DNA from: Parcubacteria group bacterium
GTDB taxonomy: Bacteria > Patescibacteriota > Minisyncoccia > Moranbacterales > UBA9337
Assembly: GCA_041662245.1 (NCBI GenBank)
Contig: JBAZSW010000005.1
Coordinates: forward strand, 57,837-121,836
Direction: 5' to 3'
DNA length: 64,000 nt
Below the pieces are notes generated by a model. The model had not been told where the DNA came from and searched no databases. It worked only from the letters and a program-made list of their open reading frames with translations. The stretch's first letter is position 1. Each line of letters begins with the position of its first letter. This document shows, in pieces, positions 1-64,000 of the stretch. Both the position numbers and the translations under genes were made by a program.

Positions 1-1326
1 GTGATTCCGATTATTTCGGGTTGCGCTGAAAGCAAGTCCCAAAAATACGCAGTTGACCTAGAAATTTGGGGAAGTTTTGATGACACAGGAGATTTCTCAG
101 AGATAATTGGAGAATTTAAAAAAGCTAATCCATTTGTAGATAATATAATTTATAAAAAAGTACCTGTGGATAGTTATGAAAATGAATTAATTAACGCAAT
201 GGCTTCTGGCAATGGTCCTGATATATTTTTGATTAACAATGCTTGGATGCCTCGTTATGAAGATAAAGTAGCGCCAGCTCCTGATTACATTCTCAATGAA
301 AAAGATTATCGATCCAACTTTATCGATATTGCTGCTAATGATTTTATCGGAAAGCAGGGAGAGGTATATGGAACGCCACTTAGTGTTGATTCTCTGGCCT
401 TATACTATAATAAAGATTTATTTAATGCAGCAGGAATAACTAATCCTCCTGCCACTTGGAGTGAGCTATTGGATGATAGCAAAAAAATTACAAAATTGGA
501 CGATGTGAGTGAGATAAAAAAGTCAGGAATAGCGATGGGTACAGTTGAAAACATAAACCGATCGACAGATATCATTGATCTATTATTGTTTCAAAATGGA
601 GCACAGTTGCCAACTAAAAATAGCATTGGCTTTAAGCCTGATTATGAAATAGGAAAAAATGTTTTAGAATTTTATACTCAATTTGCGAAATTTAGTTCCC
701 CCGCTTATACTTGGAATAAAAATATGCATTATTCTATCGATGCATTTTATGAGGGAGATTTGGGTATGATGATAAATTATTCTTGGCATATTGATACTAT
801 AAAAAATAAAAATGCAAAATTGGATTTTGGTATTGCGCCTATTCCACAAATATCCAAAGATAGACCAGTTAATTATGCTAATTATTGGTCTTTTGTGGTT
901 AATAAAAATAAACAAATAAAACAAAAGACAAATGCAACTGCCATAACTAATGATATGCGAGTTCAGGAGGCTTGGCAGTTTTTGAAATTTTTAACTTGTA
1001 AAAATGAGGGCAAATTTACAGCTGTTAATTTTATAACAAAAAATAAGAAAGATTATGTGGTTAAAATAGACCCCGCCAGTTTATACATAGAAAATACTAA
1101 AAAACCAGCAGCTAGAAGAGATTTAATTGAAAAACAAAAAAATAATCCTCTCTTGAGTCCATTTGTTTACGGTAATCTAATAACTAAATCATGGTATAAG
1201 AAAAACTCTAATGCTATTGAAGGTATTTGGGCGGAAGTTGTGGGAGACATAAATAAAGGAGATATTACAGAAGCGCAGGCCTTTCATTTGGTGGACTATA
1301 GGATAAAGCAAGTGAATGTGGAATAA
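1..1326 (+). CDS. ABC transporter extracellular solute-binding lipoprotein (family 1, MalE-like); 5' end runs off window
   Basis: Lipobox-like ISGC near N-term. Length and motif pattern are typical of SBP family 1. The ORF starts at base 1 with GTG, so it is 5'-partial. Confidence 0.65.
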   Translation: MIPIISGCAESKSQKYAVDLEIWGSFDDTGDFSEIIGEFKKANPFVDNIIYKKVPVDSYENELINAMASGNGPDIFLINNAWMPRYEDKVAPAPDYILNEKDYRSNFIDIAANDFIGKQGEVYGTPLSVDSLALYYNKDLFNAAGITNPPATWSELLDDSKKITKLDDVSEIKKSGIAMGTVENINRSTDIIDLLLFQNGAQLPTKNSIGFKPDYEIGKNVLEFYTQFAKFSSPAYTWNKNMHYSIDAFYEGDLGMMINYSWHIDTIKNKNAKLDFGIAPIPQISKDRPVNYANYWSFVVNKNKQIKQKTNATAITNDMRVQEAWQFLKFLTCKNEGKFTAVNFITKNKKDYVVKIDPASLYIENTKKPAARRDLIEKQKNNPLLSPFVYGNLITKSWYKKNSNAIEGIWAEVVGDINKGDITEAQAFHLVDYRIKQVNVE

Positions 1327-1364
1327 TATGAGATTATAATTGATGATTAAATATATTTTAATCA

Positions 1365-2441
1365 ATGAAACCAAAAACAAATAAAAAAATATTCTTTCTT
1401 TTAGCATTGTTTTTTTTAACTTTTGCTTTTCAAATTCAAGCAGCCGATACAAATACCGGATTAGTTCCTTGTGGTCTTGATTCCACTTATGCAAATAGAT
1501 GCACCCTATGTCATTTAATCGTAGGAATTAGAGATATTATTGATTGGGGAAAAACTATTTTAATTGTTGTGGCCTTAGTGGCTATTGTTGCAGGAGCCAT
1601 AATGTACATAGTTAGTGCTGGAAATAATACTTTAATGGAAGCAGCTAAAAATGTTATCAAACAAGCTCTTTGGGGCGTCGTTATAGTTTTAGGAGCATGG
1701 GTAATTGTTAACACTGCCCTATGGTTGATAACTTCCAAGCTAAATGATTCTGGATCTAGCAGTCAGAAATTTTTAGATATTTCCAGTTGGAATGATTTTC
1801 AATGTACGGGGGGAGGAACTACTCCGGGAACAGTTGACCCAGTTAGCAAGCCTCTTAATGCAGATGGTTCCTGCCCAAGTGGTTATCACAAATCGTCTAG
1901 CGGTACGTTGTGTATAGAGGATGATAAAGTCACCAACCCAGACATTGTAGATCCAGATACCACAGATCCAGATACTACTAATCCAGATGTCACCAACCCA
2001 GATGTTATTAATCCTGATACTGCAGCTAACGATGTGAGTAAATTAGATGAAGATGGAACCAGAAGTTATTTGAACGATCATGGGATAACTGTAAATAAAG
2101 GAGCTTGCACTGCAGGGCAAACCAGTGGTTGCACGGATACTGACGGGCTAAGAGAGAATACTATAAACGGTGTTGTTCTTTTTAAGGAAGAATGTGGTGC
2201 TAGTTGCAATGTTGTCGTAACAGGTGGATCAGAAGGAAATGGAATACATAGCGAGAGGGGAACTTATAACCATATTAACGGATATAAAGTAGATATAAGA
2301 ACAGGTGAGGCTGTGGATAACTATATCACTAACAATTATACAAAAATTCCTACTCGAAGTGATGGAGCAACAGGTTATATCGATAGCTCTGGAAATAAAT
2401 ATTATAAAGAAGGAGATCACTGGGACATAACTTATATTTAG
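1365..2441 (+). CDS. T4SS-pilin-like (TrbC/VirB2-like) N-terminal module fused to a [T/N]PD[V/T][T/I] repeat linker and a Cys/His-rich C-terminal domain (possible M15-like peptidoglycan peptidase)
   Basis: Signal peptide, a CGL..C..C motif, then two TM helices flanking the SAG..AK loop shared with the downstream pilin paralogs. Five-residue PD repeats at nt 1930-2020. The C-terminal pattern HINGYKVD....DHWD weakly resembles the M15 Zn-peptidase motif. Confidence 0.55.
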   Translation: MKPKTNKKIFFLLALFFLTFAFQIQAADTNTGLVPCGLDSTYANRCTLCHLIVGIRDIIDWGKTILIVVALVAIVAGAIMYIVSAGNNTLMEAAKNVIKQALWGVVIVLGAWVIVNTALWLITSKLNDSGSSSQKFLDISSWNDFQCTGGGTTPGTVDPVSKPLNADGSCPSGYHKSSSGTLCIEDDKVTNPDIVDPDTTDPDTTNPDVTNPDVINPDTAANDVSKLDEDGTRSYLNDHGITVNKGACTAGQTSGCTDTDGLRENTINGVVLFKEECGASCNVVVTGGSEGNGIHSERGTYNHINGYKVDIRTGEAVDNYITNNYTKIPTRSDGATGYIDSSGNKYYKEGDHWDITYI

Positions 2442-2444
2442 AAA

Positions 2445-3560
2445 ATGAAACCAAAAACAAATAAAAAAATATTCTTTCTTTTAGCATTGTTTTTTTTAAC
2501 TTTTGCTTTTCAAATTCAAGCAGCCGATACAAATACCGGATTAGTTCCTTGTGGTCTTGATTCCACTTATGCAAATAGATGCACCCTATGTCATTTAATC
2601 GTAGGAATTAGAGATATTATTGATTGGGGAAAAACTATTTTAATTGTTGTGGCCTTAGTGGCTATTGTTGCAGGAGCCATAATGTACATAGTTAGTGCTG
2701 GAAATAATACTTTAATGGAAGCAGCTAAAAATGTTATCAAACAAGCTCTTTGGGGCGTCGTTATAGTTTTAGGAGCATGGGTAATTGTTAACACTGCCCT
2801 ATGGTTGATAACTTCCAAGCTAAATGATTCTGGATCTAGCAGTCAGAAATTTTTAGATATTTCCAGTTGGAATGATTTTCAATGTAAGGGGGGAGGAGGT
2901 GGCACTTCCACATCAACATCAACTTCAACTTCTACCTCCACATCTACTTCCACATCAACTTCAACTTCTACCTCCACATCTCCCGGAACGGGTACTATCC
3001 CTGATGCTTGCAAAAAATATGAAAGTGACTTCAGCAGTGCTGCAGGTGGAGATAATAATTTAAAATGTTTAATGATTGGAATAGCTAATAGTGAAAGTAA
3101 TTGCAACCCAAATATAGGCAACAGTTCAGCAGGCGCTTGTGGGATGATGCAAATTGTTCCTACCAGTGGAGTGGATTGTAATGAGTTAAGGAGTAATCCG
3201 CAGTCAAGTATTACAAGGGCTACTAGTATGATAAATAGTAATAAAAGTACGCTTGGTAGCAGGTATAGTTCAACTTTTGATATAGGAAATAGTAGTGGAC
3301 TAAGTGGTAAAAGTGTAACTTACGGAAATCATACTTATGATACAGGCAATGATGATCTAATTGCTTCTTATAATGGAGGAACAGGATCAGGAATTAATAG
3401 TAATGGAACTAAGCAACCCTTTGCTAAATCAACGGATTGTCCCACGACCAATCCAGCCACTCCCGCTTGGCAATGCAATATTAATCCGGTGGGTTTTAAT
3501 AAGACTCAGGATTATGTAAAATCAGTGCAAGACACTCAGAAAAAATGTTTGGGCAATTAG
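2445..3560 (+). CDS. T4SS-pilin-like N-terminal module fused to a (Thr-Ser)n linker and a lytic transglycosylase (SLT/VirB1-like) domain
   Basis: N-terminal 147 aa are identical to the upstream gene (nt 2443-2886 = 1363-1806). C-terminal IANSESNC...GACGMMQIVPTSG...SYNGG matches the SLT family-1 catalytic motifs (ES, GLMQ, YN). Confidence 0.7.
   Translation: MKPKTNKKIFFLLALFFLTFAFQIQAADTNTGLVPCGLDSTYANRCTLCHLIVGIRDIIDWGKTILIVVALVAIVAGAIMYIVSAGNNTLMEAAKNVIKQALWGVVIVLGAWVIVNTALWLITSKLNDSGSSSQKFLDISSWNDFQCKGGGGGTSTSTSTSTSTSTSTSTSTSTSTSTSPGTGTIPDACKKYESDFSSAAGGDNNLKCLMIGIANSESNCNPNIGNSSAGACGMMQIVPTSGVDCNELRSNPQSSITRATSMINSNKSTLGSRYSSTFDIGNSSGLSGKSVTYGNHTYDTGNDDLIASYNGGTGSGINSNGTKQPFAKSTDCPTTNPATPAWQCNINPVGFNKTQDYVKSVQDTQKKCLGN
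2896..2988 (+). repeat. In-frame tandem (TS)n coding repeat (two ~40-bp units) forming a flexible linker
   Basis: acttccacatcaac...ttctacctccacatct occurs twice and translates to (TS)~23. Confidence 0.8.
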
Positions 3561-3594
3561 TAAAAAATAAGTTTGTGTGTTAAAATAAATTTAT

Positions 3595-3867
3595 ATGAAA
3601 ATAATAGAAATCGCTAAGGCAGGAGCAATTGAAGATGCCCCAACATTTTCTCAAATAGGGGGAAGTATAGTTAGTTTTATGTTGCAGGTTTTGGGAATTT
3701 TTGCTATAATAGGTTTGACGGTTACTGCTATCTTATATTTTACAGCAGGAGGGAATGAAGAAAGAATTAAGCTAGCTAAAAAATCATTTTTTTATTCTGT
3801 AGTGGGGATACTTATAGCCTTAGGTACGATGTTATTTTTATCACAGATCAAAAATTTTTTACAATAA
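3595..3867 (+). CDS. TrbC/VirB2-like T4SS pilin-like small membrane protein (paralog 1)
   Basis: Two TM helices flank a conserved YFTAGGNEERIKLAKKS loop. It is a paralog of the downstream array. Confidence 0.55.
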   Translation: MKIIEIAKAGAIEDAPTFSQIGGSIVSFMLQVLGIFAIIGLTVTAILYFTAGGNEERIKLAKKSFFYSVVGILIALGTMLFLSQIKNFLQ

Positions 3868-3915
3868 ATATATAAAAAAATAAAATAGAAATTTTCTTTG
3901 AAAGGAGGTGAGCTT

Positions 3916-4269
3916 ATGAAAACAAAAATAAAAAAAATAGTTTATTCAATTTCCTCTCTCGGTTTAGTAGCCCCTGTTATGATTCTTGCTTACACACCGC
4001 CATCTGATACAACTCTTCCAGAGGGAAGCATTACTGCTATCGTCAAACAATTTATGACTTGGATTTTAGGAATGGTGGGATTCTTAGGAGTAATTGGCTT
4101 TGCTATTGCTGGAATTCTTTATCTTACTTCTGCTGGTGATGAAGATAGAATTGGAACAGCTAAAAAGGCAATGACTTGGTCAATTGTCGGTGTAATCGTA
4201 GCTCTTTTGGGAGTAGTGATTATTAAAGCGGCTGATTCTATGCTTAAGGGAACATCTTCTGAGTTCTAA
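3916..4269 (+). CDS. TrbC/VirB2-like T4SS pilin-like protein (paralog 2)
   Basis: RBS aaaggaggtg precedes the ATG at 3916 (the ORF track starts at 3898). Signal peptide, LYLTSAGDEDRIGTAKKAMTWSI motif, and a C-terminal ML.GTSS tail. Confidence 0.65.
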   Translation: MKTKIKKIVYSISSLGLVAPVMILAYTPPSDTTLPEGSITAIVKQFMTWILGMVGFLGVIGFAIAGILYLTSAGDEDRIGTAKKAMTWSIVGVIVALLGVVIIKAADSMLKGTSSEF

Positions 4270-4343
4270 TTTTACATAAAATTAAAAATGGGGTTATTTT
4301 GATTATTTTATTTTTTTAAAATAACCCCGCTAAAAAAAATAAA

Positions 4344-4700
4344 ATGAAAAAAATAATTTATGGTTTGATGTCAGCGGCCTTGGTACTTCCTAGTTTTGCT
4401 TTGGGTCAATGGAGTGAGGGATATAATATGGCTTCTAGCTCAGGTGTGCCAGATGGAGGAATATTGGACATAGTAACTAATATAATGGATTGGCTTCTGA
4501 TACTTTTGGGAATATTTGGAATAATTGGTTTTGTTATTTCTGGTATTCTTTATTTGACAGCAGCAGGAGATGATGATCGAATGGCATCAGCTAAAAAAGC
4601 GATGTATTGGTCTATTTTGGGGGTAATCGTAGGAATAGTAGGGTTTGTAGTTATCAAAGCAGCCGATGCTATGCTTAGTGGAACTAGTTCTACTTTTTAA
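4344..4700 (+). CDS. TrbC/VirB2-like T4SS pilin-like protein (paralog 3)
   Basis: Signal peptide; NIMDWLLILLG...LYLTAAGDDDRMASAKKAMYWSI...AADAMLSGTSSTF. Confidence 0.65.
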   Translation: MKKIIYGLMSAALVLPSFALGQWSEGYNMASSSGVPDGGILDIVTNIMDWLLILLGIFGIIGFVISGILYLTAAGDDDRMASAKKAMYWSILGVIVGIVGFVVIKAADAMLSGTSSTF

Positions 4701-4722
4701 TATTTTATAAAAAAAGTAAAAT

Positions 4723-5067
4723 ATGAAAAAAACATTATCAAAATTTTTGGTATTGGGGCTATTTTTCCCTCTCATAACTTTGGCACAATGGACTAAGCCT
4801 ACCACGACTGGTTTACCGTCAAATACGATAAGTGCAATAGTAACCAATATAATGAATTGGCTTTTGATACTGTTAGGAGCTTTTGGAATAATTGGTTTCG
4901 TTGTTTCTGGAATTCTTTATTTGACAGCGGCAGGAAGAGATGACCAAATGGAATCAGCTAAAAAGGCAATGACTTGGTCTATTATTGGTGTGATTGTGGG
5001 TTTAATTGGACTGGTCATTATTACAGCAGCCGAAGCGATGCTGGGTGCAACTAGCGCTAGGTTTTAA
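4723..5067 (+). CDS. TrbC/VirB2-like T4SS pilin-like protein (paralog 4)
   Basis: Same architecture and motif (LYLTAAGRDDQMESAKKAMTWSI). Confidence 0.65.
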   Translation: MKKTLSKFLVLGLFFPLITLAQWTKPTTTGLPSNTISAIVTNIMNWLLILLGAFGIIGFVVSGILYLTAAGRDDQMESAKKAMTWSIIGVIVGLIGLVIITAAEAMLGATSARF

Positions 5068-5108
5068 AGATTTCTACGAAATTTGTTTATTTTTTTACAC
5101 TTTAAATT

Positions 5109-5462
5109 ATGATGATTAAAAAGACATCATTAAAAATATTTAGTTTTTTTGTTTTAACGCTGCCAATGTTAGTGTCGGCTCAATACACAGCGCCAAAAGA
5201 CACGAAACTTCCCACAGGAGAATTAGCCACTATTATAACTAATATAATGAATTGGCTACTGGTAATTTTGGGAGTAATTGGAGTAATTGGTTTTGTTATT
5301 GCAGGAATTTTTTATTTAACAGCGGCGGGAAATGATGATCAAATAAGTACAGCTAAAAAGGCGATGACTTGGTCGGTTGTGGGGGTAATTGTGGGGTTAG
5401 TAGGTTTGGTAATTATTACAGCTGTTGAAACAATGTTGGGCGGGACTGATCCTAAATTTTAA
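5109..5462 (+). CDS. TrbC/VirB2-like T4SS pilin-like protein (paralog 5)
   Basis: Same architecture and motif (FYLTAAGNDDQISTAKKAMTWSV). Confidence 0.65.
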   Translation: MMIKKTSLKIFSFFVLTLPMLVSAQYTAPKDTKLPTGELATIITNIMNWLLVILGVIGVIGFVIAGIFYLTAAGNDDQISTAKKAMTWSVVGVIVGLVGLVIITAVETMLGGTDPKF

Positions 5463-5475
5463 TTTTAATTAATAT

Positions 5476-5874
5476 ATGAAAAATAAATTTGCTATATTTT
5501 TTTTATTGCTAGGATTGGTTTTTTTTGCTGGAAAAGTTTTAGCTGTGACTTGTCCCAGCTCAGGGAGTTGGGATAGTTCGTCGGGAGTCTGCATTCCTAA
5601 TAATACTGGATTACCTTCTCCAGGAGGAGATAGCCCTTTGGCAACTGTAATTAATAATGTAATGAAGTGGCTGCTTCTTATAGTAGGATCTATAGCTATC
5701 ATTGCTTTTGTGATTTCGGGTATTCAATATTTAACTTCTGCGGGAGATCAAAATGCAATTGAAAACGCCAAACGAAATATGTGGTGGTCGATTGTGGGAG
5801 TAGTAGTTGCTCTAATAGGGATGATAATTCTTAATTTTGTTTTTACGACTATTTTGGGTGGGTCTTCTTCGTAA
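5476..5874 (+). CDS. TrbC/VirB2-like T4SS pilin-like protein (paralog 6, with an extra Cys-containing N-terminal segment)
   Basis: Signal peptide; CPSSGSWDSSSGVC; QYLTSAGDQNAIENAKRNMWWSI. Confidence 0.6.
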   Translation: MKNKFAIFFLLLGLVFFAGKVLAVTCPSSGSWDSSSGVCIPNNTGLPSPGGDSPLATVINNVMKWLLLIVGSIAIIAFVISGIQYLTSAGDQNAIENAKRNMWWSIVGVVVALIGMIILNFVFTTILGGSSS

Positions 5875-5928
5875 AGTTAATTAATCTGAATTTAAGTTTA
5901 TTTTAAATAATATAAATAAAATATTAAA

Positions 5929-6564
5929 ATGAAAATTTTAAATTTTAAAAAAATAATAGCCAGTTTTCTGATGAGTATTTTTATATTTTGTGGTTCCTTT
6001 AATTTAGCTTTAGCGGCTTGTGCTACAGGAACTACGGCTAGTGGAAATATTTGTTTTGAAAACCCTTTGTCTTATAATACCGTAGATGGAATTTTAAGCG
6101 CGCTTCTTATTCATTTACAGGGGATAATCGTGGTAATTTCGATGGTTTTTATTGTGATCGGAGCTATCCTTTATATGACTTCAGCTGGAGATGAAGGAAA
6201 AATGAAAATAGCTAAAGGAGCAATTTTTGCGGCGGTGATCGGACTGGCGATTGGAATCGCGGCGCCATCATTTTTAAAAGAAATTTATACTGCCTTAGGA
6301 AAAAGTACTAGTGATAGTCTTATTTCTTCTGCTCCAGATCTGGCTACAATTGCACTTAATGTCCTTAACTTTTTGCTTAGCGTTACAGGAGTGATTGGAA
6401 TTATAATGTTGGTAGCAGCAGGAATAGCCTATATGACCGCAGCTGGAAATGAAGGTCAAATTGAAACAGCTAAAAAAATGACTACTTGGGCAATTATTGG
6501 AATTGCAGTAGCTTTGGGAGCTTTGGTAATAGTTCAACAAGTGGCTAAATTTTTCTCTACATAG
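5929..6564 (+). CDS. Tandem two-domain TrbC/VirB2-like pilin-like protein (paralog 7, internal duplication)
   Basis: Two successive TM-loop-TM modules: LYMTSAGDEGKMKIAKGAIFAAV and AYMTAAGNEGQIETAKKMTTWAI. Confidence 0.6.
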   Translation: MKILNFKKIIASFLMSIFIFCGSFNLALAACATGTTASGNICFENPLSYNTVDGILSALLIHLQGIIVVISMVFIVIGAILYMTSAGDEGKMKIAKGAIFAAVIGLAIGIAAPSFLKEIYTALGKSTSDSLISSAPDLATIALNVLNFLLSVTGVIGIIMLVAAGIAYMTAAGNEGQIETAKKMTTWAIIGIAVALGALVIVQQVAKFFST

Positions 6565-6630
6565 AAATAGGATATTATTTAAAATCGCAAACACATTATA
6601 GGGTGTTTGTTTTTTTGTAAAATAAAAAAA

Positions 6631-6662
6631 GGCGGGGGCTCACAGACGTGAGCTCCCGCTTA
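6631..6662. terminator. Bidirectional rho-independent terminator between the pilin array (+) and the convergent gene (-)
   Basis: ggcgggggctcac agacg gtgagctcccgc GC-rich hairpin flanked by A/T runs. Confidence 0.6.
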
Positions 6663-6663
6663 A

Positions 6664-7809
6664 TTATTCCCGCACCTCCTTTTCGATAGTGATGGTCAAA
6701 GGATTGACCGTTGAATTTTTGAAGGCTGGCCTTCTTATCACTGAAGAATTAAATTCATCAGGTCTCATAAGGATGTTAATCCTCATTGAGAGATCCGAAT
6801 CTTTATTCATTGAAATGACGAATCCTTCTTCAGTTTTTGGAGTAATATTCTCTCCGTTATTGAGAAGGATTATGGCCCCAAAATTCATCTTCTTTTCTTG
6901 CCTGAATTCTGGTTTGCCCCCAAGGGCATTATCCCCCTGCCATGGAAATTCCGTCCATGAGTGATTACTCATGAAAAGTTGCCAGTTACCGGAAATTTTA
7001 ATCCGGTAATTTCCTTCCTCGAGTCTTTTAAGACTCAAAGGAATTTTAGCAATGCATTGGTTGTGAGCAATATCAAATTGCTCAACTTGAGAAAAGTCAA
7101 CAACCTTTTTTTCGATGACTTTCTCCCAACCGAATGTTTTTCCGTTAGGTCCCCATTCTATCATTCGAATAGGGACAAGAGCCTTGGGACTTTTCACAAA
7201 ATGACCGTGTTCATTAGATATTAACACGTAAGCCATTCCTTCGCTCCCATCATTTTGCTTTTTGCTTTCAATTCCAAGGGACATAACTTTCTGACCCTTT
7301 TTAAGAAACAGGTCTGATATTATGTTCCCATTCTCATCGTACGCCGGAGAGCTTTCTTTCATTTCTCCAAAAGTTCCGGTGTTAGACTCCGATTTCATCA
7401 TTTCTTTTTTCATTGAAATGGTGGAATCTTCGGTCCTTTTTACGAACAATTCTTTGCTACTTTTTTTGAATCCGGCGTAAGCAGGATTGTTTCTAGTGAC
7501 AAGATTGTCAATTGCAGGAAAAACTATTCCTAAAAAAACAACCTCGAAAACAAACCATACTGCCCAGATGGCGAGCAGGAAATTTCTTGCAGGCCTTATA
7601 ATGGGTATCCATATTCCCAAGGTAATCAATATAAATAGCACAAAGAAAATTTCTTTGTAAACTACTACAAATGAAAACCCAAAGATTATGCAGAAAAGAA
7701 ATAATCCCCCTAATAGTACAGGGATGATTATCCTTGTGGTAGGACCAGAAATAAAACTCCAGACGTAACCAATCAAAGCGCCGATAAAAGAAAAAATAGT
7801 TCTAAACAT
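6664..7809 (-). CDS. Hypothetical integral membrane protein (4 N-terminal TM helices plus a ~250-aa soluble domain)
   Basis: Long ORF with a hydrophobic N-terminus and no recognisable motif. Confidence 0.5.
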   Translation of the reverse strand: MFRTIFSFIGALIGYVWSFISGPTTRIIIPVLLGGLFLFCIIFGFSFVVVYKEIFFVLFILITLGIWIPIIRPARNFLLAIWAVWFVFEVVFLGIVFPAIDNLVTRNNPAYAGFKKSSKELFVKRTEDSTISMKKEMMKSESNTGTFGEMKESSPAYDENGNIISDLFLKKGQKVMSLGIESKKQNDGSEGMAYVLISNEHGHFVKSPKALVPIRMIEWGPNGKTFGWEKVIEKKVVDFSQVEQFDIAHNQCIAKIPLSLKRLEEGNYRIKISGNWQLFMSNHSWTEFPWQGDNALGGKPEFRQEKKMNFGAIILLNNGENITPKTEEGFVISMNKDSDLSMRINILMRPDEFNSSVIRRPAFKNSTVNPLTITIEKEVRE

Positions 7810-7830
7810 AGTAAAGAGCCTCCTTGGGCA

Positions 7831-8622
7831 TTATTGTTTTTTGTTGTCTTTGAGCCACTGAGTGGCATCTTTAACCAAATCACTTAAGTCTTGAGACTCA
7901 AGCTTGGCCTTGGTACCTAATTTTCCTGCTACTTTCGCGGCGGTAGATTTTTTTTCTACTGTGATAGTGGAGAAAAAATTCTTTCTCTTTAGCCACTGTA
8001 GAATAGAACCATGGTCGCTGTGGGACATCATTCGTTTAATGAATCCCTGAGCGAGAGTGTAATTGTAAACAATCTCAACTTCCACAGGTTTTCCATTCTT
8101 TCCGCCACCAGTTTTTATTTCCTTGCTGGTGATTTTTTTGACTATTACTTCACGAATTTTTTCGGATCGTTTTTTTCCATCGGGCTGTTGCTCTTCGAGC
8201 CAACCCATAAAACTTTCGAAGGAATCTATTATTGTCTGATCCATTCCTTCAAGGGCATTATCACAAAGCACTTCGTCTCCAAGAGATTTCTCGCCGATTT
8301 CAAACATCTTTTCCACCTGTGAGGTTAATTTCTCCCCGATTTTTCTACTTCCGCTTTCAATGGCGCTGGTAAAAATGTGTCCAAAGGGGGAACTTAAAAA
8401 ACTCCATATCTTTGAAAAAAATCCGATTGTTGCAGCTGCCATGGTAGTTCTCCTCATTAAGTTGTCAAAGAGCCTCTGGGAGGCTCCAGTTAATGTTGCC
8501 TCTGAGTCATCAGATATGCCGGTTCTTTTATGTGTTTTGGCATAAAAATGCCTAATATAGACACAAAAAGGGCAATATATTTGATGACCCTTAATACTAG
8601 CACGTTTTTGTGTTTTTGTCAA
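7831..8622 (-). CDS. Hypothetical protein (the true start is probably an internal Met, ~200 aa)
   Basis: Long ORF transcribed divergently from the PaaX-like gene. Confidence 0.4.
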   Translation of the reverse strand: MTKTQKRASIKGHQIYCPFCVYIRHFYAKTHKRTGISDDSEATLTGASQRLFDNLMRRTTMAAATIGFFSKIWSFLSSPFGHIFTSAIESGSRKIGEKLTSQVEKMFEIGEKSLGDEVLCDNALEGMDQTIIDSFESFMGWLEEQQPDGKKRSEKIREVIVKKITSKEIKTGGGKNGKPVEVEIVYNYTLAQGFIKRMMSHSDHGSILQWLKRKNFFSTITVEKKSTAAKVAGKLGTKAKLESQDLSDLVKDATQWLKDNKKQ

Positions 8623-8651
8623 CTATTTTTCGTTCCCTTTTTCTAATAATC

Positions 8652-8695
8652 TGTGTCAATTTTGTCCACGTGCGACTGGATGGACACTAATTTTT
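8652..8695. promoter_or_regulatory. 36-bp palindrome-containing repeat (copy 1): tgtgtcaattttgtccacgtgcgactggatggacac + aattttt
   Basis: Identical copy at 9417-9459. Contains inverted half-sites TGTCCA...TGGACA and a central CACGTG. Confidence 0.6.
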
Positions 8696-8787
8696 ATGCT
8701 ATATTAAAATTGAGAATATGAATCAATCTTGAAAATAGTTTAAAAAAAAGATAGAAAATTATTTTTTTATAAATAAAAATCAACAAT

Positions 8788-9381
8788 ATGAATATATCAA
8801 AAAATATTGAAGAATTTCGTTATTCGGATAGTTTGCCGGCGGTTGCCACCAAGATGATTTTAATGGCTGTTGCCATGGGTGGGATAGCTGTGGGTGGAGC
8901 AATTATTCCTGGGATAATTAAGGTTTTGGAAGATTTAGAATGGGGAAATAGTGATAATAAAGATTTTAGTAAGAAAGTCAGGAATTCCTTTCATTCGCTT
9001 AAGCGAAGAAAGTTTATTAAAATAATAAGAAATAAAAATGGAAAATTAAAATTGAGACTTACCAAAAGAGGGGAGAAAAAAGTGTTTGAAATTTATATAG
9101 ATAATTTAAGAATAAATCAGCCTCAAAAATGGGATAAAAACTGGCGTGTATTGATTTTTGATATACCGATTGGTTTAAATAGCGCTCGAACGGCTTTACG
9201 CAGAAAGGTTAAGGATTTGGGTTTTTATCAGTTTCAAGGAAGTGTTTGGTTTTATCCTTATCCCTGTAAAGATGAAATTTTGGCAATTGCGGAATTTTTT
9301 AAGGTTAGCGAATATGTAGAGATAATTACGGCGAATAACGTATTGCATGAAAAAGAGCTTAAAAAGCATTTTAAGCTATAA
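8788..9381 (+). CDS. PaaX-family-like putative transcriptional regulator (PaaX_C / Cas2-like fold C-terminal domain) with a hydrophobic N-terminal segment
   Basis: WDKNWRVLIFDIP...ARTALRRKVKDLGFYQFQGSVWFYP matches the PaaX C-domain pattern (W.G.W.lv.F.iP...R..LRr.L..lGF..lq.gvWisP). A wing-like LRLTKRGEKKV lies upstream. Confidence 0.5.
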   Translation: MNISKNIEEFRYSDSLPAVATKMILMAVAMGGIAVGGAIIPGIIKVLEDLEWGNSDNKDFSKKVRNSFHSLKRRKFIKIIRNKNGKLKLRLTKRGEKKVFEIYIDNLRINQPQKWDKNWRVLIFDIPIGLNSARTALRRKVKDLGFYQFQGSVWFYPYPCKDEILAIAEFFKVSEYVEIITANNVLHEKELKKHFKL

Positions 9382-9416
9382 ATTTAAAATAAGAAACTCT
9401 TTCTTGGTTATAAATT

Positions 9417-9459
9417 TGTGTCAATTTTGTCCACGTGCGACTGGATGGACACAATTTTT
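9417..9459. promoter_or_regulatory. 36-bp palindrome-containing repeat (copy 2), upstream of infB
   Basis: Identical to 8652-8687. Followed by aattttt. Confidence 0.6.
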
Positions 9460-9575
9460 GTTTAGCAGGGGATTCTATTTGATGAAGTGTTTTAATAACT
9501 CTTGAAGTTAGGCTATGTATCCTTTACATAAGCATAAACAGGTGTTAAGCTAATAATATTATAAATTAATTTTAT

Positions 9576-11414
9576 TTGGATTCGAACCGCTATGGGGGTG
9601 GTTTCGATTTATATATTATAATCATGACAGAAGAAATAACCGTAGAAAAAAAATCAGTCAAAATTCCTAATCCAGTAACTGTAAAAAAGTTTGCTGATAT
9701 TTTGAATTTGTCTGTTGCGGCCGTGATTACAGAACTGATGAAAAATGGTATTATGGCAACCATTAATGAGGAAATTGATTTTGATACAGCTAGTATTATT
9801 GCTGAGGACTTGGGATTTACAACGGAAGAGGACTTGGAGATTGTCGATGGAGAAGCGATAACTTTAGAAAAATTAACAGATATTTGTAAAAAAGAACAAG
9901 AATCAGATGAAAAATTACCACCTCGAGCTCCAATTGTGACAATTTTAGGGCATGTCGATCATGGAAAAACTACTCTTTTGGATACTATTCGCAAAGGAAA
10001 TGTAGCTGCCGGTGAAGCGGGAGGAATTACCCAGCACATTAGCGCCTATCAAGTAAAGAAAAAGGGAGAAGTAATAACTTTTGTGGATACTCCTGGGCAT
10101 GAAGCTTTTAGTGCTATGCGAGAAAGAGGAGTAAGTATTGCTGATGTAGCAATTTTGGTGGTAGCAGCCGATGATGGAGTACGACCTCAAACTAAAGAAG
10201 TAATAAATTATTTAAAAGAAAAGAAAATTCCGACGATTGTGGCGATAAATAAAATTGACAAACCGGAAGCTAATCCTCAAAGAGTTAAACAAGAATTAGC
10301 TGAGTTGGAAATTGTGATTGAAGAATGGGGTGGCGAGGTAATTGCCAATGAAATTAGCGCCAAAAACAATATTGGAATTAAAGAGTTATTGGAAAGCGTT
10401 TTGTTGGTTTCAGAAGTTTTGGAGTTAAAAGCTAGTCGAAAAAATAATGGGCTAGGTGTGGTTTTGGAATCACATCTTGATCCTAAAAGTGGTCCAATTT
10501 CAACAGTTTTAATCAAAACAGGAATGCTAAAAGTAGGACAAGATATTGTAATCGGGAAAACTTTTGGTCGTATCAAGAGAATGGAAGATTTTACAGGCAA
10601 ACAGATTGAATCAGCGGGACCATCTGAACCGGTAATAATTATGGGTATCAATGGTACTCCTGAAGTGAACGATATTATTCAAGTAGCGGAAAAGGAAACT
10701 GTTTTAAAAATGAAATCCAAAGGAGGATTTGGGTCTTCCGTGGGAAGAAATGTTATTAGAAGCAAAAAGGATCTCTATCAAAATTTAGACAATGATCAAA
10801 TAAAAAGATTAAATGTGATTATTAAAGCTGATGTCCCTGGGTCTTTGGAAGCGATTGATCAAATTCTTTCAGCTATAAAATCGGATGAAGTAATTTTGGA
10901 ATATGTTAATACAGGAGTGGGAAATATTACGGAATCAGATGTAAAGTTGGCTCAAAGTACCGGTGCAATTATTTTTGGTTTTAATATTAATGCTACCACA
11001 GTGGCCAAGAGAATGGCCGAAAAAGCTAATGTTATCATCAAACCTTTTAAAATTATTTATGAGTTGGTAGAAGTAATGAAAAATGATATGGCTGATCTTT
11101 TGCCACCAGAAATCGTGAGAACCGATTTTGGAAGGATGAAAATCTTGGCTATTTTTAAGAATGGAAAAACCGATATGATTGTAGGTGGAAAAGTAATTGA
11201 AGGAAAGATTGTTAAGAAATCATTGCTGGAAGTGATAAGAGAAAAAGAACTGATCGGAACGGGAGTTCTGGAAAATTTACAACAAAATAAAAAACCTACC
11301 GATGAGGTAAAGACTGGTAATGAATGTGGAGTTACTTTTGCCGGAGGAACAAAATTAATGGTGGGTGACGTTTTATTTTCTTATAAAGAAGAAGAGGTGA
11401 AGAGGAAATTGTAA
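9576..11414 (+). CDS. infB: Translation initiation factor IF-2 (short form; the start may be the ATG at 9624)
   Basis: G-domain GHVDHGKTTLLD, DTPGHEAF and NKID, plus IF-2 C-terminal domains. Confidence 0.9.
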   Translation: MDSNRYGGGFDLYIIIMTEEITVEKKSVKIPNPVTVKKFADILNLSVAAVITELMKNGIMATINEEIDFDTASIIAEDLGFTTEEDLEIVDGEAITLEKLTDICKKEQESDEKLPPRAPIVTILGHVDHGKTTLLDTIRKGNVAAGEAGGITQHISAYQVKKKGEVITFVDTPGHEAFSAMRERGVSIADVAILVVAADDGVRPQTKEVINYLKEKKIPTIVAINKIDKPEANPQRVKQELAELEIVIEEWGGEVIANEISAKNNIGIKELLESVLLVSEVLELKASRKNNGLGVVLESHLDPKSGPISTVLIKTGMLKVGQDIVIGKTFGRIKRMEDFTGKQIESAGPSEPVIIMGINGTPEVNDIIQVAEKETVLKMKSKGGFGSSVGRNVIRSKKDLYQNLDNDQIKRLNVIIKADVPGSLEAIDQILSAIKSDEVILEYVNTGVGNITESDVKLAQSTGAIIFGFNINATTVAKRMAEKANVIIKPFKIIYELVEVMKNDMADLLPPEIVRTDFGRMKILAIFKNGKTDMIVGGKVIEGKIVKKSLLEVIREKELIGTGVLENLQQNKKPTDEVKTGNECGVTFAGGTKLMVGDVLFSYKEEEVKRKL

Positions 11415-11521
11415 ATTAGGTAAGTAGTATCTTAGTATAGTAGCTTATTAGTTTTTTTAAAAATATTGTTTATATTTTAATTCTAAAAAACTACAAGCTA
11501 ACATCTAAAAAGCTAAACAAT

Positions 11522-11860
11522 ATGTCTTTTAGAATGCAGAAAGTAAACTCTCTTATCAGAGAGCAAATAGGGGAAATTATTAATCGGGAACTGGACTTAA
11601 AGTCGGGTGTTTTTTTGACTGTGTTTAAAGTTGACACTACTAGTGATTTGAGATACACTAACATATTCATCAGTGTTTTCCCTGAGAAAGAAGGCAAATA
11701 TGTGATGGTAGCGCTGAGGAACGAAAAGAGTAATATTCAAAGAATCCTAAATAAAAAATTGCACATGAAAATACTCCCTAAGTTGGTCTTTAAGCTGGAT
11801 AAGACCGAGGCGCAAGCGGATGAAATAGAAAAAATTCTGCGGGAGATTGGAAGTGAATAA
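11522..11860 (+). CDS. rbfA: Ribosome-binding factor A
   Basis: The ~110-aa sequence is similar to RbfA. The infB-rbfA order is conserved. Confidence 0.8.
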   Translation: MSFRMQKVNSLIREQIGEIINRELDLKSGVFLTVFKVDTTSDLRYTNIFISVFPEKEGKYVMVALRNEKSNIQRILNKKLHMKILPKLVFKLDKTEAQADEIEKILREIGSE

Positions 11861-12041
11861 GGGTGCCAGTTTTTAGAATTTAAATTTAAGAACTTTGAAT
11901 AGCTGATCTTTTCCGGTTGGCTTTTTTTAATCTTAAAATTTAGAACTTATATGTTTTGATATTTTTTAGAAATTGAGGTTGTAGTAAATCAAACATGAAA
12001 TTCCTAAAATTATTAAAATAAATTCAAGGAGATGAATATTT

Positions 12042-12998
12042 ATGAAATTTGAAAAAGAATTTAATACACTTAAATATATAGTGAAAAAATCTGATAAGAT
12101 TTTACTATTTGCGCATAGCCGTCCTGATAGCGATACAATCGGGTCTAATTTGGCGCTTTATTATTATCTTAAAGAAATTGGAAAAGAAGTAACGGTGGCA
12201 TGTTTTGATAAAATGCCCGAATATCTTATGATGTTTGCCCATTATGAATTAAAACATCCCGACGAAATTGATCTACAATCTTATGACTCAGTGATTGCAA
12301 TGGACAGTGTGGAGAGGGGATTTGAGAAAGTGCGAGATAAATTTTTAGATAAGCAGGCGATAGTTTTAGTTGATCACCATCCCGATGTAAAAGATGGAGG
12401 GGATTTAAATATTCTAGACGCAAGTTATTCATCTGTTTCAGAAATAATTTTTGATTTTTTCCAATTTCATAATTTAAAAATTAGTAGTCAAATAGCTACT
12501 TTACTTTTAATGGGAATTTTGGGAGATACGGGAAATTTGCAACATTCTAACACAACGCCTAAAGTGATGCATACAGTGGCTAAATTATTAAATCGAGGGG
12601 CGTCGGTTTCTAAAATTTCCAAAATGATTTTTTCTAATAATAGCTTTGCTACTTTAAAATTATGGGGGAGAGCTTTAGAAAAATCTAAGATAAATCCGGA
12701 TAACAAAATGATTTCAACTGTTATAACCAAAAAGGATTTGGAGGAATGTCGGGCGAGTTATGATGATACGGCTGAGATTGCTTCTATTCTAAATACTGTC
12801 CCCGAGACAAGTTTTTCATTAGTTTTGTCTGAGAGAGACGGTGGGATAATTAAGGGAAGCCTGCGTAGTGAAAAATATAAAGGAGTAGATGTATCAGAAG
12901 TAGCACATCAATTTGGCGGTGGTGGACATAAATTAGCGAGCGGATTTGAAATAAAAGGAAAAATCGTGGAAGATAAGGAAGGATGGAGGATTATATAA
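12042..12998 (+). CDS. nrnA: DHH/DHHA1 family phosphoesterase (NrnA-like oligoribonuclease/pAp phosphatase)
   Basis: LFAHSRPDSDTIGS and DHH motifs plus a C-terminal GGGH (DHHA1). Conserved position after rbfA. Confidence 0.8.
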   Translation: MKFEKEFNTLKYIVKKSDKILLFAHSRPDSDTIGSNLALYYYLKEIGKEVTVACFDKMPEYLMMFAHYELKHPDEIDLQSYDSVIAMDSVERGFEKVRDKFLDKQAIVLVDHHPDVKDGGDLNILDASYSSVSEIIFDFFQFHNLKISSQIATLLLMGILGDTGNLQHSNTTPKVMHTVAKLLNRGASVSKISKMIFSNNSFATLKLWGRALEKSKINPDNKMISTVITKKDLEECRASYDDTAEIASILNTVPETSFSLVLSERDGGIIKGSLRSEKYKGVDVSEVAHQFGGGGHKLASGFEIKGKIVEDKEGWRII

Positions 12999-13154
12999 AA
13001 ATTTTCAATGTCCAATTTTCAATGTTCAATCAATATTTAATGAATTAATGCTTTAATGTTAAAATAGAAATATAAATTTTTTTCAATCTCCTCCTCCCCT
13101 TTGAAGGGGAGAGTAGAGAGGGGTTAGTGCTTTCAAACTTTCTATATAAAAAAA

Positions 13155-13190
13155 GAAACGGAAATGCGACATGTCGCTTTCCGTTTTTGG
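13155..13190. terminator. Bidirectional rho-independent terminator
   Basis: aaacggaaa(t)gcgacatgtcgc tttccgttttt. Confidence 0.7.
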
Positions 13191-13200
13191 GTAAGGGGTT

Positions 13201-13404
13201 TCATGCTGGAAATCCTTTTGTTATGCCGTCTAGTTTTTCTTTGTAGTTTTCCAATATTTTTTTTACGTCTTCGGCGCTCCAGAAATTGCCGCTATTTAGT
13301 AGCGTGATCAATTTGTTTACGAGCAATTGTGTTTTTGCCAATTTTTCCCCATCCGAAATGAAGGGGTTTTTTTGCTGTTGTGTGGATTGTGCTGTTGTAC
13401 TCAT
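13201..13404 (-). CDS. Small hypothetical protein (67 aa)
   Basis: ORF with a start and a terminator hairpin downstream; no motif recognised. Confidence 0.35.
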   Translation of the reverse strand: MSTTAQSTQQQKNPFISDGEKLAKTQLLVNKLITLLNSGNFWSAEDVKKILENYKEKLDGITKGFPA

Positions 13405-13579
13405 TTTTGTTCTCCTCTTGTGTTTTGTTTTTTTGTTTGCATGAAATTAAACCCAAATAATACTACTATATTTTAAGATAATAGTCAATTAAATTATAAT
13501 TAAAAAATAACTTATCAAATCCTGTAACTTAAATCTTCCTTTATTCTATGCTAAAATGATAATATACTAACATACTAAC

Positions 13580-14413
13580 GTGAAGAATATGAAAATAGGT
13601 TGTCATATATCAATTGCAGGAGGGGTTTTTAATGCGCCACAGCGAGCGCATGAGTTGGGTTGCGAAGTAATGCAAATTTTTTCACGTTCTCCCCAAGGAG
13701 GTAAAACTCCTGAACTCACAAATGAAATTTGCGAGAAATTTAAGCTACAAGCTAAAAACTATAAACTACAAGCTACTTACATTCATTCCCCTTATTATAT
13801 TAATTTTGCCTCGGCCGATAATCGAATTCGTTATGGTTCAGTAAATGCTATTAAGGAAGAGCTAGAAAGAGCAAGTCGGCTGGGAGCCAAATATGTGATG
13901 ACACACTTGGGTTCAGCCAAAGATTTGGGAGAAAAAGCGGGGGTAGAAAAAACTATTGAGATGTTAAAAAAAACTTTAGAAAATTATAAAGGTAGCACTG
14001 AGTTACTTTTGGAAAACAGTGCCGGAGCCGGAGCGATAATTGGAGATAATTTAAGTGAGCTAGCTCATATAATAAAAAAAGTTAAAAGTAAAAACATTGC
14101 CGGAATTTGTCTAGATACTCAGCATAGTTTCGCTTCGGGTTATGATTGGAGGGATTTTGATGCTACCATTAAAAAAATAGATAAAGAAATCGGAATAAAA
14201 AATATTAAGTTAATTCATGCTAATGATAGTTTAACTGAATGTGGTTCTAATCGAGATAGGCACGCTCATATCGGACAAGGTTTAATCGGAACCGAGGCCT
14301 TCCAAAAAATTGTCACATTTGCCAAAAAGAATGATATTGATATGATTTTAGAAACTGAACATGATGAAGTGATAGAGGATATAGAAATTTTGAAATCTTT
14401 TCGGGGAAAATAA
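13580..14413 (+). CDS. nfo: Endonuclease IV (AP endonuclease family 2, xylose-isomerase-like TIM barrel)
   Basis: N-terminal MKIGCHISIAGG... and His/Asp/Glu metal ligands spaced as in Nfo. Confidence 0.8.
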   Translation: MKNMKIGCHISIAGGVFNAPQRAHELGCEVMQIFSRSPQGGKTPELTNEICEKFKLQAKNYKLQATYIHSPYYINFASADNRIRYGSVNAIKEELERASRLGAKYVMTHLGSAKDLGEKAGVEKTIEMLKKTLENYKGSTELLLENSAGAGAIIGDNLSELAHIIKKVKSKNIAGICLDTQHSFASGYDWRDFDATIKKIDKEIGIKNIKLIHANDSLTECGSNRDRHAHIGQGLIGTEAFQKIVTFAKKNDIDMILETEHDEVIEDIEILKSFRGK

Positions 14414-14460
14414 TCAAAAATTTCAAATTAAAAACATTAAATGAATTTTCAAATAACAAA

Positions 14461-14991
14461 ATGAAAAATAAAATTGTTATACCAGGCGAAATTATTGAGA
14501 ATAAAATATTTTTAATAAGAGGCAAAAAAGTGATGTTTGATAAGGATTTGGCTGTTCTTTACGGGGTAGAAACAAGGACGTTAAATCAGGCTGTTAGAAG
14601 AAATAAAGATCGTTTTCCGGACGATTTTATGTTTCAGCTGACAAAACTAGAATTTAATATTTGGAAGTCACAAATTGTGATATCCAATAAAGAGAAAATG
14701 GGATTAAGAAAAATTCCGTTAGTTTTTACTGAGCAAGGTGTGGCGATGTTGTCTAGTGTTTTAAAAAGCAAGCGTGCAATTCAAGTGAATATTCAAATAA
14801 TGCGAACATTTACCAAAATAAGAGAAATGATTATTAGTAATAAAGAATTACGTTTAAAAATAGAAGCGATGGAGAGGAAATATGATAATAAATTTCAGGC
14901 AGTTTTTGACGCTATAAAAAGAATTTTGATAACTCAAGTTGAGGAGACTCCAAAAAATAAAAGAAAAATAGGATTCAAGGTAAAAAAATAA
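14461..14991 (+). CDS. ORF6N-domain protein (phage antirepressor-like KilAC family)
   Basis: VMFDKDLAVLYGVETRTLNQAVRRNKDRFPDDFMFQLTKLEF matches the ORF6N signature. Confidence 0.7.
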   Translation: MKNKIVIPGEIIENKIFLIRGKKVMFDKDLAVLYGVETRTLNQAVRRNKDRFPDDFMFQLTKLEFNIWKSQIVISNKEKMGLRKIPLVFTEQGVAMLSSVLKSKRAIQVNIQIMRTFTKIREMIISNKELRLKIEAMERKYDNKFQAVFDAIKRILITQVEETPKNKRKIGFKVKK

Positions 14992-14996
14992 ATTAT

Positions 14997-15518
14997 ATGA
15001 AAATCGCTATCATTTCCGATGTGCACAATAACGAAACAAACTTGAAAAAAGTTTTAAATTATTGCGAGCAAAAGAAAATTAAAAAAATTATTTGTTGCGG
15101 AGATTTGGCTTCGGATGAGACTTTGGATTTTATGACGGATAATTTTGGCGGAGAAATTTTTTATACTTTTGGCAATATGGATAACGAGCAGTTGCGAGAA
15201 TTTCAATTCGTAGATGTTTATAAAAATGTAAATTTGTTCAAAAAATTTGGAGAATTAGAGTTAGATAGTAAAAAAATAGCGTTTGTTCACTATCCGCGAG
15301 AAGCAGAGGGTCTGGCTAGAACCGGTAAATACGATTTTGTTTTTTATGGACACACTCACAAGCCTTGGATTTCTCACCTAGATGCGACAGGAGATCATGG
15401 AAAATGCGTTTTGTTAAATCCCGGTAATGTGGCGGGAGAAATTTATCTGCCTACTTTTGCCACGTGGAACACTAAGGATGATAATTTTGAATTAATTAGA
15501 GTGCATGATTTAAAGTAA
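14997..15518 (+). CDS. Metallophosphoesterase (YfcE/MJ0936 family phosphodiesterase)
   Basis: ISDVHNN, CGDL, GNMD and GHTH motifs. Confidence 0.8.
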   Translation: MKIAIISDVHNNETNLKKVLNYCEQKKIKKIICCGDLASDETLDFMTDNFGGEIFYTFGNMDNEQLREFQFVDVYKNVNLFKKFGELELDSKKIAFVHYPREAEGLARTGKYDFVFYGHTHKPWISHLDATGDHGKCVLLNPGNVAGEIYLPTFATWNTKDDNFELIRVHDLK

Positions 15519-15527
15519 TAAAAAATA
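15486..15527. repeat. 42-bp direct repeat, left copy (3' end of the metallophosphoesterase gene plus spacer)
   Basis: tttgaattaattagagtgcatgatttaaaRtaataaaaaata. The second copy is at 16638-16679 with one mismatch. Confidence 0.85.
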
Positions 15528-16670
15528 ATGACTGATTTAACAAAAGTAAAAGCTTCAATGATATTAGCTTCGGCTAGATTTTGGGTAATAATTGTTGTTT
15601 TATATTTAACGACGAAAAATTTATCGCAAGAACAAATATATCAATCAATCGGATTTTATTATCTCGCCTCTATGATTTTTGAGTACCCCACTGGAGTTAT
15701 TGGTGATTATTTTTCACATAAAATTTCTGTAATTTGGGGATATTTAATCATTGCACTAGCTATGATTCTTTTTGTTGTTTCAACGACATTCTTAAATATT
15801 ACACTTGTTTATGTCATCTATGCGATTGGTGCAGCTCTCATCTCAGGAAGTGATACGGCTCTTCTTCATGCTGTATCTAAAAATTTTAAGAATGACATGT
15901 CTCAAGTGAGGATATATTCAACCCTGATTTCTGCTGGAGCTCTCGGTGTTGGGGGATGGCTAGGGTCGATAGATTTGAGATATCCATTTTATTTTAATGT
16001 TGTTTTCTTTTTGGGAGCTATCATTTTTCTCTTAAGTGTCAAAAGCAAAAATCAAGAAAAAACAACAGGAAATATATTCGCATTGGCTAAACATGGAATT
16101 TCTTATACTTTTTCAGTTAAAGAACTTCTTCATATAGTACTAGTCTCTTCATTGATAAGCTCTTTTTATTTGAATATTAAATGGTTTTACAATCCTTTAT
16201 TTTTGGCATTAGATATAAATTTAAAGTTCTGGGGTGTTTTGGGAGGAATTTCTATCTTATCTATTATGATGGGAACGTACATATATAAGAAAGTTCCAGA
16301 AAAGAGCATATATCTTTATATGTTTTTATTTATCGGTTCTTTAATTCTAATGGGATGTACTAATTTATTGTGGGTTTCTATGGTAGGTTTTTTTGTTGTT
16401 AACTTTATTAGAGGTTTCTTGGAAACTAAAATAGAAGTAGATATTAATAGGGCTATTAAATCAGAGGTAAGAGCTAGTGTATTATCATTTAGAAGTTTTT
16501 TGACTAGATTTGGAACATATATAATCGTTCTTATTTCGGGTTATTTTTTGCAAAGGTATTCTTTTCAAATGCTGATGTTTATCTTGGCTGGAATTATTTT
16601 TGTTGTAAGTTTTTATTCATTGATAGTAATTAGAAAGTTTGAATTAATTAGAGTGCATGATTTAAAATAA
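15528..16670 (+). CDS. MFS-type transporter (about 12 TM helices); its last 9 codons are supplied by the duplicated 3' end of the upstream gene
   Basis: Multiple TM segments. The C-terminal ELIRVHDLK is identical to the C-terminus of the phosphoesterase. Confidence 0.65.
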   Translation: MTDLTKVKASMILASARFWVIIVVLYLTTKNLSQEQIYQSIGFYYLASMIFEYPTGVIGDYFSHKISVIWGYLIIALAMILFVVSTTFLNITLVYVIYAIGAALISGSDTALLHAVSKNFKNDMSQVRIYSTLISAGALGVGGWLGSIDLRYPFYFNVVFFLGAIIFLLSVKSKNQEKTTGNIFALAKHGISYTFSVKELLHIVLVSSLISSFYLNIKWFYNPLFLALDINLKFWGVLGGISILSIMMGTYIYKKVPEKSIYLYMFLFIGSLILMGCTNLLWVSMVGFFVVNFIRGFLETKIEVDINRAIKSEVRASVLSFRSFLTRFGTYIIVLISGYFLQRYSFQMLMFILAGIIFVVSFYSLIVIRKFELIRVHDLK

Positions 16671-16679
16671 TAAAAAATA
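16638..16679. repeat. 42-bp direct repeat, right copy
   Basis: See 15486-15527. Confidence 0.85.
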
Positions 16680-16680
16680 T

Positions 16681-16968
16681 ATGAAACAGTAGTGCGTCTA
16701 TATCTTAGCCAGTCAAACAAAAGTTTTATATATTGGAGTAACTGGAAATTTACCGAGAAGGATTCAGGAGCATAAAAATAAATCAATAGAAGGATTTACA
16801 AAAAAATATAATTGCACAAGCTTGGTATATTTTCAGCAAACAGAAAATGTAATGAGTGCACTGGATAGAGAAAAGCAACTTAAGAAATGGAGAAGAAAGA
16901 AGAAAATAGATTTAATAGAGAAAACTAATCAGAATTGGGATGATCTAAATGAAAATTTGGGCTACTAA
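16681..16968 (+). pseudogene. GIY-YIG nuclease family (UPF0213/YhbQ-like) gene with an in-frame TAG at codon 4 (where family members have Trp)
   Basis: Translation is MKQ*CVYILASQTKVLYIGVTGNLPRRIQEH...KQLKKWRRKKKIDLI. The GIY/YIG and R..EH motifs are present. There is no alternative start downstream of the TAG. Confidence 0.6.
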
Positions 16969-17043
16969 TTTTGAGATCTTTCGACTCCACTATCGTTACG
17001 CTCAAGATGACATGCTTTGATTATTTTGTACCAATATTTGGTC

Positions 17044-17212
17044 TGTCATTCCGACCGAACAAAGCTTTGTACTCAAAGATTTGGAAGTGGAGGAATCTCA
17101 GATGTTGTATAATTAAGAAGTGGAAATAATAGCTTGAGATCTCTGTGCCACCGCTAAAGCTTTAGCGACACGCGGTCCATGCATAAATTTATTTAGTTGA
17201 GATGACATTCTT
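17044..17212 (+). mobile_element. MITE-like repeat element, copy A (TIR tgtcattccgacc.../...gagatgacat)
   Basis: Terminal ~60 bp are shared with 31663-31862 and, in inverse orientation, with 30835-30985. Includes the cgctaaagctttagcg hairpin. Confidence 0.6.
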
Positions 17213-17237
17213 GCGGGATTTAAAATGATATAATTTT

Positions 17238-17819
17238 ATGAATAAAGAAAAAGAATTGGAAAAATTAAATAAGCAAATGCTAGCTTGCACAAAGTGTGCT
17301 CTTCGTAGTGGATGCAAACAGGTAGTACCAGGGGCGGGAAGTGCCAAGGCTGAAATTATGTTTATTGGTGAAGCCCCTGGAAAAAAGGAAGATGAGCTGG
17401 GTGTGCCTTTTGTGGGAGCGGCGGGGAAGTTTTTAGATGAAATGCTGGGGATTATAAAACTAAAAAGAGAAGATGTTTATATCGCTAACACTATCAAATG
17501 CCGGCCACCGGCCAATCGTGATCCATCCCAAGAAGAAAAAGATATTTGCTGGCCATGGTTGGAAAAGCAGATTGCCATTATCAGACCAAAAATTATTGTC
17601 ACGCTTGGTAGGCACTCGATGAATTTATTTTTGCCAGAGCAAAAAATTTCCGAAGTGCATGGACGAGCTTTGCGTCGAAACTTCCCAGGACTAGGCAAGC
17701 AAGTATTTTTCACACTTTATCATCCGGCGGCAGCTCTTTATAATGGAGGAATGCGAGAAACTTTGATAAAAGATTTCAAAAAAATTACCAAAGTTTTGAA
17801 ATTGATAAATAATGATTAA
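17238..17819 (+). CDS. Uracil-DNA glycosylase, family 4
   Basis: CTKCALRSGCKQVVPGAGS..IMFIGEAPG..E...PFVG.AG family-4 UDG motifs. Confidence 0.8.
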   Translation: MNKEKELEKLNKQMLACTKCALRSGCKQVVPGAGSAKAEIMFIGEAPGKKEDELGVPFVGAAGKFLDEMLGIIKLKREDVYIANTIKCRPPANRDPSQEEKDICWPWLEKQIAIIRPKIIVTLGRHSMNLFLPEQKISEVHGRALRRNFPGLGKQVFFTLYHPAAALYNGGMRETLIKDFKKITKVLKLINND

Positions 17820-18255
17820 TTGTTAAGTTGATAATTTACCAGATAGAAAAATTTGATTCTCGACAATTTTTTATTAATTTTTTTGACAGCAAAAAAGTTA
17901 CAAAAAACTGCCACACGTACTACTAAAATAAATAAATCTAACTCTCATCACTAAAACTTTGTGTTCCGCATTCGCTTCATGACAAAGTTTCTTAACGCTC
18001 TTTTCGACCTGCCCGCCAATGCCTAACCAAATGTTACGAATAGTTTTTTTGATGTGCAGAATATATTAAGTCTATGAATTATTAATAGATAAGGCTTTGG
18101 CAGGCGGGGCTGATTTATTTTATTTTATCCGTAAAGTGTGGACGTGTATATGATTTGTATTTAAGGGGTATTTGAACTTAAAATAAAAAGTCACTAATTC
18201 CGTTTAGACGAAATTAGCGACTATGCCTGTTTTATAGGATGTTTTTGATTTTTTG

Positions 18256-18585
18256 TTATGAAAAAAAATCCATAATTTCTTGGCGATATTTTTCCGGAGT
18301 TTTTATTTCCATAGTGACGCTTTCCCAATCTTCAAATGTTACTTTCTGCTTATAAATAGATAAAAGCCCGGCGCCAACAGGTTTTTGATTCTCGAGAATA
18401 ATTACACCTGAGACTTTCTCGTGAATTTCTGCATGGTATTTGCCCTCGGGTAAATCTATAAATGCCATAATCAAAATTCCTCCACTGGAAAGTTTATAAT
18501 ACAGGAATTTAAAAATATCGCCAGTTATTACCCTAGAATCGTAGGGTATAATTTTTCCAAATTCATCAATATGAAAAGCTTCCAT
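18256..18585 (-). CDS. Hypothetical protein (109 aa)
   Basis: ORF only. Confidence 0.4.
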   Translation of the reverse strand: MEAFHIDEFGKIIPYDSRVITGDIFKFLYYKLSSGGILIMAFIDLPEGKYHAEIHEKVSGVIILENQKPVGAGLLSIYKQKVTFEDWESVTMEIKTPEKYRQEIMDFFS

Positions 18586-18768
18586 AGTGTTCTCCTTATA
18601 GAGAGTTTGATATTTCTTTTGTGATAGTAGGTACTATATGTATTCTAAACGTTTTTTTTGCGAAATGTCAACTAAAAGCTGTTTTTGTTTGTTTGACAGA
18701 AAAATATTTCTATAGTAAGCTGTGGAATCGTACGTTCCCAATTAAATAGTCAATCAATCAAACAATAA

Positions 18769-19317
18769 ATGCAATCATGCAAAGGAGGAATCGGTATGTC
18801 ATATAATTGCCCGTATTGTAAAGGTAATTTGCGGTTTGAGGTGGCTTGTTGTCAAGGTGAGAAGGCAGTAAAGCGCGTTCTCACAGAGGAAGAATATGAA
18901 AAAGTTGAGGCAGAGCATAAAGAGCAATTACGCATAGATAGGGAGATTGCCGAGAAAAAGAAAAAAATCCAAGCAGACTTTCGGAAGTTCGAAGGAAACT
19001 GGAAATATTGGACGAGAAATATCTTGGCAGATGGGGATCTTGCAATATTCTTTTATATGATATTTACTACATTTGCGTTCTTTTTCATTATAGCATGCAC
19101 TGCGGAGTATTATTTCCTCACATTTCAATTGGAGGCCTCAATTCGCCGAGTCTGTGTACTTTTATTTGGAGTGTCCATATTAGTGCTCTTTATTCTTGGG
19201 GGTGTATATTTTTGTCGCCGGAGGCGTTCTCTGATAGAAAGATATCTGGCAAATCTCAAAGCAAGATTTTTTGAGATTAATCCAAGAGCTGTTATGTATA
19301 TCGATGACTTGACATAG
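18769..19317 (+). CDS. Hypothetical membrane protein with an N-terminal CxxC...CC zinc-ribbon-like motif, a coiled-coil and 2-3 TM helices
   Basis: CPYCKGNLRFEVACCQGE followed by a charged helix and hydrophobic stretches. Confidence 0.45.
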   Translation: MQSCKGGIGMSYNCPYCKGNLRFEVACCQGEKAVKRVLTEEEYEKVEAEHKEQLRIDREIAEKKKKIQADFRKFEGNWKYWTRNILADGDLAIFFYMIFTTFAFFFIIACTAEYYFLTFQLEASIRRVCVLLFGVSILVLFILGGVYFCRRRRSLIERYLANLKARFFEINPRAVMYIDDLT

Positions 19318-19341
19318 GGCAGGAAAATTTCTGTCATCAAA

Positions 19342-19376
19342 AAGCCGTCGTTGGTCTAACTGACGCGGCTTTTTTC
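19342..19376 (+). terminator. Rho-independent terminator
   Basis: agccgtcg ttggtctaact gacgcggct tttttc. Confidence 0.65.
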
Positions 19377-19430
19377 TATGGGGAAATAAAAAATTAAAAC
19401 TTTATCATCATGTGAATAAGATGAGATGTG

Positions 19431-19459
19431 TTGACAAATCTTTCGATATACTATATATT
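19431..19459 (+). promoter_or_regulatory. Near-consensus sigma70-type promoter (TTGACA-17-TATATT)
   Basis: ttgacaaatctttcgatatactatatt in the 400-bp intergenic region upstream of secE. Confidence 0.5.
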
Positions 19460-19506
19460 TATAACGTAAAAGCCCCAAAAGGCTTTTTAAAAAAGGCTTA
19501 GAAACT

Positions 19507-19690
19507 GTCTAAAATCTTGACGCAAAATGACCGCAGAAAATAAATGCTCGTCCGCTAAAACACCGAAATTCTAGCTGCAAAACTTCGCTTCAGCCTCGAC
19601 GTATCTCGATATGCCTCGGCTTCCAACTTGTTTTTCGCTTAGAATTTCAGCGTTTTATCAGGACGCGAGATTTTAGACAGTTTCAATAAT
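19507..19690 (+). ncRNA. Candidate structured RNA or leader: a ~185-nt GC-enriched segment closed by a 17-bp perfect terminal stem (6S-RNA-like architecture, or a TIR-bounded element)
   Basis: The 5' gaaactgtctaaaatct pairs perfectly with the 3' agattttagacagtttc. Interior GC content is higher than the flanks. It lies downstream of a strong promoter and upstream of secE. Confidence 0.3.
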
Positions 19691-19714
19691 ATCCCTAAAA
19701 ATTAAAAAAAATAA

Positions 19715-19900
19715 ATGAAAGCAATTTTTAATTTTATCATAGAAGCTAAGGCAGAATTACTAAAGGTTAACTGGCCAACCAAGAAGCAAACTCTAAATTA
19801 TACGTTGATAATAATCGGCGTGAGTTTGGCGGTGGCTCTATTTTTGGGAGGATTAGACTATGCTTTTAGCGGAATTTTGAAAAAGTTTATAATTAAATAG
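19715..19900 (+). CDS. secE: Preprotein translocase subunit SecE
   Basis: A 61-aa single-TM protein preceding nusG, in the conserved secE-nusG-rplKA cluster. Confidence 0.8.
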   Translation: MKAIFNFIIEAKAELLKVNWPTKKQTLNYTLIIIGVSLAVALFLGGLDYAFSGILKKFIIK

Positions 19901-20004
19901 CTAAGATTAGTTCACGGTTATTGGTTGACGGTTCACAGTATTTATTTTTAAATTATTAATAATTTTACTAGTTACTGATTACAAGTTACTAGTTACTAAT
20001 ATAT

Positions 20005-20550
20005 ATGGCAAAACAAAGTCAACATCATGGGCGCGCTTGGTATGTGCTCCATACTTATTCCGGTTACGAAGATAACGTAGCATATAACCTAAAGCAAAGA
20101 ATCGAATCCATGGATATGCAAGATTTAATCTTTGATGTAATTGTTCCTAAAGAAAAAAAGATTAAGATTAAAAGTGGTAAAAGAGTAACGATAGAAGAGA
20201 GGATTTATCCCGGATATGTCCTAGTAGATATGATTGTAACAGACGCTTCTTGGTATGTGGTCAGAAACACACCCAATGTTACAGGATTTATCGGTCTGGG
20301 AACAACTCCAACTCCTATTGATCCAGAAGAAGTAAAGGCTCTTAAAAAGAGAATTGGAGTTTCTGAGCCAAAATATAAATTGGATATTAAAGAAGGAGAA
20401 TCAGTTAAAATTACTGACGGACCGTTTAAGGATCATGATGGTAAGGTAAAAGAAATTGATGAGGAGAGAGGAAAGGTAAAAGTTTCTGTTTCAATCTTTG
20501 GTAGAGAAACACCGGTTGAATTGGACTTTTTACAAATTAAGAAAATATAA
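20005..20550 (+). CDS. nusG: Transcription termination/antitermination factor NusG
   Basis: NGN domain (WYVLHTYSGYE) plus a KOW motif (KITDGPFKDHDGKVKEID). Confidence 0.9.
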   Translation: MAKQSQHHGRAWYVLHTYSGYEDNVAYNLKQRIESMDMQDLIFDVIVPKEKKIKIKSGKRVTIEERIYPGYVLVDMIVTDASWYVVRNTPNVTGFIGLGTTPTPIDPEEVKALKKRIGVSEPKYKLDIKEGESVKITDGPFKDHDGKVKEIDEERGKVKVSVSIFGRETPVELDFLQIKKI

Positions 20551-20672
20551 TTATTTAGCTTGTAGGTTGTGGGGTTAGCTTTTAGCCAGCTCAAAAATCT
20601 ACTGTCTAAAAAACTAATATACTAATAACAATTAACTACTAGCCACCAGCTACTAGCTAACTATCTAATAAA

Positions 20673-21095
20673 ATGGCAAAGGCAAAAACAGTTATAAAAC
20701 TTCAAATACCCGCCGGAAAAGCAAATCCGGCTCCACCAGTTGGACCAGCTTTGGGACAACATGGTGTTAATATTCAAGATTTTTGTTCTCAATTTAATAA
20801 TAGGAGCCAAGAGAGAATGGGAGATATTGTTCCTGTGGAAATTACAGTGAATGAAGACAGAAGCTTTTCTTTTATTATGAAAACTTCTCCTGCTTCAGAT
20901 TTATTAAAGAAAGCCGCCGGTGTTGAGAAAGGTGCTGGTAATCCATTGAAAGACAAAGTTGGAAAAGTTACCAAAGCTCAGGTAAAAGAAATTGCAGAGA
21001 AAAAGATGGAAGATTTGAACGCTGATGATGTGGAGGCAGCAATGAAAATTATTGAAGGAACTGCTCGTTCAATGGGAATTAAAGTTGAGGGTTAG
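20673..21095 (+). CDS. rplK: 50S ribosomal protein L11
   Basis: [34 protein letters not shown]. Confidence 0.95.
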
Positions 21096-21247
21096 GAATA
21101 TAAGAACTTAGAAATGTAGGAATTTAGGAAATTTAGATATAATAATTTAATTAATTTGTGGGAGAAAATTAGTTGAGAATAAAAAGTTAAAAGTTAAATA
21201 TTAACTTTAAGAATTTTACTAACTATTTTCGTTTACCACGAAAAAAT

Positions 21248-21919
21248 ATGAGAAGAGGAAAAAAATACAAAGGAATAGCCGAGAAAGTAGAAAGGAATAA
21301 AATTTATTCTTTAGAAGAGGCGTTGGCAATTATCAAAGAAAACAAGGCGGCTAATTTTGATGAATCAGTGGAAGCTCATGTAAAAACTAATATTGATCCT
21401 AAAAAAGGAGATCAACAACTTCGAGGTTCAGTAGTTTTGCCACATGGAACGGGTAAGGCTAAAAGAATTGCGGTTATTACTACTACTAAAGCTAAAGAAG
21501 CTAAAGAAGCTAAAGCAGATATTGTTGGTGGAGAAGAACTAATTGATAATATTAAGAAAGGAAAAATTAATTTTGATATTTTAGTTGCTACTCCAGAAAT
21601 GATGCCTAAACTTGCATCAGTGGCTAAAATTCTTGGACCAAAAGGAATTATGCCTAATCCAAAAACTGATACAGTAACTGATAAGATAAAAGAGGCGGTA
21701 GAAATGCTCAAAAAAGGAAAGGTGAGTTTCAAAAATGACAACACGGGGAATGTTCATCAAGTTTTTGGGAAAGCTTCATTTGAAGTTGCTCAATTAAAAG
21801 AAAATTTGGATGCTCTTCTTGAAGCACTTGAAAAAGCCAAACAAGAAGCAGTAAAAGGAAAATTAATGGAGAAAGTAGTGATTTGTTCTACGATGGGACC
21901 AGGACTACGAATCAAATAA
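21248..21919 (+). CDS. rplA: 50S ribosomal protein L1
   Basis: L1 family sequence and conserved position after rplK. Confidence 0.9.
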   Translation: MRRGKKYKGIAEKVERNKIYSLEEALAIIKENKAANFDESVEAHVKTNIDPKKGDQQLRGSVVLPHGTGKAKRIAVITTTKAKEAKEAKADIVGGEELIDNIKKGKINFDILVATPEMMPKLASVAKILGPKGIMPNPKTDTVTDKIKEAVEMLKKGKVSFKNDNTGNVHQVFGKASFEVAQLKENLDALLEALEKAKQEAVKGKLMEKVVICSTMGPGLRIK

Positions 21920-22068
21920 TTTTCAAAAAAACTTCATATAAAAAAACTGCTCTGAAATATGGGTGGTTTTTTGTTTGGCGCGAAGGGCTTGCTGTGTATA
22001 TTTTTAATTTTTTAATAGTTTATTGCTAAAATGTTTTATGTTTTATGTTTTTATGCTATTATTCAAAT

Positions 22069-22500
22069 ATGGAAAATAAAATAGTAATCTACACAGACGG
22101 TGGTTCGCGGGGCAATCCTGGGCCGGCCGGAATTGGTGTTTGGATTGAAACATTAAATAAGAAATATGGAGAGTGTATCGGAATAAAAACCAACAATGAT
22201 GCTGAATACGAAGCATTGATTTTTGGTTTGAAAAAAGTTAAAGCACTTTTGGGAAAAACTAAGGCCAAACAATTTAAAATTGAGTGTTATGCTGATAGTG
22301 AGCTAATGGTCAAACAACTCAATCATATTTATAAGCTTAAAGAAGAAAGAATTCAAAAATATTTTATTGAAATTTGGAATTTAATATTAGATTTTAAAAC
22401 AGTTAAATTTAATCATGTTCCACGTGAAAAAAATACTATAGCGGATGGGATGGTTAATGAGGCGTTGGATGGGAAATGCAAGCAAGAAAGCCTGCTGTAA
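22069..22500 (+). CDS. rnhA: Ribonuclease HI
   Basis: IYTDGGSRGNPGPAGIGV...YADSELMVKQLN RNase H catalytic residues. The start at 22069 is preferred over 22045. Confidence 0.8.
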   Translation: MENKIVIYTDGGSRGNPGPAGIGVWIETLNKKYGECIGIKTNNDAEYEALIFGLKKVKALLGKTKAKQFKIECYADSELMVKQLNHIYKLKEERIQKYFIEIWNLILDFKTVKFNHVPREKNTIADGMVNEALDGKCKQESLL

Positions 22501-22537
22501 GTGTGAATTATGAATCAAGAATTAAGAATTATGAATT

Positions 22538-22933
22538 ATGGAAAACAAAAAAGAAAAAATAAAATCATTTACTGATTTAAACGCTTGGAGAGAAGGACAT
22601 AAGTTGGTTTTAGAAATTTATAATATAACGAAACTATTTCCTGAAGATGAGAGATTTGGTTTAATTTCTCAGATGAGAAGATGTGCAGTTTCTATAACAT
22701 CAAATATCGCAGAGGGTTTTAGCCGTAAGGGTATGAAGGAAAAAATTCAGTTTTATCATATATCTCTTGGATCTATAACAGAATTGCAAAATCAGCTATT
22801 GATCTGTAGAGATTTAAAAATTTTAGATAATGATAAATTTAAAAAAATAGCCCAGCAGACGACGCTGGTACAAAAAATTACCAACGGATTAATCAAGTCA
22901 ACAAAATATATGAATTCTGAATTTAATTCATAA
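22538..22933 (+). CDS. Four-helix-bundle protein (23S rRNA intervening-sequence protein family), copy 1
   Basis: AW..GHKLVLEIY..T..FP..ERFGLISQMRRCAVSITSNIAEGF.R. Flanked by the inverted repeat tgaattaagaatta. Confidence 0.85.
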   Translation: MENKKEKIKSFTDLNAWREGHKLVLEIYNITKLFPEDERFGLISQMRRCAVSITSNIAEGFSRKGMKEKIQFYHISLGSITELQNQLLICRDLKILDNDKFKKIAQQTTLVQKITNGLIKSTKYMNSEFNS

Positions 22934-22956
22934 TTCTTAATTCACGTAAAATAAAT

Positions 22957-23970
22957 ATGAAAAGAAGAAAAAAAATAATAATTTGGGTAGTAATATTGGC
23001 AGTTTTAGGTGCAGGAGCCTATTATTATTTCAAGCCCAAAAAAACTGGTCTAGAATATACTACCGAAAAAGTAGCTAAGGCAGATATTAAACAGACAGTT
23101 TCTGTAACGGGAGAAGTGAGCGATATCAGCAGATTAGACATTACTCCTGAGATAAGTGGGACGGTAGATGAATTGTTAGTAAAAGTTGGAGACAAGGTTA
23201 TTAAAGGACAAAAAATTGCCAAGATAAATGATTCCGTTGTGCGGTCACAGTTAAATGAGTCAATGATTGCCCTTCAAACTCAGCAAGAGCAATTAACTTT
23301 AAAAAGAAGAAAATGGGAATCTCTGGCTCCCGAGGAAAGGGAGTTGGCAAAACTAGCTGTGGAGAGTGCTCGGGCGGCCACGTGGACGATTCAAAAGCAA
23401 CTTAAAAAAAATGTAGTCTATGCCCCCGTAGATGGAATAGTCACAAAAAAATATTTAGAAGTAGGAGAGATGGCTTCAGTGGCAACTCCTATAGTAACTA
23501 TTTCTGGAGAAAAAGGTTTTGAAATTAAAGCTAATATTCCAGAGTCAGATATTAATAAAATTGAAATAGGACAAAAAGGGAAATCAACTTTTGATGCTTT
23601 TCTTTCAGATGAAATATTTGAATTTGAAGTTACTGAAATTGAGCCAGCTGCAACCATTATTCAAGACGTGGTTTATTATGAGGTGACTTTTAAAATTTTA
23701 ACTCAAGATAATCGTATTAAATCAGGAATGAGTACAGATATTGATATTTTAACAGATGAAAAGAAAGATGTTTTGGCAGTTTCTAATCAAGCTATTAAAA
23801 ATGATGAAGGTAATCGATATGTGGAAGTTTTGGAATTAAAAGACAAGGTCAAAACTACTAGAAAAATAAATGTAAAAGCAGGATTAAGAGGAGATGATGG
23901 AATGACGGAAATTATTTCGGGATTAAATGGTGGTGAGGAAGTAATAACTTTTACAAAGGAAGCTAAATAA
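22957..23970 (+). CDS. Efflux transporter periplasmic adaptor subunit (HlyD/MacA-like)
   Basis: N-terminal TM, coiled-coil, and beta-barrel/lipoyl-like motifs of the membrane-fusion-protein family. Confidence 0.75.
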   Translation: MKRRKKIIIWVVILAVLGAGAYYYFKPKKTGLEYTTEKVAKADIKQTVSVTGEVSDISRLDITPEISGTVDELLVKVGDKVIKGQKIAKINDSVVRSQLNESMIALQTQQEQLTLKRRKWESLAPEERELAKLAVESARAATWTIQKQLKKNVVYAPVDGIVTKKYLEVGEMASVATPIVTISGEKGFEIKANIPESDINKIEIGQKGKSTFDAFLSDEIFEFEVTEIEPAATIIQDVVYYEVTFKILTQDNRIKSGMSTDIDILTDEKKDVLAVSNQAIKNDEGNRYVEVLELKDKVKTTRKINVKAGLRGDDGMTEIISGLNGGEEVITFTKEAK

Positions 23971-24018
23971 GAACTTAGGAATGCAAGAATTTAGGAATCT
24001 AGGAATATAAAAAATTAG

Positions 24019-24408
24019 GTGTTTAGAAATATGGGAAATGAAAAGATAAAGGATTTTACAGACTTAATCGTTTGGAAAGAGGGACATAAATTGGTATTAA
24101 TGATTTATGATGCTACAAATAACTTTCCTAAAAATGAAAGATTTGGTTTAGTTTCTCAGATGAGGAGATGCGCAGTTTCCATTACATCTAATATTGCAGA
24201 AGGATTTGGAAGAAAAGGATACAAAGAGAAACTGCAATTTTATTATGTGTCATCAGGATCGCTTAGCGAATTGAAAAATCAGACTTTAATTGCTAAAGAT
24301 GTAAAATATTTATCCGAAAAATCTTTTATTGATATTATGCAACGAGCTGATTCTACGCACAAACTTTTAAATTTATTTATATCGAAAACAAAAACATTTG
24401 TATCTTGA
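24019..24408 (+). CDS. Four-helix-bundle protein (23S rRNA IVS protein family), copy 2
   Basis: LIVWKEGHKLVLMIY...RFGLVSQMRRCAVSITSNIAEGFGRKG. Confidence 0.85.
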   Translation: MFRNMGNEKIKDFTDLIVWKEGHKLVLMIYDATNNFPKNERFGLVSQMRRCAVSITSNIAEGFGRKGYKEKLQFYYVSSGSLSELKNQTLIAKDVKYLSEKSFIDIMQRADSTHKLLNLFISKTKTFVS

Positions 24409-24475
24409 GTTTTTACATTTACAAATTCCAAAATTTTTAGTCTCTTAAATTCATATATTCTTAACTTCTCAAAAA

Positions 24476-25204
24476 ATGTCAACTCCATTAATTCAAATAA
24501 AAAATCTAACTAAAACTTACATTAACGGTGAAGTGGAAACTTTGGCGTTGGGCAAAAATTCTTTTAATATAGAAAAGGGAGAATTTGTTTCCATTATGGG
24601 CCCGAGCGGTAGTGGTAAATCAACCTTGATGCAAATGCTAGGACTTTTGGATAAGCCCAGTGGAGGGGAATATTTTTTAGAGGGTAAAAATACAAGAGAT
24701 TTTTCAGATGATATTTTGGCCGAAACTAGAAATAGTAAAATTGGTTTTGTTTTTCAAACCTTTAATCTCTTGCCTCGCACTAGCGTATATGAAAATGTCG
24801 AATTGCCCCTTCTGTATAATAGAGATATTAGTAGCAGTATTAATGAAAAGAAAATTACCGAAGCTTTAAAATCAGTGGGGATGGAACATCGAACTAGCTA
24901 TCTTTCTAATCAGCTTTCTGGAGGAGAAAAACAAAGAGTAGCTATCGCACGAGCGTTGGTAACTGATCCAGAGATAATTTTTGCTGATGAGCCAACAGGA
25001 AATTTAGATTCAAAAAGTGGAACCCAAATAATGGAAATTTTACAAAAACTGAATAATGAAGGAAAAACGATTATCTTGGTAACACATGAAACTTTTACTG
25101 CTCAACATGCTAAAAGAATTTTAAATGTAAAAGATGGTTTGATAATTTCTGACGAAATAGTAAAAGATAGAAAAATTGCCCAAGATGGAGAACTGCTAAA
25201 ATAA
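24476..25204 (+). CDS. ABC transporter ATP-binding protein (MacB/LolD-type)
   Basis: Walker [10 protein letters not shown], signature [15 protein letters not shown], and Walker [13 protein letters not shown]. Confidence 0.9.
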
Positions 25205-25230
25205 TTTCGAATTTCGAATTTCGAATTTCG
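25203..25230. repeat. (aatttcg)4 heptanucleotide tandem repeat in an intergenic spacer
   Basis: aatttcgaatttcgaatttcgaatttcg. Confidence 0.8.
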
Positions 25231-25318
25231 ATTGAATTTTAAATGAAATAATGTTTAAAAAATTAAAACATTAGAATTTGATTCAAAATTAAAAATTCTA
25301 AATTTAAAATTATTTGAA

Positions 25319-26566
25319 ATGCACATATTTATTCCCATAAAAATTTCTCTTAAAAATTTAATGGCGGCTAAATTCCGTTCTTTTTTAACTATTTTGGGAA
25401 TTATTATTGGGGTAGCTTCGGTGATTATTATTTTTGCTGTAGGGCAAAGTGCTCAAGAATTAATCCTTGATCAAATTAGGGGAGTGGGTTCAAATTTGGT
25501 GGGTGTTTTGCCAGGTGCCTCAGATGAAAAAGGTCCTCCTGCCTCGGCCATGGGCATAGTGATTACAACCTTGAAGTATAATGATTTTTTGGAACTTAAA
25601 AAACCAAAAAATGTAACTGGAGTAATGGCGGGGGCGGGTTATGTAATGGGAACGGCTACCATAGAAAATGATGGGACAGAACTGGGTATGTCTTTTACGG
25701 GCGTTACATCGCAGTATCCAGAAGTTGAAAGTACCGGAATGAGTGATGGAAGATTTTTTATTGAAGAAGAGGAAGTTAATTTATCCAAAGTTGTTGTTTT
25801 GGGAAAAACGGCAGCCAAGGATATTTTTGGAGATTCTGATCCAATAGGAAAAAAAATAAAAATTAATGATTATAAATTTACTGTAGTGGGGGTTCTCAAA
25901 GAAAGATCTTCAGCCGCTTTTGGTATGGCTAGTCAGGATGAAGCGGTTTTTGTCCCACTCTTTACAGCCCAAAAACTGCTTTTGGGTATCAATCATTTGG
26001 CTTACGTCAGGTTAAAAATAGATTCAATAGAGAATATTCCTATTGCCAAAGAAGATATTGCTATTACTCTCAGAAATCAGCATGATATTGAGGATCCAGA
26101 TGATGATGATTTTTCAGTTCGAGATCAGGCATCAGCTATAGATATAATAAGTACAATAACTAATGCCATGCGTTATTTTCTTTTGTCAGTAGGAACGATT
26201 TCTTTAATTGTGGGCGGAGTAGGGGTGATGAATGTGATGTTGATAGCTGTTAATCAAAGGATAAAAGAGGTGGGACTCCGAAAAGCAGTGGGGGCAAAAA
26301 ATAGTGATGTAATGCTTCAATTTTTAATTGAATCCGCCACGATATCTTTTATGGGAGGATTAATCGGAATAATCATTGGGATATCTTTTTCTTTTGGTGC
26401 CTCATTGATGATAAACTCATTGGGATATGATTGGAAATTTATTATTTCTCCCAGTTCGATTGTGATTGCTGCAACTGTTTCTATTATGATTGGAATAATT
26501 TTCGGTTTGTATCCAGCTTTAAAGGCAGCCAAAATTAGTCCGATGGAAGCTTTGCGTTATGAATAG
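25319..26566 (+). CDS. ABC transporter permease, FtsX/MacB-like (MacB_PCD plus FtsX domains)
   Basis: N-terminal TM, large periplasmic domain and a C-terminal 3-TM FtsX domain. Partner of the ATPase. Confidence 0.8.
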   Translation: MHIFIPIKISLKNLMAAKFRSFLTILGIIIGVASVIIIFAVGQSAQELILDQIRGVGSNLVGVLPGASDEKGPPASAMGIVITTLKYNDFLELKKPKNVTGVMAGAGYVMGTATIENDGTELGMSFTGVTSQYPEVESTGMSDGRFFIEEEEVNLSKVVVLGKTAAKDIFGDSDPIGKKIKINDYKFTVVGVLKERSSAAFGMASQDEAVFVPLFTAQKLLLGINHLAYVRLKIDSIENIPIAKEDIAITLRNQHDIEDPDDDDFSVRDQASAIDIISTITNAMRYFLLSVGTISLIVGGVGVMNVMLIAVNQRIKEVGLRKAVGAKNSDVMLQFLIESATISFMGGLIGIIIGISFSFGASLMINSLGYDWKFIISPSSIVIAATVSIMIGIIFGLYPALKAAKISPMEALRYE

Positions 26567-26622
26567 TTTTAATTAAAAATTAAAAGTGCAAAATTAAAAG
26601 TTGCAATCCAAAATTAAAATTT

Positions 26623-27000
26623 ATGGAAAAGGAAGAATTTAAAAAAATGTTAAAATTAAGAGCCTTCAATCTGGCTCGAAATATAATGAAATTAACAGAT
26701 AGATTTCCTCAAAAAAGATCTGCTTGGGTAATAGCTGATCAATTACTTCGTTCCGCCACTAGTATTGGAGCCAATATAATAGAGGCACAAGCGGCCAGTT
26801 CAAAAAGAGATTTTATAAATTTTTTAAACCATGCACTAAAGAGTGGCAATGAAACCAAATTTTGGTTGGCATTAGCTAAAGATTTGGATGATAAATTAGT
26901 TCCAGAAATAGAAAAACAACTCAAAGAAACTGATGAGCTAGTAAGAATACTAGGTTCTAGCATAACAACTTTAAAAGGTAAGAAAACTTTGAATTGTTAA
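26623..27000 (+). CDS. Four-helix-bundle protein (23S rRNA IVS protein family), copy 3 (divergent)
   Basis: AFNLARNIMKLTDRFP...QLLRSATSIGANIIEAQA. Flanked by an inverted gtgcaaaattaaaagttgcaa / tgcaaagttaaaaatta. Confidence 0.75.
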   Translation: MEKEEFKKMLKLRAFNLARNIMKLTDRFPQKRSAWVIADQLLRSATSIGANIIEAQAASSKRDFINFLNHALKSGNETKFWLALAKDLDDKLVPEIEKQLKETDELVRILGSSITTLKGKKTLNC

Positions 27001-27043
27001 CTGTAATTTTTAACTTTGCATTTTTAAATTTTAATTTAATAAC

Positions 27044-28321
27044 GTGAATAAATTTTTTATTTCAATTAAACTCGCTTTAAGAAATCTTTATGGCAATAAG
27101 GTGCGAACCGCTTTATCGCTTTTGGGTATTGTTATTGGAGTGACTTCAGTGATTTTGATTTTAGCTTTAGGTAATGGTTTGAGAAATTTTGTTACTGATC
27201 AGGTAGAGAGCTTTGGAACAGATATTGTGCAGATAGAGATCAAAGTTCCCAAAACTTCTCATGTTTCTTCAGAAAATATGGGGGCGATGGCTGGGGGAAC
27301 TCAAATTACTACTCTTAAAATAGAAGAGTTGGAAGAAGTGGCTAAGTTGGCTAATCTAGGTGATTGGTATGCAGGAATATTGGGTCAGCAAATTGTTACG
27401 CGAGAGGATGAAAATGAGCAAACTTATATTTTTGGTGTGACTAGTGGGATGATGGAGGCAGACAGTGGGGCAGAGCTGGAAAAGGGAACATTTTTTACCG
27501 ATGAGGATGATAGAGATTTAAAACAGGTAGCTATCTTGGGAAGCAAAACTAAAGATTTATTTTTCCCCAATGAGGAAGCTGTGGGCCAAAGTATTAAAAT
27601 TGGAAAAAATAAATATAAGGTTATTGGTGTGGTGAAAGAGCGGAGCTCGAGTGGTGGTTTTGATTTTAATAAAATTGTTTACATTCCAGTCAAGACTCTC
27701 CAAAAAAAGATAATGGGAATTAAACATGTGCAATTTGCTATTTTTAAAATAAAAAATATGGAAATTGTTGATCAAACTATGGAAGAAATGCGTTCTATTA
27801 TGCGAGATAAACATGATATAGAATATGAGAATGAGAAGGATAAAAAAGAAGGCATTGATGATGATTTTGCTATAATGTCGATAGCTGAAGCTAAGGAAAT
27901 TTTAGATAAAGTTTTTAATATTATTGATTATTTACTTTTAGCTCTAGTTTCGATTTCTCTGATAGTGGGAGGCGTAGGAATAATGAATGTGATGTATGTG
28001 GCAGTAGCTGAACGAACTCAAGAGATAGGCCTAAGAAAAGCGGTGGGGGCTAGAAATAGTGATGTGCTTTGGCAATTTATTTTTGAAGCAATATTTTTAA
28101 CTTTGTTAGGTGGCGCTGTGGGGATAATTTTGGGAATTTTATTTGCTGAATTAGCCACCTATTTAATTGCTCAATATAACTATAATATTATTTTTGGGGT
28201 TACTGGCCGGTCAGTATTTATCGCAGTGGGATTTTCTATGATCACGGGAATAGTTTTTGGGTTTTACCCTGCCAAAAGAGCTTCTCAGTTAACTCCCGCT
28301 GAGGCATTACGCAAAGAATAA
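27044..28321 (+). CDS. ABC transporter permease, FtsX/MacB-like (second permease)
   Basis: Paralogous architecture to 25319-26566. Confidence 0.8.
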   Translation: MNKFFISIKLALRNLYGNKVRTALSLLGIVIGVTSVILILALGNGLRNFVTDQVESFGTDIVQIEIKVPKTSHVSSENMGAMAGGTQITTLKIEELEEVAKLANLGDWYAGILGQQIVTREDENEQTYIFGVTSGMMEADSGAELEKGTFFTDEDDRDLKQVAILGSKTKDLFFPNEEAVGQSIKIGKNKYKVIGVVKERSSSGGFDFNKIVYIPVKTLQKKIMGIKHVQFAIFKIKNMEIVDQTMEEMRSIMRDKHDIEYENEKDKKEGIDDDFAIMSIAEAKEILDKVFNIIDYLLLALVSISLIVGGVGIMNVMYVAVAERTQEIGLRKAVGARNSDVLWQFIFEAIFLTLLGGAVGIILGILFAELATYLIAQYNYNIIFGVTGRSVFIAVGFSMITGIVFGFYPAKRASQLTPAEALRKE

Positions 28322-28379
28322 CTTAAAATATAAATTTTATTTCAGTTGTCTTTTTAGACGGTTCCGTGTAAGATTTAAA

Positions 28380-29012
28380 ATGGTTATGAACAGATACGAA
28401 TCTACACAATATAAATTATCAATAGCTCTGAAGATAATGATAGGAGCTTTGGTTTTAATTAGTGCTTTCCGGCAGGAGCTTTTTCTGACTTCTGTTTCTT
28501 TAACTGTTTTGTTTTTTTCTTTTATGCCCACTATTGTGAGCAAGAATTATCGAATAAGATTACCTATTGAAGTTGATTTTATTGTAACATTGTTGCTTTA
28601 TTTGCATTTTGTTTTAGGGGAATATGATCATTTTTATTTAAAATTTCCTTGGTGGGATCTTCTTTTGCATAGTGGGAATAGTATAATTCTTGGTTTTTTG
28701 GGTTTCATTTTGGCCTATTCACTGATGCTTACCAGCAAGATGTCTACTAAGCCAATATTGGCCTCTCTTTTCTCATTGTCTTTTGCGGTTTTTATTGGAG
28801 TACTTTGGGAGATTTTTGAATTTAGTATGGATTATTTTTTTGGTTTTAGCATGCAAAAAAGTGGATTAGTGGATACTATGACTGATTTGATGATGGATGT
28901 GGTGGGTGGAGCAGTAGTGAGCGTGGCGGGATTTTTTTATATGAAAAAAAAGAAAGAAGGACTTTTTAGTAGATTGTTGCGGAAATTTTTAGAACATAAG
29001 TATAGGGACTGA
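28380..29012 (+). CDS. Hypothetical polytopic membrane protein
   Basis: About six hydrophobic segments. Confidence 0.5.
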   Translation: MVMNRYESTQYKLSIALKIMIGALVLISAFRQELFLTSVSLTVLFFSFMPTIVSKNYRIRLPIEVDFIVTLLLYLHFVLGEYDHFYLKFPWWDLLLHSGNSIILGFLGFILAYSLMLTSKMSTKPILASLFSLSFAVFIGVLWEIFEFSMDYFFGFSMQKSGLVDTMTDLMMDVVGGAVVSVAGFFYMKKKKEGLFSRLLRKFLEHKYRD

Positions 29013-29063
29013 AATTAGATTTATTTATTTTATAAGTACAGTAAGTAGTGTTAAAATTATATT

Positions 29064-30785
29064 ATGAAAGAGATTATAAAGAATGGAATTATAGAAGTAA
29101 CAAAGGAAATTATTTCTCAATATGGAAGTGAAAAAGATTTTAATTTTGAAGAATTAAATTTTGAAATAAATTTTGTCAAAGAAGAAAAATTTGGAGATCT
29201 ATCCTCCAATGTCGCGATGATGCTAGCGGGAAAATTAAAAATAAGTCCGATGCAAATAGCTACTGAAATTGCAAAATTATTAGAAATTAAAAGTATTGAG
29301 AATATAGACAAGGTAGAAGTAGCGGTTCCCGGATATATTAATTTTTATTTGGCTAAAGAATATTTTAATCAGGAGATTAAAAATGTTTTAGATTTGGATG
29401 AAAAATGGGGAGAGACCAATCAGCTGGATAATAAAACGTATATTTTTGAACATTCCTCGCCCAATTTATTTAAGCCTTTTCATATCGGGCATTTAGTCAA
29501 TAATGCTATCGGCGAATCACTGTCGAGAATTGTTAAAAAATCTGGCGCACAAGTAACCAGACTCTCTTTTCCTTCGGATATTTCTCCGGGAATTGCCAAA
29601 ACTGTTTGGGCTATAAAAGAAAAAAATTGGCAAGAGGAGATGACAATTGAAAGAATTGGGGAGGCCTATGTTTATGGCACAAAGGAATACAAAGAAAATA
29701 AAAAATCTAAAGCAGAGATAGATGCTATTAATAAAGCTTTGTATTTAAAAGAAGAATCGACTGAATTGGAAATTTATAAAAAAGGACAGGCACTTTCTTT
29801 GGATTATTTTAAGGAAATAACAGCCCGATTAGGCTCTAGCTTTGATAGACTAATTTTTGAGTCTGAGTCAGAAGTGGTGGGTAAGGAAATTGTTAAAGAA
29901 AATATTCCAGATATTTTTAGAGAGTCTGAGGGTGCGATAATTTTTCCTGGTTCAGAGTACGGACTCTTTGATAATGTTTTTATCAATTCACAAGGATTTG
30001 GCACTTATCTAACTAAGGATATCGGACTTCTAAAAATAAAATTTGATAAATTTAAATTTGATAAATCGGTAACTATCACCGATGTTGAGCAAAAAGAGCA
30101 TTTTCGATTAGTTAAAAAAGCTGGCGAGTTGGTAAATAAAGAATGGGCGGATAAAAGCGAATATATCCAGCATGGAAGATTGAGTTTTTCGGGAGAAAAA
30201 ATCTCTTCTCGTTTAGGTAATGTTCCGTTAGCACAAGACTTGATCGAAAAAGTAAAAGATAAAATTTTAGCTAAAATTAAAGGGCAAGATTTCCCAGAAG
30301 AAGAAAAAAATGAGATAGCTGAAAAAGTGGCTATCGGAGCTTTGAAGTATTCTATTTTAAAATGTGGTGCAGGCAAGAATATTATCTTTGATTTTGAAAA
30401 AGCCACGGCTTTTGAGGGAGATACCGGACCTTATTTGCAGTACGCTCTAGTGAGAGCTAATTCTATTTTGAATAATGCCAAAGAATTGGAAATTGAAGAT
30501 AAATTAGAGTTAGAAGAAAGAAAAGGGGAAACTCCCTTGGTGGAAAAAATGATTTTAAAATTTCCCGCTTCAGTCAGCGACGCTTTGCGTGATAATTCTC
30601 CTCATCACGTGGCCAATTATCTTTATAATTTGGCTTCAGAGTTTAGTTCTTTTTACGCCCAGACAAAAATTCTCGACACCACTAATCCAGATTTTAAAAA
30701 TAATTTAGCCCTAGTTCGCGCGATGCAGATAACTTTGAGAAATGGGTTGGAATTGTTGGGAATGGAGACGTTAAAGAGGATGTAA
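29064..30785 (+). CDS. argS: Arginine--tRNA ligase
   Basis: HIGH-region PNLFKPFHIGHLVN and a C-terminal DALR anticodon-binding domain (DALRDNSPHHVANYLYNLA). Confidence 0.9.
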   Translation: MKEIIKNGIIEVTKEIISQYGSEKDFNFEELNFEINFVKEEKFGDLSSNVAMMLAGKLKISPMQIATEIAKLLEIKSIENIDKVEVAVPGYINFYLAKEYFNQEIKNVLDLDEKWGETNQLDNKTYIFEHSSPNLFKPFHIGHLVNNAIGESLSRIVKKSGAQVTRLSFPSDISPGIAKTVWAIKEKNWQEEMTIERIGEAYVYGTKEYKENKKSKAEIDAINKALYLKEESTELEIYKKGQALSLDYFKEITARLGSSFDRLIFESESEVVGKEIVKENIPDIFRESEGAIIFPGSEYGLFDNVFINSQGFGTYLTKDIGLLKIKFDKFKFDKSVTITDVEQKEHFRLVKKAGELVNKEWADKSEYIQHGRLSFSGEKISSRLGNVPLAQDLIEKVKDKILAKIKGQDFPEEEKNEIAEKVAIGALKYSILKCGAGKNIIFDFEKATAFEGDTGPYLQYALVRANSILNNAKELEIEDKLELEERKGETPLVEKMILKFPASVSDALRDNSPHHVANYLYNLASEFSSFYAQTKILDTTNPDFKNNLALVRAMQITLRNGLELLGMETLKRM

Positions 30786-30834
30786 AGGGCAGTTTATAAA
30801 GTTTTTAAAGTTCCTAAGGTTTATAAAGTGGAGC

Positions 30835-30985
30835 TGTCATTTTGACCGGATAAATTTATGCCTATCATGTTGAATAACATGGTACTCATAAATTTAGGAG
30901 TGAAGAAATCTACATATTTTATAGCTGAGATTCCTCCATTTCCAAATATTTGAGTACAAAGATTTATCCAGTCGGAATGACACAC
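30835..30985 (-). mobile_element. MITE-like repeat element, copy C (complete unit with ~22-bp terminal inverted repeats, inverse orientation)
   Basis: The left arm ctgtcattttgaccggataaatttatg matches the reverse complement of the right arm ttatccagtcggaatgacacac. The arms also match the ends of copies A and B. Confidence 0.6.
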
Positions 30986-31043
30986 ATGAAGTATTTGTTT
31001 TAATGTTTTTATTTATAATTCATCCCATTAATGTAAGATTCAT

Positions 31044-31649
31044 ATGACCAAATATATTTTAAATTCAGGTAATGCGAAAAATTTTCCCCAAAAGGAAATT
31101 GCTTTTATTAACGAAATATTAGCTGATTTCAAACTAGGCAGTGAAGTAAAAATTCTATATTGCTTTTTTTCTCAAGCACGGGGAGGTTGGGAAGAAAAAT
31201 ATGAAAAATATAAAGAAAGGTTTTTGCAATTAGCTGGTTCAAAATTTAAATTAACTTTTAAACTAGCTTTCCCAGAAAAATTTGAAGAGCAATCTCAATC
31301 TAGCGATGTTATCTTGGTTCAGGGTGGAGATGATTATCTTTTGCAATTTTGGCTTAGTAAATTTGATTTGCCAAAAATTTGGAATGGGAAAATTGTAGCA
31401 ACCAGTTCGGCTGGATCAGATGCTCTAGCTAATTCATTTTGGACTTGTGATTGGCGAAAGAGTTTAAATGGATTAAATATTTTGCCAATTAAATTTATTC
31501 CTCATTACAAATCTGAGACTTATGGATTGGATGATTCGCGTGGACCGATTGACTGGGAAAAAGCTTATCAAGAAATTTCTCAATACGGAGATAAAAACCT
31601 GCCAATTTATGCATTAGAGGAAGGTGATTTTATTGTTTTTAGGCAATAG
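31044..31649 (+). CDS. Peptidase S51 family protein (peptidase E / type-1 glutamine-amidotransferase-like)
   Basis: ILNSGN...VQGGDDYLL...ATSSAGSDALANSF, with the Ser nucleophile in SAGS context. Confidence 0.6.
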   Translation: MTKYILNSGNAKNFPQKEIAFINEILADFKLGSEVKILYCFFSQARGGWEEKYEKYKERFLQLAGSKFKLTFKLAFPEKFEEQSQSSDVILVQGGDDYLLQFWLSKFDLPKIWNGKIVATSSAGSDALANSFWTCDWRKSLNGLNILPIKFIPHYKSETYGLDDSRGPIDWEKAYQEISQYGDKNLPIYALEEGDFIVFRQ

Positions 31650-31662
31650 GATAATCGGAAAT

Positions 31663-31862
31663 TGTCATTTCGACCGGACAAAGCTGTGTACTCAAAGATT
31701 TGGAAGTGGAGAAATCTAGTGTTACGTATAATGGATGGCTATTAATTTGAGATTTCTGTGCCACCGCTAAAGCTTTAGCGACACGCGGTCCGTGCATGAA
31801 TTTCCGATTACCCCAGTTATTCAACGGAGCAGGCAGAAATTTATTTAGTCGAGAGGACATGT
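31663..31862 (+). mobile_element. MITE-like repeat element, copy B
   Basis: About 85% identical to copy A over its ends, with a 33-bp insertion. Confidence 0.6.
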
Positions 31863-32048
31863 TTTTATCAATTTGCACCAATGTTATTGATTTTTCTTTT
31901 ATTTTTCTCTATTATAATTAGAGGAGTAAATTAACAATTTATAAAAATATCAACTCAAGTAAGAACAATGTTGTCTTCTCAAGAAAACAGAGAGGTTTGG
32001 TAGAATAGGGAAATAAAGGAAGAAAATCTTAAATTATGGAGAGAGGAT

Positions 32049-32330
32049 ATGTGTAGGGAATTGGATTTGAATAAGTTGTATTATTTTGGATTGACGTTGG
32101 ACAGTAGTGATAAGAGCGCTTTGATAGATAGGGTTGTCTTGATAATACCAAAACGTGATGATGGAGCCAGTGGGTATTGGTGTGCATTTTTTCGCCGAGG
32201 GCAATATTCTTTGGGTTATTCCGATGGATGCGAAGGTGAGATTTACCCCATTGAAAACATTGAGGAACATCTTGTTGGCGCTGGAGTGGATATTTCAGAG
32301 ATAAGGGGAAAGTTAAATTTTTTGGAATGA
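32049..32330 (+). CDS. Hypothetical protein (93 aa; overlapping antisense ORFs also exist, so the call is uncertain)
   Basis: ORF followed by a strong terminator. Confidence 0.3.
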   Translation: MCRELDLNKLYYFGLTLDSSDKSALIDRVVLIIPKRDDGASGYWCAFFRRGQYSLGYSDGCEGEIYPIENIEEHLVGAGVDISEIRGKLNFLE

Positions 32331-32386
32331 AATTCAGCACTTGTAAAAGGAGATCAACGCAGTGCGTAGGTCTCCTAAATTATTTA

Positions 32387-32420
32387 TTAGCACTCGCTCT
32401 TGACGAGTGCTAATTTTTTG
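32387..32420 (+). terminator. Rho-independent terminator
   Basis: ttagcactcg ctcttga cgagtgctaa ttttttg. Confidence 0.8.
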
Positions 32421-32505
32421 TTATAATTAAATTGTAACAGTTATAAAGTTCATAAAGTTTTTAAAGTTGTAAGGTTTGTAAAGTTGAGAAAACTATATTA
32501 TAGAC

Positions 32506-33252
32506 ATGAATAAACGACAAGAAAAAATCTTAGAGTGCATCGTGGAAGAGTATACTTCGACCGCTGTTCCGATTGGCTCTAAAATTTTAGTAGAAAAATA
32601 TGGTATAGATGCCAGTAGCGCCACAATTAGAAATGAGATGGCGGAATTGGAAGAATTGGGTTATTTATATCAACCCCACATTAGTGCGGGTAGAATCCCA
32701 ACTGATAAGGGTTATCGTTATTTTGTGGAAGAATTAATGAAAGATAAAGAATTAAGCAAGAGAGAACAACTGAAGTTACAAGAGGAATTATTGAAATTGA
32801 AAGCTAAAAATATGCGACTTTCCAGAACGAGCGCAAAATTACTTTCAGGTATTACAGGTAATCTGGCAATTAGCGGAATATTAGACAAAGATGAATTTGA
32901 TGATTTTGGAATGAGTGATTTATTAAGTGAACCTGAGTTTCAGAAATTGGATGAAATCTGCCGTTTGACAGAAACAATGGATTATATTGATGAGATGTTT
33001 GATAAAATTGTAAAAGAAATTAAAGAAGGGGAAACGAAAATATTTATCGGCTTAGAAAACCCTGTTAGCAAAATTTCTAGTTGTTCAATGATTGTTTCGC
33101 CCTATAAATTAAAAAATGGCCAGCAAGGGGTGCTAGCCTTGATTGGTCCGAAAAGAATGAAGTATGCCAAAAATAAATCATTAATAGAATATATTAAGAA
33201 GATAGTAGGAGGAGCGAGTGCTGTAGTGTTGATAGCTTATACCTTGACTTAA
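32506..33252 (+). CDS. hrcA: Heat-inducible transcription repressor HrcA (short form)
   Basis: N-terminal wHTH RQEKILECIVEEYTSTAVPIGSKIL...SSATIRNEM. Position before grpE-dnaK. Confidence 0.8.
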   Translation: MNKRQEKILECIVEEYTSTAVPIGSKILVEKYGIDASSATIRNEMAELEELGYLYQPHISAGRIPTDKGYRYFVEELMKDKELSKREQLKLQEELLKLKAKNMRLSRTSAKLLSGITGNLAISGILDKDEFDDFGMSDLLSEPEFQKLDEICRLTETMDYIDEMFDKIVKEIKEGETKIFIGLENPVSKISSCSMIVSPYKLKNGQQGVLALIGPKRMKYAKNKSLIEYIKKIVGGASAVVLIAYTLT

Positions 33253-33326
33253 GAGGTGTTGCTGGGGTGAATTACGAATTAAGTATTATGAAATAAGATT
33301 TAAGATTTATGATTTAAGAAAAAAAT

Positions 33327-34232
33327 ATGAAAAAGGAAAATAAAAAAGAAGAAATAGAAGAAAAAGGATGGTCGATGCAATTGACCGTCAAGGCTGTAGT
33401 TGTAGATAAAGATGGAAAAATTCTCTTGCTCAAAAGAGCTGACAAGGAAGTAACTAATGGTGCTAAATATGACTTGCCTGGTGGAGGAATTGAAAAGGGA
33501 GAGAATGTAAAAAATTCACTAAAAAGAGAATTATTAGAAGAGCTTGGATTAGACAATATAGAAATTGGAGCAGTTATTAGAATAAGTGAATATCCAGAAG
33601 GTCATAAAAAAATGGATGAACTGAAAGCAATTAGATTTATCGCCTATTACAACGGTGGAGAAATAAAATTAAATCCCCGCGAGCATAGCGGATATGAGTG
33701 GCTAAATTTTGAGGAAGCGATAAAAAAATTAAACACTGGCGATGGGTTTGAAGAAGAAAAAATGGAGACCATCAAAGAAGCACAAAAATATTTATTGATG
33801 CAGGAGTCTTTAGATGGGTGGAAGAGAAGTTTGGCAGAATTTGAAAATTATAAAAAGATGCAAGCCGAAAGCCAAAAAGATAGAATTCGTTATGCGACTG
33901 AAAATATTGTGATGCAGATTATACCCGTCATCGATAACTTCCAAACTTCGACTGCGCACATTCCCGAAGATCAAAAAGATAATCCCTGGGTGACTGGTAT
34001 AATGTATATTCAAAAGCAGCTGGAAAACGTACTGGTAGAAAATGGGGTAGAAGAAATTAATTTAAAAGTTGGAGATAATTTTGATACTAAATATTGTGAG
34101 GCGGTACTCGATAATGAATGTGATGAATGTAAGGATAAGGAAAAATATAAGAATAAGATTAGCAAAGTTATTTTAAAAGGTTATAAAATTGGAGATAAAG
34201 TGATTCGAGCAGCGCGAGTAATTGTAAAATAA
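33327..34232 (+). CDS. grpE: NUDIX hydrolase-GrpE fusion protein (nucleotide exchange factor GrpE with an N-terminal Nudix domain)
   Basis: Nudix box GGGIEKGENVKNSLKRELLEELGL within residues 1-145. GrpE motifs FENYKKMQAE...IIPVIDNF...GVEEI...FDTKYCEAV...KGYKIGDKVIRAARV at residues 165-301. One continuous ORF. Confidence 0.8.
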   Translation: MKKENKKEEIEEKGWSMQLTVKAVVVDKDGKILLLKRADKEVTNGAKYDLPGGGIEKGENVKNSLKRELLEELGLDNIEIGAVIRISEYPEGHKKMDELKAIRFIAYYNGGEIKLNPREHSGYEWLNFEEAIKKLNTGDGFEEEKMETIKEAQKYLLMQESLDGWKRSLAEFENYKKMQAESQKDRIRYATENIVMQIIPVIDNFQTSTAHIPEDQKDNPWVTGIMYIQKQLENVLVENGVEEINLKVGDNFDTKYCEAVLDNECDECKDKEKYKNKISKVILKGYKIGDKVIRAARVIVK

Positions 34233-34498
34233 AAAACCACCCTCTAAGAGATTGCTCTAAGGCGAGGGCGGTTATGCGGGGGGGATAAGAAGAGGAAGAG
34301 CTGGTAGTTGAATGTTTTTTAGGAGGTGATATAGGGGTGGAGAGAAGTTTCTCTCCGAAAAATAATTCAACTTACCAGCTACTAAAAGATTAGACTATTT
34401 ATATTAAAAAGTCAAGTAATAATTAATAATTAAAATAAGTAATAAAGATTTTAGCTAATTATAACCAAAAAACTAATCAGCTAAAAACTAAAAAAAAT

Positions 34499-36415
34499 AT
34501 GGGTAAAATATTAGGAATTGATCTGGGAACTACTAATAGTGCGATGGCAATTGTTTCGGGCGGTAAGCCAGAAATAATTGAAAACAAGGAGGGAAATCGA
34601 ACCACTCCTTCAATGATAGCAGTCAATAAAGGTGGAGAAAGATTGGTGGGATTACTTGCTAAACGTCAAGCAGTAACTAATCATGAAAATACTTTGTTTT
34701 CAATCAAGAGATTGATTGGAAGAAAGTTTGATGATAAAGATGTTCAAGAGGACATTAAATTGATGCCGTTTAAAATTTCCAAAGCATCAAATGGTGGTAT
34801 CAATGTAAAAATGGGAGATAAAGAATATACCCCGCGAGAAATTTCCGCGATGGTACTGCAAAAACTTAAAGCGGATGCGGAAGAAAAATTGGGAGAAAAA
34901 ATTGAAGAAGCGGTAATTACTGTGCCAGCATATTTTGATGATTCTCAAAGAAAAGAAACTAAAGAAGCTGGAGAAATCGCAGGGCTAAAAGTAAAGAGAA
35001 TTATTAATGAACCTACGGCGGCCGCTTTGGCTTACGGATTTGATAAAAAGAAAAATGAAAAAATTGCTGTTTATGATTTGGGAGGAGGAACTTTTGATAT
35101 TAGTATTTTGGAAGTGGGAGATGATACCGTGGAAGTAATCAGCACCAATGGAGACACCCATTTGGGAGGAGATGATTTTGATCAGGTTCTTATCAATTGG
35201 ATTATTGACGAATTTAAAAAGCAAGAAGGGATTGATTTAGGAAAAGATAATTTGGCTTTGCAAAGAATTAAAGAATCGGCCGAAAAAGCCAAAATTGAAC
35301 TTTCTACTGCTCAAGAAACAGAAATTAATCAACCTTTCATAACTACTGATGCCAACGGTCCGAAACATTTAGTAATGAAACTAACTCGCTCCAAAATGGA
35401 AGAATTGGTGGGAGATTTGGTAATTAAAACCATGGAGCCAGTTAAAAAAGCTCTCAAGGATGCTAAGCTGGAAACCAAAGATATTAATGAAATCGTGATG
35501 GTAGGAGGAATGACTCGTATGCCACTTGTCCAAAAGAAAGTAGAGGAATTTTTTGGCAAGAAACCTAATTCTAGTGTAAATCCTGACGAAGTAGTGGCGA
35601 TGGGCGCAGCCATTCAAGGTGGGGTATTAGCCGGTGATGTAAAAGATGTATTGCTACTTGATGTAACACCACTAACACTGGGAATTGAAACAATGGGAGG
35701 TGTGTCTACAGCTTTGATTGAAAGAAATACAACTGTACCAACCAAAAAATCTCAAATTTTTTCTACGGCGGCCGATAATCAACCTAGTGTGGAAATTCAT
35801 GTGCTTCAAGGAGAAAGAGAAATGGCAGAGGGTAATAAAACCTTAGGAAGATTTATTTTAGATGGTATCGCACCGTCTCCTCGAGGAATTCCGCAAGTGG
35901 AGGTAACTTTTGATATTGATGCTAATGGAATTTTAAGTGTGAGTGCTAAAGATAAAGCAACTGGCAAAGAGCAATCAATTCGAATTGAAGCGTCTAGCGG
36001 AGTGAGTAAAGAAGAAATTGAAAGAATGAAACAGGATGCGCAGGTACATGCCGAAGAAGATAAAAAACGCAAAGAAAAAGTAGAGGCTAAAAATATTGCC
36101 GAGAGTCTAGTGTACTCCACGGAAAAAGCCCTGAAAGATTCTGGGGATAAAATTAGTGAAGATAAAAAGAAGCCAGTAATTGAAAAAATGGAAGCCTTAA
36201 AAGAAGTTCTAAAGAAAGAAGAATCAACTACGGAAGATATAAAGAAGGCAACAGAAGAATTTTCGACTGAAGCACAAAAGATTGGTGAAGAACTTTATAA
36301 AGCGGCACAACCTACACCAGAAGCTTCCGCCTCCGCTGAAGCTACGGGCGAGACGAAGGAAGATAATGTGAAGGATGCGGAGACTGAACCAAAAAAGGAT
36401 GAGGATAAAAAATAA
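34499..36415 (+). CDS. dnaK: Molecular chaperone DnaK (Hsp70)
   Basis: [21 protein letters not shown] and [11 protein letters not shown] signatures. Confidence 0.95.
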
Positions 36416-36422
36416 ATAACTA

Positions 36423-36449
36423 AACGGGAGTTCTTGCTCCCGTTTTTTT
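36423..36449 (+). terminator. Rho-independent terminator after dnaK
   Basis: aaacgggag ttcttg ctcccgttttttt. Confidence 0.8.
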
Positions 36450-36532
36450 ATCTTGTCATTTTTTCAGAAAGGGAAATCTAAAATTAAAAAACGACCTCGG
36501 GTGAGATCGTTTGGATTGTCCATGATAAGACT

Positions 36533-36721
36533 TTAGCATCGGCATTGCCTCAAATCAGAAAATGTTGCGTTACATGAGCGGCAATGATATTTATCTGGTC
36601 GAGATATTTGAGAAGTGTTTAGGCTTGTCTTTCCTTGGGCTGGATTGGTTTCAACGTCAGAACTGCTACAGTTAGGACAAGCCATTTTTGGAGGCTCCCA
36701 TTTGGCTAGCTTTCTTAGCAT
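36533..36721 (-). CDS. Small zinc-ribbon protein (IS1 InsA-like CxxC-x20-CxxC)
   Basis: MACPNCSSSD...GKT...YHCRSCNATF. Confidence 0.45.
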   Translation of the reverse strand: MLRKLAKWEPPKMACPNCSSSDVETNPAQGKTSLNTSQISRPDKYHCRSCNATFSDLRQCRC

Positions 36722-36797
36722 AATGTTGTTTCCTTTTTAGGTGAGTATCGGTGGCAGAAATTTACGAAATAACTCTCCACATGAGCGACATTTGTTT

Positions 36798-36926
36798 TTA
36801 ATTGTTCTGGCTTTGATGCCATCTTTTTTTAAAAAAGTGGTATTTCTCAAAACAATTGCTCGCTCCGCAATAGGGACAGCGTCTCTTGTCAACGATGTTT
36901 TTATTCATAGGGTATCTCCTTGTGTG
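36798..36926 (-). CDS. Small Cys-containing protein (CPYC..C); start taken at the internal Met
   Basis: MNKNIVDKRRCPYCGASNCFEKYHFF. Member of a tandem group of Zn-ribbon ORFs. Confidence 0.3.
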   Translation of the reverse strand, partial: HTRRYPMNKNIVDKRRCPYCGASNCFEKYHFFKKRWHQSQNN

Positions 36927-37113
36927 ATAGCGTAGTATCCCCAAAAAAATTTCCGCAGGTAAAACAGAACCATTTTGCATTCCGTAAAGAACAAGCGTCG
37001 ATATTATAATTTGGATTTAAAACGACACTTTCTTCGTTTTCTCCATCAGGATTGCAATAAGGGCAGAAAGGGCAGTCATCATGACTTGTGTCAATAAATT
37101 CATGAGTGTTCAT
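36901..37113 (-). CDS. Small zinc-ribbon protein (CPFCPYC ... CFTC)
   Basis: MNTHEFIDTSHDDCPFCPYCNPDG...WFCFTCGNFF. Confidence 0.4.
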   Translation of the reverse strand: MNTHEFIDTSHDDCPFCPYCNPDGENEESVVLNPNYNIDACSLRNAKWFCFTCGNFFGDTTLSHKEIPYE

Positions 37114-37138
37114 GGTAACCTCTTTGCGTAGAAAAATT

Positions 37139-37321
37139 TTAACCAAAATCATGTCCACAGCCAGAACAATAAAATTTTGTTATCCTAAAGCTATGAAGTT
37201 TCATTTTTTGAGCAGCAACGGTTTCTCTGATAGGGTTTTTTTTAACGTTTTTAGATGTTTTACACTCGGGACATTGGGGGCAAACGTTTTGTTTATCAGC
37301 TGACTTTTCTAATTGATTCAT
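37139..37321 (-). CDS. Small zinc-ribbon protein (CPQCPEC ... CSGC)
   Basis: VCPQCPECKTSKNVKKN...FYCSGCGHDF. Confidence 0.45.
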   Translation of the reverse strand: MNQLEKSADKQNVCPQCPECKTSKNVKKNPIRETVAAQKMKLHSFRITKFYCSGCGHDFG

Positions 37322-37540
37322 ATTATCTCCCTTGTCTGAGGATTTAAAAGGTACTGCATTAGTTTATCTTTTGATTATATAAGATAATATAATTATATCA
37401 TATAGTCAAGCGTTAATTTCTTGAGTTCAAGTTTTAAAACATTGACAAAATCCTAAAAATATGATATTTTTGGAGGTCAATGTTTTTTTGACAATTAAAT
37501 AGAACGTATAAATATAAAACCCAAAATAGGAGGTGGGAAT

Positions 37541-38722
37541 ATGAAAAGAGCACAGTGCTTTATTTCAAAATATTCCCAGCTACTTAAGTTGGGGATGTGG
37601 ATAGGAATTATTTTCTGGGCCACTCAGTTGGGTGGTCAAGTTTGGAAAATTCATCAAGATAATAATCTTGTTCCGGAGCTCACTGCTTCGGAGAGAGAAA
37701 CTGTCAATAAGGAGTTGCTATCTTTTTATGAGAATCTTCTTTCTGTGGCTAAGTCCAAAGGTGAAAATTATGGTCCTAAGGATTATTTTATTGATCTTCG
37801 GTTGATCGAAAAGAAAACGGAAGAGATTCAACAAAAATATGCAATGGGGTCAATTTGGTCAAGATATGCTAGCGAATTGCAAAGTATGTCTATGCGTAAT
37901 ATTGAAAGACCAAACTCTAAATTTACTCACCAGCAGATTAGCGATGAGGCAAGGAAATATAGCGATGAATTAAAAAACGCAACATCAATTGAATTTCACG
38001 AGAAATTCAGATCAATGAGTTTCAGTGAAAAACAGGAGGCAGTAAAACAGTTTTGTCGCTTGAACCTTCCTAAATTGATAAGTTGGATTTTTATTCTCTA
38101 TGTGAGGGGGACACTTTTAGCTTGGTGTTTGTTTTCCTTGAGGATGTGTGAGCGAAAAGGAATTCTGGCTACGATACTGAGCGATAAAAAAAGGTTTGCG
38201 TTAGCAATGATTTTTTGGCCGTTCCTTTTGGCAAAATATCCTGCTAATGTAATTCGCGAGATTGTTGTTGAAGCTGAGCTTCGTAGAATCGGAAACTTTT
38301 TTCGGAGACTTACAACTGAAGAAAAAGAACTGGTTCGTCACGTGGCTCAAAGCAGAGGTTTCCTAGGGTGGATCAGACAGTTTCATAAAGATAATGTCTG
38401 TCTATTTCAGAGATCTTTTGCAATGGCTTTGGTGGCAGTTGCAATCGTTAACTTTGTCCATATCGAGGAGAGTAAGGCGGATGAAATAAATTCCATTAGG
38501 GCGGGGACATCCATTCAAATGGAAATTTCTCAAGATGATAATGCAGATTGTACGAGTCTTAAATCTAAGTTTTTTAAGACTGATGTGGACTATGCAATCT
38601 TTCTGGAAAAAAATCTTAATATTGTAACGCCTGCTGGTATTTCTGGGTTAGTAGTTTTTATGGAAAGGATCTTCCGAAAGCAGGAGTTTGTAAGAAAAAT
38701 AGATCATATTCCTATTTGCTAA
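37541..38722 (+). CDS. Hypothetical membrane-associated protein (393 aa)
   Basis: The RBS aggaggtgggaat precedes the ATG. Contains TM segments. The region is GC-enriched. Confidence 0.5.
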   Translation: MKRAQCFISKYSQLLKLGMWIGIIFWATQLGGQVWKIHQDNNLVPELTASERETVNKELLSFYENLLSVAKSKGENYGPKDYFIDLRLIEKKTEEIQQKYAMGSIWSRYASELQSMSMRNIERPNSKFTHQQISDEARKYSDELKNATSIEFHEKFRSMSFSEKQEAVKQFCRLNLPKLISWIFILYVRGTLLAWCLFSLRMCERKGILATILSDKKRFALAMIFWPFLLAKYPANVIREIVVEAELRRIGNFFRRLTTEEKELVRHVAQSRGFLGWIRQFHKDNVCLFQRSFAMALVAVAIVNFVHIEESKADEINSIRAGTSIQMEISQDDNADCTSLKSKFFKTDVDYAIFLEKNLNIVTPAGISGLVVFMERIFRKQEFVRKIDHIPIC

Positions 38723-38781
38723 TTTTATTGACCGGCTGTCACTGGAGTTAATAAAATTACTAAGCAAATAAGGAGAAAGCT

Positions 38782-39423
38782 ATGTTTAAGAAAAATACTT
38801 GGATAATCGTCGTTGTTGTCAGCATGCTCTTGTCTTCAGAAATGGCGTTGGCAGGAAATGGAAGTATTGTCATGCGAACAAATCTGATTGACCCATCTCA
38901 CCAAGAAAGTTATTTCAGCAATGATATTAATTTTTATCTTACGGTGAGTGAAAAACTTAGTTTCGGATTTGAAACCAGTTTTTCTCCCAAGAGTGATTAT
39001 CTCAAGGTTAAACCTTTTGCAACTTGGGCAGTTGATAAGAGTTGGAGCTTGATTGGAGGATTTTCTTCCGATAGCTCTGATCATGAATATGTCCTAGGAG
39101 GTCTCAGTTATTTTAAGAGACTTAGCGAGAGTAACAGCATTTATATTTCCGCATGTTATTATGTGGGGACAAACGAAGGGTCAAGCGACTATGTTGATTC
39201 TTTTGCTGAAGTAAAGCATAACTTCGGCAATGGTTTTGCTCTGGCAATTGAAGTCATTTATGATTATTGGCCAAGCGAGGGAAATAATTGGATGCTGATT
39301 GGTCCAGTTCTTCACTACGCCGTTAGTGATAAAGTTGATCTCTTTGTAAGGGTCGCAGGTGAAAACAATCTGGAGCAATGGAATTCTATTGATTTCCGGA
39401 TTGGAGCGACCTATTCGTTCTAG
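38782..39423 (+). CDS. Outer-membrane-protein-like beta-barrel protein (OmpW/OmpA-like small barrel) with a signal peptide and a C-terminal aromatic beta-signal
   Basis: Signal peptide ...MALA|GNG. Alternating amphipathic strands. C-terminal FRIGATYSF (hydrophobic at -9, -7, -5, -3; terminal Phe). Confidence 0.55.
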   Translation: MFKKNTWIIVVVVSMLLSSEMALAGNGSIVMRTNLIDPSHQESYFSNDINFYLTVSEKLSFGFETSFSPKSDYLKVKPFATWAVDKSWSLIGGFSSDSSDHEYVLGGLSYFKRLSESNSIYISACYYVGTNEGSSDYVDSFAEVKHNFGNGFALAIEVIYDYWPSEGNNWMLIGPVLHYAVSDKVDLFVRVAGENNLEQWNSIDFRIGATYSF

Positions 39424-39433
39424 TTCTTTGTGA

Positions 39434-39472
39434 AAAGCAGGAAGTTGTATCTTACAATTTTCTGCTTTTTTG
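39434..39472 (+). terminator. Rho-independent terminator
   Basis: aaaagcagga...ttctgctttttt. Confidence 0.6.
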
Positions 39473-39513
39473 TGCTAAAATCAAGATAGAGCAATACTTT
39501 TTTAATACTATTT

Positions 39514-39609
39514 ATGGAAAAAACAATAAATATTTTTGGAGATAGCATCGCTTGGGGTGCATATGATGATAATGGTGATCGGGTAAATAGACTAAAAAAA
39601 TTAAATTAA
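39514..39609 (+). pseudogene. Truncated SGNH/GDSL hydrolase gene fragment (N-terminal 31 codons only)
   Basis: MEKTINIFGDSIAWGAYDDNGDRV... carries the GDS(L) catalytic motif, then stops. Confidence 0.4.
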
Positions 39610-39697
39610 AAAATAGTAATTTACTTCCACACTTCAAAGCGTAGCAGTAAAATGCAATTAAATAAATTTTTAAATAATTGAGACTAATAAAAAAAAT

Positions 39698-39988
39698 ATG
39701 AATCAGCCCAATCAAAATCAACAAGTCCAAATCAAAGCGACGGATGAAAAATTAAAAGGTGAGTATTCTAATGCGATGCAAATACTTCATACTAAAGAAG
39801 AATTTGTTTTGGATTTTTTAAATATTTTTCCACCGACGGGAACTTTAAATTCAAGAATGATTCTTTCTCCGGGACATTTCAAAAGAATGATAAAAGCGAT
39901 GGAAGAAAATTTAAAAAAATACGAAGAGCAATTTGGAAAAATCGAAATAGCCACTGAACCCAAGAATGAGATAGGATTTAGAGGATAG
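39698..39988 (+). CDS. Hypothetical small protein (DUF3467-like)
   Basis: 96-aa ORF with an N-terminal QN-rich segment. Confidence 0.4.
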   Translation: MNQPNQNQQVQIKATDEKLKGEYSNAMQILHTKEEFVLDFLNIFPPTGTLNSRMILSPGHFKRMIKAMEENLKKYEEQFGKIEIATEPKNEIGFRG

Positions 39989-40223
39989 CATATGGAGTAC
40001 CATATGAATTTCCAATTTCCAATTCTCAATTTCCAATCAATGGTCAATGTTTTAATTTTAAAAAAAGAACTTGATTTCTTAATATTTTTTTAACTTCTTT
40101 TTGAGCAGGGAGTTTTTTTTGTTGAGATATCGATAAGTATAAATTAAAGGTAACGTTAAAAATTGAAGAAAATAAAAAAAGCGGATTCTTGTCGTAGGTT
40201 CACGATGAATCCGTTTTTGCAAT

Positions 40224-40658
40224 TTAGTTCTTTTTTATTTTTTCTATTTTATAATCATTGAAATGAATTCCAGATAAAATCAATCCAACTATAAATAAGA
40301 AGGGGGATAATATTATTCCGTAGCGCACTTTAATCGCGACAATAATTGCTATGATGCAACAGAGAAGTGCCATCATCCCAAGAAAAATTCTTTTTATTTC
40401 TGACATAATATTTAGAGTATGATTTTTGGAGAATTTTTTTTCTTGGATTATTTTGTCTATTCGAGGAGTGTGAATGTAAACAGCCAAAGAAAAAGATCCT
40501 GTTATGGAAAAAATAACAAAAAAGATAAATCCGTAAGAAGCTCCGAAAACTAAAGTAATTGCACCTAGATAGCAGATAATAGCTGTTATTAAAAGGGTAG
40601 GATTATTTGTTTTTGGAAAGACATTCGTTTCGATTTTAATTATATTTTTAAATGACAT
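40224..40658 (-). CDS. Hypothetical membrane protein (4 TM helices)
   Basis: Hydrophobic ORF. Confidence 0.45.
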   Translation of the reverse strand: MSFKNIIKIETNVFPKTNNPTLLITAIICYLGAITLVFGASYGFIFFVIFSITGSFSLAVYIHTPRIDKIIQEKKFSKNHTLNIMSEIKRIFLGMMALLCCIIAIIVAIKVRYGIILSPFLFIVGLILSGIHFNDYKIEKIKKN

Positions 40659-40764
40659 AATTTCCCCCTAGAAATATTTTTAAATATCAAAGTAAAAAGA
40701 ACTGATTCTATTTTGTTATAACAAACAAAAATTTTATTGTCAAAAAATATTTTTAAAAAATTTA

Positions 40765-40802
40765 CAAAAAACTATTGTACAAATTTTTTATTGTTGTATA
40801 AT
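40765..40802 (+). promoter_or_regulatory. Promoter copy 1 (TTGTAC-16-TATAAT) within a 38-bp direct repeat
   Basis: acaaaaaactattgtacaaattttttattgttgtataat, repeated exactly 94 bp downstream. Confidence 0.55.
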
Positions 40803-40858
40803 AAAAGTAAATAAAAATATTTTACAAAAATAATTTTAGAAAAAAATAAAATTTTTTC

Positions 40859-40895
40859 AAAAAACTATTGTACAAATTTTTTATTGTTGTATAAT
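40859..40895 (+). promoter_or_regulatory. Promoter copy 2 (TTGTAC-16-TATAAT)
   Basis: Identical 38-bp repeat about 100 nt upstream of the Lys/Ala-rich small gene. Confidence 0.55.
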
Positions 40896-40994
40896 TATTA
40901 TATGACGAAATAATATGTGAGAAGTGGTCGAGCTTCTCAGTTAAAAATAAAAAATAATCCAGTGAGAAATTGCTGGCTAGCCTAAAATAAAAAA

Positions 40995-41150
40995 ATGGCA
41001 ACAAAGAAAAAAGCTGTTAAAAAAGTAGCTAAGAAAAAAGTAGCTAAGAAAACAGTTAAAAAAGCTGTAAAAAAAGTAGCTAAGAAAACAGTTAAAAAAG
41101 CTGTAAAAAAAGTAGCTAAGAAAACAGTTAAAAAAGCAAAAAGGAAATAA
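40995..41150 (+). CDS. Histone H1-like Lys/Ala-rich repetitive basic protein (51 aa, AVKKVAKKTVKK repeats); absent from the ORF track
   Basis: Translation is MATKKKAVKKVAKKKVAKKTVKKAVKKVAKKTVKKAVKKVAKKTVKKAKRK*. The underlying 36-nt DNA repeat occurs 3 times. A terminator lies immediately downstream. The annotated antisense ORF 40982-41173 is its shadow. Confidence 0.55.
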   Translation: MATKKKAVKKVAKKKVAKKTVKKAVKKVAKKTVKKAVKKVAKKTVKKAKRK

Positions 41151-41163
41151 AGACAAAAATTAG

Positions 41164-41203
41164 ATGACCACACTTCAAAAGATAGATGTGGTCATCTTTT
41201 TTT
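41164..41203 (+). terminator. Rho-independent terminator
   Basis: gatgaccacac ttcaaaagata gatgtggtcatc tttttttt. Confidence 0.8.
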
Positions 41204-41228
41204 TGTGAATTATTTTTATAATTAAAAA

Positions 41229-41266
41229 AAATAAAAAACGGAAAGCGTGAGAAGCCTTTCCGTTGG
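41229..41266 (-). terminator. Rho-independent terminator for the minus-strand gene 41289-41672 (functional in both directions)
   Basis: aacggaaag cgtgagaagc ctttccgtt with a T-run on the minus strand. Confidence 0.65.
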
Positions 41267-41288
41267 TAATATGTATTACGGCGTTTTA

Positions 41289-41672
41289 TTATTTTCTGCT
41301 GTATTTTTGTAACGCTCTAGAAATATCATCAAGCGCAATGGATTCTTTTTTTATCTCTTCGAATATATTTCTGTAATTGTTTAAGGAAGTTTCCTTAATC
41401 AATAGTTCTCTTTTTAATTGGTCAATCATTTCTAGCGCCGACTTGAGACTTAGTTGAAGAGCAATAATACGCTCTCTGTCGTTAACTAAATCGTCTAAGG
41501 TAAATTCTGTGAGAGAATATAAAAATTTTTCTGTACCTATTTCCGTTAATTCATTTTTCGAAAGTGACTTTTCTTGTTGGGAAAGGGCTGATCCTTTTAG
41601 GGAGGAAATCATCACCTTTAGTTCTCCTAGTAATGAAACTTCTAGTGGCAAACTGCTTGTTGTTTCAACCAT
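41289..41672 (-). CDS. Hypothetical coiled-coil protein (127 aa)
   Basis: ORF with heptad-like charge pattern. Confidence 0.45.
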   Translation of the reverse strand: MVETTSSLPLEVSLLGELKVMISSLKGSALSQQEKSLSKNELTEIGTEKFLYSLTEFTLDDLVNDRERIIALQLSLKSALEMIDQLKRELLIKETSLNNYRNIFEEIKKESIALDDISRALQKYSRK

Positions 41673-41855
41673 TTCAAATCTCCTTATGAAAATAAAATTA
41701 ATTGAGTTAGGGGCATTAAGTTACTATGTTAAATTTAGTAGTTTATTATGATTTAGTCAATTATTTCTATTTTGACATAAGGACTTATTTTTAGTACTAT
41801 ATATAGAGTAAAAACAAAAATAATTCTTTAGATAAGAAGCCTCGAATAGTTTTGC

Positions 41856-42959
41856 TTGGGGTTTGTTTGTATGTTTAAAAAAATTAGAAACTTTTATAGA
41901 AAAATAACAGGAAAAATATTTGGAAATTTTTCTAAAGATATTGGAATTGATCTAGGGACAGCTAACACTTTGGTATATGTAAGCGGAAAAGGAATTGTAA
42001 TTAATGAGCCTAGTGTCGTAGCTATAAATAAAAAAACAGGACAAATTTTGGCTATTGGAAAAAAAGCCAAACAAATGGTGGGTAAAACTCCTAGCCATAT
42101 TGTCGCCACTCGTCCGTTGGTAAATGGTGTAGTAAGTGATTTTGAAGTGACTGAACAAATGCTCCGATACTTTATCGATAAGGTTCATCAAGATTCTTTT
42201 TCGATTATGCCTCGACCAAGAGTATTGATCGGGATTCCTTCAGAAGTTACTGAGGTAGAAAAAAGAGCGGTAATCGATGCGGCTATTAGCGCAGGGGCGA
42301 GAGAGGCTTATATTATTGATGAACCAATGGCAGCCGCTATTGGAGCTCATCTACCAGTGACAACAGCCGCTGGAAATATGATTGTAGATATCGGAGGAGG
42401 AACTTCCGAAATCGCAGTTATTTCTTTGGGAGGAGTAGTTGCTTCAAGAAGTTTGCGAATTGCGGGAGATGAAATGAATGAAGATATTATTAGATATTGT
42501 CGAGACGAATTTAATCTATTAGTAGGAGAGAGAACAGCAGAGGAGGTAAAGATTGCTATCGGGAGCGCTTATCCACAAGAAAAAAAATTGACTATGGCAA
42601 TACGGGGAAGAGATTTAGTGAGTGGACTTCCCAAAGAATTAAAAATTAATGATGAACAGGCTCGAGAAGCGATTTCTCGTTCGATAAGAATAATCGTTAA
42701 TAATATCAAAACTATTATTGAAGATACGCCACCAGAATTAATTGCCGACATTATGCAACGAGGAATAATTTTGGCTGGAGGTGGTAGTCTGATAAGAGGG
42801 TTGGATAAGCTAATTGCTAATCAAACAGGGATATCGGTGCGCACTATGGAAGATCCGTTAACAGCTGTAGTAAGAGGAACAGGAATAGTTTTGGAAGATT
42901 TGGAATCGCTCAAAGAAGTTTTAGCTGCTAATCAATATGATGATAGTCCTTTAAGATAA
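41856..42959 (+). CDS. mreB: Rod shape-determining protein MreB (actin-like ATPase)
   Basis: IGIDLGTANTLVYV, DIGGGTSE and LAGGGSLIRGLD motifs. Confidence 0.95.
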   Translation: MGFVCMFKKIRNFYRKITGKIFGNFSKDIGIDLGTANTLVYVSGKGIVINEPSVVAINKKTGQILAIGKKAKQMVGKTPSHIVATRPLVNGVVSDFEVTEQMLRYFIDKVHQDSFSIMPRPRVLIGIPSEVTEVEKRAVIDAAISAGAREAYIIDEPMAAAIGAHLPVTTAAGNMIVDIGGGTSEIAVISLGGVVASRSLRIAGDEMNEDIIRYCRDEFNLLVGERTAEEVKIAIGSAYPQEKKLTMAIRGRDLVSGLPKELKINDEQAREAISRSIRIIVNNIKTIIEDTPPELIADIMQRGIILAGGGSLIRGLDKLIANQTGISVRTMEDPLTAVVRGTGIVLEDLESLKEVLAANQYDDSPLR

Positions 42960-42986
42960 TATTCAACATATTATCTTTTTAAAAAA

Positions 42987-43805
42987 ATGCCTAAAAAATT
43001 TACTTCTCAAAAAATATTTAAAGTAATCGTGATTTGTGTTTTGGCGTTGGGGTTGATAATGTGGAATCCTTATAATTTTTCTGGTGGAATGAGAAGATTT
43101 TTTTTGGGAATTACTTTGCCAATTCAAAAAATATTTTCTTTGGGAGCAGATAAGATACATTCTTTTGGTGAGGCCATTTCTTCTATCGGAAAAATAAAGA
43201 GTGAAAATAAACATTTATTTGAAGAAAATTTGAAATTGAGGGCCGAAAATGTTAATTTGGCGGATGTGATGAAAGAGAATAATGACTTGCGTAGCCAGTT
43301 AAATATTTTACCTAGAGATAAATTTAATCTGGAGGCAACTCATATCATTGGAAGGGATACTTATGATAGCAATAGTTGGATTTTAATTGATAAAGGCATT
43401 TCTGATGGAGTAGGAAAAGGCATGCCCGTAATTGTTTCAGAAGGAATTTTGGTAGGAAAAGTTGAGGAGTCTTTTGATTCTACAGCTAAAATTATTTTTA
43501 TCACAGACAAATCAATGAATGTTAATGTAGAAGCAGTTGAAACGGGAGCAATAGGGTCAGTGAAGGGAAATTATGGGTTAGGACTTATTATGGATTTGGT
43601 TTTACAGACAGACAATTTAAAAGTGGGAGATAAAGTAATTACCTCAGATATTAGTCAAAATATCCCTCGAGGTTTGCTGGTAGGAGAAATAAAAGAGATT
43701 AATTCAGCTAAAAACGATTTATTTCAACAAGCTATTATTTCTTCTCCAGTTGATTTTTCTAAATTGCGTTTTGTTTTTGTAATTAAGAATAGTAATAACC
43801 AATGA
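42987..43805 (+). CDS. mreC: Rod shape-determining protein MreC
   Basis: N-terminal TM, coiled-coil and beta-rich domain. Position after mreB. Confidence 0.8.
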   Translation: MPKKFTSQKIFKVIVICVLALGLIMWNPYNFSGGMRRFFLGITLPIQKIFSLGADKIHSFGEAISSIGKIKSENKHLFEENLKLRAENVNLADVMKENNDLRSQLNILPRDKFNLEATHIIGRDTYDSNSWILIDKGISDGVGKGMPVIVSEGILVGKVEESFDSTAKIIFITDKSMNVNVEAVETGAIGSVKGNYGLGLIMDLVLQTDNLKVGDKVITSDISQNIPRGLLVGEIKEINSAKNDLFQQAIISSPVDFSKLRFVFVIKNSNNQ

Positions 43806-44344
43806 AATTTTTTTTATTGAGGATTTGTATCATTTTTTTAATCATTTTTTTTCAGATAAATTTTTTGAATTTAATTTTTTCTGGAAATTATCTAATCAAT
43901 TTATCAATTTTGGCTGTAATCAGTTGGGTAATCACTTCTAGTTTTGAAAAAATATGGCCATGGATTATAGCATTGGGATTTTTTAATGATATATTTTTGG
44001 CACAAAAAATAGGATCTAATATTTTATTTTTTATCTTGTTAGCTTATCTAGTAAGTTTTATTTCCAAAAGATTTATAATTGAAAGACATTTTTCTGGATT
44101 TTTGTTGGTGATAGTTTTTATTTTGATAGGAAATTTTGGAGGAAGTATTTTTAACTTTTTGTTTGTCAGTCATGATATTCTTGGAGAGTTTTGGCTTTAT
44201 CTAAAAAGCTATTTTATAAATTGGGAGAGTCTTGCTCTGGTAAATATCTTCTCGGGAATTTGTTTTTATCTAGTTTATGTGTCGATAAATAGAGTGGAAA
44301 AATATATAGCCAAAAGTGAAAGTCGATTAAATATTTCTCTTTAG
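43802..44344 (+). CDS. mreD: Rod shape-determining protein MreD (polytopic membrane)
   Basis: Hydrophobic, overlaps the mreC stop, upstream of mrdA. Confidence 0.65.
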   Translation: MKFFLLRICIIFLIIFFQINFLNLIFSGNYLINLSILAVISWVITSSFEKIWPWIIALGFFNDIFLAQKIGSNILFFILLAYLVSFISKRFIIERHFSGFLLVIVFILIGNFGGSIFNFLFVSHDILGEFWLYLKSYFINWESLALVNIFSGICFYLVYVSINRVEKYIAKSESRLNISL

Positions 44345-44391
44345 GGATTAATTAAATAGAAAAGATGTAGAATATTTTAGATAGCTAACTT

Positions 44392-46263
44392 ATGCGATTT
44401 TATGCCAAAAAATATAAATTAAAGATGTCCAAAGAAATCGACGAGATAGCCGATACGGTTTTATTGAGTGGTTCGGAAGTGGCTAGAATAGAAATTCCTT
44501 TTAATAAATCTTTATTAAATATTTTTTGGTTTTTTATAGTTTTGACCCTGACGCTTCTTTTTAGTAGAACTGCTTATCTCGCTATTGCTAAGGGAGAGCA
44601 TTATCAGGCGGTAGCTAAGGAAAATAGATTGAGAGTAAGTTATGTGACAGCTCCAAGAGGAAAAATATTTGATCGATTTGGTAATACGTTAGTTTATAAT
44701 ATTCCTAGTTTGGATTTAATTATTGATGCGCGAGGGCTAGATAAGGAATTTAATTTTTCTTCAGAAACATTGGATGAAATTAAAAAAATATTTCCCAATA
44801 GATTTGGAGAAATTTTTGAAAATTTAAAAAATAAAAATGAAGATGACAAATTTATTTTACTTTTAAAAAATATTAGTCAAAAGGAAGCTTTGCTAGTAAC
44901 AGAGAACTATCAAAAACTTCCGGGAGTGCAAGTTACTAAAACAGCTATTCGAGATTACACCGATAGTTTAATTTTTTCTAACATTATCGGCTATGAAGGA
45001 AAGATAAAGAAAGAGGAATTGATTGATAATCCGGATTATCTAATGACGGATTCAATTGGAAAAAAAGGATTGGAAAAATATTATGAAAAGAACCTGCGAG
45101 GAATACCGGGTAAAACCAACGTAGAAGTCGACTCAATGGGGCACGTGGTCAGAGAATTAGGAGCAACTAACCCTGTGCCGGGGGGAGATTTAATTTTAAA
45201 TATTGATAGTCAACTGCAGAAAAAAATATTTGATAGCTTGTCAGGAATGCTTGAGAAAGAAGGATTAAAGGCGGGAGCTGCCTTAGCATTGGATCCGAGA
45301 AATGGAGCAGTGTTAGCTATGGTGAGTGTGCCTAGCTTTGATAATAATTTATTTGCTCAAGGAATTTCTAATGATGATTATTCTAAATTACTGAATGATG
45401 AAAATAAACCAATGTTCAATAGAGCTATTTCGGGTGAATATGCTCCAGGGTCAACTTTTAAGCCTATGATGGCCTCAGCGGCTTTAACGGAAGGAGTTAT
45501 TAATGAGAATACTCAAATAGAAAGTAGGGGAAGTATCAACGTGGGAGGATGGTCTTTTGGAGATTGGAAAGCTCATGGATTTACCGATGTGAGAAGAGCT
45601 ATCGCTGTTTCTAGTGATGTATTTTTTTATTCGATAGGAGGTGGATATGGCGGTGTGCGAGGAATGGGAATTAGTAATATAAAAAAGTATGCTAATTTAT
45701 TTGGATATGGAGAAGCTTCAGGAATTGATACTACCGGAGAGGTAGCTGGATTTATCCCAACAGAAGAATGGAAAGAAAAAACTTTTGGAGAGAAGTGGTT
45801 TGTAGGAAACACTTATCATGCCTCTATCGGACAAGGTTATATAACAGCTACGCCACTTCAAATAGCTAATAGTGTGGCAGTAGTAGCCAATGGCGGAACA
45901 TTATATCGACCAAGATTAGTTTCTCAAATTAAAGAAACTGATAAAACGATTTACAATAAAGCAGAGATAATAAGATCAAGTTTTATTAAATCTGATATTT
46001 TGAAAGTTGTAAGAGAAGGAATGCGGATGACTGTGACAGAAGGGACTGCTCAGTTACTTAAAGATTTGCCTGTGGAAGCAGCGGGAAAAACGGGAACTGC
46101 CCAATTTGGTAGTGAAAAAAAGACTCATGGTTGGTTTGTGTCTTTTGCTCCTTATCAAAATCCGGAAATTGTATTAGTCATCCTTGTGGAAGGGCAAAAA
46201 GAAGAAGGCTACAATGCGGTGCCAGTTACGAATGAGGTTTACAATTGGTATTTTTCAAGGTAA
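44392..46263 (+). CDS. mrdA: Penicillin-binding protein 2 (peptidoglycan D,D-transpeptidase)
   Basis: STFK (GSTFKPMMA), SSD (AVSSDVFF) and KTGT (AGKTGTAQ) active-site motifs, plus an N-terminal TM anchor. Confidence 0.9.
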   Translation: MRFYAKKYKLKMSKEIDEIADTVLLSGSEVARIEIPFNKSLLNIFWFFIVLTLTLLFSRTAYLAIAKGEHYQAVAKENRLRVSYVTAPRGKIFDRFGNTLVYNIPSLDLIIDARGLDKEFNFSSETLDEIKKIFPNRFGEIFENLKNKNEDDKFILLLKNISQKEALLVTENYQKLPGVQVTKTAIRDYTDSLIFSNIIGYEGKIKKEELIDNPDYLMTDSIGKKGLEKYYEKNLRGIPGKTNVEVDSMGHVVRELGATNPVPGGDLILNIDSQLQKKIFDSLSGMLEKEGLKAGAALALDPRNGAVLAMVSVPSFDNNLFAQGISNDDYSKLLNDENKPMFNRAISGEYAPGSTFKPMMASAALTEGVINENTQIESRGSINVGGWSFGDWKAHGFTDVRRAIAVSSDVFFYSIGGGYGGVRGMGISNIKKYANLFGYGEASGIDTTGEVAGFIPTEEWKEKTFGEKWFVGNTYHASIGQGYITATPLQIANSVAVVANGGTLYRPRLVSQIKETDKTIYNKAEIIRSSFIKSDILKVVREGMRMTVTEGTAQLLKDLPVEAAGKTGTAQFGSEKKTHGWFVSFAPYQNPEIVLVILVEGQKEEGYNAVPVTNEVYNWYFSR

Positions 46264-46371
46264 GCTAGAATAAATTAATAAATACAGGAATTAAATGTTT
46301 GAATAATATCTTTGGAAATTGATATTATATTATCTAAAACATGAAAGTTTTAAAGTTTTAAAAAATTATTT

Positions 46372-47442
46372 ATGGATATCAAGGAAGAATTAAAAAAGAT
46401 TCAAGATAAAATTAATCCAGAACTAAAAATATTTTTTGATGAAATTATAAAAGATTCTAAAAAAAATAATTTTATTACCACTGAAGCTTTAAAACAAGTT
46501 AAAAAAATAACTTTAGCAGGAGGAAAAAGATTACGACCAGCCTTGATGTACTGGGCGTATGCGGGTGTGGGTGGCAAAAATAAGAAGGAAATGATAAAAA
46601 CATCTATCAGCATTGAGTTGATTCACGTTTTTCTTTTAATCCACGATGATATTATTGATAATGATGCCAAGCGACACGGTGTTCAAACCGTCCATGCTAA
46701 ATATGATAAAATTGGAAAAATTATCTCTTTAGGAAAAAGAGATTCTCGGCATTTCGGAAATTCCATAGGGATTGTTACAGGAGATATTTTGGGGGCGTTG
46801 GGAAATCGAGTTCTTTTTAATTCAAAATTTGCTCCAGAATTGGTAGTTAAAGCACTTTCACAGTTGCAAAATATTGTAGCTAGAGTTGCGATTGGTGAGG
46901 CTCAAGATGTTTTTATTGAACATAAAAGATCAGCTACTGAAGCAGAAGTGATGGATATGTATAAAAATAAAACAGCTAAATATACCTTTGAGGGTCCTTT
47001 GCATTTGGGTGCGATTTTAGGTGGGGCTGATAAAAAATTATTAAATAGTATTACTAAGTTTTCTGTTCCTGTGGGAGTGGCTTTTCAAATTCAAGATGAT
47101 ATTTTAGGAATTTTTGGTGATGAAGAAAAAATAGGCAAACCTGTAGGTTCAGATATTCGGGAAGGAAAACAGACTATTTTAGTAGTAAGGGCTTTAAAAA
47201 ATGCCAATAAAAAACAGAAAGAAATTTTAACCAGATTAGTAGGAAAGAAAGATATTACTAAGGCAGAGGTAGAAGAATTTAGAAATGTTATTCGTGAAAC
47301 AAAGTCATTGGATTATGCTAATGCTTTGGCAAAAAAATTAATTGAAAAAGGTAAGGCAGAAATAAAAGATATTGGCTTTACAGAGGAAATAAAAACAATC
47401 CTCTTGGCTCTGGCGGATTATATGGCTAAACGAGATATTTAA
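46372..47442 (+). CDS. Polyprenyl diphosphate synthase (trans-isoprenyl diphosphate synthase, IspA/GGPPS family)
   Basis: FARM LIHDDIIDND and SARM FQIQDDILG motifs. Confidence 0.85.
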   Translation: MDIKEELKKIQDKINPELKIFFDEIIKDSKKNNFITTEALKQVKKITLAGGKRLRPALMYWAYAGVGGKNKKEMIKTSISIELIHVFLLIHDDIIDNDAKRHGVQTVHAKYDKIGKIISLGKRDSRHFGNSIGIVTGDILGALGNRVLFNSKFAPELVVKALSQLQNIVARVAIGEAQDVFIEHKRSATEAEVMDMYKNKTAKYTFEGPLHLGAILGGADKKLLNSITKFSVPVGVAFQIQDDILGIFGDEEKIGKPVGSDIREGKQTILVVRALKNANKKQKEILTRLVGKKDITKAEVEEFRNVIRETKSLDYANALAKKLIEKGKAEIKDIGFTEEIKTILLALADYMAKRDI

Positions 47443-47507
47443 ATTTTTAAAAATATTTAAGTAATTCTTTAATTATCAGTGACCTATATGCAATCGGTAG
47501 CTGATTA

Positions 47508-48569
47508 ATGATTATGATTCAAAGAAAAAAAACTAGAAAAATTAAAATAGGCAATATATTCATGGGCGGAGATGCGCCTATCGTTATTCAATCAATGTGT
47601 AATACTGACACTCGAGATGTGGAAGCGACAGTAGCTCAAATTAAAGAGCTTATTCAGGCGGGATGCGAAGTCATCCGAGTGGCAGTTCCTGATATGGAAG
47701 CAGCTCTGGCAATTGGTGAAATTAAAAAACAAATTAACATTCCAATTGTGGCTGATATTCATTTTTCGGCTGAATATGCCATGGAGGCTATCGCTCAAGG
47801 CGTTGATAAACTTCGAATTAATCCGGGAAATATTGGCGATGAAAAAAAAGTGACAATGCTGGTAAAGGCCTGCAAGAAAAAAAAGATTCCAATTCGAATC
47901 GGAATTAACGGCGGATCTTTAGAAAAAGATATTTTAAAAAAATATAAAGGAGAAGTTACGCCTCAGGGGATGGTTGAATCAGCGATGCGCCATATAAAAA
48001 TTTTAGAAAAAAATAAATTTTTCGATATTGCTATTTCTCTTAAAGCCAATGATGTGGAGAGGACAGTGGAGGCTTATCGATTATTGTCTAAAAAGGTAGA
48101 CTACCCGTTACATATTGGGATAACAGAAGCAGGAACGACTTTTCGAGGAACAATTCTATCGGCAGTGGGCTTCGGAATATTGCTTTATGATGGGATTGGA
48201 GACACAATCAGAGTTTCACTAACAGCCAATCCGGTAGAGGAGATAAAAGTAGCATGGGAAATTCTTAAATCTTTAGGACTACGAAAGCGAGGAATATCTG
48301 TAACTAGTTGCCCGACTTGTGGAAGAACTCAAATAGATTTGATAAAATTAGTTGGGGAAGTGGAAAAATTATTAGAAGGCATGGAAAAAGATATTCGTGT
48401 GGCAGTGATGGGTTGCGTAGTAAATGGTCCTGGAGAAGCGAGAGAAGCGGATTTGGCTATCGTAGGAGGTAGGGGAGTAGGATTGATTGTAAAAAAAGGA
48501 AAAATTATAAAGAAAGTGGACGAAAAAGATTTACTAGTTGAATTCATGAAAGAAATAGAAAAGTTTTAG
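47508..48569 (+). CDS. ispG: 4-hydroxy-3-methylbut-2-en-1-yl diphosphate synthase (flavodoxin)
   Basis: IFMGGDAPIVIQSM..., a C-terminal CPTCGRT...GC..NGPGE [4Fe-4S] motif. Confidence 0.9.
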   Translation: MIMIQRKKTRKIKIGNIFMGGDAPIVIQSMCNTDTRDVEATVAQIKELIQAGCEVIRVAVPDMEAALAIGEIKKQINIPIVADIHFSAEYAMEAIAQGVDKLRINPGNIGDEKKVTMLVKACKKKKIPIRIGINGGSLEKDILKKYKGEVTPQGMVESAMRHIKILEKNKFFDIAISLKANDVERTVEAYRLLSKKVDYPLHIGITEAGTTFRGTILSAVGFGILLYDGIGDTIRVSLTANPVEEIKVAWEILKSLGLRKRGISVTSCPTCGRTQIDLIKLVGEVEKLLEGMEKDIRVAVMGCVVNGPGEAREADLAIVGGRGVGLIVKKGKIIKKVDEKDLLVEFMKEIEKF

Positions 48570-48587
48570 GGTTAAATATCAATATTA

Positions 48588-48617
48588 AAAACCTCCATTT
48601 AGCGGAGGTTTTTTTGA
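48588..48617. terminator. Bidirectional rho-independent terminator (ispG on +, rpmB on -)
   Basis: aaaaacctcc atttag cggaggttttttt. Confidence 0.8.
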
Positions 48618-48637
48618 CCTTTAATATTGAAAGAAAA

Positions 48638-48811
48638 TTAAACTTCTTTGTTCATGGTTCGAATACATCTAGTACAAACTTTTATCTTTTGGCCTTCTAC
48701 TTTTTTCTGTTGGATATTTACCTTAAATTTTCTTTTAGTTGCAATGTTGGAATGACTTCTGGAGTGTCCGGTAGAAGTTCCTCTATTACAAATTTCACAG
48801 GTTCTACTCAT
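48638..48811 (-). CDS. rpmB: 50S ribosomal protein L28 (57 aa); absent from the ORF track
   Basis: The minus-strand translation MSRTCEICNRGTSTGHSRSHSNIATKRKFKVNIQQKKVEGQKIKVCTRCIRTMNKEV matches the L28 consensus (M.r.C...gk....G...SH..n.TKR.f.pN). Confidence 0.8.
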   Translation of the reverse strand: MSRTCEICNRGTSTGHSRSHSNIATKRKFKVNIQQKKVEGQKIKVCTRCIRTMNKEV

Positions 48812-48926
48812 AGTATATTACAGAACAAATTATTAACCACCGTCTCATATTTGGATGATTTATGTCCCTTAAATTAGTTTGCTTATTTACAAGATATAGA
48901 TTATCATAATAGATGTATTTTGTAAA

Positions 48927-49664
48927 GTGAAATCAGATAATAAGTTTAAAATAATATTTTTTATGTCAGGAGAAATAATTTTAATTATATTTCAGGTATT
49001 TATATTAATAATGTCAGTGGTGGTACATGAGGTATCTCACGGACTAATGGCTTTTAAATTGGGCGATTCAACTGCCAAATATGCTGATAGACTGAGTTTA
49101 AATCCAATTAAACATTTTGATCTGTGGGGCTCTTTGATTGTGCCATTTTTTATGATTATTAGCTTTGGTTTTGGATTTGGTTGGGCTAAACCGGTTCCTT
49201 ATAATCCTTACAATCTCAAAGACCAAAAAATGGGACCAGCTTGGGTAGCTTTGGCGGGACCAGCTTCTAATATTTTAGTGGCAATAATTTTTGGTTTAGG
49301 GGCGAGATTTATAGCCTTAAATTATATGATTAAGCTAGAAATAATCAAAAATTTGTTTAATTTTAGCGGGTTAAGCCCTCTTTTGTCTGGGTCATTTCCT
49401 GCCATATTTTTTTGGTTATTTATGATGATTATGGCGATTAATATTTTTTTGGCTGTTTTTAATCTCATTCCCATTCCGCCGCTAGACGGTTCTAAATTAC
49501 TTTTTGCAGTTGTCCCCATGAGCGACAAAAGTAAATTAATATTTGAACAGTTTGGGTTTGTATTTCTGTTGATAATCATATTTTTCTTATCTGCTCCTGT
49601 GAGTTATCTTTTGGGTGGGGTATTATCTTTATTTTTTCGATATATTGTTGGAATAGGAATTTAA
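48927..49664 (+). CDS. Site-2 protease family membrane metalloprotease (SpoIVFB-like)
   Basis: HEVSHGLMA (HExxH) in TM1, a downstream LNLIPIPPLDGSKL (LDG) motif, and a polytopic topology. Confidence 0.8.
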   Translation: MKSDNKFKIIFFMSGEIILIIFQVFILIMSVVVHEVSHGLMAFKLGDSTAKYADRLSLNPIKHFDLWGSLIVPFFMIISFGFGFGWAKPVPYNPYNLKDQKMGPAWVALAGPASNILVAIIFGLGARFIALNYMIKLEIIKNLFNFSGLSPLLSGSFPAIFFWLFMMIMAINIFLAVFNLIPIPPLDGSKLLFAVVPMSDKSKLIFEQFGFVFLLIIIFFLSAPVSYLLGGVLSLFFRYIVGIGI

Positions 49665-49665
49665 T

Positions 49666-50661
49666 TTGATAAAATCAAAAATAGTTTATAAATTTATAGC
49701 AGATAATAATATGCAAGAAATTAATGAAAAAAAACTAAATATTTCCGTGGTGGTTCCTATATTTAACGAAGAGGAAAATGTTGCTAAATTACATAGCCGG
49801 ATTTTAGAAGAGTGTCAAAAGCTGGAAAGAAGTTTTGAAATAATTTTTATTAATGATGGTTCTTCGGATAAGACCTTAGAGGAATGCAAAAAGCTAAGTC
49901 CTCTGAAATTAATAAATTTTAGAAAAAATTATGGTCAGACAGCAGCTTTTGATGCTGGTTTTCAAGCGTCTCAAGGAGAGATAGTAATAACCATGGACGG
50001 TGATTTGCAAAATGATCCTGCCGATATAAATAAATTGCTAGATAAAATAGCAGAGGGGTTTGACGTAGTAAGCGGTTGGAGATTTCAAAGGAAAGATTCT
50101 TTGAGTAAAAAAATATTTTCTCGGGGAGCTAATTTGTTACGAAAATTTTTTATTCAAGATAACATTCATGATAGTGGTTGCAGTCTGAAAGCTTATAAAC
50201 GAGAGTGCTTTAATGATTTAGAACTTTTTGGAGAAATGCATCGCTTTATTCCTGCTCTCTTGGAAATGGATGGATTTAAGGTAGCGGAAGTGAAAGTTTC
50301 GCATCATCCTCGGATAGCGGGGGTAACAAAATATAATTGGAGGAGAGCTTTTAAGGGAATGGTAGATATGATGTCCATTTGGTTTTGGAGAAAATATGCC
50401 AACCGGCCACTTCATCTTTTTGGAGCTAGCGGAGTGATTTTATCAGTTGCTGGAATAGGAATTCTAATTTGGATGTTTATAGAAAAAGTTTTCTTTGCGC
50501 AATCTATTGGAGAAAGAATTTGGCCGATGATAGGCGTGATGTTTACTCTAGTGGGCGTGCAACTCTTTATCTCGGGACTTTTAGCGGATATTATTATTAA
50601 AAATTATTTCAAAGCTAAAAATCATCGCGGATATTATATTAAAGAAGTTATTAATAATTAG
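49666..50661 (+). CDS. Family-2 glycosyltransferase (polyprenyl-phosphate sugar transferase, DPM1/ArnC-like) with 2 C-terminal TM helices
   Basis: VVVPIFNEE..., DGSSD and ITMDGDLQ(N)DP DXD motifs. Confidence 0.8.
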   Translation: MIKSKIVYKFIADNNMQEINEKKLNISVVVPIFNEEENVAKLHSRILEECQKLERSFEIIFINDGSSDKTLEECKKLSPLKLINFRKNYGQTAAFDAGFQASQGEIVITMDGDLQNDPADINKLLDKIAEGFDVVSGWRFQRKDSLSKKIFSRGANLLRKFFIQDNIHDSGCSLKAYKRECFNDLELFGEMHRFIPALLEMDGFKVAEVKVSHHPRIAGVTKYNWRRAFKGMVDMMSIWFWRKYANRPLHLFGASGVILSVAGIGILIWMFIEKVFFAQSIGERIWPMIGVMFTLVGVQLFISGLLADIIIKNYFKAKNHRGYYIKEVINN

Positions 50662-50880
50662 GAATTTAAGAATCTAGGAATTTGGTAATCTGAAAATTTG
50701 AGAATAAGCCAAAATAATATAAAAAGCTCTCTCTATGTCTGAGGGAGTTTTTTTACAAAATTTTCCTTGACAAAAATTGATTTTAGTAGTATTTTAACTG
50801 GAAACAAAAAAAGTACTTTATTAGGGGGAGAGGTGCGGTTTTGCCTTAAATTATAAGAGAAAAAAACGAGGAGAGAGATT

Positions 50881-51429
50881 ATGACGCAAGCTATCAGAAA
50901 TTATTTATTGGCAGATGGTAACATTGGTTCAATTTTATTGGTGGCGGTTGTCTTTTTGATAGGTGCCATTGGGGCTATTTTTTATGCAGCTTTTTTAACC
51001 AAAAAAATATTTGGAGCTTGGAATGACATTTCGGATTCCTTTGTTTGTGAATTGAATTCTATCGGTTTAGATATCGTCAATGTCTTAATTGAAATTGCGA
51101 TGATTGGAGCCGATAAGCATGCGGCATTTGCAATTGGAAAAGTAAAGCAAGAAATTGCAAATAGTAGCGCCAATCCTAATTTCTTTATCAATTTACTTGA
51201 ATTTTCTGAAAAAATTCATGACAATAATCATACTCAAGTTTTGAATAGCGATTATGCCAAAGCAAGGGAAGCTATCAAGGAGGCTATTGCATTGGCGGGG
51301 GCATATCAAAAAGTCAAAGGACTTGAAGAATTCGCTCAGTTGGCCGTCAAAACATCTGAGGCGAAGAAAGAAATCGCTGACGCTGCTGAAAATCTGAGGG
51401 GTATTCTCTATGGTCTTAAGCAAGCCTAG
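50881..51429 (+). CDS. Hypothetical N-terminally membrane-anchored protein
   Basis: RBS gaggagagagatt precedes the ATG. One TM followed by a helical region. Confidence 0.45.
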   Translation: MTQAIRNYLLADGNIGSILLVAVVFLIGAIGAIFYAAFLTKKIFGAWNDISDSFVCELNSIGLDIVNVLIEIAMIGADKHAAFAIGKVKQEIANSSANPNFFINLLEFSEKIHDNNHTQVLNSDYAKAREAIKEAIALAGAYQKVKGLEEFAQLAVKTSEAKKEIADAAENLRGILYGLKQA

Positions 51430-51449
51430 AGATAATCTTATTTTGCTTG

Positions 51450-51486
51450 AAAACTTCTTGATTAGATATTAATCAAGAAGTTTTTT
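51450..51486 (+). terminator. Rho-independent terminator
   Basis: aaacttcttgatta gatat taatcaagaagtttttt. Confidence 0.8.
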
Positions 51487-51595
51487 ATGTAAAAAACTAA
51501 AAAATAAATAAAAAAAGTGAAAAGTGAGGGATGTGGATAACTCATGAAAATGGCTCAAAATAAGGATAATTTCAGAGGCTTGCCAGCATTTTATC

Positions 51596-51624
51596 TTGTG
51601 GTATAATTACCCTGTAACATACAA
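51596..51624 (+). promoter_or_regulatory. Putative promoter (TTGCCA-16-TATAAT) for nrdR
   Basis: ttgccagcattttatcttgtggtataat. Confidence 0.45.
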
Positions 51625-51718
51625 CATGTAGTGTAAATATTCATTTAAACATAAAAATAGTCAAATAGCAAGGGTAAAATAACGGCATATATTTAGATGT
51701 TTAAATAAAAATAAAAAT

Positions 51719-52180
51719 ATGATTTGTCCAGCCTGTAATCATCCTGATACAAAAGTGGTTGATTCTCGCGATACCAACGAAGGCAAAGCTATCCGAAGAC
51801 GAAGAGAATGCGAGAAATGCAAGACCAGATTTAGCACTTATGAGGAAATAGAAATTATGAGACTTCTGGTGATAAAGAGAAATGGAGAAAAAGAAGAATA
51901 TAATCAGGAAAAAATAATAAAGGGAATCGAAAAGTCTCTGGAAAAGAGACCTGTCAATCAGGAAAAAAAAGAAAAGTTAGTAAATGAAATAGAATACCAA
52001 GTGCACATTAAAAGTAAGCAAGGTGAGATAGCTAGCAAAGAAGTGGGAAAAATAATTTTAGATAAGCTTAAGGAGATTGATGATGTAGCTTATTTGAGGT
52101 TTGCTAGCGTATATAAATCCTTTGGTAGTTTAAATAGTTTTAAAAAAGAACTAGAAAAGTTAGAAGAAGAAGAAAAATAA
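51719..52180 (+). CDS. nrdR: Transcriptional repressor NrdR
   Basis: Zn-ribbon MICPACNHPDTKVVDSR...RRRECEKC plus an ATP-cone domain. Confidence 0.9.
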   Translation: MICPACNHPDTKVVDSRDTNEGKAIRRRRECEKCKTRFSTYEEIEIMRLLVIKRNGEKEEYNQEKIIKGIEKSLEKRPVNQEKKEKLVNEIEYQVHIKSKQGEIASKEVGKIILDKLKEIDDVAYLRFASVYKSFGSLNSFKKELEKLEEEEK

Positions 52181-52235
52181 AATATAAAAATAATCTATAA
52201 TTTTCTTAGAAAATCAATCCGCCTGTGCTAGAGCT

Positions 52236-54365
52236 TTGGCGAGACAAGAAAAAAATAAAAATATGACTCAAAAGAAAAAAATAACAAATGAAGGAAAAGG
52301 GGTAGAAAAGAAACAAGAAGCTCAAAAAATAGTTGCTAAAATTATTAAAAGGAGTGGTAAGGTAGTTCCTTTTAGTGAAGAAAAAATAGTCAAAGCTGTT
52401 TTTAAAGCGTTCAAAGAGACTGAGGAGGGAGATTTGAAGGATGCCGAGAAAGTGGCCAAAAAAGTAACTCAACTTTTAAGCAAAAGTTTTCGTAAAGGTT
52501 ATGTACCAGAGATTGAAGAGATTCAAGATACGGTAGAAAAAGTTTTGATGATATTGGATTTTGAGGTAACTGCTAAAGCTTATATTCTTTATCGCGAACA
52601 ACATCGCAAAGTGCGAGAAACGGAAGAAGTTTTGGATGAGGCTGTAAGTTTGGTAGATAAATATATTGACGAATCAGATTGGCGAGTTAAGGAAAATTCT
52701 AATATGGGGTTTTCGTTGCAGGGTTTAAATAATTTTATCTCTTCGGCAGTTAGCGCTAAATATTGGATGAACAAGGTTTACACCAAAAATATTCGAGATG
52801 CTCATGAAGATGGAGATTTGCATGTACATGATTTGCAAATGGTGGCCGCGTATTGCTGTGGATGGGATTTGCATGATCTATTGATTAGGGGTTTTGGTGG
52901 AGTTCCTGGAAAAGTTCATTCTGGACCAGCTAAACATTTTCGAAGTGCGCTGGGACAAATGGTGAATTTTATTTATACTTTGCAGGGTGAAGCTAATGGC
53001 GCACAGGCTTTTGCTAATTTTGATACATTGTTGGCTCCTTTCGTTTATTACGACAAATTAAATTATAAAGAAGTGAAACAGGCTATCCAAGAATTTGTTT
53101 TCAATATGAATGTTCCGACTCGAGTGGGGTTCCAAACACCTTTTTCTAATATTACTTTAGATTTACAAGTACCTTCTAACTATAAAGATGAAGCTGTAAT
53201 TATTGGAGGAAAACCTTTAAGAAAGAAATATGGATCTTTCCAAAAAGAGATGAATATGATTAATCGAGCTTTTGCAGAAGTGATGAGCAAAGGTGATTCT
53301 CAAAACAGGGTATTTACTTTTCCGATTCCCACCTACAATATTTCTAAAGATTTTAATTGGGAGGATAAGGCGTTGGAGCCAGTTTGGGAAATGACCGCTA
53401 AATATGGGATGCCTTATTTTGCTAATTTTATTAATTCTGATATGAGTCCTGATGATGCTAGAAGTATGTGTTGTCGACTTAGGTTGGATAATCGTGAATT
53501 ACAAAGAAGGGGTGGAGGACTTTTTGGCGCCAATCCTATGACTGGTTCAATCGGGGTGGTGACTATTAATATGCCAAGAATCGGATATTTGGCAAAAGAT
53601 AAAAAAGATTTTTTTAGCAGATTGGATAAATTGATGGATATTGCCAAAGAAAGCTTAGAACTAAAAAGAGTTTTTATAGAAAAACTAACGGAAGCGGGAT
53701 TATATCCATATTCTAGATATTATTTAAGAGATATTAAAATGAGAAGGGGTGCATATTGGGGCAATCATTTTTCTACTATAGGGCTTTTGGGGATGAATGA
53801 GGCATTATTAAATCTTTTTGGAAAAGGAATTGCAACTAAGGAAGGAAATCTTTTTGCGCAGAAAGTTTTAGATCATATGCGAAGCAAAATGATTAAGTAC
53901 CAAAAAGAGACTGGCAATATGTATAATTTGGAAGCTACTCCCGCTGAAGGGACCACTTATCGCTTAGCAAATTTAGATAGAAAAAAATTCCCTGAAATAA
54001 TTTTTGCTAATAATGAATCAGTTAAAGCGGGAGCTGCTGAACCATATTATACCAATTCTTCTCAACTGCCAGTGGGTTATACTAGCGATATTTTTGAAGC
54101 TTTGGATCTACAAGACAATCTTCAAACTAAATATACTGGAGGAACAGTATTGCATGGATTTTTAGGTGAAAAGATTAATGATATAGAAGTGGTTAAAAAT
54201 TTGGTAAGAACTATTGCAACCAAGTATGCTCTTCCTTATTTCACTTTTACTCCGACCTTTAGCATTTGTCCGGAACACGGATATATAGCAGGGGAGCATC
54301 ATACCTGCCCAAAATGTAAAATAGCTATGAAAAAAGAAGATGTAAAGTTCGAGAAGGTGAGATAA
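52236..54365 (+). CDS. nrdD: Anaerobic ribonucleoside-triphosphate reductase, catalytic subunit (class III RNR); ends at the Zn-ribbon and lacks the glycyl-radical motif. The start may be the ATG at 52263.
   Basis: N-terminal ATP-cone. Conserved class III core. The C-terminus ...SICPEHGYIAGEHHTCPKC stops before any RVxG[YF] motif. Confidence 0.85.
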   Translation: MARQEKNKNMTQKKKITNEGKGVEKKQEAQKIVAKIIKRSGKVVPFSEEKIVKAVFKAFKETEEGDLKDAEKVAKKVTQLLSKSFRKGYVPEIEEIQDTVEKVLMILDFEVTAKAYILYREQHRKVRETEEVLDEAVSLVDKYIDESDWRVKENSNMGFSLQGLNNFISSAVSAKYWMNKVYTKNIRDAHEDGDLHVHDLQMVAAYCCGWDLHDLLIRGFGGVPGKVHSGPAKHFRSALGQMVNFIYTLQGEANGAQAFANFDTLLAPFVYYDKLNYKEVKQAIQEFVFNMNVPTRVGFQTPFSNITLDLQVPSNYKDEAVIIGGKPLRKKYGSFQKEMNMINRAFAEVMSKGDSQNRVFTFPIPTYNISKDFNWEDKALEPVWEMTAKYGMPYFANFINSDMSPDDARSMCCRLRLDNRELQRRGGGLFGANPMTGSIGVVTINMPRIGYLAKDKKDFFSRLDKLMDIAKESLELKRVFIEKLTEAGLYPYSRYYLRDIKMRRGAYWGNHFSTIGLLGMNEALLNLFGKGIATKEGNLFAQKVLDHMRSKMIKYQKETGNMYNLEATPAEGTTYRLANLDRKKFPEIIFANNESVKAGAAEPYYTNSSQLPVGYTSDIFEALDLQDNLQTKYTGGTVLHGFLGEKINDIEVVKNLVRTIATKYALPYFTFTPTFSICPEHGYIAGEHHTCPKCKIAMKKEDVKFEKVR

Positions 54366-54495
54366 TCTTTAAAAAATTGGGAATTTGTAAATCAAGAGCA
54401 GACAACTAATTGCTCGCAAGAGCATTTGAAATAACTCTATTTGAATACAATTTATTGTTATTTGAGGAGAGTGATAAATAAAAAAAATAAAAAAT

Positions 54496-54533
54496 AAATT
54501 TATAAATTGTGGAAATACAATTTATAAATTAAA
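54496..54533. promoter_or_regulatory. AT-rich inverted repeat aatttataaattgt-N6-acaatttataaatt (candidate NrdR-box pair or operator) immediately upstream of the small nrdD-C ORF
   Basis: A perfect 14-bp inverted repeat with an ACA...TGT-type palindrome, as in NrdR boxes. Confidence 0.35.
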
Positions 54534-54538
54534 AAAAT

Positions 54539-54832
54539 ATGGAAAACAAATTAATTTGTCATGATTGTGGCAAAGAATTAGTCAAAGGTGATGAGTATGT
54601 CAATTATACTCAAGATGAAAAAACTTATTTGGTAAAATGTCGCGAATGTTATGAAAAAAATTCAGTTATTGAGAATTTTCAACCTTGCGATGTGTATAGC
54701 CGGGTAGTGGGATTTCATACTCCAATTCAAAGATGGAATAAAGCTAAGACGGCTGAATGGAAGGATAGAAAAACTTTCAAGGTGGATGAATCTGAAAATA
54801 AGGATGATTCTGATACTAAAAAAGATTGTTAA
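54539..54832 (+). CDS. Stand-alone NrdD C-terminal glycyl-radical domain protein (Zn-ribbon plus RVVGF..WN.AK..E.KDRK motif)
   Basis: CHDCGKEL...CREC Zn-ribbon, then YSRVVGFHTPIQRWNKAKTAEWKDRKTF. This parallels the E. coli NrdD C-terminus RRVCGYLGSPDARPFNAGKQEEVKRRVKH. Confidence 0.65.
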   Translation: MENKLICHDCGKELVKGDEYVNYTQDEKTYLVKCRECYEKNSVIENFQPCDVYSRVVGFHTPIQRWNKAKTAEWKDRKTFKVDESENKDDSDTKKDC

Positions 54833-55019
54833 TTGTAACAACACTTTGGGCTAAAAAAGATAGTAGGGCGATTTCTATTTCAGAAATCGCCCTAAAAAGA
54901 CTCAATATTTTTTAATCTTTCCATGAGTTTGGTTTAAAATAATAACTTTCAATTTCCTGTGCAAGAAAATAAAAATATTAATTTGTAATACAAAATGCTT
55001 AATATATAATATTTAAGAA

Positions 55020-55718
55020 ATGAATATTGCCAGTTTTCAAAAATTTACACTATTGGATTATCCGGGGCATATCGCTACAACTGTTTTTACTGTGGGTTGT
55101 AACTTTCGTTGCTCTTTTTGTCATAACCCTGAACTAGTACTTAGCTCGCAATTTATGGTTCACAGCAATAATAATGAAAAAGATTTTTTTAAGTTTTTAA
55201 AAGAAAGAGCCGGCAAATTAGAGGCAGTCTGTATTACGGGGGGTGAGCCAACCTTGCAAAAGGATTTATTGGATTTTATGTCTAAGGTAAAAAAAATGGG
55301 ATATTTAGTAAAATTGGATACTAACGGTATGCGCCCTGATGTTTTAAAAAAAGCACTGGATTCAAAAATTGTTGATTATGTGGCGATGGATATAAAAAAT
55401 TCTCTTAAAAACTATGAAAAAACAGTATGTACGAAAGTGGACCTAGAAAGAATAAAAATGAGTGTGGAATTGATAAGAAATAGCAAAGTTGATTATGACT
55501 TTCGTACTACCGTGGTTCCTGGAATTCATAAGGAAAAAGATTTTCAAGATATCGCTCTTTGGATTGGCGGAGCAAAAAAATATTTTTTACAAAGATTTAG
55601 GGATATTAAAACATTAGATCCCGCATTAAAAGATAAAACCAGAGGGAAAAAGTTAGACTTAGAAAAAATTAAAAAGAAAATTGAAAAACATTTTGGAGAA
55701 GTAGGAATAAGGGGGTAA
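55020..55718 (+). CDS. nrdG: Anaerobic ribonucleoside-triphosphate reductase activating protein (radical SAM)
   Basis: CNFRCSFCHNP radical-SAM cysteine motif and a glycine-rich SAM site ITGGEPTL. Confidence 0.85.
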   Translation: MNIASFQKFTLLDYPGHIATTVFTVGCNFRCSFCHNPELVLSSQFMVHSNNNEKDFFKFLKERAGKLEAVCITGGEPTLQKDLLDFMSKVKKMGYLVKLDTNGMRPDVLKKALDSKIVDYVAMDIKNSLKNYEKTVCTKVDLERIKMSVELIRNSKVDYDFRTTVVPGIHKEKDFQDIALWIGGAKKYFLQRFRDIKTLDPALKDKTRGKKLDLEKIKKKIEKHFGEVGIRG

Positions 55719-55876
55719 TTAAAACTAAAAATATCAAAGAAAGTATTTTTGTTAAATTGAATATAAATGGTGCGGGGTATTTACAAAAAACAATAATAGT
55801 GGTACAAGTAATTAGCGACTTAATAAGGGGTTGCTTTTTAGTTAAGAATAAAAACAAGAAAAGGGGAGGAAAATTC

Positions 55877-56422
55877 ATGTTAAAATGGTTCTTTTGTATT
55901 GTCTTGGTAGTGTCTATGGGTACAGGTGTGGCGGGCGCTACACTGGTATCCGACACAGTTGCCTTGGGACCCACCTCAAATTTTGAGGGGTACGTAAGCC
56001 ATGGTCGTGGCGATGTGAACTTCCTGGATGGAATTGGCGACTTTGTGGCTTGGGAGCATACATTTAATGTTGCACCTAACGCTCAAGATGCCACATTGGA
56101 AATTTCTTTTCGGGATGATGACTCTGACAGTTGGAGGCCGTCGTCTTGGGAGCTAGCCATTTTTGTCGGGGAAAGTGCTCAGATACTGGTTACTGTAGGA
56201 GAGGTCAACACCGGAGTTTGGACGACGTCAATTGACCCCAGTTTTCTTTCAGATGGGATTTTCCAAGCTGTTATCTGGAGTGTTTGGGGAGATCTCTATG
56301 TGGATTCTGCCACTTTGAGTTTTGAGTCTGTTCCTGTGGCACCTGTTCCCGAGCCAGCAACGATGTTGCTATTCGGGGCTGGACTTTCTCTATTTGGGAT
56401 AGTGAGACGCAAACAGTCATAG
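55877..56422 (+). CDS. PEP-CTERM sorting-domain protein (secreted; start at 55877 after the RBS aaggggagga)
   Basis: Signal peptide. C-terminal VPEPATMLLFGAGLSLFGIVRRKQS is a PEP motif plus TM plus basic tail. Sits in a GC-enriched segment. Confidence 0.65.
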   Translation: MLKWFFCIVLVVSMGTGVAGATLVSDTVALGPTSNFEGYVSHGRGDVNFLDGIGDFVAWEHTFNVAPNAQDATLEISFRDDDSDSWRPSSWELAIFVGESAQILVTVGEVNTGVWTTSIDPSFLSDGIFQAVIWSVWGDLYVDSATLSFESVPVAPVPEPATMLLFGAGLSLFGIVRRKQS

Positions 56423-56624
56423 CGTCTTGTCGCAAAAGCACAACTCTCGGAGAGGATTTGTAATCCTTTTCGAGAGTTTTTTAATTTATAAATTAAATTA
56501 AATTTGGTTATTTCCTAAAATAAAAAAGTGTGGTACATTTTGAATATTAAAAAGTTCTTTGAAGAATTAAGTGAAATTTTTTCTGCTGGTTAACCTTATA
56601 AAAACTATATGGAGGCATAAAATT

Positions 56625-56825
56625 ATGCGAGGACATTATTCATCATGGTTATATGGAGAGAAACAACAGCATTTTTCTGGTAATACTCATGAGTGTCAAA
56701 AATGCGGGGAAAAATTTCCACCCAACAGTGCCAATTGTATAAAGTGTGGTTCCATGGAAGTTATCGCATTGAGAAACGATCCTCGTTTTTTTCAGTGTGC
56801 TCAAAGAGGAGAAAATAATGAATAG
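56625..56825 (+). CDS. Small zinc-ribbon protein (CxxC-x14-CxxC)
   Basis: RBS tatggaggc precedes the ATG. HECQKCGEKF...CIKCGS. Confidence 0.45.
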   Translation: MRGHYSSWLYGEKQQHFSGNTHECQKCGEKFPPNSANCIKCGSMEVIALRNDPRFFQCAQRGENNE

Positions 56826-57000
56826 GAAACCTTTGAATAATATCAGTGAAATTATCGCTCGCTTGCGAACCTCAGATGGAGCAAAAGATTTCAGGGAAAG
56901 ATTGAGAAAGAACGAAATTTTGACGGAGGAAGAACTTTTAAAATGCTATGTATTTGATCGAGATACGCTAAGGGACCATTGTGATCCCGTGGGTGATTAA
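56818..57000 (+). CDS. Small hypothetical protein (60 aa); its start overlaps the upstream gene by 8 nt
   Basis: RBS ggagaaaataATG. Confidence 0.35.
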   Translation: MNRKPLNNISEIIARLRTSDGAKDFRERLRKNEILTEEELLKCYVFDRDTLRDHCDPVGD

Positions 57001-57110
57001 TCGCCATAGATACATATATTATATAAAGAGACGATTTTCGCAAATGTGAAAATGTGTCTCTTTTTTTAAAATAAAAATCCCGCTCGGATATTAATAATCT
57101 AAGCGGGGTT

Positions 57111-57581
57111 TTAAAAAATATGGCCTCCATAGTCTAGAATTCTTCCACTAGTGGCAATATTGTCGCTGTGAGATATTTCACTTAGAAATGCCAGTTCTCC
57201 GCATTTGCGATTATGAGCGGATGCAATTAGCTTGTTAGAATAATCTTTTTCTACATCATCACGTTCTTGAATATTGATAATATAAAAAAACGTAAAAAGT
57301 GTAGGGACGTATCGGGTGTAATCGGGGCATCTTTTCCAGCGGTGGTACTCTGTATAATTGGCCCTAAAACAGGCCCAAAGCATATCTGTTAGAAGTTGAG
57401 TACGACTATGTCTGCGAAGTCTTTTAAAGGCAATCTTATCCCCAAACCTGCGTCTGTCGTATTCTAAATATAACAATTTGCAAATTAGATCAAATATACG
57501 GATGCGAACAATTTTATAAGCATAAGAACCCGTAACTATTACAATACGAGTTTTGCCTATGCGGATCTTGGTGCAATTCAT
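57111..57581 (-). CDS. Hypothetical protein with protein-kinase-like catalytic-loop motifs (H.D....N / DYG)
   Basis: HSDNIATSGRILDYGG resembles the HxDxxxxN...DFG of PKL-fold kinases. Only 156 aa. Confidence 0.3.
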   Translation of the reverse strand: MNCTKIRIGKTRIVIVTGSYAYKIVRIRIFDLICKLLYLEYDRRRFGDKIAFKRLRRHSRTQLLTDMLWACFRANYTEYHRWKRCPDYTRYVPTLFTFFYIINIQERDDVEKDYSNKLIASAHNRKCGELAFLSEISHSDNIATSGRILDYGGHIF

Positions 57582-57735
57582 GGCAGTTTCTCCTATTGAG
57601 ATAGATTTTTAATCAAAGAACTTTTTCAATATTTTAGTGCATTACGGAATAAATAGCAAGAGAGGGATTCTCTTGAAAAAAAGTCTATTTTACATTAAAC
57701 TAAGGTAAGGTAATATACTGATATTTTAAATTTAT

Positions 57736-59058
57736 ATGAAATATTTTAAGATCAACGGAGGCAAAAAACTTTCTGGAAAGATTGTAGTAAATGGTTCTAA
57801 AAATGCAGCAGTGGCATTGTTTGCAGCAGCGATGATAAACAAGGGTAAGACTACGCTAAAAAACGTTCCCCAAATCGAGGAAGTTAATCGTTGGGTAGAA
57901 GTTTTAGAAAGCATTGGGGTAAAAATAGAGAGAAAGGAGAAGACAATTATTTTAACTCCTCCAGCTAAAATTAAAATAGAAAATATCAATCAAGAAGCAG
58001 CGCAAAAAACCAGAAGCGTCATCATGCTAATTAGCGCCTTGATTGGAAAATCAAAAAAATATTTTATTCCTCAAGCGGGGGGTTGCAAATTGGGAGAACG
58101 AACTATTCGTCCCCATCTTTTTGCGATAGAAAAATTTGGAGTGAAAATAAAAGCGGTTGATTGTGGATTTGAAATTAATACAGAAAATTTTAAACCTGCT
58201 AAAAAAATAATACTTTACGAATCGGGAGATACTGTAACGGAAACAGCTTTGATGGCGGCGGCTCAAAGTTCAACTAAAACCATTATAAAAATGGCAACGG
58301 CTAATTATATGGTGCAGGACGTTTGTTTTTTTCTAGAAAAATTGGGCGTAAAAATTAAGGGAATTGGAAGCGGAACATTGGAGGTGACGGGAGTAAAGGA
58401 TATAAATAAGGATGTTACTTATGAAATTAGTGAAGATCCGATTGAAGCGATGTTTTTTATTTCAACGGCTATTGTTACTAGAAGCAAGCTAACAATTCAG
58501 AGATGTCCGATTGAGTTTTTAGAATTAGAACTTTTAAAATTAGAAAAAATGGGTCAAAGATATAATATTTTGAAAGAATATAAGTCTAAAAATGGAAAAA
58601 CTGATTTGGTAGATATTGAAATTATACCTTCTAAACTAATCGCTCCTCAGGATAAAATTCACGGGTTACCTTTCCCAGGAATTAATATGGATAATCTGCC
58701 ATTTTTTGTACCAATAGTTTCTTTGGCTGAGGGACGCACACTCATTCATGATTGGTCTTTTGAAAACCGAGCTATCTATTTCGTGGACTTAAATAGGCTT
58801 GGTGCCAAGATTTCTCTTTTGGATCCACATCGAGTTTATGTAGAGGGACCAATTGAATTTAGGTCAGCCGAGATGATGAGTCCGCCAGCACTGCGACCAG
58901 CAGCTATAATTTTGGTAGCGATGCTGGCCGCTAAAGGAAATTCAATTTTGCGGGACGTATATTCAATTAATCGAGGTTATGAGAATTTGGAAGAAAGATT
59001 GCAAAGCGTAGGAGCTGACATTGAGCTGAAAGATGATGAGGGGAGTTTAGAGATGTAG
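57736..59058 (+). CDS. murA: UDP-N-acetylglucosamine 1-carboxyvinyltransferase
   Basis: MurA/EPSP-synthase fold, about 440 aa. Catalytic Cys in the QAGGCKLGERTIRPH loop. Confidence 0.9.
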   Translation: MKYFKINGGKKLSGKIVVNGSKNAAVALFAAAMINKGKTTLKNVPQIEEVNRWVEVLESIGVKIERKEKTIILTPPAKIKIENINQEAAQKTRSVIMLISALIGKSKKYFIPQAGGCKLGERTIRPHLFAIEKFGVKIKAVDCGFEINTENFKPAKKIILYESGDTVTETALMAAAQSSTKTIIKMATANYMVQDVCFFLEKLGVKIKGIGSGTLEVTGVKDINKDVTYEISEDPIEAMFFISTAIVTRSKLTIQRCPIEFLELELLKLEKMGQRYNILKEYKSKNGKTDLVDIEIIPSKLIAPQDKIHGLPFPGINMDNLPFFVPIVSLAEGRTLIHDWSFENRAIYFVDLNRLGAKISLLDPHRVYVEGPIEFRSAEMMSPPALRPAAIILVAMLAAKGNSILRDVYSINRGYENLEERLQSVGADIELKDDEGSLEM

Positions 59059-59092
59059 GGGTAATTAAAAATTCAAAGTGCAAAGTTAAAAG

Positions 59093-59578
59093 TTGCAGTT
59101 CAAAATTCAAAATTATTTGTTAAATCATATGAACAAAAAGGAACAAAAACCAGGCAAAGATTATATCGGGGTAGGCGGAGGAGTTTTGATTTTTAATGAC
59201 AAGAAAGAGATCCTACTTTTAAAAAGAACAAATAAGACTAGAAATGAAGCGGGATATTGGGAGAAGCCGGGGGGAATGGTTGGTTACAATGAGAAAGCGA
59301 TTATTGCTATGAAGAGAGAAATAAAGGAAGAAGTTAATTTAAATATAAATATTTGGGGTTATCTCCCTCACACTGATCACATAATGAAAAGAGAAGGACA
59401 GCACTGGGTAGCCTTCAATTATTTGGCTAGTGTAAAATCAGGTGAGTTTAAAAATATGGAGCCGCACAAACACGATGAAGTGAAATGGTTTACTCTAGAT
59501 AAATTACCTAAAAAAATTAGTCAAACAACTAGAGAATCAATTAAGAATTATAGGGAGAAAAAATATATTAAAATTTAA
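59093..59578 (+). CDS. NUDIX hydrolase
   Basis: Nudix box GGMVGYNEKAIIAMKREIKEEVNL. Confidence 0.8.
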   Translation: MQFKIQNYLLNHMNKKEQKPGKDYIGVGGGVLIFNDKKEILLLKRTNKTRNEAGYWEKPGGMVGYNEKAIIAMKREIKEEVNLNINIWGYLPHTDHIMKREGQHWVAFNYLASVKSGEFKNMEPHKHDEVKWFTLDKLPKKISQTTRESIKNYREKKYIKI

Positions 59579-59668
59579 AGATGATGCAAATGTGCAAATG
59601 AATGCAAATACTGCGAATAGAGGTTAATTCCTAAATTCTTATATTCCTAAATTCTTAAAAACAAATAC

Positions 59669-59989
59669 ATGAAAAAATACTACGAAGCTATCCAAAAGTT
59701 CCACGCGAAACATAAAATGAAAGGGACCAATAATGAAGAGATGACTTTTCGTTTGAATTTAATGACGGAAGAATTGGGAGAATTGGCGCAAGCCGTGACG
59801 AAAGGAAAACCTAAAAAAGAATTTATTGAAGAAAATGTAGATTTATTTAATTTAATAATTGGAAATTTAATCAGTACGGACGTAACGCTGGAAGAATTTG
59901 ATAAGGCTTTTTGGGAAAAGAATAAAAAAATAATGGAACGAAAGAAAAGAAAAGTGAATGGGAAGTTTAGAGTTTCAGAATTTAAATAA
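59669..59989 (+). CDS. MazG-like nucleotide pyrophosphohydrolase (all-alpha NTP-PPase)
   Basis: EE.GEL..A motif (MTEELGELAQAV) and a 106-aa size typical of the MazG/dCTP-PPase-like family. Confidence 0.6.
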   Translation: MKKYYEAIQKFHAKHKMKGTNNEEMTFRLNLMTEELGELAQAVTKGKPKKEFIEENVDLFNLIIGNLISTDVTLEEFDKAFWEKNKKIMERKKRKVNGKFRVSEFK

Positions 59990-59994
59990 AAATT

Positions 59995-60047
59995 CAAGTC
60001 TAGTCATCGCATTAGCTAAAACCGAGCTCGCGAGGTTTTAGATGACG
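59995..60047. repeat. REP-like palindromic repeat, copy 1 (caagtctagtcatcgcattaKctaaaaccgagctcgcgaggttttagatRacgt)
   Basis: Second copy at 63119-63171 with 2 mismatches. An 8-bp stem ctaaaacc/ggttttag encloses a self-complementary GAGCTCGCGAG. Confidence 0.8.
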
Positions 60048-60195
60048 TATCCTCGATGTTTGAAGTCCTGTCGCTCGAGAGCGACGGGATTTGGGTGGGG
60101 CGAAAATATATTTTTTTTGTTTCTTTATTCTTGACTTTTTAAAGCGTTGTGATAATGTTGTGAAAAATGTAAAATTACTAAAAAGGAGGATAATA

Positions 60196-60402
60196 ATGTA
60201 CAAACGGGTACTGCTTTGGCACATATACGGTAACAAAGGCTCTTTCAAAAATGTTGTTACTTACTTTGAAGGAGGAATCAACGAACTGCAATATTACATT
60301 GAAAGAAATGAAACGTTATTATTTGAACAAGTTGAATTAGCACTAAAAGATGGGGAAAAAGTAGATAGGGCAGTGCTTCATCAAATAGAAAACCCAGAAT
60401 GA
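60196..60402 (+). CDS. Small hypothetical protein (68 aa)
   Basis: The strong RBS aaaaggagga precedes the ATG, and a terminator follows. Confidence 0.5.
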   Translation: MYKRVLLWHIYGNKGSFKNVVTYFEGGINELQYYIERNETLLFEQVELALKDGEKVDRAVLHQIENPE

Positions 60403-60455
60403 AGAAATAAAATTTTTATTTTCACGTACCAGATATTGAGTGTTACGTGTAATAT

Positions 60456-60494
60456 CCCTTGCTATAATCTTCGGATTAAGCAAGGGCTTTTTTA
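60456..60494 (+). terminator. Rho-independent terminator
   Basis: cccttgc tataatcttcggattaa gcaaggg ctttttta. Confidence 0.75.
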
Positions 60495-60554
60495 TTTGGA
60501 TTAAGCATTGCATTTGTGGGAAAATTTTGGGCGGGTTAATTCTTCAGACTGCCG

Positions 60555-61190
60555 TTAATCTAAAGAATTATATTCTTCCTTCCATTCAATGTTGCCTTTA
60601 TCAAATTCAGCTTTTAATTTTCTTTTTACGATTTTCAACATTTCTGACAATTCTGGAAACAATTTTACAGATTTATTTGCATAATTAGCAATAAATTCTG
60701 GTTTATCATATATCTTGTATCCACTTTCTGCTAATTGAGTTAGTGTCTCAATTTTGTCTAATGCTTTTACGAATTTTGCTTCACTGGTTTTGCAATTATT
60801 ATATTCATGCCACAAATCTGAAATCTCTTTCCCAATAACTTCCGGAAGAGTCTCTTGCAATTTAATAATCGCTCCAATTTCTTGCTTTTCTTTTTCGTCT
60901 TTAGAAAATTTACCTTCTGCAATTAAAATGGCATCGATATCCCCAGTCAGAGCTTCAGCGAGATCATGCACTAAAGCAATTTTTATTGCTTTATTTACAT
61001 CAATATCTAATTTTAATTCATCTGCGATTATGAAAGTAATTAATGCCAATCTCCAAGAGTGCTCAGCAGTTGATTCTTTTCTTCCAGAAGTTGTTTTATT
61101 ATACCTTAAAGTAGATTTCAGATTTTCAATTTTATGCAGAAAGTTAAATATTTTTTCTAAGTTTCCAGAATTGTTTGTTGTCATATTCAT
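60555..61190 (-). CDS. HD-domain phosphohydrolase (YfbR-like 5'-deoxynucleotidase family)
   Basis: HSWRLALI...VHDLAEALTGDI His/Asp metal-binding pattern of the HD superfamily. Confidence 0.75.
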   Translation of the reverse strand: MNMTTNNSGNLEKIFNFLHKIENLKSTLRYNKTTSGRKESTAEHSWRLALITFIIADELKLDIDVNKAIKIALVHDLAEALTGDIDAILIAEGKFSKDEKEKQEIGAIIKLQETLPEVIGKEISDLWHEYNNCKTSEAKFVKALDKIETLTQLAESGYKIYDKPEFIANYANKSVKLFPELSEMLKIVKRKLKAEFDKGNIEWKEEYNSLD

Positions 61191-61256
61191 TTGATAAAGG
61201 CTGAATTATATAAATTTTTATTGTGCAGGTGGTCGTAGGGTAATTTCATTTAACGT

Positions 61257-61451
61257 TTAGAAATATTTGAAGTTGTGTCCGTGTTTATTGGCAAAAACTT
61301 CAAATTCTTGCCTATCTGCTTTGATTGTATCACTAAACCTTGTCTTATCATAGCGCAATTTGGGTGTAGTGAAGGGAAATTTAATAAATAATTTTCCTTG
61401 TTGTTTTAGCTCTTTTGAAATTTTTGAAAAGTTACCTAGACAAATGATCAA
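61257..61451 (-). CDS. Small hypothetical protein (64 aa); a decayed partial copy lies at 63867-63940
   Basis: ORF. A 72-bp segment is repeated near the window end and carries a stop codon there. Confidence 0.35.
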   Translation of the reverse strand: MIICLGNFSKISKELKQQGKLFIKFPFTTPKLRYDKTRFSDTIKADRQEFEVFANKHGHNFKYF

Positions 61452-61548
61452 TATTATGCTTTACTTAATCAATACCGTAAGTTCTTTTTTGGAGCATGGG
61501 TAGGTCTAAATCATAAAACCTCAAACAATCAGAAGGGGGGATACTCTA

Positions 61549-61722
61549 ATGTGTGATGTCAAAATAACGATCACTATTAAAGACGCCGACAAAGAAGGAT
61601 GGAAATGTGATGGGTGCGGTAAAATTACCACCAATGAACCCGTAGATGACGAAGGAGGACAATACTGTTTTTGTACTTGGCAATGTGCATTGAGATGGGA
61701 GAATAAACGAGACCGAGATTAA
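61549..61722 (+). CDS. Small Cys-rich protein (57 aa, CDGC...CFCTWQC); absent from the ORF track
   Basis: RBS agaaggggggata precedes the ATG. Translation is MCDVKITITIKDADKEGWKCDGCGKITTNEPVDDEGGQYCFCTWQCALRWENKRDRD. The annotated antisense ORFs here are probably shadows. Confidence 0.45.
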   Translation: MCDVKITITIKDADKEGWKCDGCGKITTNEPVDDEGGQYCFCTWQCALRWENKRDRD

Positions 61723-62125
61723 GGCAGGGATTAATAATTTCCCCAGCAAGCCTGTTTAGAAATAAAAATTCTGCAGGCTTTTTTCTTTTTAAAAAGATTG
61801 AAAAAGGGGCTGTCAAAAAATAAAATTTCAGCTAACGTTTTCGAGTATGCGAAGTTCACTTTTCGGATTTATTGATTATTACTTGAATTATCTGATTACT
61901 ATTTTAGCTGAATACTTGGTGTTAGGCGAGGGTGAGTGGAATGGAGTAGAGCGAAAGCGTAGCATCCCCGTAGCGTTTTTTCAAATTATTTTTTGTGGGC
62001 TTGACAGATAAACCTTTACCTGTTATACTAAGATGTCAATAGTTGTGAAATCGTTATTAACCCAAAGGGGTGGTTCTCGCTATTGCGAGGATCTGCTCTT
62101 TTACAAAATCTTGAAGGAGGACAAA

Positions 62126-62344
62126 ATGTCCAAAAAATGGAAATTGAATATCGGATGTCATTGCAAAACACTAATGAGCCGTGATTTAGATGTCCGGGAG
62201 CACGACTCCCTTGAAGATTGCAAGCGCGACGTCAAGGAATCAGAGGAGTTTTGGGCAAGAATGGGATATTGTGTGTGGTTTGCTAAAGCTATTGGACCTG
62301 ACGGCGAGAAAGTGGAGCTACACAAAGACACCCCGTTCTATTAA
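62126..62344 (+). CDS. Small hypothetical protein (72 aa, CHC motif)
   Basis: RBS gaaggagg precedes the ATG at 62126, and a terminator follows. Confidence 0.45.
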   Translation: MSKKWKLNIGCHCKTLMSRDLDVREHDSLEDCKRDVKESEEFWARMGYCVWFAKAIGPDGEKVELHKDTPFY

Positions 62345-62368
62345 AAAGAGCAGATCCGGTTCACTCGT

Positions 62369-62399
62369 AAGGCGTTGACTACAAAGTTGACGCCTTTTT
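62369..62399 (+). terminator. Rho-independent terminator
   Basis: aaggcgttgac tacaaa gttgacgcc ttttt. Confidence 0.6.
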
Positions 62400-62480
62400 C
62401 CTTAATGTAAAAATATAATTGTAGGAAATTTTTGAACCAGATATTCTTTGTTATCGGATGTAATTTTAAAATCTCGTGTT

Positions 62481-62882
62481 TCATAGCAAGGTGAAAAGTT
62501 GTTTCACACTTTCATGCCCGACCGTGTATTCAGCACCAAGAAATTCATTTTTTGTTACCCACTTAAACTCAGTAATATTCTCATCGGCAGGATTTTTCGT
62601 TATATCAATTTCACCGTCGGCGGTACATAAAAATGTTGTGCAAACCACCTGATCGCCGTCGTTTCTAAAAAACCAGAAAAATCCGAGGGGTTTAACAATA
62701 TTGATAGAAAGATGAATTTCTTCGTTGACTTCACGCACCAACGTGTCATACGGAGACTCTCCAAAATCAACTTTGCCACCTGGTAAATCCCAAACTATTT
62801 TGTCGGCAAACTCTTGTTTAATCACAAGAAACTTTTCGCCTCTTTGTATTATAGCTTTAACTGCAGGATACACACGATTCAT
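62481..62882 (-). CDS. NUDIX hydrolase (start taken at MNRVYPAV; the ORF track extends to 63041)
   Basis: Nudix box GGKVDFGESPYDTLVREVNEEIHL. Confidence 0.75.
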   Translation of the reverse strand: MNRVYPAVKAIIQRGEKFLVIKQEFADKIVWDLPGGKVDFGESPYDTLVREVNEEIHLSINIVKPLGFFWFFRNDGDQVVCTTFLCTADGEIDITKNPADENITEFKWVTKNEFLGAEYTVGHESVKQLFTLL

Positions 62883-63118
62883 ATTTTTTGTACTAGATTT
62901 TAAAATTATTTCCGACAATGCGATGAATAGACGAAGTCTTACGAAAGGTGAGGGGAAAAATAAAAAAAACAAAGTTTTTTTATATTTTTTTGTGAACCTT
63001 GAGTGAGATTTGGGCGGGTATTTCTTCTTATAGTATAACACTGTAAATTTTAGCCGTCTATTCGGGAGTTAGGTGCCTGTCCGCCATCTTTTTGGGCGGA
63101 AAGCCACCGCACGCGAGC

Positions 63119-63171
63119 CCAAGTCTAGTCATCGCATTATCTAAAACCGAGCTCGCGAGGTTTTAGATAAC
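63119..63171. repeat. REP-like palindromic repeat, copy 2
   Basis: See 59995-60047. Confidence 0.8.
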
Positions 63172-63340
63172 GTTACTTATATCTGAAGTTTTTGTCTTCC
63201 TTCCTTATTGTAATATATAAAGAAAAGGAAGACAAAATTTTTTGGTGGAAGAAACTTACACTCCTTATTATTAGTTATTGATGCAAATTTCTGAAACCAG
63301 ACATGAGTTGTTGTGCGATGTCGGGCAAAGGTGGGCGAAT

Positions 63341-63733
63341 TTATCTCTCCCATTCTTTAATATGCGGTGAAAAATCAAGCTGATAATCCGGAATGCCTAA
63401 TGACACGCCGTATTTTGTTACATCATCATATTGCTCTGATTTGGAGCGATCAACTTTGAATACTTTATTGCGGAAGATAATGTAATGAAAATCATCATTT
63501 TTAAAATCAGCATACCAATTCTGTTTAGAATCTAATGCCTTGCTAATTCCTTCTGCAATATTGTCAGCTTGATTTTGAAAAATTTCAACGGTGTGCAATG
63601 TCCATTGTTTTATCCAAGGTGTTTGATGTTTTTCGGTTACTTGCTCAACATCCGTCTTGAGAATATTTACTTTTCCCAAAACATCTCTATTCTCAAGACT
63701 TTCCTCAATAATTACACCGTTGAAATTTTTCAT
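63341..63733 (-). CDS. Hypothetical protein (130 aa)
   Basis: ORF only. Confidence 0.4.
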   Translation of the reverse strand: MKNFNGVIIEESLENRDVLGKVNILKTDVEQVTEKHQTPWIKQWTLHTVEIFQNQADNIAEGISKALDSKQNWYADFKNDDFHYIIFRNKVFKVDRSKSEQYDDVTKYGVSLGIPDYQLDFSPHIKEWER

Positions 63734-63866
63734 ATGTTTGATTTAATTAAACTTTGTAAAATTCACGAACTGAGCCCGCCTTTGCCCGATTTCGTACGTA
63801 TCGGAATATCAGAAGTTTCATTTATTCTATCTTATTAAAATTATATAAGAAAAGAATAAATAAAAT

Positions 63867-63940
63867 TTTGGTGTAGTGAAAAGAAATTTAATAAATAATT
63901 TTTCTTGTTATTTTAGCTCTTTTGAAATTTTGCTCACTAT
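63867..63940. repeat. Degenerate partial copy of the 5' part of gene 61257-61451 (72 bp, contains a stop)
   Basis: ggtgtagtgaaRRgaaatttaataaataatttt(t)cttgttRttttagctcttttgaaatttt is shared with 61366-61437. Confidence 0.6.
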
Positions 63941-64000
63941 TGACAGAATGGTCGTTCTTTGCTACTTTTCAGTGAACTACTAACCTATAATAATCATGCG

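What the first reader, a model, noticed from the sequence alone, without database searches (positions are those of the whole stretch)
52236..54832. Class III ribonucleotide reductase split: the glycyl-radical domain is a separate 97-aa Zn-ribbon ORF
The large NrdD ORF ends just after a Zn-ribbon-like CPEH...CPKC segment and contains no RVxG[YF] glycyl-radical motif. A 173-bp AT-rich spacer follows, carrying the perfect inverted repeat aatttataaattgt-ggaaat-acaatttataaatt. Then a separate ORF encodes a second Zn-ribbon (CHDC...CREC) followed by YSRVVGFHTPIQRWNKAKTAEWKDRKTF, which aligns with the E. coli NrdD C-terminal radical site RRVCGYLGSPDARPFNAGKQEEVKRR. The radical-bearing Gly would therefore be supplied in trans, analogous to the GrcA/YfiD spare-part protein for PFL. 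Alternatively this is a decayed intron or insertion scar. The palindrome resembles NrdR-box architecture (an AT-rich ACA...TGT palindrome), and nrdR is encoded immediately upstream.
Basis: partly seen in the sequence, partly recalled or inferred. Interest (0 to 1): 0.55.

Follow-up and report, generated by a model that had tools for sequence, protein, structure and literature searches.

The report
Two-gene anaerobic ribonucleotide reductase
In this Moranbacteria-like genome the oxygen-sensitive radical-carrying tail of the anaerobic DNA-precursor enzyme is made as a separate 97-residue protein, and relatives suggest it began as a replaceable "spare part", a kind of protein so far known only for pyruvate formate-lyase.

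Summary
The 709-aa NrdD (52236-54365) stops 15 residues after its CPEH...CPKC zinc site and has no glycyl-radical motif. After 173 bp, a 97-aa ORF (54539-54832) encodes its own zinc ribbon plus YSRVVGF (Gly58), followed by nrdG. The split is not a sequencing error, an intron or an insertion scar. The order nrdR, nrdD, small ORF, nrdG recurs in 21 other assemblies, and both ORFs are under purifying selection (dN/dS 0.05-0.25). Ten relatives keep an intact radical tail on NrdD and also carry the small gene. Others show that tail decaying (TVYLKVVMAD*), with at least three independent losses. I therefore infer that a trans "spare-part" gene was gained first and the cis domain was lost afterwards. 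Homologous stand-alone proteins also occur next to Fur-family/SOD/rubrerythrin genes, in Desulfobacterota, and within phage structural modules. No Pfam, NCBIfam or PHROG family covers them. A 2026 review says it is unknown whether spare parts exist for glycyl radical enzymes other than PFL. The spacer palindrome is not an NrdR box. The real box lies upstream of nrdR. The palindrome is a hairpin conserved in position but not in sequence. No biochemistry was done, so trans radical supply remains an inference.

The parts
51580..51607 (+). Sigma-70-like promoter of the nrdR-nrdD operon (TTGCCA-16-TATAAT, TG-extended)
   Evidence: Best match in the region, 11 of 12 positions. This is a consensus match only.
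51619..51634 (+). NrdR box ATACAACATGTAGTGT, just downstream of the -10 hexamer
   Evidence: It carries all six conserved positions (C4, A6, A8, T9, T11, G13) defined in PMC13584703. Boxes with 3 or fewer mismatches lie upstream of nrdR in 17 of 19 related loci. No convincing second box was found 15-16 bp away when I read the flanking sequence by eye.
51719..52180 (+). nrdR (153 aa; Zn ribbon plus ATP-cone)
   Evidence: TIGR00244, 181 bits against a cutoff of 125; Pfam Zn_ribbon_NrdR and ATP-cone.
52236..54365 (+). nrdD catalytic subunit (709 aa from the TTG start; an alternative ATG lies at 52263). It has an ATP-cone and an NRDD barrel but no glycyl-radical domain.
   Evidence: NF006126, 1048 bits, model positions 2-649 of 684; Pfam NRDD 1-528 of 562. 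The finger-loop motif SMCCRLR is invariant. dN/dS is 0.05-0.08 against clade members.
54267..54317 (+). Retained metal-site segment CPEHGYIAGEHHTCPKC (residues 678-694)
   Evidence: It aligns with the CPxHGY...CPxC segment of fused relatives and with the Zn-site region of P. copri NrdD 8p23.
54318..54365 (+). Vestigial tail KIAMKKEDVKFEKVR plus the stop codon. It ends about where O2 cleavage would cut a fused NrdD.
   Evidence: The tail motif KFE[KRT]V is conserved in all 6 clade members. Fused relatives have xIKQPCEVYSRVVGY at this position. Intermediate decayed tails occur in L014 (TVYLKVVMAD*) and L017 (EVFLKVGEE...*).
54366..54538 (+). 173-bp AT-rich intergenic spacer
   Evidence: Its sequence is not conserved among relatives, whose spacers range from 16 to 189 bp, with one apparent overlap (L021).
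54497..54530 (+). Perfect 14-bp-arm hairpin ending 8 nt before the start codon of the small ORF
   Evidence: -12.5 kcal/mol, z = -8.4. Hairpins of unrelated sequence sit at the same position in 13 of 21 related loci. It is not an NrdR box.
54539..54832 (+). Small glycyl-radical subunit (97 aa): an N-terminal Zn ribbon plus the NrdD-type radical loop
   Evidence: Pfam NRDD 510-562 of 562, E = 8e-10. There are 48 homologue clusters, all 73-106 aa. Invariant residues are C7, C10, C34, Y53, S54, R55, V57, G58, W66 and N67; C37 is conserved in at least 90% of sequences. dN/dS is 0.11-0.25.
54557..54649 (+). Zn ribbon (C7-x2-C10 ... C34-x2-C37)
   Evidence: The cysteines are conserved (C7, C10 and C34 invariant, C37 in at least 90%). 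This is the confident part of the AlphaFold2 model (pLDDT 70-87). The domain is shared with orphan and phage homologues.
54695..54715 (+). Radical motif YSRVVGF. Gly58 (codon GGA, 54710-54712) is the predicted radical site.
   Evidence: Read directly from the sequence. It aligns with the RITGY motif of P. copri NrdD 8p23 (weak: E = 0.24) and with the end of TIGR02487 and NF006126.
54864..54894 (.). GC-rich 13-14-bp hairpin after the small ORF
   Evidence: The T-run lies only on the minus strand, so its role on the plus strand is uncertain.
54983..55010 (+). Promoter-like site upstream of nrdG (TTGTAA-16-TATAAT)
   Evidence: 10 of 12 positions. This is a consensus match only.
55020..55718 (+). 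nrdG, the radical-SAM activase
   Evidence: TIGR02495 NrdG2, 209 bits against a cutoff of 131; Pfam Radical_SAM and Fer4_12.

Best explanation
The locus encodes an obligate two-polypeptide class III ribonucleotide reductase.

Proposed mechanism (inferred):
1. The 709-aa NrdD supplies the ATP-cone, the ten-stranded barrel, the finger-loop cysteine and a residual metal site. It is genetically 'pre-cleaved' close to the point where O2 would cut a normal NrdD.
2. The 97-aa protein supplies the glycyl-radical loop (Gly58) in trans. Its own zinc ribbon acts as a folded handle that replaces the lost covalent link.
3. NrdG installs the radical on the small protein.
4. The radical loop docks into the NrdD barrel next to the finger-loop Cys.
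5. After oxygen damage only the 11-kDa subunit has to be replaced.

Proposed evolutionary route (inferred from comparative data):
1. A stand-alone Zn-ribbon plus radical-loop protein first existed beside a complete NrdD, as GrcA/YfiD exists beside PFL.
2. Its gene became fixed between nrdD and nrdG.
3. The redundant cis radical domain of NrdD then decayed, at least three separate times. The window represents one such end state.

Shown here: gene structures, conservation, selection, the intermediate states and the co-variation. Inferred: radical installation on the small protein, its docking, and the benefit under oxygen.
For: 1. Exact complementarity. The large ORF covers NF006126 positions 2-649 and the small ORF covers 643-683 of 684. 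In fused Patescibacteria NrdDs only 5 residues separate CPKC from CEVYSRVVGY.

2. Conservation. There are 48 homologue clusters at 90% identity, all 73-106 aa. The order nrdR, nrdD, small ORF, nrdG recurs in 21 further loci.

3. Both genes are under purifying selection. dN/dS is 0.11-0.25 for the small ORF and 0.05-0.08 for the GR-less NrdD, whose finger loop SMCCRLR is invariant. The truncated enzyme is therefore in use and needs a radical source.

4. Intermediate states exist. Ten loci have a complete cis radical tail and also the small gene. Others have decayed tails (TVYLKVVMAD*, EVFLKVGEE...*).

5. Phylogeny. NrdDs followed by the small gene form one clade (bootstrap 99). GR-less forms are nested among GR-containing forms in two subclades (bootstrap 100 and 100; nesting 84-97). 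The window clade is a third (bootstrap 100).

6. Co-variation. Cis and trans radical segments of the same genome are 81-97% identical. Between genomes, cis-cis identity is 77% and small-small 67%. In 9 of 10 genomes the best-matching cis partner (ties included) is from the same genome or its subclade. This is expected if both fit the same barrel and the same NrdG.

7. Orphan homologues lie directly after a Fur-family regulator and before SOD or rubrerythrin plus desulfoferrodoxin, or next to hemerythrin. One MAG has a fused NrdD (L084) plus an orphan copy (L045).

8. In the AlphaFold2 model the zinc ribbon is confident and the radical loop is disordered when the protein is modelled alone. This fits a segment that orders only once docked.

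9. The GRE review PMC13450708 describes the PFL/YfiD precedent and says the question is open for other GREs.
Against: - No biochemical, structural-complex or expression data were available. Docking and activation in trans are inferred.
- Only 64 kb of the genome was seen. No other RNR lies in it, but one elsewhere cannot be excluded.
- All Patescibacteria data come from MAGs.
- The tree is neighbour-joining on 674 columns. The monophyly of the 15 non-window members has only 52% bootstrap support, so the count of independent losses depends on parsimony.
- High third-codon-position identity in 4 of 10 cis/trans pairs suggests gene conversion. That would explain part of the co-variation without any functional constraint.
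- The oxidative-stress neighbourhood was seen in 4 of 7 Patescibacteria orphan loci that I identified by reading ORF starts (3 Fur-linked, 1 beside hemerythrin). It was not seen in the three Desulfobacterota orphan loci checked (L029, L037, L046).
- The match of the small protein to a solved NrdD radical domain is weak (E = 0.24).
Confidence: 0.7

Rival explanations
1. The small protein is only a facultative spare part, as GrcA is. The truncated NrdD of this clade is inactive or has another role, and the cell obtains dNTPs from another RNR or by salvage from its host.
For: Stage-1 relatives and the MAG with L045 and L084 show that the small protein can coexist with a complete NrdD. Only 64 kb of this genome was examined. 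Patescibacteria have reduced, partner-dependent metabolism (general knowledge).
Against: The GR-less NrdD is under strong purifying selection (dN/dS 0.05-0.08). It keeps the invariant finger loop and full-length similarity to the family model (1048 bits). Its operon retains nrdR, an NrdR box and nrdG. The truncation has been stably inherited across six diverged assemblies, with synonymous sites saturated or dS at least 0.9.
Confidence: 0.12
2. A simple gene fission, a pseudogene, or an assembly or sequencing error has split an ordinary fused nrdD.
For: Simple fissions do exist elsewhere. Short GR-only ORFs (43-66 aa, no zinc ribbon) follow truncated NrdDs in Halanaerobium, Pyramidobacter, Hippea, Anaerolineae and others.
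Against: The window's small ORF has 45 extra N-terminal residues forming a conserved zinc ribbon that fused NrdDs lack. The two ORFs are in different frames and 173 bp apart with several stops between them. The same structure occurs in independent assemblies with different spacers. Both ORFs are under purifying selection.
Confidence: 0.04
3. The two ORFs are joined after transcription or translation, by a self-splicing intron, a split intein or translational bypassing, to give a normal fused NrdD.
For: The phage T4 nrdD gene carries a group I intron, and NrdDs often host inteins (general knowledge). Several relatives here have intein-sized insertions (1010-1159 aa). A stable hairpin sits in the gap.
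Against: The permissive Rfam scan of 51400-55200 found no intron. Spacer length (from 16 to 189 bp) and sequence vary freely. The frame offset between the ORFs also varies. The small ORFs all begin with Met after an A-rich leader like those of neighbouring genes. The conserved N-terminal zinc ribbon would be an insertion in the fused product. The large ORF ends 15 residues after CPKC, so there is no room for a split-intein N-terminal half.
Confidence: 0.03
4. The small protein is a regulator or decoy. For example, it competes for NrdG or stores the radical, and it is not the catalytic radical cofactor of NrdD.
For: Free radical-domain peptides are activase substrates in PFL systems (background). 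The phage-encoded orphans could in principle act as inhibitors of host RNR.
Against: In the window clade NrdD has no radical domain of its own, so a decoy would have nothing to compete with. The trans loop co-varies with the cis loop it would replace. The complete radical-loop motif is invariant.
Confidence: 0.06

Closest known systems
GrcA/YfiD of E. coli (and Y06I of phage T4): the autonomous glycyl radical cofactor, or 'spare part', of pyruvate formate-lyase
   Same: It is a small stand-alone protein that reproduces the C-terminal radical domain of a glycyl radical enzyme. It is activated by the same activase and substitutes for the enzyme's own radical domain after O2 cleavage (PMC13450708). 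Stage-1 relatives (a complete NrdD plus the small gene), Fur/SOD/rubrerythrin-linked orphans and phage-encoded copies mirror the GrcA and Y06I situation.
   Different: The parent enzyme differs: NrdD-type loop (Pfam NRDD), not the PFL-type Gly_radical domain. The N-terminus is a folded zinc ribbon rather than GrcA's disordered N-terminus. In the window the parent enzyme has lost its own radical domain, so the small protein is obligatory. No biochemical test has been done.
Canonical single-chain class III RNR (NrdD of phage T4, E. coli, Thermotoga maritima, Prevotella copri) with NrdG
   Same: The ATP-cone, barrel, finger-loop Cys, C-terminal metal site, radical motif and adjacent NrdG activase are all present and conserved.
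   Different: The radical motif is on a second polypeptide that has an extra zinc ribbon.
Split RNRs of other classes: class II NrdJa/NrdJb (e.g. Pseudomonas aeruginosa)
   Same: One RNR catalytic function is divided between two adjacent genes, with the C-terminal zinc-finger-containing part on the second chain (PMC9669993).
   Different: Those are fissions of a class II enzyme in which the second chain carries reductant-shuttling or IscU-like domains, not the radical cofactor. Here the separated part is the radical-bearing domain. The comparative series indicates gain of a gene followed by loss of a domain, not fission.
Short GR-only ORFs next to truncated NrdD (Halanaerobium saccharolyticum NZ_SNWX01000002, Pyramidobacter, Hippea, Dojkabacteria, Anaerolineae MAGs), found here
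   Same: They break at the same point, just after CPxC, and have the same NrdD subfamily and the same radical loop.
   Different: They have no zinc ribbon and are 43-66 aa. The gene order is sometimes nrdD, nrdG, small ORF. They look like true fissions. I found no description of them in the literature searched.

Membership tests
Class III RNR catalytic subunit NrdD (NF006126 / TIGR02487 / PF13597) | The NRDD barrel domain scores above the curated cutoff | tested here: met
   NF006126: 1048 bits against a cutoff of 548. TIGR02487: 517 against 326. PF13597: 620 against 26.
Class III RNR catalytic subunit NrdD (NF006126 / TIGR02487 / PF13597) | Finger-loop cysteine that becomes the thiyl radical | tested here: met
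   SMCCRLR is invariant in every NrdD examined whose finger loop is uninterrupted, GR-less or not (52 of 56; the regex did not match in L051, L072, L075 and L089). It aligns with TMGCRTR of P. copri NrdD 8p23.
Class III RNR catalytic subunit NrdD (NF006126 / TIGR02487 / PF13597) | C-terminal metal-binding site | tested here: met
   CPEH...CPKC is present at residues 678-694 and aligned with fused relatives. Metal binding itself cannot be tested here.
Class III RNR catalytic subunit NrdD (NF006126 / TIGR02487 / PF13597) | Glycyl-radical motif (R-V-x-G-[YF]) at the C-terminus of the same polypeptide | tested here: not met
   The large ORF ends 15 residues after CPKC and model positions 650-684 are unmatched. 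The motif is on the 97-aa ORF instead (NF006126 643-683; Pfam NRDD 510-562, E = 8e-10).
Class III RNR catalytic subunit NrdD (NF006126 / TIGR02487 / PF13597) | Cognate radical-SAM activase NrdG encoded nearby | tested here: met
   TIGR02495 NrdG2: 209 bits against a cutoff of 131, at 55020-55718.
[quoted passage not shown] | Small stand-alone protein carrying a glycyl-radical loop | tested here: met
   It is 97 aa with YSRVVGF. There are 48 homologue clusters of 73-106 aa.
[quoted passage not shown] | Homology to the PFL C-terminus (Pfam Gly_radical, PF01228) | tested here: not met
   The Pfam scan returns only NRDD (and a sub-threshold DUF7479), with no Gly_radical hit. NCBIfam hits are all NrdD models. 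It works like GrcA but is not a member of that family.
[quoted passage not shown] | The parent enzyme keeps its own radical domain, so the small protein is a replacement | tested here: not met
   This is not met in the window, where NrdD has no radical motif. It is met in 10 related loci (L012, L015, L016, L019, L020, L022, L024, L028, L033, L043) and in the MAG carrying L045 and L084.
[quoted passage not shown] | Restores activity to the O2-cleaved enzyme and is activated by the same activase | not testable with these tools
   This needs anaerobic biochemistry. The indirect support is cis/trans co-variation and the oxidative-stress neighbourhoods of orphans.
NrdR operator (NrdR boxes) | A 16-bp box with conserved C4, A6, A8, T9, T11 and G13 (C4 and G13 critical), in pairs 15-16 bp apart (PMC13584703) | tested here: not met
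   The spacer palindrome's 16-mers TAAATTTATAAATTGT and ACAATTTATAAATTAA each carry 2 of the 6 positions. They lack C4 and G13 and are 6 bp apart. No box with 3 or fewer mismatches lies in the spacer of any of 19 loci. In contrast, 51619-51634 upstream of nrdR has all 6 positions.
Self-splicing intron or intein joining the two ORFs | A recognisable group I/II intron RNA, or intein splicing blocks at the junction | tested here: not met
   The Rfam E-value scan of 51400-55200 gave only a chance-level PYLIS match. The large ORF's tail after CPKC is 15 residues, and the small ORF starts with Met followed by a zinc ribbon.

The most novel reading that the evidence does not exclude
Class III ribonucleotide reductases have their own widespread family of autonomous glycyl-radical 'spare-part' proteins. 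Most combine a zinc ribbon with the NrdD radical loop, and some are short loop-only peptides. They are present in Patescibacteria, Desulfobacterota, an ANME-1 (Methanophagales) archaeon and many phages. In Moranbacteria-like lineages, including this window, the spare part has permanently replaced the enzyme's own radical domain. The result is the first natural glycyl radical enzyme whose radical cofactor is an obligatory separate subunit.
Probability: 0.6. Interest if true: 0.85.

Novelty: new variant of a known kind. Interest (0 to 1): 0.78.

Why it matters
Glycyl radical enzymes are destroyed by oxygen through backbone cleavage at the radical glycine. The only known repair strategy is the GrcA/YfiD spare part of pyruvate formate-lyase. 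A June 2026 review states that it is unknown whether spare parts exist for any other glycyl radical enzyme (PMC13450708).

This locus and its relatives offer concrete, testable candidates for the enzyme that makes DNA precursors in anaerobes:
- a natural obligate two-subunit form (this window);
- natural cis-plus-trans forms, which suit rescue experiments;
- a cultured organism with a split gene (Halanaerobium saccharolyticum);
- phage-encoded copies, which suggest that viruses keep host dNTP synthesis running under oxidative stress.

The separated radical subunit would also be a convenient minimal substrate for studying how NrdG installs the radical. It may help explain how organisms with very small genomes tolerate oxygen fluctuations. 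Finally, genome annotation currently labels these 5-17-kDa proteins as 'anaerobic ribonucleoside-triphosphate reductase' or 'hypothetical'. Truncated NrdDs are therefore at risk of being dismissed as pseudogenes.

Tried and rejected
- Intron: the permissive Rfam scan of the locus gave nothing relevant.
- PDB sequence search with the small ORF alone gave no hit. The profile search gave only a sub-threshold but correctly registered match to the P. copri NrdD radical loop.
- AlphaFold2 on the small protein alone gave pLDDT 64.6. The zinc ribbon is confident but the radical loop is below 50, so no fold search was attempted. A model of the complex could not be run, because the tool handles single chains only and restricts inputs.
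- NrdR-box reading of the palindrome: rejected.
- A plus-strand promoter inside the spacer: none was found by the consensus scan.
- A classical terminator reading of the hairpin: rejected for the plus strand, where A-rich sequence follows the stem. The T-run lies on the minus strand only.
- Sequence conservation of the spacer among relatives: none. Only the position of a hairpin recurs.
- A conserved neighbourhood for the Desulfobacterota orphans: none was found in the three loci checked (L029, L037, L046).
- Literature: I searched for 'split nrdD', for NrdD with split, separate or spare-part glycyl radical domains, and for class III RNR in Patescibacteria. No description turned up. The library lacks most subscription journals, so absence of a report is not proven.
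- Dedicated family models: none exists in Pfam, NCBIfam or PHROGs.


Full report
**1. What is in the window**

The region 51.4-55.8 kb carries four genes on the plus strand.
- nrdR, 51719-52180.
- A 709-aa nrdD, 52236-54365.
- A 97-aa ORF, 54539-54832.
- nrdG, 55020-55718.

The curated models agree with these names. NrdR scores 181 bits on TIGR00244 and NrdG 209 bits on TIGR02495. NrdD scores 1048 bits on NF006126.

The NrdD match stops at model position 649 of 684. The protein ends ...CPEHGYIAGEHHTCPKCKIAMKKEDVKFEKVR* and has no radical motif. The 97-aa ORF matches exactly the missing end: NF006126 643-683 and Pfam NRDD 510-562 of 562, E = 8e-10. It reads M-ENKLI-CHDC-...-CREC-...-PCDVYSRVVGFHTPIQRWNKAKTAEWKDRKTF.

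**2. It is not an error, intron or scar**

A search with the small ORF returned 48 clusters at 90% identity. All are 73-106 aa, and those that carry a source name are mostly labelled Moranbacteria or Patescibacteria, with one labelled Phaeodactylibacter. The four cysteines and Y53, S54, R55, V57, G58, W66 and N67 are invariant or nearly so.

Contigs for three distant members show the same gene order, with spacers of 44, 96 and 159 bp. Within the window's clade:
- the small ORF has dN/dS 0.11-0.25 at dS of at least 0.9;
- the truncated NrdD has dN/dS 0.05-0.08;
- the truncated NrdD keeps the finger-loop motif SMCCRLR, found in all 52 of the 56 NrdDs examined whose finger loop is uninterrupted.

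An Rfam scan with permissive filters found no intron. The frame offset between the two ORFs varies among relatives. This excludes read-through or a fixed frameshift.

**3. How fused relatives look**

A scan of one genome per GTDB species gave 80 loci, which I classified with my own scripts.

Fused Patescibacteria NrdDs read FSICPxHGYIxGEHFxCPKC-xIKQP-CEVYSRVVGY. Only five residues separate the metal site from the radical strand. The window's small ORF therefore carries about 45 residues, the CHDC...CREC zinc ribbon, that fused enzymes do not have. A plain fission cannot produce this.

**4. The key comparative result**

Twenty-two loci, counting the window, have a Zn-ribbon small gene between nrdD and nrdG, or directly after nrdD where nrdG was not detected nearby or the contig ends (L021, L028, L030).

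In ten of them NrdD still has a complete radical tail of its own. An example is L012: ...CPKCVVEQKAEVYSRVVGYIRPVEQWNNGKKEEFCDRKEFKVKNK*.

In the other twelve the tail is lost or visibly decaying.
- L014 ends ...EQSSTVYLKVVMAD*.
- L017 ends ...EQKTEVFLKVGEEELREK...*.
- The window clade ends ...KFEKV[KR]*.

In a neighbour-joining tree of 56 NrdDs (674 columns, 100 bootstraps):
- 21 of these 22 form one clade (bootstrap 99);
- GR-less forms are nested among GR-containing forms in two subclades (each bootstrap 100; the GR-less group L013/14/17/23 has 97, and its nesting 84);
- the window clade (bootstrap 100) is a third GR-less group.

The simplest history is this. The small gene was gained once in this clade, and the cis radical domain was then lost at least three times. 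The window's NrdD ends close to where O2-dependent cleavage at the radical glycine would truncate a normal NrdD. This follows from the backbone cleavage at the radical site described for glycyl radical enzymes in PMC13450708; that it has been shown for T4 NrdD is my own recollection.

**5. Evidence that the cis and trans loops are interchangeable**

In the ten loci that have both, the 32-residue radical segments of NrdD and of the small protein from the same genome are 81-97% identical. Between genomes, NrdD tails are 77% identical and small proteins 67%. In 9 of 10 genomes the best-matching cis partner (ties included) belongs to the same genome or its immediate subclade. Lineage-specific residues move together, for example RIVG...WNAGK..EY in L020, L024, L028 and L033, and WNGGKQAEF in L012 and L016.

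Third-codon-position identity is 72-85% in four pairs, which suggests gene conversion. It is at background (about 49%) in the rest, which points to a shared constraint. Either way, both loops are being kept compatible with the same partners.

A Desulfobacterales MAG that has a fused NrdD (L084) and an unlinked small protein (L045) shows the same matching (WNDGKQAEF).

**6. A large family of stand-alone NrdD-type radical proteins**

I searched 1.84 billion representative proteins (one per cluster at 50% identity) with a profile of the small proteins. It found 170 proteins at E < 1e-10. All but one of the best 150 are small, 42-159 aa.
- 98 have at least two CxxC knuckles before the radical motif.
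- 24 are loop-only.
- None looks like a fragment of a fused NrdD.

*Patescibacteria orphans.* In L025, L032 and L034 the gene starts within or just after a Fur-family regulator gene. It is followed by Fe/Mn SOD (L032) or by rubrerythrin plus desulfoferrodoxin (L034). In L026 it is followed by a hemerythrin-domain gene. No consistent neighbourhood was seen in the three Desulfobacterota loci checked.

*Phages.* In IMG/VR, 71 of the 80 best loci are small ORFs (39-206 aa, stop to stop) with no NrdD within 4 kb; nrdG was detected in only one locus (L137), which also carries a fused NrdD. Several of these ORFs sit inside structural modules:
- L108: tail tube, PmgB-like head protein, small ORF, tape measure;
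- L121: terminase, small ORF, portal.

The deposited archaeal virus ANMV-1 (KP703175.1) has a 144-aa CDS of this family beside a prohead protease gene. It is labelled 'anaerobic ribonucleoside triphosphate reductase'.

*Simple fissions.* Short loop-only ORFs (43-66 aa) follow truncated NrdDs in Halanaerobium saccharolyticum (a cultured isolate; gene order nrdD, nrdG, small ORF), Pyramidobacter, Hippea, Dojkabacteria, Thermodesulfobacterium and Anaerolineae.

**7. The palindrome**

As RNA it forms a 15-pair stem (-12.5 kcal/mol, z = -8.4) that ends 8 nt before the ATG.

Related loci have hairpins of unrelated sequence at the same place in 13 of 21 cases, ending roughly 10-14 nt before the start codon and followed by an A-rich leader. 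Loci with spacers of 16-44 nt have none. A position that is conserved while the sequence is free argues for a structural RNA or DNA element. My guess is a processing or stability hairpin between the cistrons. This is untested.

It is not an NrdR operator. By the definition in PMC13584703 the two 16-mers have 2 of 6 conserved positions. They lack C4 and G13 and are 6 bp apart rather than 15-16 bp.

A box with all six positions (ATACAACATGTAGTGT, 51619-51634) lies just downstream of the best promoter match (51580-51607, 11 of 12). Boxes with 3 or fewer mismatches to ACACWATATATWGTGT occur upstream of nrdR in 17 of 19 loci and never in the spacer. I recalled that consensus string from memory. The conserved positions were checked against the paper.

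**8. Mechanism proposed**

Shown: the gene parts, their conservation, the selection on them and the intermediate states.

Inferred:
1. NrdG abstracts the hydrogen from Gly58 of the free small protein.
2. The radical loop inserts into the NrdD barrel next to the SMCCRLR cysteine.
3. The zinc ribbon, and perhaps the conserved KFEKV tail of NrdD, hold the two chains together.
4. After O2 damage only the small chain is replaced.

The AlphaFold2 model of the small protein alone has a confident zinc ribbon and a disordered radical loop. This fits a loop that orders only when docked.

**9. Comparison with what is known**

The system works like GrcA/YfiD with PFL. It is not a member of that family, because the loop is NrdD-type with no Pfam Gly_radical match. 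In the window the parent enzyme also has no radical domain of its own.

Split RNRs are known for class II (NrdJa/NrdJb; PMC9669993), but there the second chain does not carry the radical cofactor.

[quoted passage not shown] It adds that it is yet to be determined whether others have them. My literature searches found no description of a split or trans-complemented NrdD, and no Pfam, NCBIfam or PHROG model exists. The library lacks most subscription journals, so prior description cannot be fully excluded.

**10. Verdict**

I file it as a new variant of a known kind: a glycyl radical enzyme with an autonomous radical cofactor, here obligatory and for class III RNR.

The main uncertainty is the lack of any biochemical or complex-structure test. 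Only 64 kb of the genome was visible, and it contains no other RNR.

Noticed in passing
L025:3628-4267; L032:3619-5128; L034:3603-5240; L026:3962-4766: In four Patescibacteria MAGs, orphan homologues of the small Zn-ribbon radical protein sit in oxidative-stress neighbourhoods. In three the order is Fur-family regulator, small ORF, then Fe/Mn SOD (L032), rubrerythrin plus desulfoferrodoxin (L034), or no identified stress gene downstream (L025). In L026 a hemerythrin-domain gene follows.
   Followed up: partly
L090-L169 (IMG/VR); L108:3833-4273; L121:3944-4147; L170:2833-3267 (ANMV-1 virus KP703175.1, AJP62049.1): Most of the best viral hits are orphan NrdD-type radical-loop ORFs (39-206 aa, stop to stop) with no NrdD or NrdG within 4 kb. 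Some lie inside structural modules (tail tube/tape measure; terminase/portal). In ANMV-1 the 144-aa CDS is annotated as a full 'anaerobic ribonucleoside triphosphate reductase'.
   Followed up: partly
L088:1093-4123 (Halanaerobium saccharolyticum NZ_SNWX01000002); also L060, L064, L066, L070, L073, L074, L076, L080, L081, L085: A second kind of split occurs in unrelated phyla. A truncated NrdD ends shortly after CPxC, and a 43-66-aa ORF carries only the radical loop, with no zinc ribbon. In L066 and L088 (and apparently L087) the gene order is nrdD, nrdG, small ORF. One case is a cultured isolate.
   Followed up: partly
L045:3686-4183 and L084:1293-3476 (same MAG, WGS prefix CBFCZJ01): One Desulfobacterales MAG has a complete fused NrdD with nrdG on one contig and an unlinked Zn-ribbon radical protein on another. 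This is the GrcA-like configuration. The two radical loops share lineage-specific residues.
   Followed up: partly
Window 54539-54832 (C-terminus ...KKDC) and alignment A1 columns 101-129: Many small proteins end in cysteine-rich tails (GCASC, GCC, CC), and some fused NrdDs end in CECSL or CECNL. This recalls the C-terminal redox-shuttle cysteine pairs of class I and II RNRs. Its role here is unknown.
   Followed up: no
L051, L070, L071, L072, L073, L075, L089: NrdD ORFs of 861-1145 aa carry intein-sized insertions. In L051, L072, L075 and L089 the finger-loop motif SMCCRLR is interrupted, which suggests an intein at the catalytic loop.
   Followed up: no
Window 55757-56422: A PEP-CTERM-motif protein gene lies just after nrdG. 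Its GC content is about 45% against about 30% in the flanking sequence, so it may be horizontally acquired.
   Followed up: partly
Window 54864-54894 and 54983-55010: A GC-rich 13-14-bp hairpin follows the small ORF, with its T-run only on the minus strand. A promoter-like site (10 of 12) precedes nrdG. nrdG may therefore be transcribed separately from nrdR, nrdD and the small ORF.
   Followed up: no
P0049 (1802 aa): A very long protein matched the zinc-ribbon part of the small-protein profile in 18 separate stretches. It appears to be a tandem array of similar zinc-ribbon units. It is unrelated to RNR as far as I could see and was not examined.
   Followed up: no
L015 and L022: Two MAGs labelled 'uncultured Bdellovibrionales' carry NrdD loci that nest firmly inside the Moranbacteria-like clade, with Patescibacteria-type gene order. 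The taxonomic labels may be wrong, or the contigs may be mis-binned.
   Followed up: no
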